From Mobula birostris (lineage: Eukaryota): a stretch of 64,000 bases of DNA. Position numbers and translations under genes: made by a program. A model generated the notes under the pieces. The model worked only from the letters and a program-made list of their open reading frames with translations. It was not told where the DNA came from and ran no database searches. Of the stretch, positions 1 through 64,000 are shown one piece after another (the stretch's first letter is position 1; the number at the start of each line of letters is the position of its first letter). The DNA lies in the NCBI RefSeq assembly GCF_030028105.1, contig NC_092375.1, positions 37,299,130 through 37,363,129 on the forward strand, in the 5' to 3' direction.

Positions 1-545
1 AAACCTACAGCACAATACAGACCCTTTGGCCCACAAAGTTGTTGCAAACACGTCCTTACCTTAGAAATTACTAGGCTTACCCATAGTCCTCTCTAAGCTC
101 CATGTACCTATCCAAAAGTCTCTTAAAAGACCCTATTGTATCCGCCTCCACCACCGTTGCCAGCAGCCCATTCCACGCACTCACCACTCTCTGCGTTAAA
201 AAGTTACCCCTGACATTTCCTCTGTACCTACTCCCAAGCACCTTAAACCTGTGCCCTCTTGTGGCAGCCATTTCAGCCCTGCGAAAAAGCCTCTGACTAT
301 CCACACGCTCAATGCCTCTCATCATCTTATACACCTCTATCAGGTCACCTCTCGTCCTCCGTCACTCTGAGGAGAAAAGGCAAAGTTCACTCAACCTATT
401 CTCATAAGTCATGCTCCCCAATCCAGGCAGCATCCTTGTAAATCTCCTTTGCACCCTTTCTATGGTTTCCACATCCTTTCTGTAGTGATGTGACCAGAGC
501 TGAGCACAGTCCTCCAAGTGGGGTCTGATCAGGGTCCTATATAGA
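1..545 (-). mobile_element. CR1 LINE 3' fragment (RT C-terminus and 3' UTR)
   Basis: Minus-strand translation 77..334 (MYKMMRGIERVDSQRLF...GHRFKV...FLTQRVVSAWNGL) is typical CR1 ORF2 C-terminus; same subfamily as 5036-5558 in opposite orientation. Confidence 0.85.
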
Positions 546-2232
546 TGCAGGATTAATACTAATGGCAGGATTCTTAGCAGTGTGGAGGACTTAGTTTGTT
601 GTCCACGTCCATAGATGCATCAGAATTGCCGTGCGGTAATTCTGATGTCAGGTGTATGGTGTATAGGCAAATAGTGTGTTGTCCTTCATTAGTTGGAGGG
701 TTGATTTCTAGAGCTGTGAGTTTGACCCGTGGCCAATCAGTGAACAGAAGTTTGAGAAGAAGAGACGACTTCACAAAAGGTCTGTGATTGAAAATTTTAA
801 AAAGGACAGCACTTTGTGGCAGTCTTCTGAGTTTGAACTGCAGCCAAACAGTGAAGAGGATTCATTAGCTAAGGTAAAAAAAAAAGCAGGAGCAAGTGGA
901 GAGGCCATTGTGTGAGTGGGGAGGCTTTGGCTCTTCAGACTTTGGCAAGATCAGGACTGGGGAGGGAAGTATCTAGTAAGTTTCTTTTTCTCTTCTTTAT
1001 TCTTCATCTGATAGGGCATAGTTAGAGCTGTGAGAAAGACTCCAGGGCCAGTGTTGTGTTCTTTGTGTAAGATGGGGGAGTACTGGGAGACCTACATCTT
1101 CCCAGATAGACACAAGCTGCATCTCCTTAGAGAACATGTTAAAGGACTGGACTTGCAGCATGATGGCCTTCAGCTCATATGGGAGACTGAGGAAGTGATA
1201 GATAGGAGCTACAGGAAGGTAGTTGCCCCTTGGCCACAGGGAGCAGGCAACTGGGTGACTAACAGGAGAGAAAAGAAAGGAAATGGGCAGCCAGTACAGA
1301 GTACCCCCTGTGGCTTCTCCCCTTTTGGATACTGTTGGGGGGGGGGGTGACTGACCAGGGGGAGCAGCAGCAACTCAGTCTCTGGTTCTGAGTCTGGCCC
1401 TGTGGCTCTGAAGAGAAGCGAAGTGAAGAGACTGTAATAGTGATTGGAGATTCCATAGTTAGAGTAAGAAAGACGAGATTCTGTAGATGCGTTAGAGACA
1501 TATGGATGGAATGTTGCCTCCCTGGTGCCAGAGTCAGGGATGGATCGGATCGAGTTCCTGGCATTCAAGAGGGGAAGGGTGAGCAGCCAGAATTCTTGGT
1601 ATGTACCGGGACCAATGACATAAAGAGGTCCTAAAGAGAGATTTTAGGAAGCTAAGTAGAGAGCTGAGAAGCAGGACCGCTGTGGAAGTAGTCTCTGAAT
1701 TGCTGCCTGTGCCACACACTAGTGAGGGTAAGAGGATCGTTTGACAGATAAATGTGTGGCTGAGGAACTGGTGCAGGAAGCAGGCGTTAGGATTTCTGGA
1801 TCATTGGGATTTCTTCTGAGTTCAGGTGCAACCTGTACAAAGGGAACTGATTATACCTGAGTCCAAAGGGGACCAATATCCAGGACAGGATTGGACAGCA
1901 AGAGTTTTTCAGGAGGGCCTAAACTAATTTGGTAGGGGGATGGTAACTGGAATGATAGGGCTGAGGATGGAGTAGTTTGTTTCCCAAAGAGGAAGAAGTA
2001 CTCTAAAGGCAAGATGACACAACTGTGGTTAAAAGAGAAGTCAAAGCCAACATAAAAGCCAGATAGAGAGCACATTATAGAGCAAAAAATAATGGAAAGT
2101 TAGAAGATTGGGAAGCTTTTAAAAACCAACAAAAGGCAACTAAAAAAGTCATCAAGAAGCCAAAGATGAAATACGGAGATAATTCAACTAATAATATTAA
2201 AGAGGATGTCAGAGGTTTCTTTAGATATATGA

Positions 2233-2885
2233 TATATTTTGATATTATTTCAGTAGTTTTGCATATTGATTTACAACCTCATCCTATTACTGCAATTTTT
2301 GGATTACCAGTGATGGACTCCAATCATTTATCCCTTCGACTTGTCACTTGATTGCATTTGTTACATTAACAGCCAGAAGATTCATTTTATTTAAATGGAA
2401 AGATTCTAATCCCCCTACTGCATTTCAATGGTTTTCCCAAACTATAACATGCTTAAGCTTGGAAAAAATTAGGAGTGGTTCTATCGATCCTTCGGTTAAA
2501 TTTGAAGAAAGTTGGAGGCCATTTATTCAACATTTTCATTTGATGTAAGCTGACCTTTTCCGAATCCTTTTCAAAAACTTTTTGTTTGTGTATAGAGGAG
2601 TGGAGTTAATGACAAATAATGATTTTAACCGATAAAACATGCCAGCCCAGCCTTTGTTTTGTTTTGGTTATTTTTGGTGTAGGGGGACTTTTTCTTTGCA
2701 TAAAATTTTTTTGAATCTTTTTCATGTTCGGTTACTAAGAGATTGGGAGGCTTAAATTACATATGCTACTCAGAGTCTGTTTCTGTATACATTAACCATT
2801 ATTAATGTAATCCCGATCTCTTCATATCATTATTATTGTTATGTTTATCAATTCGAAACAATAAAAAAGATAGAGAAAGAAAGAA
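2233..2885 (+). mobile_element. 5'-truncated L1 (ORF2 C-terminus and 3' UTR) with 10-bp TSD
   Basis: IAFVTLTARRFILFKWKD...LSLEKI resembles the end of ORF2 of the full-length L1 at 57850-58064; AATAAA then (GAAA)n tail; TSD agatatatga at 2223-2232 and 2886-2895. Confidence 0.85.
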
Positions 2886-3868
2886 AGATATATGAAGAGT
2901 AAAAGGCAAGCAAGCCACTGGAAAATGGTGCTGGAGAAGTAATAAGAGGGTACAAGGGAATGGCAGATTCAGTACTTTGCATCAGACTTCACTGCAGTAC
3001 GCCAGAAGTTTGAGATGTCAGGGGACAGAAGTGAGTGAGGTTGCCATTACAAAGGAGAAGGTGCTTGGAAAACTGAAAGATCTGAAGATAAGTAAACCAT
3101 CTGGACTGATTGTCTACACCCCCAGAATTCTGAAAGAGGTGGCTGAAGAGATTGTGGAGGCATTTAAGAATCAATAGATTCTGGCTTGGTTCTAGAGAAA
3201 TGTAAAACTGAAAATATAACTCCACACTTCAAGAGGGGAGAGAGGCGGAAGAAGAGAAATTACAAGCCAGTTCGTCTGACCTCAGTGGTTGGCAAAATGT
3301 TGGATTGATTAGTATGGATGTGGTTTTGGGGTACTTGGAGGCACATGATAAGATAGGCTGAAGTCAGAATGGTTCCCTTAAGGGAAAATCTTGCCTGACA
3401 AATCTGTTGGAATTCTTTGAAGAAATAACAAGCTGGATAGTCAAAGGAGAATCAGTGGATGTTGTATACTTGGATTTTCAAAAGGCCTTTGATAAGGTGC
3501 TTTAATGAGGCTGTTTAACAAGTTATTACAGCAAAGACACTAGCATGGTTAGAGCATTGGCTGATTGGCAGAAGGCAAAGCGTTGGAATAAAGGGAGTCT
3601 TTTCTAGGTGGCTGCAGGTGACTAGTGGTGTTCCAGAGGAGTCTGTGTTGGAGCCACTTCTTTTTATGTTATACATCAATGACTTGGATGACAGAATTGA
3701 TGGCTTTGTGGGCAAGATTGCGGTCAATATGAAGATAGGTGCAGGAGCTGGTAGTTTTGAGGAAGTAGAGAGGCTGCAGATGGACTCTTCAGTTTAGGAG
3801 AATGGCCAAAGAAGTGGCAGATGGAATACAGCATCAGGAAATGTATGGTCATGCACTTTGGTAGAAGA

Positions 3869-4899
3869 TCCTCCTCGCTGACGACCAACAGTGATGCACC
3901 TCGGGGTGTGTGCTTAGCCCACTGCTCTACTCTCTGTATACACATGACTGTGTGGCTAGGCACAGCTGAAATACCCTCTATAAATTTGCTGATGATACAA
4001 CCATTGTTGGTAGAATCTCAGGCGGTGACGAGAGGGCGTACCGGAGTGAGATATGCCAACTAGTGGAATGGTGCAACCTGGCACTCAACGTCAGTAAGAT
4101 GAAAGAGCGACTGTGGACTTCAGGAAGGGTAAGATGAAGGAACACATACCAATCCCCATAGAGGGATCAGAAATGGAGAGAGTGATCAGTTTCAAGTTCC
4201 TGGGTGTCAAGATCTCTAAGGATCTAACCTGGTCCCAACATATTGATGCAGTTATAAAGAAGGCAAGACAGCGGCTATACTTCATTAGGGGTTTGAAGAG
4301 ATTTGGCATGTCAACAAATACACTCAAAAACTTCTACAGTTGTACCGTGGAGAGCATTCTGACAGGCTGCATCACTGTCTGGTATGGAGGGGCTACCGCA
4401 CAGGACTGAAAGAAACTGCAGAGGGTTGTAAGTCTAGTCAGCTCCATCTTGGCTACTAGCCTACAAAGTATCCAGGACATCTTCAAGGAGCAGTGTCTCA
4501 GAAAGGCAGCGTCCATTATTAAGGACCTCCAGCATCCAGGGCATGCCCTTTTCTCACTGTTACCATCAGGTAGGAGGTACAGAAGCCTGAAGGCACTCAC
4601 TCAGCGATTCAGGAACAGCTTTTTCCCCTCTGCCATCCGATTCCTAAATGGACATTGGATCTTTGGATACTACCTCACTTTTTTTTAACATAGAGTATTT
4701 CCGTTTTTGCACTTTTTAAATCTATTCAATATACATAATTGATTTACTTGTTTATTTATTTATTATTATTAGTTTAACTTTAATTATTATTGTTTTTCTC
4801 TCTGCTGGATTATGTATTGGATTGAACTGCTGCTGCTAAGTTAACAAATTTCACGTCACATGCAGGTGATAATAAACCTGATTCTGATTCTGATTCTGA
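3869..4899 (+). mobile_element. Rex1/Babar-type LINE 3' part nested in CR1
   Basis: CLAHCSTLCIHM/KFADDT remnants, FLGVKISKDLTWSQHIDAVIKKARQRLYF motif, AATAAA and (GATTCT)n tail at 4871-4899; host CR1 reads ggtagaaga|aataaaag across the insert. Confidence 0.8.
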
Positions 4900-5035
4900 A
4901 ATAAAAGCATAGGCTATTTTCTAAATGGAGAGAAAATTCAAAAATCCAAGTTGCAAAGGGACATGGGATTCCTTGAACAGAATTCCTTGAAGGTTAATTT
5001 GCTAGTTGAGTCAATGGTGAGGAAGCCAAACGTAA

Positions 5036-5558
5036 GGTAATGTTGCAGCTATATAGGACCCTACAATTCTGGTCACCTCACTACAGGAAGGACGTGGAAA
5101 CTATAGAAAGGATGTAGAAGAGATTTACACGGATGTTGCCTGGATTCTTGAGTGAACTCGGCCTTTTCTCCTTGGAGCGACGGAGGATGAGAGGTGACCT
5201 GATAGAGGTGTACAAGATAATGAGAGGCATTGATTGTGTGGATAGTCAGAGGCTTTTTCCCAGGGCTGAAATGGCTAACACGAGAGGGCACAGTTTTAAG
5301 GTGCTTGGAAGTAGGTACAGAGGAGATGTCAGGGTAAGTTTTTTTTACACAGAGAGTGGTGAGTACATGGAATGGGCTGCTGGGGACGGTGGTGGAAGCA
5401 GAAACGATAGAGTCTTTTAAGAGACTCCTGTATGGCTCCATGGACCTTAGAAAAATAGAGGGCTATGGGTAAGCCTAGATGGTTCTAAGGTAGAGACAGG
5501 TTCGGTACAGCTTTGTGGCCCAAAGGGCCTGTATTTTGCTGTAGGTTTTCTATGTTTC
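5036..5558 (+). mobile_element. CR1 3' fragment (second subfamily) nested in older CR1
   Basis: MLPG...ELGLFSLERRRMRGDLIEVYKIMRG; tail tttctatgtttcta; flanked by taa (5033-5035 and 5559-5561). Confidence 0.8.
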
Positions 5559-6144
5559 TAATGATAGCAATCACTTCGAGAGGACTAGAATATACAAGCA
5601 TGGATGTAATGCTCAGGCACACACTGTTAGATTGCACTTAGAGTATTCTGAGTAGTTTTAGGTCCCTTACCTAAGAAAAGATGTGATAGCATTGAAAAGG
5701 ATCTAGAGGAGGTTAATGGGAATAAAAGGGTTAATTTATGAGAAGTGCTTGGTGGCTCTGGATCTGTACTCACTGGAGCTTAGAAGAATTGGGAAGGATC
5801 TCATTGAAAGCTATCGATTATTGAAAGGCTTAGATAGAGTGGATGTGCAGAGGATATTTCCGACTGTGGGGGAGTCTAAGACCAGAAAGGGCAGCACAGA
5901 GTACAAGGACATCCCTTTAAAATAGAGATGAGGAGGGATTTCTTTAGCTAGAGGCTGAGGAGTCTGTGGAGGCCAAGCTATTGGGTATATTTAAAGTGGA
6001 GGTTGAGGGGTTCTTGATTAGTAAGAGCATCAAAAGTTACTGGGAGAAGGCAGGAGAATGGAGTTGAGATGGAGAGTAAATCAGCCATGACGCGATGGCA
6101 GAGTAGACTTGATAAGGCGAGTGGCCTAATTCTGCTCCCATGTC

Positions 6145-6560
6145 TTATGGTCATCCAGGCCATGCTCTCTTCTCACTGCTGCCATCAGGAAGGTGGTTCA
6201 GCAGCCTCAAGTCCCACACCACCAAGTTCAGGAATAGTTATTTCCCCTCAACCAGAAGGGGGCAACTTCTCTCACCCCAACATTGGACTCACTATTGACA
6301 ACCTATGAATTCACTTTTAAGGAATCCACCACACAGATTCTCAGTATTCATTGTTTATTTATTTATTACTATTATTTTATTTCTTTATTGTATTGGCACA
6401 GTTTATTGTCTTTTGCAGATTGTTTACTTACCCGTCTTTGTTGTATGAAGATTTTCATTGATTCTATTGTGTTTCTTTTGTATGTACTGTGAATGCCTGC
6501 AATAAATTGTAACTCATGGTAGTACATGTAGTTTGATAATAACTTCACTTTGAACTTTTA
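6145..6560 (+). mobile_element. Rex1/Babar 3' fragment
   Basis: atccaggccatgctctcttctcactgctgccatcaggaagg matches the other Rex/Babar 3' ends in the window; AT-rich UTR ending ttcactttgaacttt. Confidence 0.65.
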
Positions 6561-7689
6561 CCTTTGAAATTTTGCCAGGCTTGCACTTTTGCTGCAGCTT
6601 TCAATTTGCAGATGCATAAAAATGCAAAGTGATATAAGATTGCCATGAGTGAAGCATGGCTCCAAACAGGTTGCCGAGTAACCATTTACACTACATTAAT
6701 CTGGATCACTGAGCAAGTAAATTACTATGTTGAATTGGTTCACCTGCCTAAACCTTACTCCTCACATTATGTGTTTTTTCAACTTAACCAACAGGTTTTC
6801 CTGACCATTTATTCCACCACAGCATTTCATTTTCAGAAAGTAAGAAGAGATTTCAAAATATCTTAAATATTTCTGCACAAGCCAACTAAAAGACAACAAA
6901 CTAGACTCCAAAAGCAGAAATCTGGAGCCTTGCCAATTACACTAGACATACCATGACAACGAAGACTAAGCAAACCTCTCATTATTAGTTTGGATGACAT
7001 CCACCACATAGGTAATTTATTAAGTATAGACTAGGTCATCTGACCTGCGATCTGTCCACAACCTCAGTTGTGCCTGAAATGGCAATGCTTGACAATCACT
7101 GACAGGGACAACCAATGTGAGGGTAGTCCTTGCACATGCTGGTGATGCCAGCCTCAGATCTCCCCACTTCCATCCTCACGAGTTATTTCTTCAAGGTTCT
7201 CACTGTTTGAGTCATTGACTTAGTACACAGAATGTCCTTTATTTCTAAGTGTATTCTAGAAAATGTATTTTATCAACACCACGCAGGTTTGCAAACTTTG
7301 GGGATCTGGAGATTTGACTAATTTTGGTCCTGTTAGCTTTTCAAAAAACTTCATCCTCCACTTTGTCTCCTGAATGAAGAATAAAATGAGAAGTTTAGAA
7401 AGGGATAAGAATATAACTTCAGGCAAGACGGAGACAAAATTGGAATGAAAGGTGATGAGTACACACAGTCAACGTTTAGAAACAGCTTGTTCCTTACACC
7501 ATCAGATTTCTGAGCATGAACCCAGAGCATTGCCTCATTATATCTGCTCTCTTTTTGCACCACTTGCCTAATTTTAACATATATTTCTTACTGTAATTTA
7601 TAGTGTATATTATGTACTACACTGTGCTGTTGCTGCAAAACAACAAGTTTCACAACATATGTCAGACGTAATAAAACTGATTCTGATTC

Positions 7690-9245
7690 TACAGGATTGA
7701 AGGTGTTATATTTGAATGCATGCAGTATATGAAATAGGGTAGATGAACTTGTAGCTCAGTTAGAAATCAGCAGGTATAACATTTGGGCATCACAGAGTCA
7801 TGCTAGAAAGAAGATCACAACTTTAACATTCAAGGATACACATTATATGATTGTCTCCGATTCGTTAGACTCTGACAATTTGCACTCCTTCTTCCGTCAC
7901 AGATTACTTACTTGTGTGCAAGGAGAACAGCTCAGCCCTGTCACCAGCCTGCTCTGAGGCTTGAAAAGAAATGCCAGTTCTATGTAGAAATTGACTAGTT
8001 GGATACAGATATTTATCCAACAGAATCTTTGTCACTTCTGAATATCTTCATTTACGTACTTAAATATCAATCATCACACATATTGCATGTGATAATAACC
8101 AATAAAATCCACGACCAAAACTACTTCAGAATTTGTAAAACAACTGGCCAATAGTAAGAGTTACCCTGGAATCCTTTGTTAGCATCTTTATCTTGACTTG
8201 GTATGTTTGATGACCTTGGTTCCCAGACTTGTAAAGAAAGGCTGGGTAAAGAACAATTTTGGCTTCAAGGGCCATGTTCAAACTGAGTGAGTACACTATG
8301 TCTGCCCACTCTCTCTGTCAGCTTCTCTTGACTGTCGCCTTGCTAAACTTCCACACGTAGGAAAGGTTGTATAAAGCTCACTATTTTAACCCTTTCCTTG
8401 CTTTTGTTTCCACAGTATTGAAAGGACAGGCAGGTGGGAAGAGGGAGTCAGGCGGCTTTGTTAGTCAGAATGAAATCAGATCATTAGAAAGAATCGACAT
8501 AAAATCAGAAGATGTAGAATCCTTGGGAGTAGAGTTAAGAAACTGCAAGGTTAAAAAGACCCTGATTTGACACTGATGGAAGGTGTATACAGGCTTTCAA
8601 ATAGTAGCCAGAATGTGGGGTACAAATTACAACAGAAGATAGTAAAGTTATGTAAAAGGGGCAATTTCAATATACAGGTAGATTGGGAAAATCAGGTTGG
8701 TGCTGGATCCCAAGAGAAGGGATTTGGGGAATGCCCAGGAAATAGCTTTTTAGAGGATCTTGTGGTTGAGCCCTCAAACAAAAAGGCAATTCTGGATTGG
8801 CTGTTGTGTAATGAACCAGATTCAATTAGGGAGCTTATAGTAAAGGAGCCCTTAGGAAGCAATGATCTAATACGATAAAATTCACCTAACAGTTTGAAAG
8901 GGAAAAGCTAATATCAGACGTATCATTATTACAGTTGAGTAAACAAAACTGCAGAGGCATGAGAGAAGATGGCCAAAGCTGATTGAAAGTGGACACGAGA
9001 AGGGATAATGGTAGAGCAGCAATGCCTGGTACTTCTGGGATTAATTTGGAATTCGCAGGATCGATATATCCCAAAGTAGAAGAAACATTCTAAAGGGAGA
9101 TGAGGCAACTCTAGCTAAAAAGGGAAGTCAACGACAGCATAGAAGCAAAAGTCAAGGCATACAATGTAGCAAAAATTAGTGGGAAGCTAAAGTATTGGGA
9201 ACCTTTTAAAACCAAAAGAAGGCAACTAAAAAGCAAAAAGAGTAA
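7690..9245 (+). mobile_element. CR1 ORF2 endonuclease-region fragments (7690-7850, 8420-9245)
   Basis: LKVLYLNACS, LGVELRNCKVKKTL, GNFNIQVDWENQ and ILDWLLCNEP motifs, with frameshifts. Confidence 0.7.
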
Positions 9246-9249
9246 AAAT

Positions 9250-9620
9250 CCCGTTCATCCCTCTCTTCTCTCTTATTAGCATTTTGAATGTTTCTCCATT
9301 GTCTTTCTTATCTCTCTCATTAGCATCATCCGTCCGGTAGCTCTGCTGGGCATCACACATGACATATCAGATTCATTCTTCTCCAGACCTTTACCTTTCC
9401 AACCCACCTGGCTTCACCTGTCACCTTCCAGCTATTCTCCTTTCCCTCCCCCACCTTTTTACTCTGGCATCTTTCCCCTTCCTTTTCAATCCTGAAGAAG
9501 GGACTCAGCCCACATGGTCGACTGTTCATTCATTTTCATAGATGCTGCCTGATCTGTTGAGTTCCTCCTGCATTTTGTGTGAGTTGCTTTGGACTTCCAG
9601 CATCTGCAGGCTTTCTCATG
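9250..9620 (+). mobile_element. Penelope-like element 3' end/pLTR (degenerate hammerhead)
   Basis: Pyrimidine-rich tract, then cctgaagaagggactcagccc...gtcgactg and the shared pLTR end gatgctgcctgatctgttgagttcctcc...ccagcatctgcag. Confidence 0.7.
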
Positions 9621-10429
9621 TTAACAAAAATACTTGCAGTGTTTTAATTACTTGCCAGCTTTTTCTCATCTTCAGTTTTCTCCCTGCTTACTGAACTCTT
9701 TGTCTTTTACCATTGGTTCCTGTAAAATTGTTAGTTGTCTGGTCTACCACAAGATCTCGCCGTATTATACATTTAACCTTTGATGAAATACTTTCTTTGA
9801 CCTCCTTTGCTAACTCTCTTTCTTCTATTTTAATGGGACACTTTTCTGCTGAATGCTATGAATTAACTATCTAAATAACTGGCTCTACTCATCTACTAAC
9901 TTATCCCTTAGTCTATTTAACCAGTCCAATCCAAACAACTCTATCTTCATACCATTGTAACAGCCTGGATTTAAGTGAGGACATTGGGTGTTCCTCCCCC
10001 AGGATTACGTGAAGTCAGAGTGTCCACACGGTTCATTTGGCTCATGGCTTCAGGGGTTTTCTCTCTCAGTTGCCAAATCTCCATTCCTGCTACATTGCCC
10101 TAATATGTGCTGTATCTCTAAATAAATAAAAATAAAATTAAACAAATATTATCAACTGCTTATGTGCATTAATAAAGTTTCTATCAGTCTCCCAGTAAAA
10201 CTGTGGCAAAGAAAATTCCTTTTCCACATTTGACCAGTTTCATTCTTTTAAAATCTGGCAACTTGCAGTTAAGCCTAATATTTGTGAATTTCTTTGGTCC
10301 ATACTTGTTTCCTGATGTATTAATGGACTTGCTATTCCCCAGATTTTATATGCATGAGCACATTTCTTAGGTGTAAATATACAAGAGGCATGACATAATG
10401 TTATTTTCTTTTCATATAATCTCAGAGCT

Positions 10430-10655
10430 GGCCAATCCTATCCATGATTTTCTACCTGCTCAACTAGTCATACCTGTTGGGTTCAAGTTATTGGTACATT
10501 CTTTCGTTCTGATTAACAATAACTCCACCTTCATTTTGGTATTGTGAAACTTGGTGCCCTAGTGAGGAAGCAAGTATTAAACTTCAAGAAGAAATTGAAA
10601 CGACAAAAGTAAATGAAACTACAAGATAAAGAATGCTGAGAAGGAGCTGGAAAAT
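10430..10655 (+). promoter_or_regulatory. Candidate promoter / non-coding first exon of HHLA2 with IRF/ISRE-like and Ets-like sites
   Basis: CCAAT near 10432; GAGGAAG 10564-10570; GAAATTGAAAC 10591-10601 (GAAANNGAAA); AAATGAAACT 10611-10620; consensus donor AAT|GTAAGT at 10655/10656; lies in non-repetitive DNA. Motif-only inference. Confidence 0.35.
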
Positions 10656-11280
10656 GTAAGTACATTATTTTTAAATGCTTCTATCTCTGTGAGCAGGTTG
10701 AGATATGACTTAATTTCTAGTATAGGATTTTGATTTGCGGTTTTGACCTAGATGTGAGAATCTTTCTATTCTCACTTCAGGAAATCTAATAGCAGTGGCA
10801 TAGAGTGATACTGCACAAGTTACTTTTTACAGTATTTTATTATTTCGTTGTTCAGAAATCCCAATGGTTTGGCATCTGGCTCTTCCGGAGATTAACATTC
10901 AGCCCCACCTTCTGTTTCACCCCACTGGGACCCTGGAGATACTCTAAACATACCGTACTCAAAGGTTATCCTCGTCTTTCCGACTTGATTCTTTCCTTGT
11001 TTACTCAGTGGCTGACTTTAAAATATTGATTGAACCTTTAAGCCAAATGTGCTGTAACATCCTACAGTTCTAAACTCTAACTGAACTATTCCTTCTTCTT
11101 ATCCTTGTGTATCCTCCATTCTTTCAAAACATTATTGGAGTCTAGCACTTTGTCAGTCAGCCCCTCGAATTTCCTTTCCCAATGTAACAGAAATAGTTTT
11201 CTCGACATTGGTTTACGACTTCAAATCATTTTCATGACATTGATTTATTTGATCTTAAATAATCAATGCAAAGGAAACTA

Positions 11281-11630
11281 CTGAAGAGCTAAGATACGCT
11301 TTACTCTCCTCCTTTTGTCCTCCTCCCTTTCTTCCCCAAGGGAGGGTAACCACACAGAAGCTGATTTAAAGGGCGATTCACTTTCGTGCAGCCTTTCAAG
11401 AACCTCCGATAGTACCCACAGAACCCAAGGAACGAGCACAAAGCACTCACAGTCTGGGGCCTTGATCCGCCTCAATCTTAGACGGATCCATAGCTACTCC
11501 ATCATGAGACTATGTGCCCAACATAGCTGACAGACCAGAGAAAGTCTGGTCCAGGGAAAGTTTTAACCCTTCAGCTTTCAGGCGGCCCAGCACCTTCAGC
11601 GACTGAAAGGCCTCTTCACATTTCACATTG
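11281..11630 (-). mobile_element. Ty3/Gypsy pol fragment (RT thumb/connection), internally permuted
   Basis: Frameshifted minus-strand reading: KVLGRLKAEGLKLSLD...YVGHIVS..DGVAMDPSKIEA...PQTVSALCSFLGFCGYYRRFLKG...PLNQLL; the CEEAFQSLK segment lies upstream instead of downstream. Confidence 0.8.
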
Positions 11631-11759
11631 TTGGCGCCAGGCATCTCACAAACTACTGACCTTCTGTGATTTTAATGCACAACAGTCTCTAGAGTTTACA
11701 GGAGGTGGTGAAAAAAAATCCCCTGTGGTAGTTCTGTGGGCAAAAACACACGGCAATTC

Positions 11760-11958
11760 AAAAAAGAATGGCCAGGCTGGTTCAAGCTGACAGGAAGGTA
11801 ACATTAACACAATAACCATGCACTACAACAATGGTGTGCAAAATAATATCTCTAAACATGTAAAATGTCAAAGTTTGGAGTGGATGGGCAGCAGAACATA
11901 ACCTCAGTGACCATTGTATTAGGTTCAGGACGTACCTAATAAAGTGGCCACTGAGGGT
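11760..11958. mobile_element. Tc1/mariner remnant with one TIR
   Basis: gtacctaataaagtggccactgag (11932-11955) is the reverse complement of a Tc1-type TIR (ctcagtggccactttattaggtac); adjacent sequence resembles Tc1 internal DNA. Confidence 0.6.
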
Positions 11959-11974
11959 TGTTGCACCTGTTAAC

Positions 11975-12597
11975 TGGTAATCTGAAAGAACATACAAACA
12001 AGGATGTAATATTAAAATGTTATAAAGCACTGGTGGGGCCTCACTTGGAGGATTGTGAGCAGTTTTGGGCCCCTTATCTTAGAATGGATGTGTTGAAACT
12101 GAAGAAGGTTCAAAGGAGGCTCATGAAGATGATTCTAGGTTTGAACAGCTTGTCATATGAAGAGTATCTGATGGCTCTGGGCCTGTATTCGCTAGAATTC
12201 AGAAGAATGAGGGGTGTCCTCATTGAAACCTATTGAATGGTGAAATGCCTTGATAGAGTTAATGTGGAGAGGATGTTTCCTATGGTGGGAGAGTCTAAGA
12301 CCAGAGGACACAGCCCCAGAATTTAAGGATGTCCTTTTAGAACAGAGATGAAGAGGAATTACTTTAGAGAGGTGAATCTGTGGAATTCATTGCCACAGGC
12401 AGCTGTGGAAGACAAGTCTTTATGTATATTTAAGGCAGAGGTTGATAGATTCTTGACTGGCCAGGGTATGAAGGGATACGGAGAGAAGGCAGGAGATTGG
12501 GGCTGAGAGGGAAAATGGATCAGCCATGACGAAATGAAGGAGCAGGCTCGATGGAGCAAATGGCCTAATTCTGCTCCTGGATCTTAGGGTCTTATTT
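11975..12597 (+). mobile_element. CR1 3' fragment
   Basis: YKALVGPHLEDCEQFWAPYLR...LGLYSLEFRRMRG; 3' end ggcctaattctgctcct. Confidence 0.85.
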
Positions 12598-12759
12598 GTT
12601 AAATGATTTTGAAGAATCATTTTCGGTTTCATGGTTCTTTGCAAGTAACTTGACATTACTCAAGGACTAAACAAGGAATTGACATTCCTTTTTGATAACA
12701 CACGTTCCCAATGATAAAATAAAAATCAAGTTTCAGACTTTCACTACCTTTCATTGTTT

Positions 12760-13270
12760 TACAAACTGGTGAGACCGCACTTAAAGTATAGTGTTTACAG
12801 TCTTGATCACGCTGTTACAGGAAATAGTTCATTAAATTGGAACTATAGTGGAGAAGATTTACTAGGATGCTGTCAGGCCTTGAGGGCCTCTATGATAGGA
12901 GGAGGTTGGGCCAGAGTATGACCTTGTTCCTTAGAATGGAGGAGAAATAGGGCAGACGTAAAATCATGAGGGTTATTAATAGGCTGAACACACATAATCT
13001 TTTTCCCAGGAAAGGGAAACTAAAGACTAGAGAACATGCTGTAGGTTTTAGGTGAGAAGTGAAATATTTAAAAGTGATCCGAGGCGTAACTTTTCATGGA
13101 GGAGGTGGTGCTTATATGGAGCGAGCTATTAGAGAATGCTGTTGAAGCAGATCTGGTAAAACATTTGAATAAGTACATGGATAGCAGAGATGAGGGTCAA
13201 ATGGGCTAAGCTTGGTCAATATACACATGTTGGGCTGAAGGGCCAGCTTCCATGTTGTATGACTCTATGA
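12760..13270 (+). mobile_element. Old CR1 3' fragment
   Basis: Degenerate ctggtgagaccgcacttaaagtat... and a 3' end gggctgaagggcc...tgactctatgact. Confidence 0.6.
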
Positions 13271-13855
13271 CTTTATGCCTCTCTCTTTAATTCTTCTGGA
13301 GATTACTAATACTTCTAATAAATTATCATCATTGTGGATTTCCCCCTTAATTCCTGAATTTGATGGTTTTGCAACTAATCAGAGACATTACGAATCAACT
13401 GCCTTTGTTCAGAATATCCTTGTATCTCTAAAACTGTGAAAATTAAGCTTTGAAGAGATTTAGTTAATATGTAATCTCATTGCTGTGCAGAGATCAAATT
13501 TCAAATGTATACCCAGGGCAACCTTTCATATTGCAACCCTAAGTGTCTTTGGACTTTAAAATGATTAACTTCACAAACATACCGGACAAACCTTACAGTG
13601 GTCTACTATCATTTACTTGTTTTGGCGAAAATGGTTTACCAGAAAGCAAAGAGGCAATGTAACTTGCATTACTTCCTATGAAAATGTACTTCAAACATAA
13701 TTTGATCTGATATCACATTCTTATTGCAGGACTTTGATTCTGAAATTGAATAAGTACTTCTAATGAGATATACGATTAAGATTTGCATGGCTTGCAACTT
13801 CATGTGAAATTATGTACTCTGAAGAAAACTACTGTGAATTGAAAGAGATGCAGAG

Positions 13856-13913
13856 ATGTTACACCAACTAGCCAGCTTTTGTATATTTGGGATTTTTCAA
13901 CTAATAAGAGCAG
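13856..13913 (+). CDS. HHLA2: HHLA2/B7-H7 signal-peptide exon (MLHQLASFCIFGIFQLIRA, phase 1)
   Basis: Hydrophobic 19-aa leader ending GCAG|GTGACA; upstream acceptor ttattgcag at 13729; G+AC gives Asp in frame with the IgV exon. Confidence 0.7.
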
Positions 13914-14639
13914 GTGACATTCCATTTTATTAAAGTTTTGTGTTATCGCGTTGACTTTATCAAAACCTGAATGTTAAATTAGGATCAGGACACATTTTTC
14001 TAAATTACACTATTGATGGTCTTGAAAGTATAACGAGTGAAAAATTATCACATGGATAAATAGAGTTCTAACCCCACTAAAAGTGGTTATTAGAACAATT
14101 ATTAACAGTGCTGTATTAATAAGAATGAAATATGTGCATTCTTTCTATGCGTCTTAACTGTTTTAAAAAAATAAATCTGTTGTTAAGTATGTTCCTAGAC
14201 CAGGGATCTGTGGCCCCTGATTTACTGTTATTGTTAGATAAGTAACTTTTTAAAAGGGAATTGAATAAGTACTTCAAGCAAGTGTGAGGGAAAGGCATTG
14301 GCTGTGCTTATAACAAAGGTGTCTGTGCCACTTGGAAGTCTAAATCTTACTAAAATTGATCTAGTCAGCTTCCTGAAGGGGTCTCCTGGATTCAGGGTGG
14401 GGAAATTATCAGGGAAGTGGGAGATGGCCAGTCCGCTGGAAGGTAGAAGTTTGGTGGGAAACAAAGGCAGGAAGTGCTAGAAGATCAAAGAGAATCACAG
14501 AATTTATGTTTTGGAAAAATAAAAAAAAACATGTCTTTAGGTTGCTGAGATGAGAAGTATACAGTATTTATACCAACTTTTCCCAACCTAACACCATTCA
14601 AATAACACACTTGCCAAAGTGGATCTTTCGGGTAGAGGG

Positions 14640-15530
14640 GAGTGTTTACTGGATGCTAGAGAAATCAATGCATGTGCGGTCCAGGTTAAGGTACAGTTCC
14701 CCTAACCTGTGTTTAGCCTTAACCTGGCTGAAGAGGAGGCTGTGGACAGACATATTAGTGTGGGAATAGGAAGTGGAATTAAAATGGCTGGCCACTGGGA
14801 GATCCTGGCTGTGACAGCAGGTGAAAGGTAGGTGCCCAATGAGATTTCTGTGTTGGATGTCATTGATATGGAGGAAGCCACTCCAAGAACACCAAATGCA
14901 ATCAAGTTGATGGATTTACATATGACCTGGCTGCCTGACCTGGAAGGACTGCTTAGGGCCTGAACGGTGGTGGGCGTAAAGGTGTAGGGGCAAGTGTAAC
15001 ACTTAGCATGGTTGCAGGGATAGATGCCTGGAGGGGGCTTGGGTAGGAAACACGGGAGGACAAGGGAAAGTGATCCTGCAGAGAGAGCAAGAGGTAAGAT
15101 GTGCTAGGGTCCTGTTGGAGACGTTGGAAGATGAGAAAAATAATATGTTTGATGCGGAGGTTCAAAGGGTAATAAGTGAGGACAAGGGGGAGCCCTATCC
15201 CTGATATATTGGAGGGGAGGGGGTGATGGGGTGAGGGCAGACATGTGGGAAATAGAAGAGATATGGGTGGAGGGGATCCATCAACAACATTGCTGGAGGC
15301 GTGGAGGGAAATCCTGTTTTCTGAAAAATGACAACATTTTGATATCCTGGAATGGAAAACCTTACCATAGAACAGGTGTGACAGAGATGGAGGAAATGAA
15401 AGAAGGGAATAGCAGCACAGGATGGGAAGAAATGTAGTCGGGATACCTGTGGGAGTTCGTGAGTTTCTAGAAGATGCTGGTGCATAATTTGTCTCCCAGG
15501 ACAGAGACAGAGAGATCAAGAAAGTGGAGA
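14640..15530 (-). mobile_element. Penelope-like element ORF fragment (RT C-terminus and GIY-YIG), decayed
   Basis: Frameshifted remnants of GFPST, LPLVLTYYPLNLRIKHIIF...LQQDP, DLPVASHFNSTSYSH and CIDFSSIQ* match the PLE 3' ORF seen at 24380-25170 and 26555-26620. Confidence 0.7.
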
Positions 15531-15534
15531 GAAG

Positions 15535-16345
15535 TCATAGAGTTATAAAAAAGTACTGCACAGTACTGCAAAGTACTACTTCAGCTCTCCTGGTCCATAC
15601 CAAACCATTTGAACTGCCTAGTCCCAATCATCCTGCACCGAGACTATAGCTCTCCATCCATGTACCTATCCAAGCTTCTCTCAAACACTGAAATTGGGCT
15701 CACATGCACCACTTTAGCTGGCAGCTCGTTCCACACTCTCACCGCTCTCTGTGTGAAGACATTTTCCCTCATCTCCCCTTAAACATTTCACATATCACCC
15801 TTAATCCATGATCTTTAGTTGTAGTCCCACCTAACTTCATTGGAAAAAGTCTGCTTGCATTTACCCTATCTATACCCCTCATAATTTTGATTACCTCCAA
15901 CAAACCTCCCCTCAATTTTCTATGTTCCAAGGAATTAACATGGTCATACTTTTCTTATTCCTTAGTTCCACCTATGAAGCCTCACTAGACGAGTTCTCTG
16001 AACTGTACTGAATGGGTACTGCCATGACATTTTTCCTGACTCGTAACGACACCCTCCTCCTTTACTCCCTCCCGCTCTGTCACATCGAAAACAATGGAAC
16101 GCTGGAATACTGAGCTGTCAGTCCTGCCCCTCCAGCAACCGATGTCTACAATATAATGATTCCATGTGTTAATGCATGGCCTGAGCTTATCTGCCTTTCC
16201 CACAGTACTTCTTGTATTGAAATACACATAGTTCAGAATATCAGTCACACCAGAATCAGAATCAGAGTCAGGCTTAATCTCACCAGCATATGTCGTGAAA
16301 TTTGTTGAAGCAGTACAATGCAATACATCATAATAAAATTCATGA
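15535..16345 (-). mobile_element. Mosaic: CR1 3' end (15535-15930), CR1 endonuclease fragment (16000-16250), Rex/Babar tail (16250-16345)
   Basis: CR1 3' UTR pattern; YVYFNTRSTVGKADKL motif; (CAGAAT)n tail complement at 16251-16270. Confidence 0.6.
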
Positions 16346-16357
16346 ATTATAGGAAGT

Positions 16358-16358
16358 A

Positions 16359-16402
<44 letters not shown>
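16358..16402. repeat. (TG)n(TA)n microsatellite
   Basis: Directly visible dinucleotide run. Confidence 0.95.
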
Positions 16403-16403
<1 letters not shown>

Positions 16404-16761
16404 CATCGTCGTGGCTATCCCTCGAGGTCGAGGGTGATGGTCTTCGTTCTGTTGATCTACTTATGGGCTCTCAAGTGGCTTATGAGTCCAATCTTGGCTT
16501 TGGAAGTTCTTCCGCATTCAGGACAGGTAGCTCCAGATGGCAGATCGGGCTTTGGTTGTTGCTGCCTCTCTTTCCATTTTCTTCTCTTTTCTTCTAATTC
16601 TGCACATCTGTTGGCTTCGAAAGTTGCTGTTCCTTCTCGGATGATGGCTTGCCAGAGTTTCCTGTCCTTGGCATTGGTTTCGCAACTGTTGATGTCAATG
16701 TTACATTTCTTCATGTTATCTTTTAAGATGTCTTTGAATCTCTTCTGTTGTCCGCCTTCTT
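16403..16761 (-). mobile_element. RTE-clade LINE 3' end with 12-bp TSD
   Basis: ORF 16457..16714 KDRKLWQAIIREG...CPECGRTSKAKIGLISHLRAHK* (RTE-type C-terminal Zn finger); TSD tatatgtatata at 16391-16402 and 16762-16773. Confidence 0.8.
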
Positions 16762-16779
16762 TATATGTATATATATTCA

Positions 16780-16960
16780 GAAATATGATGGCAGAGAGGA
16801 AGAAGCTGTTCCTGAATCACTGAGTGTGTGCCTTCAGGCTCCTGTACCTTCTCCCTGATGGTAGCAATGAGAAGAAGGCAAGTCCTGGCTGATAGGGGTC
16901 CTTAATGATGGATGCCACCTTTTTGAGACATCTTTCCTTGAAGATGTCCTGGATGCCACG
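16780..16960 (-). mobile_element. Rex1/Babar fragment
   Basis: IQDIFKERCLKKVASIIKDPYQPGLAFFSLLPSGRRYRSLKAHTQ, homologous to 4449-4688. Confidence 0.75.
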
Positions 16961-17356
16961 GCACATCTTTAAGCGGTATTGATTGTTAACACAAATGCTG
17001 TATTTCACTGTACATTTTGATGTACACATAAATGAATTTGAGTAAATGAATCTCAGTCTGAGGCCTTTCCGTTGGGGGGATAGATGCGTACAGGGTTGGC
17101 CATCCATGGTGAAAGTGAGGTAGTCAGCACCAGGGAGATGAAAATTATTGAAGAGTTGGAGAGTATGAGGGGTCACAGATATAGTTGTTCTGTGATTGAG
17201 ATAGGAACTGCTTGATCAGCCACTTATGACATCACTTCCCTGGCTTGATGAAAACTGCTTGTCTTTGATTAGTGTCTGATGGTCACATGCTTAAAGTCCT
17301 TTGTTTGTTTAAGCCCTGGTTACCATAGATACCAAGGGCATATTCATTACCATAAA

Positions 17357-17900
17357 TCCATAAGATACAGGAGCAGATATGGCCATTTGGCCCATCGACT
17401 CAGCTCTGCCATTTCATCATGGCTGATCCAATTTTCCTCTCAGCCCCAATCAACTGCCTTCCCCCCACTCCTCCTTCCCCGTTTCCCTTCATGACCTGAC
17501 CAGTCAAGAATCTGTCAACGTATGCCTTAACTATGCATAAAGACGGCCTCCACAGCTGCCCGTGGCAGAGAATACCACAGATTCACTGCTCCTTGGCTAA
17601 AGAAATTCCTTCTCATCTCCATTCTAAAAGGACACCCCTCTTTTCTGAGGCTGTCTCCTCTGGTCTTAGGCTCCCCCACCACAGGAAACATCCCCCTCTC
17701 ATCTATTGAGGCCTTTCACCATTTGACAGGTTTCAATAAGGTTACCCCTCATTCTTCTGAATTCTAGTAAATACATGATCAGAGCCATCACTCTTCATAT
17801 GACAAGCCATTCAATCCTGGAATCATTTTCATGAACCTCCTTTGAAGCCTCTGCAGTTTCAACACATCCGTTGTAAGATAAGGGGCCCAAAATTGCACAA
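17357..17900 (-). mobile_element. CR1 3' fragment
   Basis: Tail complement ccataagatacaggagcag; RT C-terminal remnants. Confidence 0.8.
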
Positions 17901-18111
17901 ACATCCAATTCCTCCAGAGGTAGTCTGCAGCACAAAATCTATCAATTAACTACTCACAGCAGACGTATTTAAGCAAATAATGGGTATATGTCATAATCTC
18001 ATGATACATCATTCTTACGTTTTCAGTCTATGTCTCCCATATTATGTTCTTGCTTCTCTGTTGTTACCCCCACTGTTACAGAGGCAATCCTGGAGCTAGC
18101 AGTGTTATCTC

Positions 18112-21100
18112 TGTGGTAAACCATATATATATGTTGTAACTGGGTTAACTGTCTGGACATGCCCCTCTGCTGACTGCCCCTGTGGCTCCTCCCACAGAGT
18201 CCTGTATAAAGGTGTTCGCCTTGCCCCTCCCCCTCAGTCCAGGGCCAGACACTCACCGTGGAGGTCGTATTGTACAGCGAATAAAATTGAAGCACCTTTA
18301 ATAACTCCAAAAGACTGAGGTTTGGTAAAATACTGAAAGGCTTTTATTCGCTGTACAATACGACCTCCATGGTGAGTGTCTGCCCCCGGACTGAGGGGGA
18401 GGGGCAAGGCGAAACACCTTTATACAGGATTCTGTGGGAGGAGCCACAGGGGCAGTCAGCAGAGGGGTGTGTCCAGACAGTTAACCCAGTTACAACGTAT
18501 ATATAGAAACATAGAAAATAGGTGCAGGAGTAGGCCATTCGGCCCTTTGAGCCTGCACTGCCATTTATTATGATCATGGCTGATCATCCAACTCAGAACC
18601 CCGCCCCAGCCTTCCCTCCATACCCCCTGACCCCCGTAGCCACAAGGGCCATATCTAACTCCCTCTTAAATATAGCCAATGAACTGGCCTCAACTGTTTC
18701 CTGTGGCAGAGAATTCCACAGATTCACCACTCTCTGTGTGAAGAAGTTTTTCCTCATCTCGGTCCTAAAAGGCTTCCCCTCTATCCTCAAACTGTGGCCC
18801 CTCGTTCTGGACCCCCCAACATCGGGAACAATCTTCCTGCATCTAGCCTGTCCAATCCCTTTAGGATCTTATACATTTCAATCAGATCCCCCCTCAATCT
18901 TCTAAATTCCAACGAGTACAAGCCCAGTTCATCCAGTCTTTCTTCATATGAAAGTCCTGCCATCCCAGGAATCAATCTGGTGAACCTTCTTTGTACTCCC
19001 TCTATGGCAAGGATGTCTTTCCTCAGATTAGGGGACCAAAACTGCACACAATACTCCAGGTGTGGTCTCAACAAGGCCTTGTACAACTGCAGTAGTACCT
19101 CCCTGCTCCTGTACTCGAATCCTCTCGCTATAAATGCCAGCATACCATTCGCCTTTTTCACCGCCTGCTGTACCTGCATGCCCACTTTCAATGACTGGTG
19201 TATAATGACACCCAGGTCTCATTGCACCTCCCCTTTTCCTAATCGGCCACCATTCAGATAATAATCTGTTTTCCTGTTTTTGCCACCAAAGTGGATAACT
19301 TCACATTTATCCACATTAAATTACATCTGCCATGAATTTGCCCACTCACCCAACCTGTCCAAGTCACTCTGCATCTTCTTAGCATCCTCCTCACAGATAA
19401 CACTGCCACCCAGCTTCGTGTCATCCGCAAACTTGGAGATGCTGCATTTAATTCCCTCATCCAAGTCATTAATATATATTGTAAACAACTGGGGTCCCAG
19501 CACTGAGCCTTACGGTACCCCACTAGTCACCGCCTGCTATTCTGAAAAGGTCCCGTTTATTCCCACTCTTTGCTTCCTGTCTGCTAACCAACTCTCCACC
19601 CACATCAATACCTTACCCCCAATACCGTCTGCTTTAAGTTTGCACACTAATCTCCTGTGTGGGACCTTGTCAAAAGCCTTCTGAAAATCCAAATATACCA
19701 CATCCACTGGTTCTCCCCTATCCACTCTACTAGTTACATCCTCAAAAAATTCTATGAGATTCGTCAGACATGATTTTCCTTTCACAAATCCATGCTGACT
19801 TTGTCCGATCATTTCACCGCTTTCCAAATGTGCTGTTATCACATCCTTGATAACTGACTCCAGCAGTTTCCCCACCACCGACGTTAGGCTAACCGGTCTA
19901 TAATTCCCCGGTTTCTCTCTCCCTCCTTTTTTAAAAAGTGGAGTTACATTAGCCACCCTCCAATCCTCAGGAACTAGTCCAGAATCTAACGAGTTTTGAA
20001 AAATTATCACTAATGCATCCACTATTTCTTGGGCTACTTCCTTAAGCACTCTGGGATGCAGACCATCTGGCCCTGGGGATTTATCTGCCTTCAATCCCTT
20101 CAATTTACCTAACACCACTTCCCTACTAACATGTATTTCGCTCAGTTCCTCCATCTCACTGGACCCTCTGTCCCCTACTATTTCTGGAAGATTATTTATG
20201 TCCTCCTTAGTGAAGACAGAACCAAAGTAATTATTCAATTGGTCTGCCATGTCCTTGCTCCCCATAATCAATTCACCTGTTTCTGTCTACAGGGGACCTA
20301 CATTTGTCTTTACCAGTCTTTTCCTTTTTACATATCTATAAAAGCTTTTACAGTCCGTTTTTATGTTCCCTGCCAGTTTTCTCTCATGATCTTTTTTCCC
20401 CTTCCTAATTAAGCCCTTTGTCCTCCTCTGCTGAACTCTGAATTTCTCCCAGTCCTCAGGTGAGCCACTTTCTCTGGCTAATTTGTATGCTTCTTCTTTG
20501 GAATTGATACTATCCCTAATTTCTTTTGTCAGCCACGGGTGCACTACCTTCCTTGATTTATTCTTTTGCCAAGCTGGGACGAACAATTGTTGTAGTTCAT
20601 CCATGCGATCTTTAAATGCTTGCCATTGCATATCCACCGTCAATCCTTTAAGTGTCATTTGCCAGTCTATCTTAGCTAATTCACGTCTCATACCTTCAAA
20701 GTTACCCCTCTTTAAGTTCAGAACCTTTGTTTCTGAAATAACTATGTCACTCTCCATCTTAATGAAGAATTCCACCATATTATGGTCACTCTTACCCAAG
20801 GGGCCTCTCACGACAAGATTGCTAATTAACCCTTCCTCATTGCTCAAAACCCAGTCCAGAATAGCCTGCTCTCTAGTTGGTTCCTCAACATGTTGGTTCA
20901 AAAAACCATCCCGCATACATTCCAAGAAATCCTCTTCCTCAGCACTTTTACCAATTTGGTTCACCCAATCTACATGTAGATTGCAGTCACCCATTATAAC
21001 TGCTGTTCCTTTATTGCACACATTTCTAATTTCCTGTTTAATACCATCTCCGACCTCACTACTACTGTTAGGTGGCCTGTACACAACTCCCACCAGCGTC

Positions 21101-21154
21101 TTCTGCCCCTTAGTGTTACGCAGCTCTACCCATATCGATATATGGTTTACCACA
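18112..21154. mobile_element. Inverted LTR pair: + strand U3-R arm (18112-18286) joined tail-to-tail to a complete - strand solo LTR (21154 to 18288, split by CR1); 5-bp TSD
   Basis: Termini TGTGGTAAACCATATA (18112) and TATATGGTTTACCACA (ends 21154); TSD atctc at 18107-18111 and 21155-21159; TATAAA 18205, AATAAA 18280; minus copy ends GGTGCTTCA at 18288; arms differ by about 7 substitutions and 1 indel in ~170 bp. Confidence 0.8.
18504..21138 (-). mobile_element. Young 5'-truncated CR1 (most of ORF2) inserted into the (TA)n tract of the LTR
   Basis: Long ORF pieces 20287..21189, 19537..20271, 18787..19191 with YRPP, GDxN, LDFQKAFDKV and KFADD motifs; tail (tttctatg)n. Confidence 0.92.
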
Positions 21155-21537
21155 ATCTCTAAATCCAGGAATGCAAAAACAAATGCCATTGGTCCTGTGG
21201 TGTTGGAGTTATCTCCATTTAAATAGCTATGAGGGGTCTTTATTTCTGAGCTGGGTGGCTCTGTTACACCGATCAGCAGGGATGGTTAATCGGGTGTGGA
21301 TACTCTTTGTCCCACAATTTGCTTTACAATACAAAATGTAAGCTAACACCACTCCTGCTTCAGGCTCGGCCCTTATGTTCATGCAGGGCTCCACTTCTGT
21401 CCCATGGGCTACAATGTAGCCTGAATGAAGATGAGGTCCTCTAGTTTCATGTTGGAAATTGTTGGAACAGTGTAGGAAGCTGAAGACAGAGAGATCTGCA
21501 TGGGGCAGAGATTTAAAATGAAAGGCGAGGGGAAGCA

Positions 21538-21789
21538 ACACAGAGCGTCATAGGAAGTCATTCCTGCCTGTGGCCATCAAACTTTACAACTCCCCCCTTG
21601 GAAGGTCAGACACCCTGAGCCAATAGGCTGGTCCTGGACTTATTTCCTGGCATAATTTACATATTACTATTTAACTATTTATGGTTCTATTACTATTTAT
21701 TATTTATGGTGCAACTGTAACGAAAACCAATTTCCCCCGGGATCAATAAAGTATGACTATGACTATGACTATGACTATGACTATGACTA
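21538..21789 (+). mobile_element. Rex1/Babar 3' end with (GACTAT)n tail
   Basis: cacagagcgtcataggaagtcattcctgcctgtggccatc...tttcccccgggatcaataaagt followed by about five GACTAT units. Confidence 0.7.
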
Positions 21790-22852
21790 AGTGGAATGCA
21801 TAGCAGTCGTCCAACCTGTTTTTGGTTTCCCTAGTGCTGAGGAGATCACATACTGAGAAAGGAATGTGAGAAGTATGGGAGTGTACTAGTTCACCTGGGG
21901 GACCTGTTTAGGACATACTAAGGAACGTAACAAATGTGAGTGTGTCCCAGTTCAAGTGTTTGGGTTCCTGGGTGGTGGAAAGAGAAGAGAAATGAGGACA
22001 AGGCTTAAAGAGAAAAGCAAGCGCAGTGAAGAGCAGTGATTGGACCAGAGAGTCACAAGATATTCAGCTTTGATTTTTGTTTCTGTTTCAGTTTCCAGCA
22101 ACTGTGTTTTTTTTTTCTTTCGGGGTCTGGAAGGGATTTGACACTCTTAGGGAGGATATTAAGAACTATGAGACCCTGGAGGAACATTTCTTCTCCTGTC
22201 TTCCTAAAAATAAAACTTCTATCTATTGCAACTCAAGCATTTAGATCTGTTCTACCATTTGATGAGAACACTGACTTTGCCAAGTTAATACCCAAAAATG
22301 ACAGTCAGCCTGCTGTGGTAATACCAAAACAGTAAGTCAGGTACTGAAACAGCCACCCAACAACCCATCCCAAAACAATCAGACAACCTGGTTACCTAAA
22401 ACTAGTTAGTGAGGCCTACTGCAATGTGCGTCATTAGTGGGCTCTAACTTTTGCACTTTGGGTCCATTAATGTCCCATTCTGTTGGGACAACATAGTAAG
22501 TTAGAATAGGTCACAGAATAGATAGCTCTCTCTGAGTAGATTTGATAGGGCTGAACATCCTGATGTAATAACCAGACACAAATGACAATGTTGCTTACAA
22601 TGCATGAGCGTCAACAAAATAGCTTTGTTTTACATCTACCTTACACTCTCACAATTCTGTCTTAATTCTATGATTATTGTCAATGTTCCCCACCCAGTCA
22701 ATCCCATATGATTGGTGATCCAGCAACCCCTCCCAACCAAACAAGGTGACTCTGTGAACTCATTACCAGGGATATTGGCCATATTTTTTAAGCATGAGAT
22801 TTCAATTGTATATTTTTTGTGAGTAATAATTAATCTCACTGTTTTCTCTTAG

Positions 22853-23182
22853 ACGCCGCACACCTCACAGCTATCATTTCCAAGGGTGTGGTGTTGCCAT
22901 GCAGGTTTCGGCCAGGACCATTGCAGGAAGTAGTGCTGCACTGGATGTACATAAAGGAGCCAAAACCAGCTGTGGTTCATAGCTTTTATCGAGGCAACGA
23001 TCAGTTCAGTAGCCAAGTTGATCACTACCGCGGAAGAACAAAGCTGTTTAACAGTGAGATATCAGAAGGAAATGCATCCCTTCTTCTTACAAAAATTAAA
23101 GTGGATGATGAAGGAGTCTATCAGTGTTACGTCAGTACACCCAACGAAAAGAAGGAAGAGAATATCGTCTTACAAGTGGCTG
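22853..23182 (+). CDS. HHLA2: HHLA2 exon: N-terminal IgV domain (330 nt, phase 1-1)
   Basis: Acceptor ttttctcttag, donor GCTG|GTCAGA; VVLPCRF...VLHW...YRGRTKLFNSEISEGNASLLL...DDEGVYQCYV is a classic B7-type IgV. Confidence 0.93.
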
Positions 23183-23279
23183 GTCAGAAATTTGTTATAT
23201 TCCATTGTTAGTTTGCTTCATAAATTGTGATTTTGAGTCAAATAGAATGAGAAGGAATCTAATCATAAGTACTCACCAA

Positions 23280-24260
23280 AATGTGAAAAAAATCTACAAT
23301 ACAAGAGTGAGGAGGAATTTCTTTATCTAGAGGGTGGTCAATCTGTGGAGTTCATTGTCACTGATGACTGTGGAGGCCAAGTTTTCGGCTGCAATTAAAG
23401 CATGCACTTTGGTAGAAGAAATAAAAGGAGAGACTATTCTAAATGGAGAGAAAATTCAGAAATCTGAGGTGTAAAAGGACTTGGGATTCCCTCAGGTTAA
23501 TTCGTAAGTTGTGTCTGTGGTGAGGAAGGTAAATGTGATGTTCGCATTCATTTCAAGAAGACTAAAATATAAAAAGGATGTAATGTTGAGGCTTTATAAG
23601 GTACTGGCGAGTCTTCACTTAGAGTATTGTGAGCAGCTTTGGACTCCATATTTAGGAAATTATGTGCTGAAACTGGAGAGGGTTCAAGATAGGCTCATGA
23701 AAATGATTCCAGGATTGAATGGCTTGTCATATGAAGAGTGTTTGATGGCTCTGGTTCTGTACTTACTAAAACTCAGAAGAATGAGGAGTGACCTAATTGA
23801 ATGTTGAAAAGCCTTGTTAGTGCAGACCTGGAGAGGATTGTTCCTATGGTGGGAGAGTCTAGGACCAAAGGGCACACCCTCAGAATAGAGGGGTGTCCTT
23901 TTAGAGTGGAGGTGAGGAAGCACCTTTTTAGCCAGAGAGTGGTGAATCTGGGGAATTTGTTGCCACAGACGGCTGTGGAGGGCAAGTCATTATGTATATT
24001 TAAGGCAGAGGTAGATGGATTCTTAATTGGTCAGGACATGAAGGGATGTGGGAGAAGGCAGGAGACACAGGCTGAGAGGAAAAATGGATCAACCAAGATG
24101 AAATGGTGGGGCAGACTCAATGGGCCAAATGGCCTAATTCTGCTCCTATATCTTATAGACTTATTATGGTCTTATGGTTGATAGGTTCCTAATTAGTCAG
24201 GACATCAAATGTTATGGGGAGGAGACAAGAGAATGGGGATGAGAGGGACAATAAATGAGA
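23280..24260 (+). mobile_element. CR1 RT C-terminal/3' fragments
   Basis: ORFs 23511..23807 and 23801..24181 (YKVLASLHLEYCEQLW...FSQRVVNL). Confidence 0.85.
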
Positions 24261-24379
24261 CATGAAATACATGATATTGGAACCCAGAAATCCAGTCAGC
24301 TCCATTTAATTAGCTCATGGTAGATCTATTGCTGAAATTCCCTCAGGTGTCTTCAGCTGAACTATTATGTCTGATGCTC

Positions 24380-25170
24380 TCGATGTGGCCTCCTCTACTT
24401 TGGTGAGACTTGTCAAGCATCTCTGCTCCATCTGCGAAAAATGGAGCTTCCTAGTGGCCAAATATTTTAATTCTGTTTCTCATTTCTGTTCATGGCTTCT
24501 TCTGTCAAGATGAATATTGATTTCTCCTTACGGTATTTTTTCTTCCCTCCCCTGTCTTCTTCTGTTCCCCACCCTGGCCTTTAACCTCTTCTCAACTGCC
24601 TATCAGTTCTATCTGAGTTCCCTCCTCCTCCCCTTTCTCCTGTGGTCCACTCTCCTCTCCTTTCAGCTTTCCTCTTCTCCAGCCCTTTACCTTTCCCAAC
24701 CACCTGGCTTCACCTATCACCTTCCAGCTATCCTCCTTCCCCTCCCCTCTCCTTTTTATTCAGACATCTTCCCCCTTCCTTTTCAATCCTGAAGAAGGGT
24801 CTCGACCCAAAATGTCGACTGTTTATTCATTTCCATAGATGCTGCCTGGCTGCTGAATTCCTCCAGCATTTTGTGTGTGTTGCTTTGGATTTCCAGCATC
24901 TGCAAATTTTTTCTTGTTTGAAGATGTAAGAGGAGATGTTCTTCCTCAAGTTGAAGGTGGGTTTTGTTGCTACAAACAGAAAGATCAGAACTAGAGTGGG
25001 ATGGAGAATTAAAGTAACAGATAGCAGGGAGCTCAGGGATGTCCAGTGGACTGAACGTAGGTGCTGCACCAAGTGATGACCCAAACTCCATTTTGGCTTC
25101 TCCGAAGGGGAGGAAGCCATATTGTGAACACCTAATACAGTACACCAGATTTCTGCAAGTGCTATTTGAC
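24380..25170. mobile_element. Two Penelope-like fragments in opposite orientation (+ 24380-24925 with pLTR; - 24930-25170 GIY-YIG)
   Basis: CGLLYFGET remnant on +; NLVYCIRCSQ...LQLEEEHL on -; degenerate hammerhead cctgaagaagggtctcgacccaaaatgtcgac at 24788-24819. Confidence 0.75.
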
Positions 25171-25957
25171 CTGGAATTGATTTTCAAGCAATATTGCTTT
25201 TGATCATTAAGCTCAAGATCATGTTTTGAAGAAAAAAAATTACACATATATCAACGTGTCATTAATGTTGGTTTGAATGCTGTGACCACATTCCCATGAC
25301 AATCATAAACCCATACATTTTTACAAAATGGTACAGTACTTCCCAAAACTTTCCAGAAAGTAAAAAAGTAGCCAAAGGTGACCTAAATAATGTATATAAA
25401 ATAATTCTGTGAATTCATAGATAAGATTACATCAACAGGAAGTTAATTATTATTCCTTATGCTTAGAGCATAGCAAATTAACCTTTTAATGAACAATTTT
25501 ACAGAAAGTGTTTCATTTTCCATTTTAGCTTTCTTCTTTAAAGCACAGAACCAGTAAATATAAAATTAACGCACAATAACATTTAAACATGCTTTGCAAT
25601 TTGGAACCAGAACAGAACAAGAGTAAACAGGTGTAGGAGGTTGGTAGTCACCGAGATATGCTGGAGATATGCAAAAAGATTGTGCTGATTGGATATCACA
25701 GCACAGGCAGGGGAGTGTGGAAAATACCAGTGGGGTTTTCCATCCATTTTGCTGATTATGACAAAGAGAATCATGGAGGAAATTCTCAGCAAGTGATGCT
25801 AAGAAGAGTTTTGAAGTTTCTCATGGATGCGGCAAAGTGGAGGGCTTTGAATCAGAGCAAAAAGGGGTGCACCAAAGAGGGTGAATAGAAATAGATAGTA
25901 GAGAACAGACTAGATTACCTCGCTCAGGCCAGACTGCTGTCCATGCTCACTTCCATG

Positions 25958-26170
25958 TACAGTGGATTCCAGTTAATTGGGATACATGGGGACCAGTACA
26001 ATTTGGCCCAATTAAACAGCTGCCCCAATTAGCCAGTTTCATGGAAATACAGTAGTTAAAAAGGTTTCAAAAAAAGACAGTCTACCATATAACTGAGTAA
26101 CAAATTATGTATTTAAATAAAATGCAGAATAAATTAGGACACTATCAATACTACTACAGTACTATAAAAG
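25958..26170 (+). mobile_element. Tigger/pogo-like DNA transposon 5' end
   Basis: TA followed by CAGTGGATTCCAGTTAATTGGGA, a pogo/Tigger-like TIR start; cut off by the PLE at about 26175. Recognised by pattern only. Confidence 0.45.
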
Positions 26171-26174
26171 CACT

Positions 26175-26880
26175 CATACAAAATGCTGGAGGAACACAGC
26201 AGGCCAAGCAGCATCTATGGAAAAGAGTAAACTGTCGATGTTTCGGGCCAAGACCCTTCATCCAGACTGGAGAAAAGAAGGTGAAGAGTCAGAGTAAAAT
26301 GGTAGGGGGAGGGGAGGGAGAAACACAAGGTAATAAGTGAAACTGGGAGGGAGGAGAGTGGTGAAGTAAAGAGTTGGGAAGTTGATTGGTGAAAGAGATA
26401 CAGGGCTAGAGAAGGAGGAATCTGATAGGAAAGGACAGAAGGTCATGGAAGAAAGAAAAAGGGAGAGGAGCACCAGAGGGAGGTGTTGGGCAGACAAGGA
26501 GATAAGGTGAGAGAGGGAAATGGGAATGGTGAATAGAGAAGTTGGGGGGGGGCATTACCAGAAGTTCAAGAAGTCGAGGTTCATGCCATCAGGTTGGATC
26601 AGCTTGTTGAGGTAGTGAAATTGTTTCGTTTTCACTCCTGGCCGTTTCTGGCATCTCCAAATCTGGACGCTTGAAACCCTAGTGAGCAAAACAGTTCCAA
26701 ATTGTCTTAAACATGATAAAGTCTGCAGATGCTGGAAATCCAAAGCAACACACACAAAAATGCTGGGGGAGCTCAGGAGGCCAGGCATCATCTATGGAAA
26801 TTAATAAACAGTCAATGTTTCGGGCTGAGACCCTTGTTCAAGACTGAAAATGAAGGGGGAAGACACCAAAATAAAATGAG
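26175..26880 (-). mobile_element. Penelope-like 3' end plus pLTR copies (26175-26620; 26705-26880)
   Basis: LIQPDGMNLDFLNFW* end of ORF; two hammerhead-like motifs on the minus strand (about 26232-26270 and 26811-26846). Confidence 0.75.
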
Positions 26881-26884
26881 TTTG

Positions 26885-27330
26885 TCCTTGGCGCCTGTGT
26901 GATGTGCTTTCAGGCTTTTGCATCTCCTGCCTGGTGGGAAGAGAGAATATCTAGGGTAGTGGGGTTTTGGATTAAACTGGTTGCCTTATTGAGGCAGAAA
27001 GTGTAGATAGCATCCATAGAGGGGAAGCTGGCTTCTGTGAGGAGCTGAGCTGTTTCCACAGCTCACTGCAGTGACTTGAGGAAGCAGAGAAATTAGTGGG
27101 CTTTCTTTGCCATGGTGTCTGTGTGGTTGAACAATGAACAGCTATGGGTCAGCTCTTTCGATCTCAACACCATCGATATAAACAGGAGAAATGTGCAACA
27201 CCCCCTTCCTGAAATCAATTGTTTTGCTGTCATTGAGGGAAAGACTGTTGTCATGATACAATGCCACTAGGCTCTCTGCCTCCTTCTTGAATTCCAACTT
27301 ATCATTCAATGAGATTCGGCCACTATGATA
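26885..27330 (-). mobile_element. Degenerate Rex1/Babar fragment
   Basis: Complement of RT/3' region similar to 38700-39480. Confidence 0.5.
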
Positions 27331-27795
27331 GTGTCGTTTGCAAACTTACAGATGGAACTGGAATGGAATCCAGCCATGTCATAAGTGTTTTATTACTCAT
27401 TCATCCTATCTCAATCATTACAATTTATTTATATGTTCTCTGAGAGAATATTGGAATAGGAAACTTCCCAACAACTTTGACAGATACATCGTTTTGAGTA
27501 CAGGGGTTACTCACAGTTTCCCGCTCATGATGATCTCTCATAGTGACGCAAGAATTCTCCCTAAATCTCAACATCTACTCTGTCTCTCTTGCATAGAACT
27601 TGTCAACAAAAGCTCCACCTGCAATCATGTCTCAAAAATTCTTTTATTTAGTTATTATATGCCACCTTCTTTGTATATTGGCAACATTTAAAACAGAAAT
27701 TAAGCAGCATTTACTCTCATCCTACCCATTTTCTTTACCTCATGTTTTGTATTTTAAAATCTCCTAATTTCTCCTCTCAACTCATTTTTCTGTAG

Positions 27796-27831
27796 CCAAT
27801 GCATACAGTTGTGAAGAAAATGAGTTATTGT
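27796..27831 (+). CDS. HHLA2: Candidate 36-nt HHLA2 linker microexon (A-NAYSCEENELL-C, phase 1-1)
   Basis: Long pyrimidine tract ending tttttctgtag, donor T|GTAAGT, stop-free in the phase required, 173-nt intron to the IgC exon. Confidence 0.6.
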
Positions 27832-28004
27832 GTAAGTTTGCATTTGTTCTGATCTTGAGAGATAGGTAAAGGAGTTGAAAGCAAATTGGAAGCTTGTTCT
27901 GTATCTCTGCAGAATTTTCGTCTCCTGGATATTTAAAGGTGAATAGCATTTATTTTGTACTGCTAACTTGTCTAACGATTCAATGGGTTATTGTATCCTT
28001 CCAG

Positions 28005-28292
28005 GCGACACTAAGAATTGGCAATTTTATCCTCCAAATATGCTGGACAATGTGACCAACATTATCTGTGCTATAACTGGTGCTTATCCAAAGCCTTTAC
28101 TTACATTTTCTGAGAATGGAACTGATCTAACTGATGATACAAGATTAAACACAACTGAAGAAATTGACCAAAATCGCCTTCACAACATTAAAAGCATTTT
28201 GAAGATTGATCATATGTCAAAAGCCACCTACAAGTGTAATATAACAAATGAAAGACTGCAGAAGTCGTTGACTGCATCCTGGAAAATGCAAG
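28005..28292 (+). CDS. HHLA2: HHLA2 exon: IgC domain (288 nt, phase 1-1)
   Basis: Acceptor tatccttccag, donor CAAG|GTAACC; IICAITGAYPKPLLTF...TYKCNITNERLQKSLTASWKMQ parallels human HHLA2 as recalled (LICSVLSVYPRPIITW...YECTIENSLLKQTWTGRWTMK). Confidence 0.9.
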
Positions 28293-28577
28293 GTAACCAT
28301 CAAATAATGAACTACTGGGACCTTACAAAACGTTTTTTGACTAGAATGTGAAACAGTTCTGGATCATGGTTAACTTAATTGGATATTAATTGATGGTTAA
28401 ACAATTCTTGGAGTAACTGCAGTTTCTATAATTCAAACTTCTGGCGAGTGCCTCCAATTGGCAGAAAGACTTTGAGCTGTTAAGAGATGTGTCAGTCTCC
28501 ACAAGATACATAGTCTTGATCTGTTCATAGCAACAGTAACTGCAAATTTGTTATGACACATCCTGCACTGTAGAAAG

Positions 28578-31500
28578 ACCATAAGACAAAGGAGCAGAAG
28601 TCAGCCATTCGGCCCATCGAGTTTGCTCCTCCATTTTATCACAAGCTGATCCATTCTCCCATTTAGTCCCACTCCCCCACCTTCTCACCATAACCTTTGA
28701 TGCCCTGGCTACTCAGATACCTATCAATCTCTGCCTTAAATACACCCAATGACTTGGTCTCCACTGCTGCCCATGGCAACAAATTCCATAGATTCACCAC
28801 CCTCTGACTAAAAAAATTTCTTCGCATTTCTGTTCTAAATGGGCGCCCTTCAATCCTTAAGTCATGCCCTCTCGTACTAGACTCCCCCATCATGGGAAAC
28901 AACTTTGGCACATCCACTCTGTCCATGCCTTTTAACATTCGAAATGTTTCTATGAGGTCTCCCCTCATTCTTCTAAACTCCAAGGAATACAGTCCAAGAG
29001 CGGACAAACGTTCCTCATATGTTAACCCTCTCATTCCCAGAATCATTCTAGTGAATCTTCTCTGTACCCTCTCCAATGTCAGCACATCTTTTCTTAAATA
29101 AGGAGACCAAAACTGCCCACAGTACTCCAAGTGAGGTCTCACCAGCGCCTTATAGAGCCTCAACATCACATCCCTGCTCCTATACTCTATTCCTCTAGAA
29201 ATAAATGCCAACATTGTATTCACCTTCTTCACTACTGACTCAACCTGTAGGTTAACTTTAAGGGTATCCTATACGAGGACTCCCAAGTCCCGTTGCATCT
29301 CAGAACTTTGAATTCTTTCCCCATTTAAATAATAGTCTGCCCATTTATTTCTTCTGCCAAAGTGCATAACCATACACTTCCCAACATTGTATTTCATTTG
29401 CCACTTCTTTACCCATTCTTCCAATCTATCCAGACTCTGCTGACTCTCCGTTTCCTCAGCCCTACCGGCCCCTCCACCTATCTTCGTATCATCAGAAAAC
29501 TTAGCCACAAAGCCATCTATTCCACAATCCAAATCATTGGTGTACAATGTAAAAAGAAGCAGCCCCAACACGGACCCCTGTGGAACACCACTGGTAACCG
29601 GCAGCCAACCAGAATAGGATCCCTTTATTCCCACTCTCTGTTTCCTGCCAATCAGCCAACACTCTATCCACATATGTAATTTTCCCGTAATTCCATGCGC
29701 TCTTATCTTGTTAAGTAGCCTCATGTGTGGCACCTTGTCAAAGACCTTCTGAAAATCCAAATATACAACATCCACTGCATCTCCCTTGTCTAGCCTACTG
29801 GTAATTTCCTCAAAAAATTGTAATAGGTTTGTCAGGCAGGATTTTCCTTTAAGGAATCCACGCTGAGTTCTGCCTATCTTGTCATATGCTTCCACGTACT
29901 CTGTAACCTCATCCTTGACAATCGACTCCAACAACTTCCCAACCACCGATGTCAAGCTAACAGTTCTATAATTTCCTTCTTGCTTCCTTGCCCGCTTCTT
30001 AAATAGCGGAGTGACATTTGCAATCTTCCAGTCCTCCGGAACCATGCCAGAATCTATCGACTTTTGAAAGATCATCGCTAATGCCTCTGCAATCTCCACA
30101 GCTACTTCCTTCAGAACACGCAGGTGCATTCCATCTGATCCGGGAGATTTATCTACCTTTAGACTATTCGGCGTCCTGAGTACTTTCTCTGTCGTAATTG
30201 TGACTGTGCACACCTCTCTTCCCTGCCACCCTTGAGTGTCCGGTATACTGCTGATGTCTTCCCCAGTGAAGATTGATGCAAAATACTCGTTCAGTTCCTC
30301 CACCATCTCCTTATCTCCCATTACAATTTCTCCGGCATCATTTTCTATTGGTCCTATATCTACGCTCACCTGTCTTTTACTCTTTATATACTTGAAAAAG
30401 CTTTTAGTATCCTCTTTGATATTATTCACTAGCTTCCTTTCATAGTTAATCTTTTCCCTCTTAATGACCTTCTTAGTTTCCTTTTGTAAGTTTTTAAAAA
30501 CTTCCCAATCCTCTGTCTTCCCACTAATTTTTGCTTCTTTGTATGCCCTCTCCTTTGCTTTAACTTTGGCTTTGACTTCTCTTCTCAACCACGGTTGCAT
30601 CCTTTTTCCATTCGAAAATTTCTTCTTTTTTGGAATATACCTGTCTTGCACTTTCCTCACTTCTCGCATAAACTCCAGCCACTGCTGCTCTGCCATCTTT
30701 CCCACCAGTGTCCCTTTCCAGTCAACTTTGGCCAGTTCCTCTCTCATGCCACTGTAATTTCCTTTACTCCACTGAAATACCGACACATCAAATTTCAGCT
30801 TCCCTTTTTCAAATTTCACAGTGAACTCAATCATGTTATGATCACTGTCTCCTAAGGGTTCCTTCACCTCAATCTCTCTAATCATCTCCGGTTCATTACA
30901 CAATACCCAATCCAGTACAGCCGATCCCCTAGTGGGCTCAACGACAAGCTGTTCTAAAAAGCCATTTCACAGACATTCTACAAATTCTCTCTCTTGAGAT
31001 CCAGTGCCGACCTGATTTTCCCAATCCACTCGCATGTTAAAATCCCCCACGATTATCATAATACTGCCCTTCTGACATGTCTTTTCTATTTCCTGTTGTA
31101 ATTTGTAGTCCACATCCCTGCAGCTGTTTGGAGGCCTATAAATAACTGCCATCAGGGTCCTTTTACCCCTGCTATTCCTTAGCTCAACCCATAAAGATTC
31201 TGCACCTTCCGATCCTATATCACCTCTTTCTAATGATTTAATATCATTTCTTACCAATAAAGCCACACCTCACCCTCTGCCTACCTTCCTATCCTTCCGT
31301 TACACTGTGTATCCTTGGACGTTCAGCTCCCAGAGACATGCATCCTTTAGCCAGGTCTCAGTGATGGCCACAGTATCATACCTGCCAATCTGTAGCTGTA
31401 CAACAAGATCATCCACCTTATTCCTTATGCTGCATGCATTTAAGTATAACACCTTAAGACCAGTATTTGGTACTTTTTGCTTTGATTTCACTGCAACTTT

Positions 31501-32332
31501 ATTGCACTGCAACTCATCCCAATGGCTACAAATTTGCCCCATCACCTGCCTGTCTTTCCTGACATCTTTACTGCTCACTATCTTAGATTTATTTCTGTTT
31601 TCCCCTTCCTCCGCTCTATCATTCCGTTCCCATCCCCCTGCCAAATTAGTTTAAACCCTCCCTAACAGCTCTATTAAACTTCCCCGCCAGGATATTGGTC
31701 CCCTTCGGGTTCAGGTGTGACCTGTCCTTTTTGAACAGGTCTTACTTCCCCCAGAAGAGTTCCCAATGATCCAAGAATCTGAAACCCTGCCCCCTGCGCC
31801 AGTTTCTCAGCCACGCATTCATCTGCCTGATCCTATTATTCTTGCCCTGATTAGCACGTGGCACAGGTAGCAATCCCAAGATTACTACCCTGGAGGTCCT
31901 GCTTCTCAGCTTCCTTCCTAACTCTTGGAAATCTCTATTCAGGACCTCCTCCTTTGTCCTATCTATGTCATTGGTACCAACATGTACCAAGACAACTGGC
32001 TGCTCACCCTCCTCCTTCAGAATATTCAGGACCCGATCCGAGATATCCCGTACCCTGGCACCTGGGAGGCAACACGCCATGCGGGTATCTCTATCAGGCT
32101 CACAGGATCTCCTGTCTGTTCCCCTGACAATGGAATCCCCTACATCTACCGCATTTCTCTTCTTCCTTCTTCTCTCTTGCACAACAGCGCCAGGCTCAGT
32201 GCCAGAGACCCGGTCACCGTGGGCATCCCCTGTCAGGTCATCCCCCTCAACAGCATCCAGAACAAGATATTTGTTGCTGAGGGGGACAGCCACAGGTGTG
32301 CTATCCACTATCCGGGCATTTCCCGGATGTAA
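28578..32332 (-). mobile_element. Near-complete CR1 (part of ORF1 esterase plus ORF2) with 7-bp TSD
   Basis: ORF1 31742..32308 (VGDSIVRG, VHVGTNDI); ORF2 pieces 30967..31266, 29269..30903, 28663..29232; TSD tagaaag at 28571-28577 and 32333-32339. Confidence 0.92.
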
Positions 32333-32804
32333 TAGAAAGTGATGTAATTGTAACTGATCTGCCAGGAAGTTGATATACTGAAGGCACTTGATATTGCTGG
32401 CTTTACCCTGTTTATCATGGTGATAATAATCTCTTGTTTTCAGTAATTGCAGCTATGTAGTCTGGTCAGTATTACCACATCAACATTATTTCTGGAAAGT
32501 TCTCCAATTTAGTTGTAGAGAAAAATTATAGCCTTCCTTCGACTTATTTCCTGCAACCATGGTATCATTGTCATAGTGTGGAACCTGTATGCACTGCAGT
32601 GTGCTAAGACATCCTGATGACTATCAATAGAATAAAGTACCTTTAAGACTGTAGTAACCTCTAAAGCTGATATTATTACATTTACCAACCCTTCTTGGAT
32701 TCCAGACTCAGCATCAGAACAAATCAGTTAGAAGCCACACATATAAATGATGTTCATACTGAACGTAGACACAACAGACTGAAGATATTGGAATCTAGAG
32801 CAAC

Positions 32805-32955
32805 AAACAAGATGTTGAAGGAACTAAGCAGATCGGAGAGCATCTGTGGAGGATGATGGACAGTTTCTGGTTGGGACTCTTCACCTCGACCCAAAACATG
32901 TTTTGTTCATTTCCCTCCACAGATGCTCTCAGATCTACGGAATTCCTCCGGAGTC
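32805..32955. mobile_element. Old fold-back Penelope pLTR remnant
   Basis: Perfect 17-bp inverted repeat gagagcatctgtggagg (32836-32852) / cctccacagatgctctc (32914-32930) inside longer imperfect pLTR arms. Confidence 0.6.
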
Positions 32956-33234
32956 TTCCTGCCTTTCTTACTTATTGTAAAACAGCATATTTAGTCAAAA
33001 ATCATGCAAACAAATCATCTGTGTTATGCCAAATAGAGTATTGCCTCCTTGGGAATCTAAACCATCTTCAGGCATTTCCGGTGTGCTTTTCACAAAATCA
33101 TCTCTGCTGGACTGCTGGCACCCAATGCCCAATCTGGGATTTGTCTTCCAAAAATGTAAAAGTAAAGAAATCAACAGATGAACGAAGCCCTGTGTTTTAC
33201 ACGACACCTGAACATTTCTGTTTTAATTTTTTAG

Positions 33235-33543
33235 GCACATTGAAAGGAAATGAGACTCATACTGTGGCAATCACTTGCAACTATTCCTCTATTAATGATC
33301 AAAATCTCACAATTGTGTGGAGATTTAGAAAATCGTCAGACTCTCCTCCAGTAGTAATTTGTCAATCAGTGCCTCAGTATGTCGATAAGTCAGATTGCGG
33401 TAACAACCAATTAAAAATACGAACTAGCCATAATTCGTCATCACTTACACTACACCATGTGATGAAGGAAGCTGCAGGCGAATATACCTGTGAAGTTAAA
33501 ACAGAAGATACGTTGAAAATATTCACCTATATACTACAAATAG
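33235..33543 (+). CDS. HHLA2: HHLA2 exon: second IgV-like domain (309 nt, phase 1-1)
   Basis: Acceptor ttttaattttttag, donor ATAG|GTAAGC; VAITCNY...LTIVWRF...SSLTLHHV..EAAGEYTCEV. Confidence 0.88.
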
Positions 33544-33869
33544 GTAAGCTGCAAAAATCTGAGTGGTTACTGAAATTTGATGGATCATTGAAAACTTGGT
33601 TGAATCAAACTAACTCTATGTTATAATGAGATGCATAGGAAGGTAGAAATAGTTCCTTAGTATTTGTACTAAGTAGCTGGTAGTGGATTTTTGCCTGCCC
33701 TTCATCCTCCAGAATAGTTTCCATCTCTATTGAAAACAGTGAAACTGTTGATCAACTGGGGAACAGAACAGGCAGTTTGTGCTCACTCATGATCCAGCAA
33801 GGGCTCAATCAAGTTTCCACCTTCCCTTGAAGGGGAAAAACAACTGCATTTTCCTTTTCATTCAATCCT

Positions 33870-34230
33870 ACAAAAGGTAGTGGATTTGGTCCAGTACATC
33901 ACTGGTAAAATTCTCCCAACCATTAAGCATATCTACAAGAAACATTGCCATAGAAAAGCAGCACCCATCATCAAAGATCCTACCACCCAGGCCATGCTCT
34001 TCTCCCTCTGTTGCCATCAGCTAGAAGGTACAAGTGCCTCAGGACTCACACCACCAGCTTCAAGAACAGTTACTACCATTCAACCATCAGGCTCTTGAAC
34101 AAAAGGGGATAGCTGCACAGCTTTAAGGACTCTGTTGTATGGTTATTTCATCCTCGTTATATATTGCTATTTATTTATATCTGTATTTGCACAGTTTGTT
34201 TACAGTTCACAGTTCATGATGTTCATTTTA
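33870..34230 (+). mobile_element. Rex1/Babar 3' fragment
   Basis: QYITGKILPTIKHIYKKHCHRKAAPIIKDP motif. Confidence 0.7.
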
Positions 34231-34234
34231 TAGT

Positions 34235-37082
34235 TCATAAGGTGGATGATCTTGTTGCAATATTACAGATTGCCAGGTATGACGTTGTGGCCATCACTGA
34301 ATTGTGGCTGAAGGATGGTTTGTAGTTGGAGCTGAATGTCCAAGATTATACGTTGTATCAGAGGGATAGGAAGATAGGCAGAGGGGGTGGTATGGCTCTA
34401 CTGGTAAAGAATGGCATCAGATCAGTAGAAAGATGTGACATAGGATCGAAGATGTTGAATCCTTGTGGGTTGAGTTAAGAAACTGCAAGGGTAAAAGGAC
34501 CCTGATGGCAGTTTTATACAGGCCTCCCAACAATGGCTGGGAGGTGGACCACAGGTTACAAAAGGAAATAGAAAAGATGTGTCAAAAGGGCAATGTTATG
34601 GTAGTCATGGGAGATTTTAACATTGAGGTCGATTGGGAAAATCAGGTTGGTAATGGATCTCAAGAAAGTGAGTTTGTTGAATGCTTAAGAAATGGCTTTT
34701 TAGAGCAATTTGTCATTGAGCCTACCAGGGGATCAGCTATACTGGATTGGGTGTTATGTAATTAACCTGGGGCAACTGGGGAGCTTAATGTAAATAAACC
34801 CTTAGGAACCAGTGATCAGAATATGATTGAGTTTAACTTGAAATTTGATAGGGAGAAAGTAAAGTCCGATGTAGCAGTATTTCAGTGGAGTAAGGGAAAT
34901 TAAAGTGGTGTGTTAGAGGAGTTGGCTGAAGTAAACTGGAAGAGCTGCTAGCAGGGATGTCAGCAGAGCAGCAATGGCGTGTTCTTCTGGGAAAAATGAG
35001 GAAGGTGCAGGACATATGTATTCCAAAAAATGAAGAAATACTCAAATGGTAAAATAGTACAACCATGGCTGACAAGGAAGTCAAAGCTATTGTAAAAGGA
35101 AAAGAAAGGGCGTACAACAAAGCAGAAATTAGTGGGGAGATGGAGGTTGGGAAGTTTTTAAAAACCTACATAACGCAACTAAAAAAATCATTAGAAGGGA
35201 AAAGATGAAATATGAAAGCAAGCTAGCAAATAATATTAAAGTGGATAGTCAAAATTTTTTCAAATTTGTTAAAAATAAAAGAGAAATGAGAGTGGGCATA
35301 GGACCGTTGGAAAATGAGGCAGGAGAAATAACAGGGGACAAGGAGATGGCTGATGAACTAAATGAGTATTTTGCATCAGTCTTCACTGTGGAAAACACTC
35401 GCCGTGTGCCAGATGCTGTAGTGTGTGAAGGAAGAGAAGTTGGGTGCAGCTACTATTATAAGAGAGAAGTTGCTCAAAAAGCTGGAAGACCTAAAGGTAC
35501 ATAAGTCACCCGGACCAGATGAACTGCACCCTAGGGTTCTGAAAGAGGTAGCATTAGAGATTGTGGTGGCATTAGAAATGATCTTTCAAAAATCATTGGA
35601 CTCTGGCATGGTGCCAGAGGACTGGAAAATTGCAAATGTCATTCCATTCCTTAAGAAAGGAGGAAGGCAACAGAAAGGAAATTATAGGCCAGTTAGCCTT
35701 ACCTCAGTGGTTGGGAAGATGCTAGAGTCAATTGTTAAGAATAAGGTGATGGAGTACTTGGTGACACAGGACAAGATAATACAAAGTCAGCATGGTTTCC
35801 TTCAGGGAAAATCCTGCCTGATGAACCTATTGGAATTCTTTGAGGAGTTTACAAGTAGGATAGATAAAGTGGTTATAGTTGATGTTGTATATTTGGACTT
35901 TCAGAAGGCCTTTGACAAGGTGCCGCACACGAGGCTGCTTATCAAGTTAAGTGCAGGAAAGTTATTACAGGAAAGTTACTAACATGGTTAGAGCATTGGC
36001 TGATTGGTAGGAGGCAGCGAGTGGGAATGAAAGGATCCTTTTCTGGTTGGCTGCCAGTGTAGTGTTCTGTAGGGGTCGGTGTTGGGACCACTTCTTATGC
36101 TGTACATAAATTATTTGGATGTTGCAATGGATGGCTTTGTTGCCAAGTTTGCAGATGCTACAAAGATTGGTGGAGGGGCAGATAGTGTCGAGGAAACAGA
36201 TAGGATGCTGAAGGACTTACAGATTAGGACAATGGGCAAGAAGGTGCCTAATGAAATACAATGTTGGAAAATGCATGGTCATGCACTTTGGTAGTAGAAA
36301 TAAATGTGCAGATTATTTTCTAAAGGGGAAGAAAATCCAAAAATCTGAGATGCAAAGGGATTTGGGAGTCCTTGTGCAGAACTCCCTAAAGGTTAGCTTG
36401 CAGGTTGAGTCGGTGGTGAGGAAGGCAAATGGCATTTTAGCACTCATTTCAAGAGGTCTTGAATACAAAAGCAAGGATGTGATGAGGAGGCTTTATAAGG
36501 CATTGGTGAGGCCTCACTTTGAGTATTGTGAATGGTTTTGGGCTCCTCATCTTAGAAAAGATGTGCTGGCATTGGAGAGGGTCCAGAGGAGGCTCACAAG
36601 GATGATTTCAGGAATGAAAGGGTTATTATATGAGGAACATTTGATGGCTCTGGTTCTGTACTCGCTGGAATCCAGAAGGATGAGGGGGAAGCTCATTAAA
36701 ACCTTTCAAATGTTGAAATGCCTAAACAGAGTAGTGGAAAGAATGTTTCCCATGGTGGGAGAGTCTAGGACAAGAGGGCACAGCCTCAGAATAGAGGGAC
36801 ACCCATTCAAAACAAAGATGTGGAGAAACTTCTTTAGCCAAATAGTGGTGAATTTGTGGAATTTGTTGCCACGTGCAGTTGTGGAGGCCAGGTCATTGGG
36901 TGTATTTAAGGCAGAGATTGATTGGTTCTTGATTGGACATGGCATCAAAGGTTACGGGGAGAAGGCCAGGAACTGGGGTTGAGGAGGAGGAAAAAAAGGG
37001 ATCATCCATGACTGAATAGCAGAACAGACTCGATGGGCCAGATGGCCTAATTCTGCTCTTACGTCTTATGGTCTTATGGTCT
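34235..37082 (+). mobile_element. CR1 ORF2 (endonuclease to 3' end), frameshifted
   Basis: ORFs 34463..34765, 35205..35504, 35425..35982, 36251..36982; tail (gtcttatg)n near 37063-37082. Confidence 0.9.
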
Positions 37083-37129
37083 ATAGATTTGCTAAGTATT
37101 CCCACAGAAAAAGAATCTCAGGGTTCTAT

Positions 37130-37362
37130 TTAACACACATCAAAGTTGCTGGTGAACGCAGCAGGCCAGGCAGCATCTGTAGGAAGAGGTGCAGTCGACG
37201 TTTCAGGCCGAGACCCTTCGTCAGGACTGCAACGTCTCAAAAGGGTCTCGGCCTGAAACGTCGACTGCACCTCTTCTTAGAGATGCTGCCTGGCCTGCTG
37301 CGTTCACCAGCAACTTTGATGTGTGTTGCTTGAATTTCCAGCATCTGCAGAATTCCTGTTGT
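37130..37362. mobile_element. Fold-back Penelope-derived mini-element with 12-bp TSD
   Basis: 87-bp inverted arms 37132-37218 and 37241-37327 (2 mismatches); TSD tcagggttctat at 37118-37129 and 37363-37374. Confidence 0.88.
37191..37230 (-). ncRNA. Minimal type-I hammerhead ribozyme motif (intact core)
   Basis: GCAGTC-CTGACGA-AGG-GTCTCGG-CCT-GAAAC-GTC^-GACTGC: 6-bp stem I, CUGANGA and GAAA cores, 3-bp stem II, palindromic ACGT in place of stem III, GUC cleavage triplet. Confidence 0.7.
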
Positions 37363-37639
37363 TCAGGGTTCTATGTGGTGACTTAGATGTACTCTGATAA
37401 TAAATTTTACTTTGAACTTTGAGATGTGAGGATTCCAAGCTAGAGAACGTTTACTGACATTACGGAGGGTTTTTGGTGAAGACGTTCCCACATTCAGTTG
37501 CAGCTTTACTGGAATATCTTGTTAAACCATTCAGAGAATCCTCATATATTTCTTTGTGACATGGAAGTAAACCATTTCAGCCCAATATGAGGTTCACAGA
37601 ACAATCCAATTCGCTCCAAGTTTTGCTACATTCCCATCT

Positions 37640-37800
37640 AAATGATGGGGATAATTTGCAATGGCCAATTAACCTACTAAGCAGCTGAAGAGAGGCAATG
37701 AAAGCTCCCTGCAGAGACCCACACATGACAAATGTGGAAATGACACAGAAGTAGCATTTGAGTTCTGAACTTGTCCCAGCCTGTTGGAGCTATGGTCATT
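37640..37800 (-). mobile_element. Degenerate tRNA-derived V-SINE (HE1-like)
   Basis: gggataatttgcaatggccaattaacctac resembles the V-domain core; downstream decayed B-box complement. Recognised from memory. Confidence 0.45.
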
Positions 37801-37856
37801 ATGTCCTAGGTCGTTGCAGCCCTACTAGTTAAAGTAAGCAACATTGCCTATGGCAA

Positions 37857-37986
37857 ACAAAAGAAAATCTGCAGATGCTGGAAATCCAATTAACACACAA
37901 AATACTGGAGGAACTCAGCAGGCCAGGCAGCATCCATGGAAAAGGGTACAGTTGATGTTTCGGGCCAAGACCCTTCAGCAGGACAG
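37857..37986 (-). mobile_element. Penelope pLTR fragment
   Basis: ctgcagatgctggaaatcc...tttcgggccaagacccttcagcaggac; hammerhead core variant CTGCTGA. Confidence 0.75.
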
Positions 37987-38164
37987 CTCTGGATTCAAAC
38001 AAAGACCAGACTGAGAAGGTACAGCAAATTTCCTTTCTGTAAAGGAACCAGAAGGTCTTTTAGCAAGCCATTGTTTCATTGTCGGTATTAATGATATACA
38101 GTAAGTGTGTTATGTCAAATTAATGTAATTAGCTGACTGGATTTAAATATTCAAGGCACCATTT

Positions 38165-39485
38165 CAAAGTTCAAAGTAAATTTGTTATCAAAGTGCATAT
38201 ATGCCACCATATACAACCCTGAGATTCATTTTCTTGCAGGCATACTTAATAAACCCATACTAGAATAATAACCATAATGGAATCAATGAAAGACCGCACC
38301 AACTGGCCGTTCAACCAGTATGCAAAAGACAACAAATGGTGAAAATACTAAATAAATAATAATAAATAAATAAGCCATACATATCAAGAACACGAGAAGG
38401 TGTGGGGAGGGTGGGAAGGAGAAGGCTGGTAGGTTCCAGGTTAATAACCAGTAAGGGGAAAGATAAAAGGGTGGGGGGGGGGAAGCCTTCCCTTCTCCTT
38501 CCCACCCTCCCCCCACCTTCTTTATAGGGCCTCTGTCCCTTCTCTCTTCAGTCCTGACGAAGGGTTCTGGCCCGAAACGTTGACTGATCATTTCCACAGA
38601 TGCTGCCCGACCTGTTGAGTTCCTCCAGCGTGTTGTGAGTGTTGCTTTGACCCCAGCATCTGCAGAGTATTTTGTGTTTAAAGACATGAGATAAAGGGCT
38701 CTTGAAAGTAAGTCCATAGATTGTGAGCACATTTTCATGGCATCCTCAGTGAAGTTGAATGAAATTATCCTCTTTGGTTCAAGAGCCTGATGGTTGAAGG
38801 GTAATAACTGTTCCTGAACCTGGTGGTGTGAGTCCTGAGGCTTCTGTACACCTTCCTGATAGCAGCAGCAAGAAGTGAGCATGACCTGGTGGTGGGGGCC
38901 CCAGATGATGGTTGCTGCTCGCCTGTGACAACACTCTATGTAGATGTGCTCAATGGTGGGGAGGGCTTTTCCCGTGATGGACTGGGCCATATTTACTACT
39001 TTTTGTAGGATTTTCTGTTCAAGGGCATTGGTGTTTCCATACCAGGCTGTGATGCTGTAAGTCAATATATTCTCCACTACATATCTATAGAAGTTTGTCA
39101 AAGCTTTAGATGTCATGCTGAATCTTTGCAAATTCCCAAGGAAGTAGAGGTGGTGCCAGGCTTTCTTTGTAATTGCACTTTCATGCTGGGACCAGGACGG
39201 GTCCTCTGAAATAATAAGACTGAGGCATTTAAAGTTGCTGACCCTCTCCACTTCTGATCCTCCGAAGAGGACTGATCCACAGGCCTCTGATTTCCTTGTC
39301 CTTAAGTCAATAGTCAGCTCCTTGGTCTTGCTGATATTGAGTGAGAGGTTGTTGTGGCACCATATGCAAATTCGTCACCACTTTGGTTCAGCCTACGACA
39401 GTGCTGTCGTCAACAAACTTAAATATGGCATTGGAACTGTGCTTAGCCACTCAGTCATAAGTGTAAAGTGAGCAGAGCAGGGAGC
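38165..39485 (-). mobile_element. Rex1/Babar fragment with a nested Penelope 3' fragment (+, about 38400-38680)
   Basis: ORF 38283..39251 fuses Rex/Babar (FKCLSLIISEDPSWSQH...KKAWHHLYFL) with read-through of the PLE insert; (TTCAAAG)n tail complement at 38163-38176. Confidence 0.75.
38548..38587 (+). ncRNA. Minimal hammerhead motif on the HHLA2 sense strand (variant)
   Basis: TCAGTC-CTGACGA-A-GGG-TTCTGG-CCC-GAAAC-GTT^-GACTGA: 6-bp stem I, intact cores, one unpaired A before stem II, GUU triplet. Confidence 0.55.
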
Positions 39486-39769
39486 TAAGCATGGAGTGTT
39501 GTGGAGCACCTGTGCGAATGGATTTAGTTTTCGGTTTATTCATGATTTATTCCTCCCTCTCCATAAAATACTTTGGTCCTTCCCATGCAACCGCAGCAAA
39601 AGCAATACCTGATCTTCTACAACCTCCCTTCTGGTCATCCATGGGTTCAAACATTACTTCAAGACGAAACAGTGACTGATTTCTACAGCTTTTCCCTGGT
39701 TAATGAAGATCTACTTACTGACAAATTATTTATTTATCACAACCATTTTTTTGGCCTAATGAAAGTCTA

Positions 39770-40820
39770 ATTGGTCGAGGGATATGATTCTTGCTCAGAG
39801 TGAAGGAGGTTCTAGGTGTGAATCCTGAATGAGCCCAATTTTTAAGTACAAGAGTTGGGGACATCATGCCAAAATGACACAAGCCATGGGTGAGAACACA
39901 CTTGGAGTATTGTGTGCAGTTCTGGTCACCCATCTATAGGGGAGTGTCCATTAAGCTGGAAAGAGCTGAAAAAAGATTCATAAAAAGATGATGATATTTA
40001 GATTGGAGGTCTTGAGTTATAAGGAGAGACTGGAAGATTGTTATTTCTTTCCATGGAGCACAGGAAGCTCAGGGGGTGACTTCACAATTTAATCCTTCAT
40101 TTTTTTTTTACTCCTCTCCATCTGGTAATTTCAGATTTCTTTGTCCTATTTTTACCTCCCCTGAAAACAACATTCACTCTAATTAGTATACAGCTCAACG
40201 AACCAATCATTTTTTTTCAATTATGCATACTATGAATATAAGACCATAAGACGTAGGAGCAGAATTAGGCCATCTGGCCCATCGAGTCTGCTCTGCCATT
40301 CAATCAAGGCTGATCCTTTTTTTTCTCTTCCTCAACCCTAGTTCCCACCCTTCTCCCTGTAACCTTTGATGCCATATCAATCTCTGCCTTAAGTATACCC
40401 AATGACCAGGCTTCCACAGCTGCATGTTGCAACAAATTCCACAAATTCATCACCCTTTGTCTAAAGAAATTTCTCCGCATCTCTGTTTTGAGAGGGCGCC
40501 CCTCTATCCTGAGGCTGTGCCTTCTTGTCCTAGACACTCCCACCATGGGAAAGATCCTTTCCACATCTACTCTGTCTAGGACTTTCAATATTCATAAGGT
40601 TTCAAAAAGATCCCTACTCATCCTTCTGAATTCCAGCGAGTACAGACCCAGAGTCATCAAATGTTCCTCGTAAGATAAAACTGGAATTTCATTCCTGGAA
40701 TCATCCTTGTGAACCTCATCTGGACCCTCTCCAATGCCAGCACATCTTTTCTAAGATGAGGGGCCCCAAACTGTTCACAATACTCAAGGTGAGGCCTCAC
40801 CAGTGCCTTATAAAGCCTTA
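39770..40820. mobile_element. CR1 fragments (+ 39770-40080 old; - 40240-40820)
   Basis: HLEYCVQFWSP remnant on +; DRVDVERIFPMVG...FFRQRVMNLWN on -. Confidence 0.75.
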
Positions 40821-40864
40821 TATTTAGAATACTATACTAATATTATAGTATAGTATTAGTATAT

Positions 40865-41500
40865 AAACTGCCAAGATTAATTCCTTAATCCTCATTACTT
40901 TATCCAAATGTTCCACTTCTAGTCTGTTTCTGGATTTACCTTTGATTGAATTCATAAGACAGAAGCCACCTTCGCAGTCAGCACTGGAAGACTGAAATGT
41001 TCCAACAATGTCAGCAAGAATTGTCAGTTCTTCTAATTTTTTGTTTTTAAGCATGTATTTTAACATATCAGTGAATGTCTTAATTGAATCAGTCTTAGCT
41101 TTCTCAGAAACGACAAATTTGAAATCACAGTATTGCTGCAATATTTTTGAGGCAATGCTTTTGTTATAGTTCGTAATAGTGGTTGAGTTTTTTTTTTGTC
41201 AATCATACAACATTCTCTTTTCCAAATTCAAAATTGGTTGTGTTTGCAATTACAGCAGGGTCAAATGCACACATTGAATGAATGGAATTAAAGGTGCAGT
41301 GTTGACGGTCGAACTTATAGGTGTAAGCATATCTTGCACTGTCATTCCAATAAACGGTATTGCCAAAATACTGTGACCATTGCTTGTTAATTTTTTGCTT
41401 TTGCATACTGCAGCACTTGAATTGCATTCAACAGCTTTTCTAAAGGAATTTACAAAGTGATGCCAGATCTTCTAAACATTTTTAAGGATAGTTAATGCCG
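40865..41500 (-). mobile_element. hAT transposase fragment (C-terminal dimerization region)
   Basis: ORF 40824..41141 ...ILADIVGTFQSSSADCEGGFCLMNSIKGKSRNRLEVEHLDKVMRIK fits the hAT motif SSAxCERxFSxMNxIKTxxRNRL. Confidence 0.75.
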
Positions 41501-42349
41501 TCCATTATTGTTCATTGGTCAAAATCACAATTATATTAACATTATGTAACATAACATTCCAGCTACATGGCAACAAAGGCTATTTGCATGGGAACACTTC
41601 AGTTACGGCATGGCCATGCACCCGCACAGCAGAGAGGGAAAAGTGCATAGAAATTCATTTTGTCCTGCACTGGCCTTTCCCTCCCTTTTTCAGCTGACAG
41701 TACACCATCACTATAATCTTTGCCACAATTTGCTTATAGTAGTTGAATCATTGTCCTTACAGTCTACTGTAAATTACTTGTACATCTTTTTATAGTCTAG
41801 GAGTGATTTTATTCTGTTGTTAAGGTTGTGTCATGTCATTATTGATGTGATTTGATTAGAATGCAGATGTGTTTATCTCTGAGAAATTACATTTTTTATC
41901 CAATGACTATATAGATCAAATTGCATACTTAATTTACAAAATTTATGTATCTGTTCAAACTTTTTCTGAAATGTGGTTAACAAAGATATCTGCCATTTAT
42001 ATTTACTTTAATATTACTATATTGATTTGTTAGCTATATGACAAAATTTCAAAACATTTCCTATACTCTTTAATTTCTTGGCTCACGCATAAAATCAGCA
42101 AGATGAAAAATTGCAAGACAAATACAATTAGGTTTTTCAATTAGACATACATTTTAAATACTGTTACAGTGAGTGAAAGAGGTCAAACCTCTCAATTAGA
42201 ATGTTTGACAACTTGAAATTCCCCATAAAATAAGTCTCTTCTTTCTATAAAATAGACCATTTTATCATAAGTTTGGTTTAAAAACTGCTGTTATATTGAT
42301 GATAAGTTTGAGTGCATGGATCACTCTCACAGTAGGGCAAATGCCTATT

Positions 42350-43005
42350 AGCCTACCATTAATAGAGGGTGAACAGTTTTAAGTTCCTCAGCATACACAT
42401 CACCGAGGATCTCATGTGGTCTGTACATACTGGCTGTGTGGTGAAAAAGGCACAACAGCGCCTCTTTCACCTCAGGCAGTGAAGAAGTTTGGTATGGGCC
42501 CCTAAATCCTAATGAACTTTCTACAGGGGCACAATTGAGAGCATCCTGACTGGCTGCATCACTGCCTGGTACAGGAACTGTACTTCCCTCAATCGCAGGA
42601 ATCTGCAGGGAGTGGTGCAGACAGCCCAGCGTTTCTACAGATGTCAACTTCCCACTATTCAGGACATTTACGAAAACGGGTATGTAAAAAGAGTCCAAAG
42701 GATCATTGAGGACCCAAATCACCCCAACCACAAACTGCTGCAGCTGCTACCATCTGGGAAACAGTACCGTAGCATAAAAGCCAGGACCAACGGGCTCCAG
42801 GATAGCTTCTTCCACCAGGCCATCAGACTGCTTCATTCATGCTGACGCAACTGTATTCCCATGCTATATTGACTATCCTGTTGTACATAATATTTATTAT
42901 AAATTACTATAAATTGCACATTGCACATTTAGACAAGACATAACGTAAAGATTTTTAGTACTCATGTATATGAAGGATGTAAGTAATAAAGTCAATTCAA
43001 GTCAA
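42350..43005 (+). mobile_element. Rex1/Babar 3' part
   Basis: FKFLSIHITEDL.W, VKKAQQRLFHL, RIIEDPNHPNHKLLQLLPSGKQYRSIKART; AATAAA and (GTCAATTCAA)-like tail. Confidence 0.8.
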
Positions 43006-43648
43006 TTTAAAAAACATATTTAGAAATTGTCTATTTAAGTAGGAACTATTTAGTTTATTTAATTTTTTATTTTATTTTTTGTCTATTTAGTCTGTTGTTG
43101 CATTCTCCAGTTTTTTATAACATATTCCAATTATTCTTTATAAATCATGTATTGAATAACATTTCCATAAAATGCTTTCTGACATTGGCCTTACATTTCC
43201 AAGGATGTTCAAGTAACTGGAAAGCTTGAATTGTAAGAATACAGGTATATTGTATAGGCTGGTTCTTGATTAGCAAGGGTATCAAAGGTTATGAGAAGGT
43301 AGGAGAATAGAGTAAAGAGGGATAAGTCAGCTATGATGGAATGGTCTTCTGGTCTAACGTAATTTGCCAAAGGATGGGAAACTAGAGATTGTCATATAGG
43401 AGTAGGCAGGCATGATGGGCTAACTGGCCTTTTCCTCTACCACATCAATCCAATAATGCCGCTATTAATTTGATTATATAGTTGAGAATTTATTTATGTG
43501 CATGATTATGATATACTGTGCTGTAAGTCTACTGGTATTTCAAAATCATTTATTGAATTATTGCCCAATCACTTTCTTTAGAGTATTTTCATTGACTGAA
43601 ATGGAATAAAAATCAGAATATATGGGAAAAAAAGCAGCTTAATTGTTT

Positions 43649-43861
43649 CAACCAACACACATCAAAGTTGCTGGTGAATGCAGCAGGCCAAGCAGCATCT
43701 CTAGGAAGAGGTACAGTCGACGTTTCCGGCCGAGACCCTTCATCAGGACCGAAACGTCGACCGTACCTCTTCCTAGAGATGCTGCCTGGCCTGCTGCGTT
43801 CACCAGCAACTTTGATGTCTGTTGCTTGAATTTCCAGCATCTGCAGAATTCCTTGTTTGCG
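43649..43861. mobile_element. Second fold-back Penelope-derived mini-element with 13-bp TSD
   Basis: Same subfamily as 37130-37362; TSD agcttaattgttt at 43636-43648 and 43862-43874; arms turn around at caggac|c|gaaacgtcgac (about 43750). Confidence 0.88.
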
Positions 43862-44051
43862 AGCTTAATTGTTTTATCTTTTTCTGAGGGAATACCCAGA
43901 CATTTAAGTAATTTTTGTCTTTTTATTCTAGGTTTCTGAAATTTTGTTATTTTTTAAAATTTAAATCTAACTTCTCTATTCATTGTGGTTATTCAGATTT
44001 GGATATTTTTCTATTAATATTTAATTAAAATGTCATTTGTTCAAATTTCAG

Positions 44052-44167
44052 ATTTAACTCCTCATGAAGAAAGCCAAGGACGCGGTCGGCTTGGAGTACT
44101 AATTTCTGCTGTGTTAATAGCGAGTTTGCTGATTTGTTTTGTGATCAAACTATGTTCTAACAAGTAG
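44052..44167 (+). CDS. HHLA2: HHLA2 stalk/transmembrane exon (DLTPHEESQGRGRLGVLISAVLIASLLICFVIKLCSNK*)
   Basis: Acceptor tcaaatttcag in phase 1; about 20-aa hydrophobic helix; in-frame TAG 44165-44167 overlaps a possible donor AA|GTAGGA. Confidence 0.85.
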
Positions 44168-45737
44168 GATAAATATAGTTATAATGCCACCAAGGCTTGA
44201 AAAAAAATGTTTTAGATTGGACCTATTTATTTATGCTTGAGGTACACTCTTGCACCTATTTTGTCTCCTATATTTGCCTCTGAGCCCCATTCTCAGCAAA
44301 AACAGATCAATTCAACTGGAGTATCTGCCTGATATGACATGGAGAGGTTGCACCACTTAAAAGTTTATCTAAGCCATCTAAACAGGCTGAGAAGGATCTA
44401 ATTTCAAAATAGATGATCGACTTTATATTTGAGACACAAGTATAAAGAACCATGTTCCAGGTATTCTACTATTTTCCTAATAACCCAATAGTTTGTGCTC
44501 AGGCTGATGAATACAGATTTTAACAATATAAAAACATATTTTTGTCACAAAATGATCATTTAGTTAAATATTGGGACTTACTAAGGTATGCTGGATACAA
44601 AGAACTGAAAACAAAATACATTAGATACACTCAGATCAGGAGGAACACACATGAAAACAGAAAATTCTCAAGGACTTAAGAAGTATCAAGACTTGAAACA
44701 GAGAGGCAACAAGCTTTAATCAACAAGGTTTGCACAAAATTAATATATGAATAGTATAAATAAAGCAGATTAATATTATACAGAAATCAATTTTTTTCCA
44801 AAACTGATATATCTTTCATCTTATCACTGTGTAATTTTTTTCCAAAAAATTTTAAAATATTAAACTTGTTTTTTTATGGACAATTTATTGTATATTTTTA
44901 AAGTTGTAAACAATATAGAAATGTTTTGGTCTACTAAAAACATTGATGTCAGTGGTTTGAGTTACTCGGCAGGACAAACTGTAGTTAAATTACAAGTGAG
45001 AGAAATTACATATTTATTATTTTGTTGGCCTAGAGGCAGCATATCTGGGAAAAGATTAATTCCCACAATTACAATTTGATCAATTGGTTGGGTTCAAAAT
45101 CAAAAACTTTGGAAAGAGCCAAGCCAATAATACGACAGAATTGACAAAATAAATGTATTTCACGGTCATTGATTTTATTTCATACAATATTTGTACAAGA
45201 TTTCATTTCATGATCAAAAGACAAGTGCCTAAACTGAGAAGTTGGCTTCAACTTGCCAAAATTCCTTTCAAACATCACGCTGCATTTGTTCTGTTTTTTA
45301 AACTGCTAATCAATGTACAATATTTCAACTGCACAAAAATATTTTACATGGAATTTAGTTTATTGTTGGGCCCATGGGTTACCTGAAACTTGCCTATGAT
45401 AACCAGGTAACAACGATGGTTATTGAATAGTAATGTGCAGTGGCGGGGGAGGGCTTGTATGGTTAAATTATCATATTGAACCGAAAAGTAGTAACTCCTC
45501 TGCACCAGGTGAGGCAGGTTGCAGTGATGTTGCAGAGTGAAGGTAGGCAGGGGTATGCAGATCTGAAGCCCATGGCATTGCAAGAGACAGAGGTGGCCCC
45601 ACACTAACTCTGCCTGAGTATTCCTGAGTGGATCGCGGGACGCAGAGAATTAGTTAGGGTATTGATCATAGTGCATGTCATGGAAACTATCCAAAGGCTT
45701 ATCTGCAAGACAACAGGTAAATTAGACTACCTTTTTG

Positions 45738-45744
<7 letters not shown>

Positions 45745-45780
<36 letters not shown>
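45745..45780. repeat. (AT)18 microsatellite
   Basis: Directly visible. Confidence 0.95.
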
Positions 45781-45784
<4 letters not shown>

Positions 45785-46335
45785 CAATAACTTGGATGTG
45801 AGCATATGTGACAAAATTTCAAAATTTGCAGGTGATACTCAGCTTGGTAGCTGTGGTAAATATTGAGAACACCACTGGACTCTAAAATGAGGAACTGTAT
45901 AGCTAAAAGGCAGATGGAACCTAATAGAGAGAAGTAGGAGCTTCAATAAAATGGGAATAAACAATATAGTTTCAAAGACTATATATGAACAGAGGGACCT
46001 GGGATGTATAAATCTTTGAAAGCTTTAAGACATGTTGAGGGAATTATCATCAAAGTTTACAAATAAATAGTACAAAATCAGAAAGGTTAATTGTTTATTA
46101 ATAAATATGCTTTAAGCCATAACCGGAATATTTTATCCAATTCTAGCCATCATACTTTAGGAAGTCTTAAGGAGGATGTATACGGAAAGAGAGATGACAG
46201 GTTCAGATACAAGATTCAGCTAGAGAAGTTGGTGTTGGTATCTGTGGAGTAAGACTGAGAGGGAATTTGATAAGGATACACAAGAATGAGTTTATGGGAG
46301 AGAACAGACTCATCTACAGGAAGCTAGCATGGACT
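45785..46335 (+). mobile_element. Very old CR1 fragment
   Basis: Decayed tcaaaatttgcaggtgatac (KFAxDT), cagagggacctggga and 3' end gctgaagggcct. Confidence 0.5.
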
Positions 46336-47950
46336 CCATAAGCTGAAGGGCCTCCTGAGCTGCACTGATCTTAAGATACACACAGAATGTGAATCCCTAT
46401 TCAATTTTTGTGACATGATTAAATTAGTCAAATTGCTTCTGGCACCACACCCAGGAGTATGGCACTACACCTTTGTGTGGCATCTCTTAGGTCACACGTA
46501 GGCAGGTCACTTTTGCTCCTGTTGCAGATTGCATCCCACAGAAATGACTTTCCAGTTCCTCACTGTGCCCAGCAACACATTAAGGAGTATCAAAGAATTT
46601 GGGCATGGTCTTATTTGTCAACTATATTCGTTTACATCCTTTTTTCCCTTTTTCTTTCATGTACAGTTGAATGATGCTGTATGATCAGCCCTTTAAATAA
46701 TGGAGTTGAAATTGCTGCAAATAAACCTTCCTTGTACATGCTTCCATCAAAAATGAAGTTTAAAAACCCACTGATGCACTTGATGCATATGCCTTCAATC
46801 TCCCAACTGATCATATAACATCTATCACTCCTCCAAGCACATCTTCCAGTTATGATTGAATAATGTGGTCTCTGGCCAATGTTTTAAGGACTGTCAAGAG
46901 CAGAAATATGTACAATCCATTTGCTATTTAATCTGAATTAGTGTAATTTTATCAAAAACATTGATACATTGTACAAAAAAACCAAAATATGTGTTTATAT
47001 ATTGTATAAACAATATCTATACTCAACTTAAATTTATTAATATTTAAAAAGTTTACTCTGTCAATAGAGACAAAGGAAGAAAAGATGTACAATTAAGTCT
47101 GGTTGTGCATGCTAACTGAAAATGAGAATATGCATAAAGTAAACACCACGGTTTCAGAAGAGTATCAAAACTCCTTTACAAATGTGCATAAGATTTGAAC
47201 AAGTGACAGGAGCGTATAAGGTCAATTGTTTCCAAGTATTTAATATAATAATATTGGTGAGTTTAAATTTGAATTTAGTAGGTTGATTTCTTTATTTTTG
47301 GGTAATGCTTATTTCAAGTTGGTCAGACATCTTTATAAAATATTTGAAAAATTGTATTTCAAATATTTCCATTGTGTAAAGCTCATGAGCAGCACAATTT
47401 ACGATAATCTTACTCAACTTAAATATGCAACAAAATAAAATACATAATTGATTATACAATAATTGTAACTGGTTTGGGTATTGGAAACCAGGACTATACT
47501 GAAAGACTATTATATTTAGTATTAATATAATGGCAGAATTCTACTCTATCATTAGGTATAGAGTTGTTCAAGTTTGAAATAACTATTGCCTAAATTCTAA
47601 GTGACACCCTCTCAATATACATTCTACTAAAAGTTTTGGTCATGCATTGTATTATATTGCAGACCAGGACTGGTAATACAGTTCAATAGAAATCTGGTTT
47701 GAATCACTGCATCAAAATTATAGACAATATTCTTGTATGAAATGGTACCCAAAGCAGTCTAATTTCAAGCAACATCAAAGTAAACAGATTTTAAATACTT
47801 TACATTTAATAGTTATGAATTCTAGTTAAAATGATTTGTAGCTTTAATCCCACAGAATGAATATCTAATTATCCAGCTGCAGAAACTTGAAGCTAACAAT
47901 TGAGACGTTTCCTATTTCTTTCCACATTAAAATGACAAAAATAAGCAAGG

Positions 47951-48121
47951 CTACAAACTGAGATTTACAGTGTTTGATTGTAGTTTACTGCTACTAAGAC
48001 TATGAATCATTGCTATCATCTGAGAATGTTTGCTGAGTTCCTCCTGTTGAGCTTGAACAAGGGCTTCTTTTTGCTGTAATTGTGCCTCAAGCTGGGATTT
48101 CTGGACTTCGAGGGATGACAA
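47951..48121 (-). CDS. CIP2A: CIP2A last coding exon ([12 protein letters not shown]...[27 protein letters not shown])
   Basis: Acceptor tttcttcatag; closely matches the human C-terminus as recalled (ASSLEVQKAQLE...[26 protein letters not shown]); TAG at 47953-47951. Confidence 0.95.
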
Positions 48122-48833
48122 CTATGAAGAAACAGTTCAAATATATACATTAGGCAGAATTAAATCATCAAGAATTTTTATCCAAAGCTTCTACTCATTT
48201 TATTTCAGGCACATTCAGGAATTTGGATATGTTACAAGCCTTCAGTATTTTATTTTGCTTGCTTCAGCTCTTCACCTGCACATCTATTAACATACATTCT
48301 GCTAAGAACTAAGGAAATTATTTGCATTTTAGAACAAATGTGGCACAGTTTTATTAACACAGTTAAAGAGGATTTTTGTGAGAGAATTGAAAATATTGAG
48401 TCAATCTTTACCTAATTCTATTGATGTATACATGGCAACTTTAAATAAATATTTTTCAGAGAAAGAAAAGACTGCGACAGTGCACAGTCTTCAAAACAAC
48501 ATAAAGCAAATTTTCTTCATCTTCTGTTAAATCCCTATCTATATGGTCTGAGCAATTTTTGGACTCTGTTTATGAAGTCACAATTGCTCCAATCAGATCT
48601 TTATTTCAAGCATTAAGATTACCCTAGATATTCTCAATTTAGTCACTGATCTCTCATCTAATCTGAACTGTAGCTTTCATAATCAGTTTACTCTCTGTCT
48701 GAGATGTAGCTATTTAACAGAATATTCTAGAAAGGAAAGCAATGATTTGCACATCACAGTGTTTACAGATGCCAGCTCACATTTCTACAGTATTCTGAGG
48801 GGAACAATATCATTAAATAATAAGAATATTTAC

Positions 48834-48973
48834 TTTAATGCTGAGTTCTTTCCTTGCTAACTCAGTCTTGCTAAGATCCTTTTGGAGTATACCAATAGCT
48901 TCTTCTAAGTCTTCTTTCCCCTTTTCCATTGTTTTTGTTTTCTCATGTTGTGACTGGAACCTTTGTTCTAAAT
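48834..48973 (-). CDS. CIP2A: CIP2A coding exon (140 nt; DLEQRFQ...DLSKTELARKELSIK)
   Basis: AG/GT boundaries, phase 1 to 0; RKELSIK conserved with human. Confidence 0.93.
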
Positions 48974-51290
48974 CTGTAAATCAAAAAGTTTTAAAGCAAC
49001 ACACAGAAAGAAGGATAAGCACATTGCAACTAAGCGTGTCATTTTGTATTTGATACTTTGTGTGCTCCATGCCACTTTTCAATGTTTCAAACACAATTTC
49101 AATTTCACAAGTCCAGAAAATTACCTTACAACTTCCTAGTCCATCAGGATGGTTTGGCGAAACTATGGAAATGATTGAAATATCCATCTATCATTTAAAC
49201 TACAGCAATCACATATGTAGTTTTGCATCTGTTTCTTTAATTCCTCATTTCTAAGCAACTTGTTAATCTGTTCCTTAACTTAAAGGCACTAATAATTTAC
49301 ACTCAGGTTCTTTAATTCAGCTTATCTCCTCAACCAATTCCTCTTGAATTATCACTCCAATTACTGTCAGCTAGTAGTCAAAACAACTTAAACAGTGAAC
49401 TTGTAGCTTTGATGATGAGCTGGCCAGTTATACATAAGATGCCAATATATTACATTGTATGTTCTAGTAATTCCTCTTGTTGAGAACTAAATTCAAGGAA
49501 CGGATGGATAAGAATAGTCTAAAGGAATTGCTACAGAACAAATGTTGCTCCTTACAAGTAAACAAACTATTTACTGAAGCTATTAAAACTAACTAAAAGC
49601 TGCTTTTGGTTCTTGTATTTCATCAAAAATACCTTTTCAAGAATAGGAATTTATCCTTGATGTATCATTTTCTGTACAAGGAGATAATCTTATTCAGATG
49701 TTACAAGATCTAGAGGTACATACATTACAATTAATTCACAGATGACATTGTACTAAATATATTAGTATGACTATATATTACACATCTACGTGTTTTTACT
49801 TGTATAATAAACCGAATTGGGTGATTCCCGATGATGCATACACGTTTCAAGTATTTGTATGCATGAGATGCAAAGAAAACTAACTTTGGGTTGGACACAA
49901 GTCTAGGTAAGACAAGCCGTAAATGTGAAACCAAATGAGAAGTAACATTTCTGTCTTACAGGAGGTTATCTTCCTAATACATGACTGACTTTGATCCCTG
50001 TGCATCTAAATATAATAGAACTTTACAAAAACTATGTGAACATAGGAGAAACAGGAAATGATTTACAGTATCTGGTGCCTACTCCACTATTCAATGAGAT
50101 CAAGACTGATTTATTTTTAATCATGGCTTTACTTTTCTTCATTAACCCTATATTCCAAATTCCTAAATATTCATAAATCTATTGATCCATGTCTTGAAAG
50201 TGCTCCGCAAATGAGCTTTCAAAGTGTACGAGTGGAGAATTCAAACTTTCATTATCAACTGGGTAAAGAAGTTTCTTGTCATCTCTATCCCAAGGAGCTG
50301 ATTTTTTTTTTACTTTGCAGCCTACTTTTAATGAAAGATCACTGTGCAAGACCTCCAGCCAAATGTGGCCAGGCCTATAACAATACATATTACTTATTTA
50401 CAGTCATTTTCAGCTAAGAATAGAAAAGTCACATAGCAACTAGCAAACATGCTGCATGGCATCTGATATAGGCTTCCAACAATAATTCTGTGCCTGTACT
50501 ATCAGTCTTCTTAAAAGGTCACCTAAAAATGCAAAACAGCACAGTAAAGTGGATTGATTACCGAAAGCATAAAACATTTTTAATATCTTGAAGTGCTATT
50601 CCATGTCACTCACAAAAGTTTACAAAAATAAAGTCAATGTACCCTGATAGACTTGCTATAATTTATTTAATTAAAAAAAAATTAAAATGCACACCAAAGA
50701 GTGTCCAATTCAAAAAATTCAGGGTACAGCTTTGATCAATTTTCCCTACTGTGCTCTGCATGTTCTTAAGAGCATTGCACTCGGATTTTAGAGTGGGGAG
50801 CAGAAAAGTAGGTGTTTTGGCAAAGAATTGGCATCAACAACACTACCCTGCTAATAACTTTCAAATTCCAAGTGAAGTTAATGAGAATGATGCATTTCTA
50901 AAGATTTCTTGACACAGTACAGGGAAGAGTTTTTTGTTAAAATCATAACACTTTCAATCTATATAGGGAATTTGACACAAATCATACCCAATAATTCCAC
51001 TTATATGTTATACAGCTGGAGACACCCACTCCAAGCCCATAATAGGAACAATTTTTCCAAAGTCACAAATAAGGTACAAGAGGTGACAAAAAAATAGATG
51101 TAGGGAAAACTTCAGCAAAATAAAACCCTAAACATTAATGCAATGTCTGGTTAAATTTTATTTTAACTAGACAATATGAACATTTTCAAGACGTAAAATG
51201 AAAAAAAGCATTTTACAAGCATTTATATTAAGTGTTAAAGGCTTTTGAATAATTTTAAACCAAAGATACATAATGAAATACAAATCAAAC

Positions 51291-51373
51291 CTAATAATTT
51301 ATTATCCTTCGCCTGCAACTGAATGCACAAATCATTCTTCTGTCCTTCCAACTCTGCCAACAGAGCAATGTAC
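51291..51373 (-). CDS. CIP2A: CIP2A coding exon (83 nt; RYIALLAELEGQKNDLCIQLQAKDNKLL)
   Basis: AG/GT boundaries, phase 2 to 1; keeps the frame between its neighbours. Confidence 0.88.
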
Positions 51374-51490
51374 CTATGATTCAAAATGGAAAAGACAAGA
51401 TATATCACTGCTTTTCTGCCCAATAGTAACTTGAAAAACATTAGGATTTATGAAAAACATATCTAAACAGATATCATAAGATGGGCTTAC

Positions 51491-51604
51491 CTATCATTCT
51501 GTTGCTTAAGAGAGTCAATTTGCTTTTTGAATAATTCACATTGTTTGCTTAATGAATTATGTTCAATTTGAAGTTCTTTAAGTTGCCTTTCAACATTATC
51601 AAGT
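51491..51604 (-). CDS. CIP2A: CIP2A coding exon (114 nt; LDNVERQLKELQIEHNSLSKQCELFKKQIDSLKQQNDR)
   Basis: Acceptor cttctag, donor AG|GTAAGC, phase 2 to 2; coiled-coil. Confidence 0.92.
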
Positions 51605-51899
51605 CTAGAAGATAAAAGTTATGGACCATAAATTTAGCCAGTTATTTTGATCAAAATACAGAGACTATGAATAAAGTTGTATAGATACAATTAACCTCCT
51701 TTGGAATGCTATGCTTCTCTGAGATCATTTGGAAAATTAAGCATGTTCCAACAGATAATTTTCGTGCTCTTGTTCTTTTCATTTCCTTAAGTTCCCTTCC
51801 ATTGCTTGACATCCAATGTATTTATCAATAATATTTTGGAAAACGAAGCAAGGAGACAGACAAAAGTTAAACCCGATTCTCATTATCTGGGAGAATACA

Positions 51900-52028
51900 T
51901 CACTGTGCAAAAGTCTTAGGGACATATATATAGCTAGGGTACTGGATATAAAAAAACAGCTTACAGTACTGGGCAAAAGTTTTAGACACCCCCAACTATT
52001 AATAGGTGCCTAATACTTTTGCACAGTA
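51900..52028. mobile_element. Tiny Tc1-type MITE (51967-52028) plus an adjacent half-copy (51900-51945)
   Basis: Imperfect TIRs tactgggcaaaagttttagacac and gtgcctaatacttttgcacagta, TA at both ends. Confidence 0.6.
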
Positions 52029-52202
52029 CAGTACTCTCCATTCTTTTTTCTTACAGGTAACTGCACAATTTCTACCTGATAGAACAAAACAAATGTAGCT
52101 ACAACATTCAAGAAAAACCTTTACTCACATGCCAACAATATGACTGTTTTAAAAGCAGTTGGAAAATATATCATAAACAAAACAGACAAATGCAAAACCT
52201 AC

Positions 52203-52399
52203 GTTTGAGAAAGATTTTTAGAAGTAATTTTTAATGACTCATGCTCTTCAGCAACTGCTTGTAGTTTACAATTGTGTTGATAAAGCTCTTCAATATCAGC
52301 CTTGGCACGGTCAGATTCCAGCAGCTGAGTCTTCAACACTCCATCAAGTTCTTCATTTTTTCTCTCTGCGTCCATTAGAAGTGAAGCTAATTGTCGTGC
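52203..52399 (-). CDS. CIP2A: CIP2A coding exon (197 nt; [56 protein letters not shown]...)
   Basis: Matches human ARTLASMLREVERKNEEL...[27 protein letters not shown] as recalled; AG/GT boundaries. The five exons total 705 nt (234 aa plus stop). Upstream exons were not found in the window. Confidence 0.95.
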
Positions 52400-52713
52400 C
52401 TACAATTCAAACACAAGTTCCTAATAATTCATAAAATGTAACAACTCAGAATAAACATACAGACCAAGTCTTGCAGATACATTAATCATAAATTTAAATA
52501 TTTGAAAATCCAATATATGACATGTTAAAATGTTTACTTGCCACTAGATGTCACTAGTGCATTCCACAGTCCAATGAAAATTCACTCCTGGGACCACCCC
52601 TGTCTGCTAATGGAGTACCAGTATTTTTCTGCTGCTCTTAGTTTTCTTTCTTTCCCCCTAGTTTAAGCTTTGAATTTAAAATTTTTACTTGTTGATTCTT
52701 GAGGGTGATCAAT

Positions 52714-53550
52714 ATGTCTATGTCTACAAGAAGTGGGATAAATTTACCTGAACCTAGTGATAAAGGTAATGGGAAAGGAAAGGTGCAAAAGGAAAGATCT
52801 GATGAAATGCCATCGTGGGCTGAAGATATCGTTCGGACACTGAATTCAATTAAGGATCAGAATGGATCAATTAAAGACCAACTGGAAAAGAATAGTAATG
52901 AAATGAAGTCATTTCTGGGAAAACTTAAAGACCTGGAAACTCAAGTTATTTCACACAAAGAGGAATTGAAGATAACTAAGCAAAAGCTGTCTGAAGTTAC
53001 AACTCGTTTGGGAAGATATCAAAATAAGATTATAGACCTGGAAACTAGGTCTCGATGAAGGAATATAAGAATTGTTGGGCTGCAGGAAGGAGCTGAAGAT
53101 GCAGATCTAACGGCTTACTTTGGTAAGCTTTTCCACACTTTATTTCCTACCATTCTATCAAAGCCGCCTGCTATCGAAAGGGCACACAGGGCGTTTATCT
53201 CGAAATCGAAGGACTCTAGTAAACCAAGATCTGTTCTGGTTTGCTTTCATCACTTTAAAATTAAAGATCAAATAATACGACAGGCAAGAAAACAGAGAGT
53301 TTTTAGATCTATGGAATCTGAGCTCCGCTTCTATGAAGATTATCCAAGAGAGATAATGGAACAAAGATCAAAATTTGCCCTGGTAATGAAACAAGCATAT
53401 GATAAGAATCTTTTCCCGTCTCTGAGGTATCCGACAAAACTTAAAATTTTCCCTCCTAATTCTCCTCCTCGTACTTTTTTTGATCCAAAGGCTGCACTGG
53501 ATTTTGTTCAGGCTTTGCCTGCCGCTGTCACCGACACCACTGTTGAATGA
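52714..53550 (+). pseudogene. L1 ORF1p (coiled coil, RRM, CTD) with one nonsense codon
   Basis: DLETRSR*RNIRIVGLQEG (TGA 53056-53058, probably from CGA); IERAHR...PRSVLVCF; LRFYEDYP...LRYPTKL. Confidence 0.9.
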
Positions 53551-54286
53551 TCCATCTGAAAGGCTGTTTGGCTATTTCTTTATTATTTGCATTTTGGAAA
53601 GAAGATTTATGAAGGTCACTTGTATATTTCATCGACAGACTAATTAAAGAACACGAGGAGTTGTTTTTTATTGCATATTATTGGTTTTCCTTTGGAAAGA
53701 TTTACGGTTTAAGTATCTCTGCTCAAATGATCTCTGGACATTTTATGACTGAGGGAAGAAGATAAGGCCATTTGTTCCTTTAATTTAATAATACTTCGTA
53801 GCTAATTGGTAGTTTTTCCTACTAATAGGGCTTTTTATATATTTTTCTGTTCTATTGTAACATTTTAGAACTGAATTTAAAGCTTTTTTTAGGGAATTAA
53901 TATTAAACTTAAACATGGCACTGGTTTTTCTCTCTAAGAGATAATATTATTTTGGTTCTTTCTTGTTTATTAGTCGATGGAATGTTAATACCTTTTTTTC
54001 CTGAGACTTTATTGTCTTTCTCACAAGGTCACTCTACTTTTTTACTAACTGGGGGGAGGGAAAGAAAACAGACAGAGCAGTCAGCAGCTTTGAATTCTAT
54101 CGTAGATCGCTTGCCTTTTTTGGGTTTCTGGGTGTGGGTGGGTGGGCTTAGAGTTAGTTTTTTCCCATTGGGTGGTTCCGGAGCATGCGTGTTTTTTATT
54201 TGGTTGTATTCTTCATCGCCACCATCTTTGATCATCCTGCACTGGTATGTGCTTTGTGCATGTATAAAGTAGAATGAAATCATAGT

Positions 54287-57200
54287 ATGTTGTTCAAACG
54301 GATTAATATGATAAGTTGGAATGTACGTGGTTGGAATCATCCTACTAAACGAAAGAAGACTTTTAAAATTATTAACCGATTCCAACCTGATATAATTTTT
54401 GCTCAAGAGACACATATCAGGGCGGGAGATCAAAGTAGATTTTTTAGATGGTGGAATGGTTTGCAATTCCACTCCACTTCTCAGAGTAAAACAAAAGGCG
54501 TGTCTATTTTCATTAAACCTAATATATTTATTCAAGAGGATATTGAATCAGATTCTAATGGTAGATTTTTAATTGTTAAAGGAACAATCTGTAATAGAAA
54601 AGTTGTTTTGGTTAATTTATATGGTCCTAACTTAGATGATCCTTTTTTTAAAAAGGTATTTGCTTTACTGCCTGACTTAAATGAATATATGCTCATAATG
54701 GGTGGGGATTTTAATTGTTGTTTAAATCCTATGATTGATAAGAGCTCAACCAATCAGCGACTTCCAAATCAATCCGCGTCATTTATTAATTCCTTTTTGA
54801 TTGATTTTGGGTTGATTGATTTGTGGAGGTATCTTCATCCCGACAATAGAGAATATTCTTTCTTCTCAAACATTTATAAAAAATATTCGAGGATCGATTA
54901 TATTATAATCGATCCCCGCTTCTTGCCTAGTGTTAAAACCTGCGAATATGACGTTATTGCTATATCTGATCATGCGCCTCTGAGTTTGTCTTTTGAATTT
55001 GATGATGTCACTCTTGCCCACCCACCTTGGCGCATGTCTCAGACATTATTGCAAAACTCTGACTTTGTCACTTTCATTGAAACCCAGATAAAGGAATTTT
55101 TTCTTTTTAAAGATATAGGGGGTATGCCTAAATTAGTTATATGGGATACATTTAAAGCATTTTTACGCGGTCAGATTATTTCTTATTCAGCTAAACTTAA
55201 AAAACAAACTAAAGCAGAATTAGATAGAATTTTAAAACAAATTAAAGATTTAGATAATATTTATGCAATTTCCCCAAATACTAGTTTATTTAAACAAAGG
55301 GTGGAACTTCAATCACAATATAACCTGTTATTAACTCATCCCATTGAAGGTTATTTGCTTAAGTTAAAGAGCCAATTTTATATGTCTGGAGATAAAAATA
55401 ATAAACTGCTTGCATCTCAATTAAAAATGGCTGCAGACAAAAGTAAATCATGAAAATTCGTAGGAAAGATGGTACCTTAGCTCAGGAATATGAGGAAATT
55501 AATAAGATTTTTCAAGACTTTTATGCTGAGCTATATAAATCTCAATGTCCGTTAGATTCCTCTAAAATGAATGCTTTTTTTTTACGAAAGATTGTTTTTC
55601 CTAAAATCTCGGCTGAGGATCAAAAGATTCTCAATGCTCAAATTACTGAAGCCGAAATTCATAAGGTTATTTTTTCAATGCAATCTGGTAAGTCCCCAGG
55701 ACTTGATGGCTATCCCGTAGAATTTTATAAAAAATTTGGAAAGTTGCTGTCTCCGTATATGTTGGAAATGTTTAAGGATTCTTTTGTGAAAGGTGACTTA
55801 CCCTCTACTTTTTATGAGGCCTCTATTTCTTTAATTCTTAAAAAAGATAAAGATCCTACAGACTGTACTTCATATAGACCTATTTCATTACTGAATGTTG
55901 ACGCTAAGATTTTGTCAAAGATAATGGCCAATCAGTTGGAGAATATTTTGGGTAAAATTATTTGTAAAGATCAAACAGACTTTATAAAGGGCCATTATTC
56001 CTTTTCAAATGTTCGGAGACTACTTAATATTATATATTCATCCTCTTCTAAAATTCCACAATGTGTTGTATCTTTGGATGCTGAAAAAGCGTTCGACCGA
56101 GTCGAATGGAAATATTTATTCAATGTTTTAGAGAAATTTGGCTTTGGTGTTAATTTTAATAATTGGATTAAAATGATATATAAAGCCCCTATTGCTACTG
56201 TTGTTACTAACAATTGTAGGTCTCCTTTTTTTTCAGCTTTCACGGGGGACAAGGCAAGGCTGTCCATTAAGTCCTTTGTTGTTTAATTTAATATTAGAAC
56301 CCCTTGCTATTGCTCCTCGTGAGGCTAAAAATATCCATGGGATATTTGTGAATGAGACCATGCATAAGGTCTCTCTTTATGCTGATGATTTATTGGTTTA
56401 TATATCTAACCCTGACGAATCCATTCCTGCCCTGTTAAAATTATTTAATGAATTTGGAGGCTTTTTAGGATATAAAATTAATTTTAGTAAAAGTGAATTA
56501 TTTCCTTTATATGATTCTGTTTCTATATATGATAATACTCCTTTTAAAGTTTCAGACTCTTTTAGATATTTAGGTATTGTAATTACTAAAAGATATAAGG
56601 ATCTTTATAAAGCTAATTTTGTTCCCTTAGTAGACCCTATGAAGTATTTATTTAGTAGATAGAGTCCACTTACATTTTCACTTGTTGGTCGCATTCATAT
56701 AGTTAAAATGATGATTCTACCGAAATTTTTATATTTATTTCAGAATATTCCTGTTTTTTTGACTAGGAAGTTCTTTGATCGGATTGATTCTATTATTTTA
56801 TCTTTTATTTGGAATAATAAAAGACCAAGGATCAGTAAATGTCATTTACAAAAATTGAAAAAGGATAGAGGTCTTGCTTTGCCTAATTTTAGAATGTATT
56901 ATTGGGCTGTTAATCTGCGATATATGTCTTTTTGGTTATACTGGGTTGATAAGAGTGATCGGCCAATTTGGGTAGATCTGGAACTAAAAGTTGTAAAACA
57001 GTTTTATTTAACTTCATTATTGGGGGCTCCTTTACCTATGCAATTAGGTAAAGTTGTTAATTTAAACTTATATCCTGCGATTAAGTATCCTTTACAAATT
57101 TGGCTCCAGTTCCGCAATTCTTTTAATCTTATAAAATTTAAACTATGTAGTTTAATTTACCAAAATTACTTTTAAGCCTTCTTTGAGTGATCCAATTTTT

Positions 57201-58064
57201 CTACTTTGGTAAAATAAAGGTATTAATTCTTTTTTGGATTTATTTATAGAAGATAGATTGATGTCCTTTGAACAATTAACTGATAAATATTCTCTTTCAT
57301 ACTCACACTTTCTGCAATACCTTCAATTTAGACATTTTTTACAAAAATATTTAAGTAATTTCCCTTACATATTGGAGGCTGACCTGTTAGATACTATTAT
57401 GAGTATGAATCCTTTGAGTAAGGGTTCTATTGGAAGAATTTATAATTTATTATTACAATGGGATAAGCGTCCTTTGTCTAAGATTAAACAGGATTGGGAA
57501 AAGGAACTTAATTTGACTTTTATGACGGAGGATTGGATGCGGATATTGAAGTTGGTTAACTCTTCTTCAATTTGTGCTAGCCATTCATTGATTCAATTTA
57601 AAATTGTACATCATTATCATTTGACAAAGGAGAGACTTTCTAAAATCTTTCCTAATGTTGATAGTCATTGTGATAGATGTAAAACTGAGATAGCTACACC
57701 GACACATATGTTTCGGTCTTGTTCTATATTGGAACAGTTTTGGAAGTCGGTTTTCTCAACAATTTCTAAAGCACTTAAAATTAATTTACAACCTAATAAA
57801 TTAACTGTGCTTTTTGGAATAGTTCCTCAAAATATTCATGGTACTTCTGTGTCTGACCAACATGTTATTGCATTTGTTACATTGATAGCTAGGAGGGCCA
57901 CTTTGTTGAAGTGGAAGGATACATCAGCTCCCACTTTGTCACAATGGTTCTCTCAAGTGATGCTATGTCTTAGTTTGGAGAAAATTAGTAGTCGAACCTT
58001 TGAACCTTTATTTGATTTTGAGAAAAGATGGGGCTCATTTACTCGTTATTATCATTTGAGTTAA
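54287..58064 (+). pseudogene. L1 ORF2p (APE endonuclease, RT, CCHC) with at least 3 frameshifts and a stop
   Basis: ISWNVRG, GGDFN, SRIDY, SDH; KSPGLDG, YRPISLLN, LDAEKAFDRV, RGTRQGCPLSP, LYADD; CDRC...THMFRSC. Confidence 0.92.
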
Positions 58065-59131
58065 TTGATATAATTCTTCCACGATCTAATTGTAAATTCT
58101 TTCAGTATATTTTCTTTTCTTGCTGGCGGTTTGATATTTATTTTTAGAAGCTTTTTGTATGACGCATGGCTCCGGGGTTGTACACCTAATGGGTTCTCTT
58201 TTTTTCTCTCACTTTTCTGCTCAGTAGGTTTTTTTTTGTTATCACAAAATTTTGTTTTCAATCTTTAAGATGATGGGTTTTTTTTTGAGGCATTGTAAAT
58301 GTTGTTACTTAGATGTACTCATGTTATTTTTCCTATATATATATATACAATAAAAAGATTTGAAAAGAAAGAAAATTCACTCCAACATGGGAGCAGCAAA
58401 AGGAGAATATTTTAATTCAAATGTAAGACACCAAGTTAAAACCAGATTAAATTAGCTCAATAAAAACAAAAGACTTAAAATTTTAGGTCACATTTGGAGG
58501 AGGGAGATGAAATTGTACGCAATAGCCACTGCTAAATCTGAGAATAAGCAAAAATTAAAATGCAGTAAGAAGAAAACTGATGCCAATCCATTAACTACAT
58601 AATTTTTTATACTCCAAATGGTGAATAGGAAACCCCTGTTTCAACATAACCATTGTTCATGAAGCAGAATAGGGGCTTAACTGTGCATAAAGACCTTCGC
58701 AACTCCCCGGTAGTACCAAAGTCACATGCCACCACTGCCTCAATATTGAACAAAGATGAAGAGATGGCTGTTTTCTTGAACAAATGGCTTTCTTCACTGA
58801 AGTTGTATTGAGATGCTGTTTATTTATTTTCCATACTTTGAAGATGTCAATTTGTTAACACCTATCTTTAAAAATATCATGATATCTTATCATGTGATGA
58901 GTCTTACTTGCAATAAGTTAGAAAATGACTCCCCATGCTAGCCAAATATTTCTTTGCAGATAATTTAGATCATCCTCAGTGTACAAACCAAATCTTTTTA
59001 CAAATTTATTTTATCATTTCCATTTAGCTACAATTCCTTCAAAAATAGCCGTGTGATTAGTTTCCATAGTAAGAAAATATATGACTAGAAAAAATGCTAT
59101 TATACTGTTTTTCCTCCACAGATCTGCTGCA

Positions 59132-60133
59132 TATAGTTGTTTACAATATATATTAATGACTTGGATGAGGGAATTAAATGCAGCATCTCCAAGTTTGCGG
59201 ATGACACGAAGCTGGGTGATAGTGTTAGCTGTGAGGAGGATGCTAAGAGGATGCAGAGTGACTTGGATAGGTTGGGTGAGTGGGCAAATTCATGGCAGAT
59301 GCAATTTAATGTGGATAAATGTGAAGTTATCCACTTTGGTAGCAAAAACAGGAAAACAGATTATTATCTGAATGGTGGCCGATTAGGAAAAGGGGAGGTG
59401 CAACGAGACCTGGGTGTCATTATACACCAGTCATTGAAAGTGGGCATGCAGGTGCAGCAGGCGGTGAAAAAGGCGAATGGTATGCTGGCATTTATAGCGA
59501 GAGAATTTGAGTACAGGAGCAGGGAGGTACTACTGCAGTTGTACAAGGCCTTGGTGAGACCACACCTGGAGTATTGTGTGCAGTTTTGGTCCCCTAATCT
59601 GAGGAAAGACATCCTTGCCATAGAGGGAGTACAAAGAAGGTTCACCAGATTGATTCCTGGGATGGCAGGACTTTCATATGAAGAAAGACTGGATGAACTG
59701 GGCTTGTACTCGTTGGAATTTAGAAGATTGAGGGGGGGATCTGATTGAAATGTATAAAATCCTAAAGGGATTGGACAAGCTAGATGCAGGAAGATTGTTC
59801 CCGATGTTGGGGAAGTCCAGAACAAGGGGTCACAGTTTGAGGATAAAGGGGAAGCCTTTTAGGACCGAGATTAGGAAAAACTTCTTCACTCAAGAGAGTG
59901 GTGAATCTGTGGAATTCTCTGCCACAGGAAGCAGTTGAGGCCAGTACATTGGCTATATTTAAGAGGGAGTTAGATATGGCCCCTGTGGCTACGGGGATCA
60001 GGGGGTATGGAGGGAAGGCTGGGGCGGGGTTCTGAGTTGGATGATCAGCCATGATCATAATAAATGGCGGTGCAGACTCGAAGGGCCGAATGGCCTACTC
60101 CTGCACCTATTTTCTATGTTTCTATGTTTCTAT
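59132..60133 (+). mobile_element. Young CR1 3' kilobase, same subfamily as 18504-21138
   Basis: ORF 59137..59748 (KFADD...HLEYCVQFWSP); about 97% identical (7 differences in the ~215 nt compared) to the 18.5-19.5 kb copy; (tttctatg)n tail. Confidence 0.92.
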
Positions 60134-60564
60134 ATTTTTAGAATTTCGTATTTTTATTTCAGATTTTGAACCTCTGCAGTTCTATGATTTTAGTCTCACA
60201 CAGTTGACAAGGACTTGACTTGCATGCAGAACAGTAAGAACATAAATAGAAGAAGAAGTAGGCTGCATGGCTATGATGCTTGTTCCATCTTTCAATGCAA
60301 TTGGCCTTTTACCTTGGTGCCATTGTCTTGTAAAAACCCAGTGTCTCCTGGTTCCCTTAAAGTCCTATAATCTATTTCTCTTTTACTCTCAAATAGACTC
60401 AACAACTAAAACAGCTTGAAAAAGAGACTGACCTGAAGGGAGGAGAAAAGGTTGGTATTGAGAAATGGAATGCTTGGAGGAGTGTTTTCTGTGTAATTTT
60501 CAGAAATCCTATTAACTGTAGACAGCAAGCAGCAAGTTATGGCTAAGTGACACCAATAATCCAA

Positions 60565-63500
60565 CATAGAACCATAGAACATTACAGCACAGAAATAGGC
60601 CTTTTGGCCCTTCTTAGCTGTGCCGAACCATTTTTCTGCCTAGTCCCACTGACCTGCACCTGGACCATATCCATCCATACACCCCTCATCCATGTACCTG
60701 TCCAAGTTTTTCTTAAATGTTAAAGGCGAGCCAGCATTTACCACCTCATCTGGCAGCTCATTCCACACTCCCAGCACTCTCTGTGTGAAGAAGCCCCCAC
60801 TAATGTTCCCTTTAAACTTTTCCTCCTTCACCCTTAACCCATGTCCTGTTTTTTCTCTCCCCTTGCCTCAGTGGAAAAAGCCTGCTTGCATTCAGTCTGT
60901 CTATACCCATCATAATTTTATATACCTTTATCAAATCTCCCCTCATTCTTCTACACTCCAGGGAATAAAGTCCTAACCTATTCAACCTTTCTCTGTAACT
61001 GAGTTTCTCAAGTCCCGGCAACCTCCTTGCAAACCTTCTCTGCACTCTTTCAACCTTATTAATATCCTTCCTGTAATTTGGTGACCAAAACTGTACACAA
61101 TACTCCAAATTCGGCCTCACCAATGCCTTATACAACCTCACCATAACATTCCAACTTTTATACTCAATACTTTGATTTATAAAGGCCAATGTACCAAAAG
61201 CTCTCTTTACGACCCTATCTACTTGTGACACCACTTTTAGGGAATTTTGTATCTGTATTCCCAGATCCCTCTGTTCTACTGCAGTCCTCAGTGCCCTACC
61301 ATTTACCTTGTATGTTCTATCTTGGTTTGTCCTTCCAAAGTGCAATACCTCACACTTGTCTGTATTAAACTCCATCTGCCATTTTTCAGCCCATTTTTCC
61401 AGCTGGTCCAAATCCCTCTGCAAGCTTTGATAACCTTCCTCACTGTCCACTACACCTCTAATCTTTGTATCAGCAGAAAATTTGCTGATCCAATTTACCA
61501 CATTATCATCCAGATCATTGATATAGATGACAAATAACAATGGACCCAGCACTGATCCCTGTGGCACACCACTAGTCACCGGCCTCCACTCAGAGAAGCA
61601 ATCCTCCACTACCACTCTCTGGCTTCTTCCATTGAGCCAATGTCTAATCCAATTTACCACCTCTCCACGTATACCTAGCGACTGAATTTTCCTAACTAAC
61701 CTCCCATGCGGGACCTTGTCAAAGGCTTTACTGAAGTCCACGTAGACAACATCTACTACCTTCCCTTCATCCACTTTCCTGGAAACCTCCTCAAAAAACT
61801 CTAATAGATTTGTCAAACATGACCTACCACGTACAAAGCCATGTTGACTCTCCCTAATAAGTCCCTGTCTATCCAAATATTTGTAGATCCTATCTCTCAG
61901 TACTCCTTCCAATAATTTACCTACTACCGACATCAAACTTACAGGCCTATAATTTCCCGGATTACTTTTAGAGCCTTTTTAAAATAACGGAACAACATGA
62001 ACTATCCTCCAATCCTCCGGCACCTCACCCATAGATACCGACATTTTAAATGTACCTGCCAGGGCCACTGCAATTTCAACACTCGTCTCCTTCAAGGTCC
62101 GAGGGAATACCCTGTCAGGTGCAGGGGATTTATCTACTCTGATTTGCTTCAAGGTAGCAAGCAAGATAGCAAGCGGTTTGATGTTTATTTTTAGAAGCTT
62201 TTTGTATGACACATGACTCTGGGGTTGTACACCTAATGGGTTCTCTTTTTTTCCCTCATTTTTTCTGCTTAGTAGGTTTTTCTTGTTAACACAAACATTT
62301 TTTTTCAATCTTTAAGATAATGTCTTTTTTGAGACATTGTAAGTGTTGTTACTTCAATGTACTCATGTTATTTCTTTTGTATAACAATAAAAAGATTTGA
62401 AAAGATAGCAAGCACCTCCTCCTCCTCAATCTGTATAGGTTCCATGACCTCACTACTTGTTTGCCTTACTTCCATTGACTCCATGCCAGTTTCCTTAGTA
62501 AATACAGACGCAAAAAACCCACTTAAGATCTCCCCCATTTCTTTTGGTTCCATACATAGCCAACCACTCTGATCTTCAAGAAGATCAATTTTACCCTTAC
62601 TATCCTTTTCCTCTTAATATACCTGTAGCTCTTTGGATTATCCTTCACCTTGACTGCCAAAGCAACCTCATGTCTTCTTTTAGCCCTCCTGATTTCTTTC
62701 TTAAGTTTTTTTTTGCACTTTTTATACTCCTCAAGCACCTTATTCGCTCCGTTTCCTATACATGCCATACATCTCTCTCTTCTTATTAGAGTTCCAATAT
62801 CCCTTGAGAACCAAAGTTCCTTATTCTTATTCACTTTGCCTTTAATCCTGACAGGAACATACAAACTCTGCACTCTCAAAATTTCTCCTTTGAAGGCCTC
62901 CTACTTACCAATCACATCCTTGCCAGAGAACAACCTGTCCCAATCTACACCTTTTAGGTCCTTTCTCATTTCTTCAAATTTGGCCTTTTTCCAGTTTAGA
63001 ACCTCAAACCGAGGACCAGATCTATCTTTACCCATGATCAAGTTGAAACTAATGGTGTTATGATCACTGGAACCAAAGTGTTCCCCTACACACACTTCTG
63101 TCACCTGTTCTAACTCGTTTCCTAATAGGAGATCTAATATTGCATCCTGTCTAGTTGGTACCTCAACATATTGATTTAGAAAACTTTCCTGAACACATTT
63201 TACAAACTCTAACCCATCTAGACTTTTAACAGTATGGGAATCCCAATCAATATGTGGAAAATTAAAATCCCCTACTATCACAACTTCATGTTTCCTGCTG
63301 TTGTCCGCTATCTCTCTGCAGATTTGCTCCTCCAATTCTCAGTGGTCTATAATACAACCCCATTAATGTGGTCATACCTTTCCTGTGTCTCAGCTCCACC
63401 CATATGGCCTCGGTAGACAAGCCCTCTAATCTGTCCTCCCTGAGCACTGCTGTAACATTTTCCCTGACTAGCAATGCCAACCCCCACCCTTCATTCCTCT

Positions 63501-63730
63501 GCCTCTATCACGTCTGAAACATCGGAACCCTGGAGCATTAAGCTGCCAGTTCTGCCCCTCCTGCAGCCAAGTTTCACTAATGGCTATAATGTCGTAATTC
63601 CATGTGTCAATCCACGCCCTCAGCTCGTCAGCCTTCCCCACAATACTCCTTGCACTGAAATAGACACACCTCAGAAGATTATTACCATCACACACAACCC
63701 TTCTATCTGAGACTCTGCACGAACTTTTAA
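60565..63730 (-). mobile_element. CR1 ORF2 nearly complete, interrupted by an L1 3' UTR
   Basis: ORFs 63468..63863, 62901..63335, 62523..62879 and 60812..61936 with endonuclease and RT motifs; tail complement catagaaccatagaac. Confidence 0.9.
62175..62401 (+). mobile_element. 5'-truncated L1 (3' UTR only), same family as 52589-58370, with 12-bp TSD
   Basis: Aligns by eye to 58126-58366; TSD aagatagcaagc at 62163-62174 and 62402-62413. Confidence 0.9.
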
Positions 63731-63806
63731 CATCGTTTATTTCATCCCCACTCCACCATCTCCTCTGCATCTGATTGTTCAGAATTCCCAATGATTCTAA
63801 ATATGC

Positions 63807-64000
63807 AAACAGATGTGGAAATCCAAAGCAACACACACAAAAACTCAGCAGGACAGGCAGCATCTATGGCAAAAAGTGAATAGTTGACATTTCGGGCTGA
63901 AGCCCTCCAAAATTCCAGATGAAGGGTCTTGGCCCAAAACGTCGACTGTTTACTTTTTTCCACAGATACTGCCTGGCTTGCTGAGTTTCTACATCTGGTT
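63807..64000. mobile_element. Older fold-back Penelope pLTR element (runs to the window edge)
   Basis: Inverted arms aaactcagcaggacaggcagcatctatgg / ccacagatactgcctggcttgctgagttt; turn-around about 63905-63915 within a decayed hammerhead. Confidence 0.7.

What the first reader, a model, noticed from the sequence alone, without database searches (positions are those of the whole stretch)
18107..21159. Inverted LTR dimer integrated through two U3 ends with a single 5-bp TSD: an LTR behaving like a TIR element
Seen: with the 2.6-kb CR1 removed, a ~410-bp element begins TGTGGTAAACC and ends GGTTTACCACA, flanked by ATCTC on both sides. It is a complete solo LTR on the minus strand (TG...CA, TATA box, AATAAA) fused tail-to-tail to a second U3-R copy cut right after AATAAAA. 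The ~175-bp arms are about 95% identical, and several differences look like CpG decay, so they were probably identical at insertion. Known: LTR integrases join TG...CA ends and make 4-6 bp TSDs, normally using one U3 and one U5 end. Inferred: plus-strand strong-stop DNA snapped back at the TTTTATT/AATAAAA complementarity and copied U3, and the U3/U3 palindrome was integrated. If it has many copies, it is an LTR-derived fold-back family mobilised in trans (Ginger-like behaviour).
Basis: partly seen in the sequence, partly recalled or inferred. Interest (0 to 1): 0.75.

Follow-up and report, generated by a model that had tools for sequence, protein, structure and literature searches.

The report
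Palindromic LTR dimer from self-priming retrotransposon
Two inverted copies of a retrotransposon's terminal repeat sit in this genome as one insertion with a single 5-base target duplication, and because the parent element's primer site pairs with its own repeat, the dimer is likely a by-product of reverse transcription that the integrase pasted in by two identical ends, a possible route from retrotransposon ends to DNA-transposon-like inverted repeats.

Summary
A complete ~232-bp LTR (minus strand, split by a 2.6-kb CR1-type LINE) is fused to an inverted 175-bp U3-R copy. The unit lies between two ATCTC, and the arms match at 156 of 164 columns. Public contigs show a high-copy LTR family with free U5 ends. 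The left junction is filled in two organisms and apparently empty in a third. New here: 14 contigs in three runs show the parent's 5' LTR followed by a 17-nt tract, 16 nt of which pair with its own R region through AATAAAA. So the parent has a self-complementary primer site, not a tRNA site, and the dimer junction is that site. Best reading: plus-strand cDNA annealed PBS-to-R, was copied out to U3, and was integrated by two U3 ends. Two arm differences are family alleles (3-5% of depth), so the arms were probably not identical at insertion. That favours two templates, or an older dimer, over one-molecule snap-back. An excess of U3 over U5 flank junctions (145:32 in one run) hints at many dimers, but no second dimer was seen directly. 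Movement as a unit and the parent's superfamily are untested.

The parts
18107..18111 (+). Left target-site duplication ATCTC
   Evidence: Sequence; flank-to-element junction present in contigs of runs X1 and X5 (table 8)
18112..18286 (+). Left arm: U3-R copy from TG to the end of AATAAAA, no U5
18205..18210 (+). TATA box of the left arm; initiator-like TCAGTC at 18234-18239, 31 nt downstream, gives a predicted start at 18236
   Evidence: Motif positions; start site inferred from spacing, not measured
18271..18287 (-). 17-nt tract that in the parent follows the 5' LTR (primer-site position); 16 nt are complementary to R through AATAAAA; the dimer junction
   Evidence: Shared loose end at 18271 in 5, 7 and 2 contigs of X1, X5, X10; 16-nt complement not reached in 20000 shuffles; folds
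18288..18505 (-). Complete LTR, part 1: U3 remainder, R, AATAAAA (18342-18348) and U5 ending in CA at 18288
   Evidence: 32 contigs of X5 and 2 of X10 leave the element at 18288 into mixed flanks
18506..21137 (-). Later insertion of a 5'-truncated LINE (CR1-type, name recalled) into the (AT)n tract of the right arm
   Evidence: Pfam PF14529 and PF00078; 97% copy at 59135-60122
21138..21154 (-). Complete LTR, part 2: terminal 17 bp of U3 starting TG
   Evidence: 17/17 complementary to 18112-18128
21155..21159 (+). Right target-site duplication ATCTC
   Evidence: Sequence

Best explanation
This is an inverted LTR dimer (U3-R joined to a reversed whole LTR) inside one 5-bp target duplication, likely formed during reverse transcription of a predicted self-priming LTR retrotransposon and likely integrated by that element's integrase through two U3 ends. 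Shown: the anatomy; the parent's 5' LTR is followed by a tract complementary to 16 nt of its own R ending in AATAAAA; the dimer's junction is exactly that tract. Inferred step 1: the R segment is the RNA self-primer, Tf1-style, so plus-strand strong-stop DNA ends in its complement. Inferred step 2: that 3' end anneals to an R region instead of making the normal second jump, and RT copies R and U3 out to the terminal TG. The partner is more likely a second plus-strand cDNA from another template than the same molecule, because the arms carry different family alleles. Two antiparallel strands overlapping by 16 bp would also give a double-stranded palindrome in one step, with no hairpin to open. 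Inferred step 3: integrase accepts U3+U3 and makes the usual 5-bp staggered cut. A LINE inserted afterwards. Each dimer would then be made afresh from helper cDNA and not move again.
For: Single TSD around two precise TG..CA U3 ends. Junction coincides with the parent's primer-site tract: shared loose end at 18271 in 5 of 373, 7 of 413 and 2 of 31 partly laid contigs of X1, X5, X10, agreement 0.91-0.97. The 16-nt complement is beyond all 20000 shuffles, maximum 13. R-U5-tract folds into a 16-bp stem as RNA (z -3.6) and DNA (z -4.5); without the tract z is +0.9. The family is a real LTR family: U5-CA ends with mixed flanks (32 contigs X5, 2 X10), and L001 is a 203-bp related LTR preceded by 15 purines in 20 nt and without a TSD, as a 3' LTR would be. 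Organism C has a 908-nt contig that follows the left flank to 18107 and continues 670 nt unlike the element, which fits an empty site (table 8). Right-arm alleles 18199A (3.1%, 4.6% of depth) and the extra T after 18214 (4.7%, 4.5%) occur in both organisms, while the left arm's private 18245C is at most 0.2-0.4%. Self-priming by LTR-PBS pairing is established for Tf1 and predicted for Tj1, Tcn1 and TAR (PMC7175516, PMC4600332, PMC6317226, passages).
Against: No second dimer was seen directly: no listed contig reads across the junction beyond the 17-nt tract (32 of 7274 pieces shown). The empty-site letters were not printed and the match stops at 18107, so a single ATCTC is unverified. Self-priming is inferred from sequence only; no compensatory changes could be counted because L001 has no 5' end. 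The paired R segment lies about 35 nt behind the predicted start site, unlike Tf1's first 11 nt. Allele shares come from contig depths, which the tool says are not copy numbers, and linkage of the two alleles in other copies is not shown. Gene conversion onto one arm, or descent from an older dimer, would give the same pattern. Eight arm differences are also about what age alone could give, as the flank differs by 5 of 228 between organisms A and B. U3 and U5 ends share only 4 of the first 5 bases, and in vivo U3+U3 integration was not found in my searches.
Confidence: 0.62

Rival explanations
1. The dimer arose once or a few times as above, then spread as a non-autonomous TIR element moved by a Ginger-like transposase or the parent's integrase. 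This copy descends from a master whose arms had already diverged.
For: Termini TGTGG fit the Ginger TGTNR pattern and 175-bp arms fall in the 40-270 bp TIR range (PMC2836005, parts 1-3 of 5). Left-arm and right-arm minor alleles have shares of similar order: 18160T 7-10%, 18199A 3-5%, extra T 4.5-4.7%; 18241A 20-23%, 18161A 30-31%. Mixed-flank loose ends favour the U3 end: 145 vs 32 in X5, 7 vs 2 in X10, 150 vs not listed in X1.
Against: The TSD is 5 bp ATCTC, not Ginger1's 4-bp CCGG/CCGT or animal Ginger2's 4 bp (PMC2836005). No transposase was found or could be sought in this genome. Integrases do not normally excise (PMC2836005, discussion). A transcript of the dimer has no sense 3' R, so RNA copying as a unit is not natural (inference). 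The end excess fits repeated de novo dimers equally well and may be biased by the variable (AT)n near the U3 end; 194 of 218 loose-end rows were not shown.
Confidence: 0.2
2. A normal element integrated here first. A replication template switch at the 16-bp PBS/R inverted repeat later copied R-U3 backwards and rejoined at the terminal CA, deleting the internal region and 3' LTR.
For: The 16-bp stem exists in every genomic 5' LTR and folds as DNA, so the first switch point is natural. A single TSD would be kept.
Against: The second switch must land exactly on the terminal CA with about 2 nt of homology and include no inverted host flank; none is present. It predicts identical arms, yet they differ at family alleles.
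Confidence: 0.09
3. An ordinary MITE with long TIRs whose TATA, AATAAA and TG..CA motifs are coincidental; no LTR involved.
For: The overall shape (TIR-spacer-TIR with TSD, about 410 bp, high copy) is MITE-like.
Against: One arm plus the spacer exists alone as an LTR: L001 aligns to 18288-18483 at 74% and has a purine-rich tract before its TG. The spacer's CA end joins host flanks in 32 contigs of X5, and the parent's internal sequence follows the 17-nt tract.
Confidence: 0.04
4. Assembly or library artefact (fold-back chimera).
Against: The arms differ at 8 of 164 columns, one arm holds a 2.6-kb LINE, both ends carry the TSD, and the left junction is present in two organisms.
Confidence: 0.03

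Closest known systems
Tf1/Tf2 of Schizosaccharomyces pombe, Tj1 of S. japonicus and the Tf1/sushi group; predicted self-primers in plant Tcn1 (Gypsy) and TAR (Copia)
   Same: The primer site right after the 5' LTR pairs with sequence inside the LTR instead of a tRNA (PMC7175516, PMC4600332, PMC6317226; passages read).
   Different: Tf1 pairs the first 11 nt of the RNA. Here 16 nt ending in the poly(A) signal pair, about 35 nt behind the predicted start, so the hairpin would also mask the 5' LTR's AAUAAA (predicted fold). Integrated U3/U3 dimers are not mentioned in the passages I read. The parent's pol was not obtained.
Ginger1 and Ginger2/TDD DNA transposons
   Same: TGTNR termini, TIRs of 40-270 bp, integrase-type ends. 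Bao et al. suggest Ginger1 TIRs could come from two LTRs in opposite orientation (PMC2836005).
   Different: No transposase; 5-bp TSD instead of 4-bp CCGG/CCGT or RTATAY targets (only TDD-4/5 have 5 bp). The TIRs here are demonstrably LTR U3-R, made by PBS pairing rather than by a second insertion. Movement as a unit is not shown.
Solo LTRs and TRIMs; GalEa-type Copia LTRs
   Same: Non-coding, TG..CA, 5-bp TSD; LTR length near the 235-bp mean of fungal GalEa (PMC5445492).
   Different: The repeats are inverted, not direct; there is no PPT or internal domain; the primer site is neither metazoan GalEa's TGGTAGCAGAGC nor the fungal hairpin site downstream of the LTR.
DIRS retrotransposons
   Same: Retroelement with inverted terminal repeats.
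   Different: DIRS integrate by a tyrosine recombinase without a TSD (PMC5941688, passage); this unit has a TSD and integrase-type TG..CA ends.

Membership tests
LTR of an LTR retrotransposon | TG...CA ends with TATA box and AATAAA in U3-R-U5 order | tested here: met
   about 232 bp on the minus strand
LTR of an LTR retrotransposon | U5 end joins host DNA in solo or 3' LTRs | tested here: met
   32 mixed-flank contigs at 18288 in X5, 2 in X10; L001
LTR of an LTR retrotransposon | Polypurine tract before the 3' LTR | tested here: inconclusive
   L001, a 74%-identical relative: 15 purines in the 20 nt before TG; one example
LTR of an LTR retrotransposon | gag-pol between two direct LTRs (superfamily: Copia, Gypsy or BEL) | not testable with these tools
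   No own genome; no internal protein available; RVT_2 absent from the G001 stray contigs
Tf1/sushi-type self-priming elements | PBS complementary to the element's own LTR, not a tRNA | tested here: met
   16 of 17 nt complementary to R; no TGG start; tRNA sets not searched
Tf1/sushi-type self-priming elements | Primer is the first about 11 nt of the transcript | tested here: inconclusive
   Predicted start 18236 puts the paired segment at +36 to +51; start site not measured
Tf1/sushi-type self-priming elements | Chromovirus (Ty3/gypsy) polyprotein; RNase H-dependent primer cleavage | not testable with these tools
   No parent protein; needs biochemistry
Ginger1 / Ginger2 non-autonomous element | TGTNR termini and 40-270-bp TIRs | tested here: met
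   TGTGG; 175-bp arms
Ginger1 / Ginger2 non-autonomous element | 4-bp TSD (CCGG/CCGT, or within RTATAY) | tested here: not met
   5-bp ATCTC; only TDD-4/5 have 5 bp (PMC2836005)
Ginger1 / Ginger2 non-autonomous element | Copies spread as a unit, with an autonomous partner sharing the ends | tested here: inconclusive
   End excess and allele shares fit but do not separate models
Metazoan GalEa Copia | PBS TGGTAGCAGAGC | tested here: not met
   Tract after the LTR is the R complement; GalEa PBS from PMC5445492 and PMC3587641
DIRS | No TSD; tyrosine recombinase integration | tested here: not met
   5-bp TSD and TG..CA ends

The most novel reading that the evidence does not exclude
Palindromic U3/U3 dimers are the commonest integrated form of this family, in hundreds to thousands of copies, and at least some lineages move as a unit. 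A self-priming LTR retrotransposon would then have spawned a TIR family by a defined, repeatable route: a living intermediate between LTRs and Ginger-type terminal inverted repeats.
Probability: 0.2. Interest if true: 0.85.

Novelty: new variant of a known kind. Interest (0 to 1): 0.62.

Why it matters
It is a germline insertion whose anatomy says an LTR integrase joined two U3 ends in vivo. It also gives a concrete route from LTR to terminal inverted repeat, a step that Bao et al. (PMC2836005) called unclear for Ginger1. Annotation pipelines would file such copies as MITEs. Separately, the parent shows a self-primer that overlaps the poly(A) signal, so one hairpin may both prime reverse transcription and silence the 5' LTR's polyadenylation. 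Both points can be tested on any assembly of the host. If dimers are common, each is a promoter-flanked 175-bp hairpin and a potential source of double-stranded RNA.

Tried and rejected
Own genome: none held, so copies could not be counted. No second copy in the window. Pattern scans: metagenome contigs 0 twice; viral contigs 0 for the U3 motif. A 16-nt junction motif gave 120 viral loci, none matching beyond 39 nt, so chance. Genome contigs gave 1 stray vertebrate-type contig, L001; 1 of 46 genomes of that genus match, with no further copy in G001 and no RVT_2. A protein search with a frame across the junction found no candidate. No RNA holder is on record; X10 is only guessed to be RNA, so nothing is claimed on expression. 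Rfam MIR4372 match is far below its cut-off (41.7 vs 100 bits) and is taken as a hairpin artefact. Depth across the junction does not drop as it does at the spacer's far end (bin ratios 0.99 and 0.85 vs 0.42 and 0.46); 5' LTRs and diverged subfamilies confound this, so I do not count it. L001's R-U5 alone has no notable fold (z 0.25). Earlier findings: nothing by sequence or place, nothing on inverted dimers. Literature searches for inverted LTR units found no description; two hits were incidental mentions in cucumber and grape. The library lacks most subscription papers and Repbase, so absence in print is not shown. A FASTA supplement of PMC11889832 could not be read and may hold the parent. 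My recollection that such ends belong to a marine Copia clade comes from no call and was not confirmed.
Full report
OBSERVATION. The sequence is as described. ATCTC flanks the unit at 18107-18111 and 21155-21159; it begins TGTGGTAAACC at 18112 and ends with the reverse complement at 21154. A 5/5 match at two fixed ends has a chance of about 0.0012. The arms 18124-18286 and 18342-18505 align over 164 columns with 7 substitutions and 1 indel; 5 of the 7 are at CpG-type sites. The terminal 17 bp match 17/17 across the LINE. The LINE (about 18506-21137, minus) has endonuclease and RT domains and a 97% copy over 988 bp elsewhere in the window. It sits in the (AT)n tract of the right arm, so it came later. 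That it is CR1, and that the host is a cartilaginous fish, is recalled from the tail repeat and comes from no call. Read on the minus strand the unit is: whole LTR (U3-R-U5, about 232 bp, TG..CA), one A, then reversed R-U3 from AATAAAA back to TG.

IS IT AN LTR? No genome is held, so I used public runs. Twenty of 24 listed runs hold part of 17700-18345, in 10 studies and 8 organism labels. I laid contigs of 4 of them on 17910-18345 at 85% likeness. Summed depth rises from 6-12 on the flank to about 10^5 on the element in X1 (organism A) and X5 (organism B). The tool warns this is no copy number, but the family is plainly high-copy. Contigs leave the element into mixed flanks at the TG end (X1 48+102, X5 53+92, X10 7) and also at the U5 CA, position 18288 (X5 32, X10 2). 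So the U5 end is a real integration end. A pattern scan found one stray 508-nt contig in a bacterial assembly, L001; that assembly also holds pieces of the same LINE at up to 93%. L001 carries a single 203-bp relative of arm plus spacer (74% over 199 columns). It has TATA and AATAAA, 15 purines in the 20 nt before TG and no TSD, which fits a 3' LTR. An ordinary MITE is therefore unlikely.

THE PARENT'S PRIMER SITE. In X1, X5 and X10, 5 of 373, 7 of 413 and 2 of 31 partly laid contigs read from U5 across the junction to 18271 and then continue into one shared non-LTR sequence (agreement 0.91-0.97); none is listed for X9. Read by eye, that sequence has an ATG 10 nt past the tract. This is the parent's 5' LTR and leader. 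The 17 nt after CA equal window 18287-18271, and 16 of them are complementary to R through AATAAAA; 0 of 20000 shuffles exceed 13. A primer site that pairs with the LTR is the mark of self-priming, shown for Tf1 and predicted for Tj1, Tcn1 and TAR. The difference: a TATA box at 18205 and an initiator-like TCAGTC 31 nt later put the start at 18236, so the paired segment is +36 to +51 and includes AAUAAA, not the first 11 nt. The hairpin would mask the poly(A) signal in the 5' LTR only. Start site, cleavage and priming are inferred.

THE SITE IN RELATIVES. Contigs run from the left flank into the element in X1 (0 differences; possibly the source sample, so not independent) and X5 (5 differences in 228). 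The insertion thus predates the split of A and B. In X9 (organism C) a 908-nt contig follows the flank to 18107 with 18 differences and has 670 further nt unlike the element (table 8; I read the record coordinates by analogy with the X1 record). That fits an empty site, but the letters were not printed and a single ATCTC is unverified.

WERE THE ARMS IDENTICAL? Family allele shares (X1, X5): the left arm's 18245C is at most 0.2% and 0.4%, the level of a private change. The right arm's 18199A is at 3.1% and 4.6%, and its extra T after 18214 at 4.7% and 4.5%; neither is at a CpG. The CpG-type differences 18161A (31%, 30%), 18241A (about 22%, 20%) and 18160T (about 7%, 10%) are also common, while other CpG sites show 3-9% or are unlisted. 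18132 and 18258 are not listed (under 3%). Both arms share the minority 18148A, so they come from one broad subfamily. The simplest reading is that the arms came from two templates or from an already diverged dimer. Against this: the shares are contig depths, linkage is not shown, gene conversion is possible, and 8 differences are not too many for the age.

ARE THERE MORE DIMERS? Solo and full-length elements give one TG-flank and one CA-flank junction each; dimers give two TG. Listed rows give 145:32 in X5 and 7:2 in X10; in X1 150 TG ends are listed and no 18288 row is among its six. Only 24 of 218 rows were shown, and the variable (AT)n near TG may favour detection there. No listed piece (32 of 7274) reads through the junction beyond the 17-nt tract. 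This is a hint of many dimers, not a count.

MECHANISM. Plus-strand strong-stop DNA copies U3-R-U5 and then the self-primer, so its 3' end is complementary to R. If it anneals to R on a second plus strand and both 3' ends extend, the product is U3-R-reversed(U5-R-U3), double-stranded, with two exact U3 ends: the observed unit. Snap-back within one molecule gives the same sequence but identical arms and a hairpin that must still be opened. Integrase then makes the 5-bp cut with U3+U3. I give 0.62 to this de novo origin (about two thirds of it to two templates), 0.20 to spread as a TIR unit, 0.09 to a post-insertion template switch, 0.04 to an unrelated MITE and 0.03 to an artefact.

COMPARISON. 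It works like a self-primed LTR element's cDNA and looks like a Ginger-type TIR element, but it fails Ginger's TSD test and has no transposase. It fails GalEa's PBS and DIRS's no-TSD rule. The parent's superfamily is open. Bao et al. call the LTR-to-TIR step unclear and suggest two LTRs that happen to lie in opposite orientation; PBS-driven dimerisation would be a defined alternative. Searches found no report of an inverted LTR unit within one TSD; the library is incomplete. Four earlier AI notes describe self-complementary primer sites in Copia elements of other genomes; they are unchecked leads.

PAPERS SEEN. PMC2836005: parts 1-3 of 5 of the text. Passages by term search only: PMC6317226, PMC4600332, PMC5445492, PMC3587641, PMC5941688, PMC11889832 (plus its supplement list; no supplement read), PMC6238403, PMC3601003, PMC6934838, PMC7175516, PMC2774666, PMC4600303, PMC7166211, PMC2857682. 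All others: search listings only.

VERDICT. It is a new variant of known parts. Interest 0.62; it rises to about 0.85 if dimers prove numerous and mobile as a unit.

Noticed in passing
window 37132-37327 and 43647-43830; related pieces at 9377-9622, 24673-24924, 26167-26341, 26703-26878, 37853-37987, 38493-38686, 63810-63993: A second, unrelated family of about 200-bp self-inverted (fold-back) repeats, 91.5% and 88% palindromic, with many partial copies in the window.
   Followed up: no
window 33240-33515 (+): Immunoglobulin V-set domain, likely an exon of a host gene among the repeats.
   Followed up: partly
window 53059-58064 (+): Long LINE with endonuclease- and RT-like frames in several pieces, L1/Tx1-like by recall.
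   Followed up: no
window 59135-60125 (-): LINE copy 97% identical to the one inside the right arm, so that subfamily is young.
   Followed up: partly
L001-L007 (G001 small contigs): A bacterial reference assembly carries stray vertebrate-type contigs: this LTR family and the same LINE at 68-93% identity; 1 of 46 genomes of the genus match the LTR.
   Followed up: partly
window 18150-18210 as laid with run X9: Organism C has a related LTR subfamily with summed depth near 10^6 on this U3 stretch but diverged ends and R; L001 resembles it.
   Followed up: no
window 18337-18342 with 18294-18299 (minus strand): A predicted 6-bp stem continues the primer hairpin into U5, recalling the U5-IR-like structure named for Tf1 in a cited title; it is absent from the RNA centroid in part.
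   Followed up: partly
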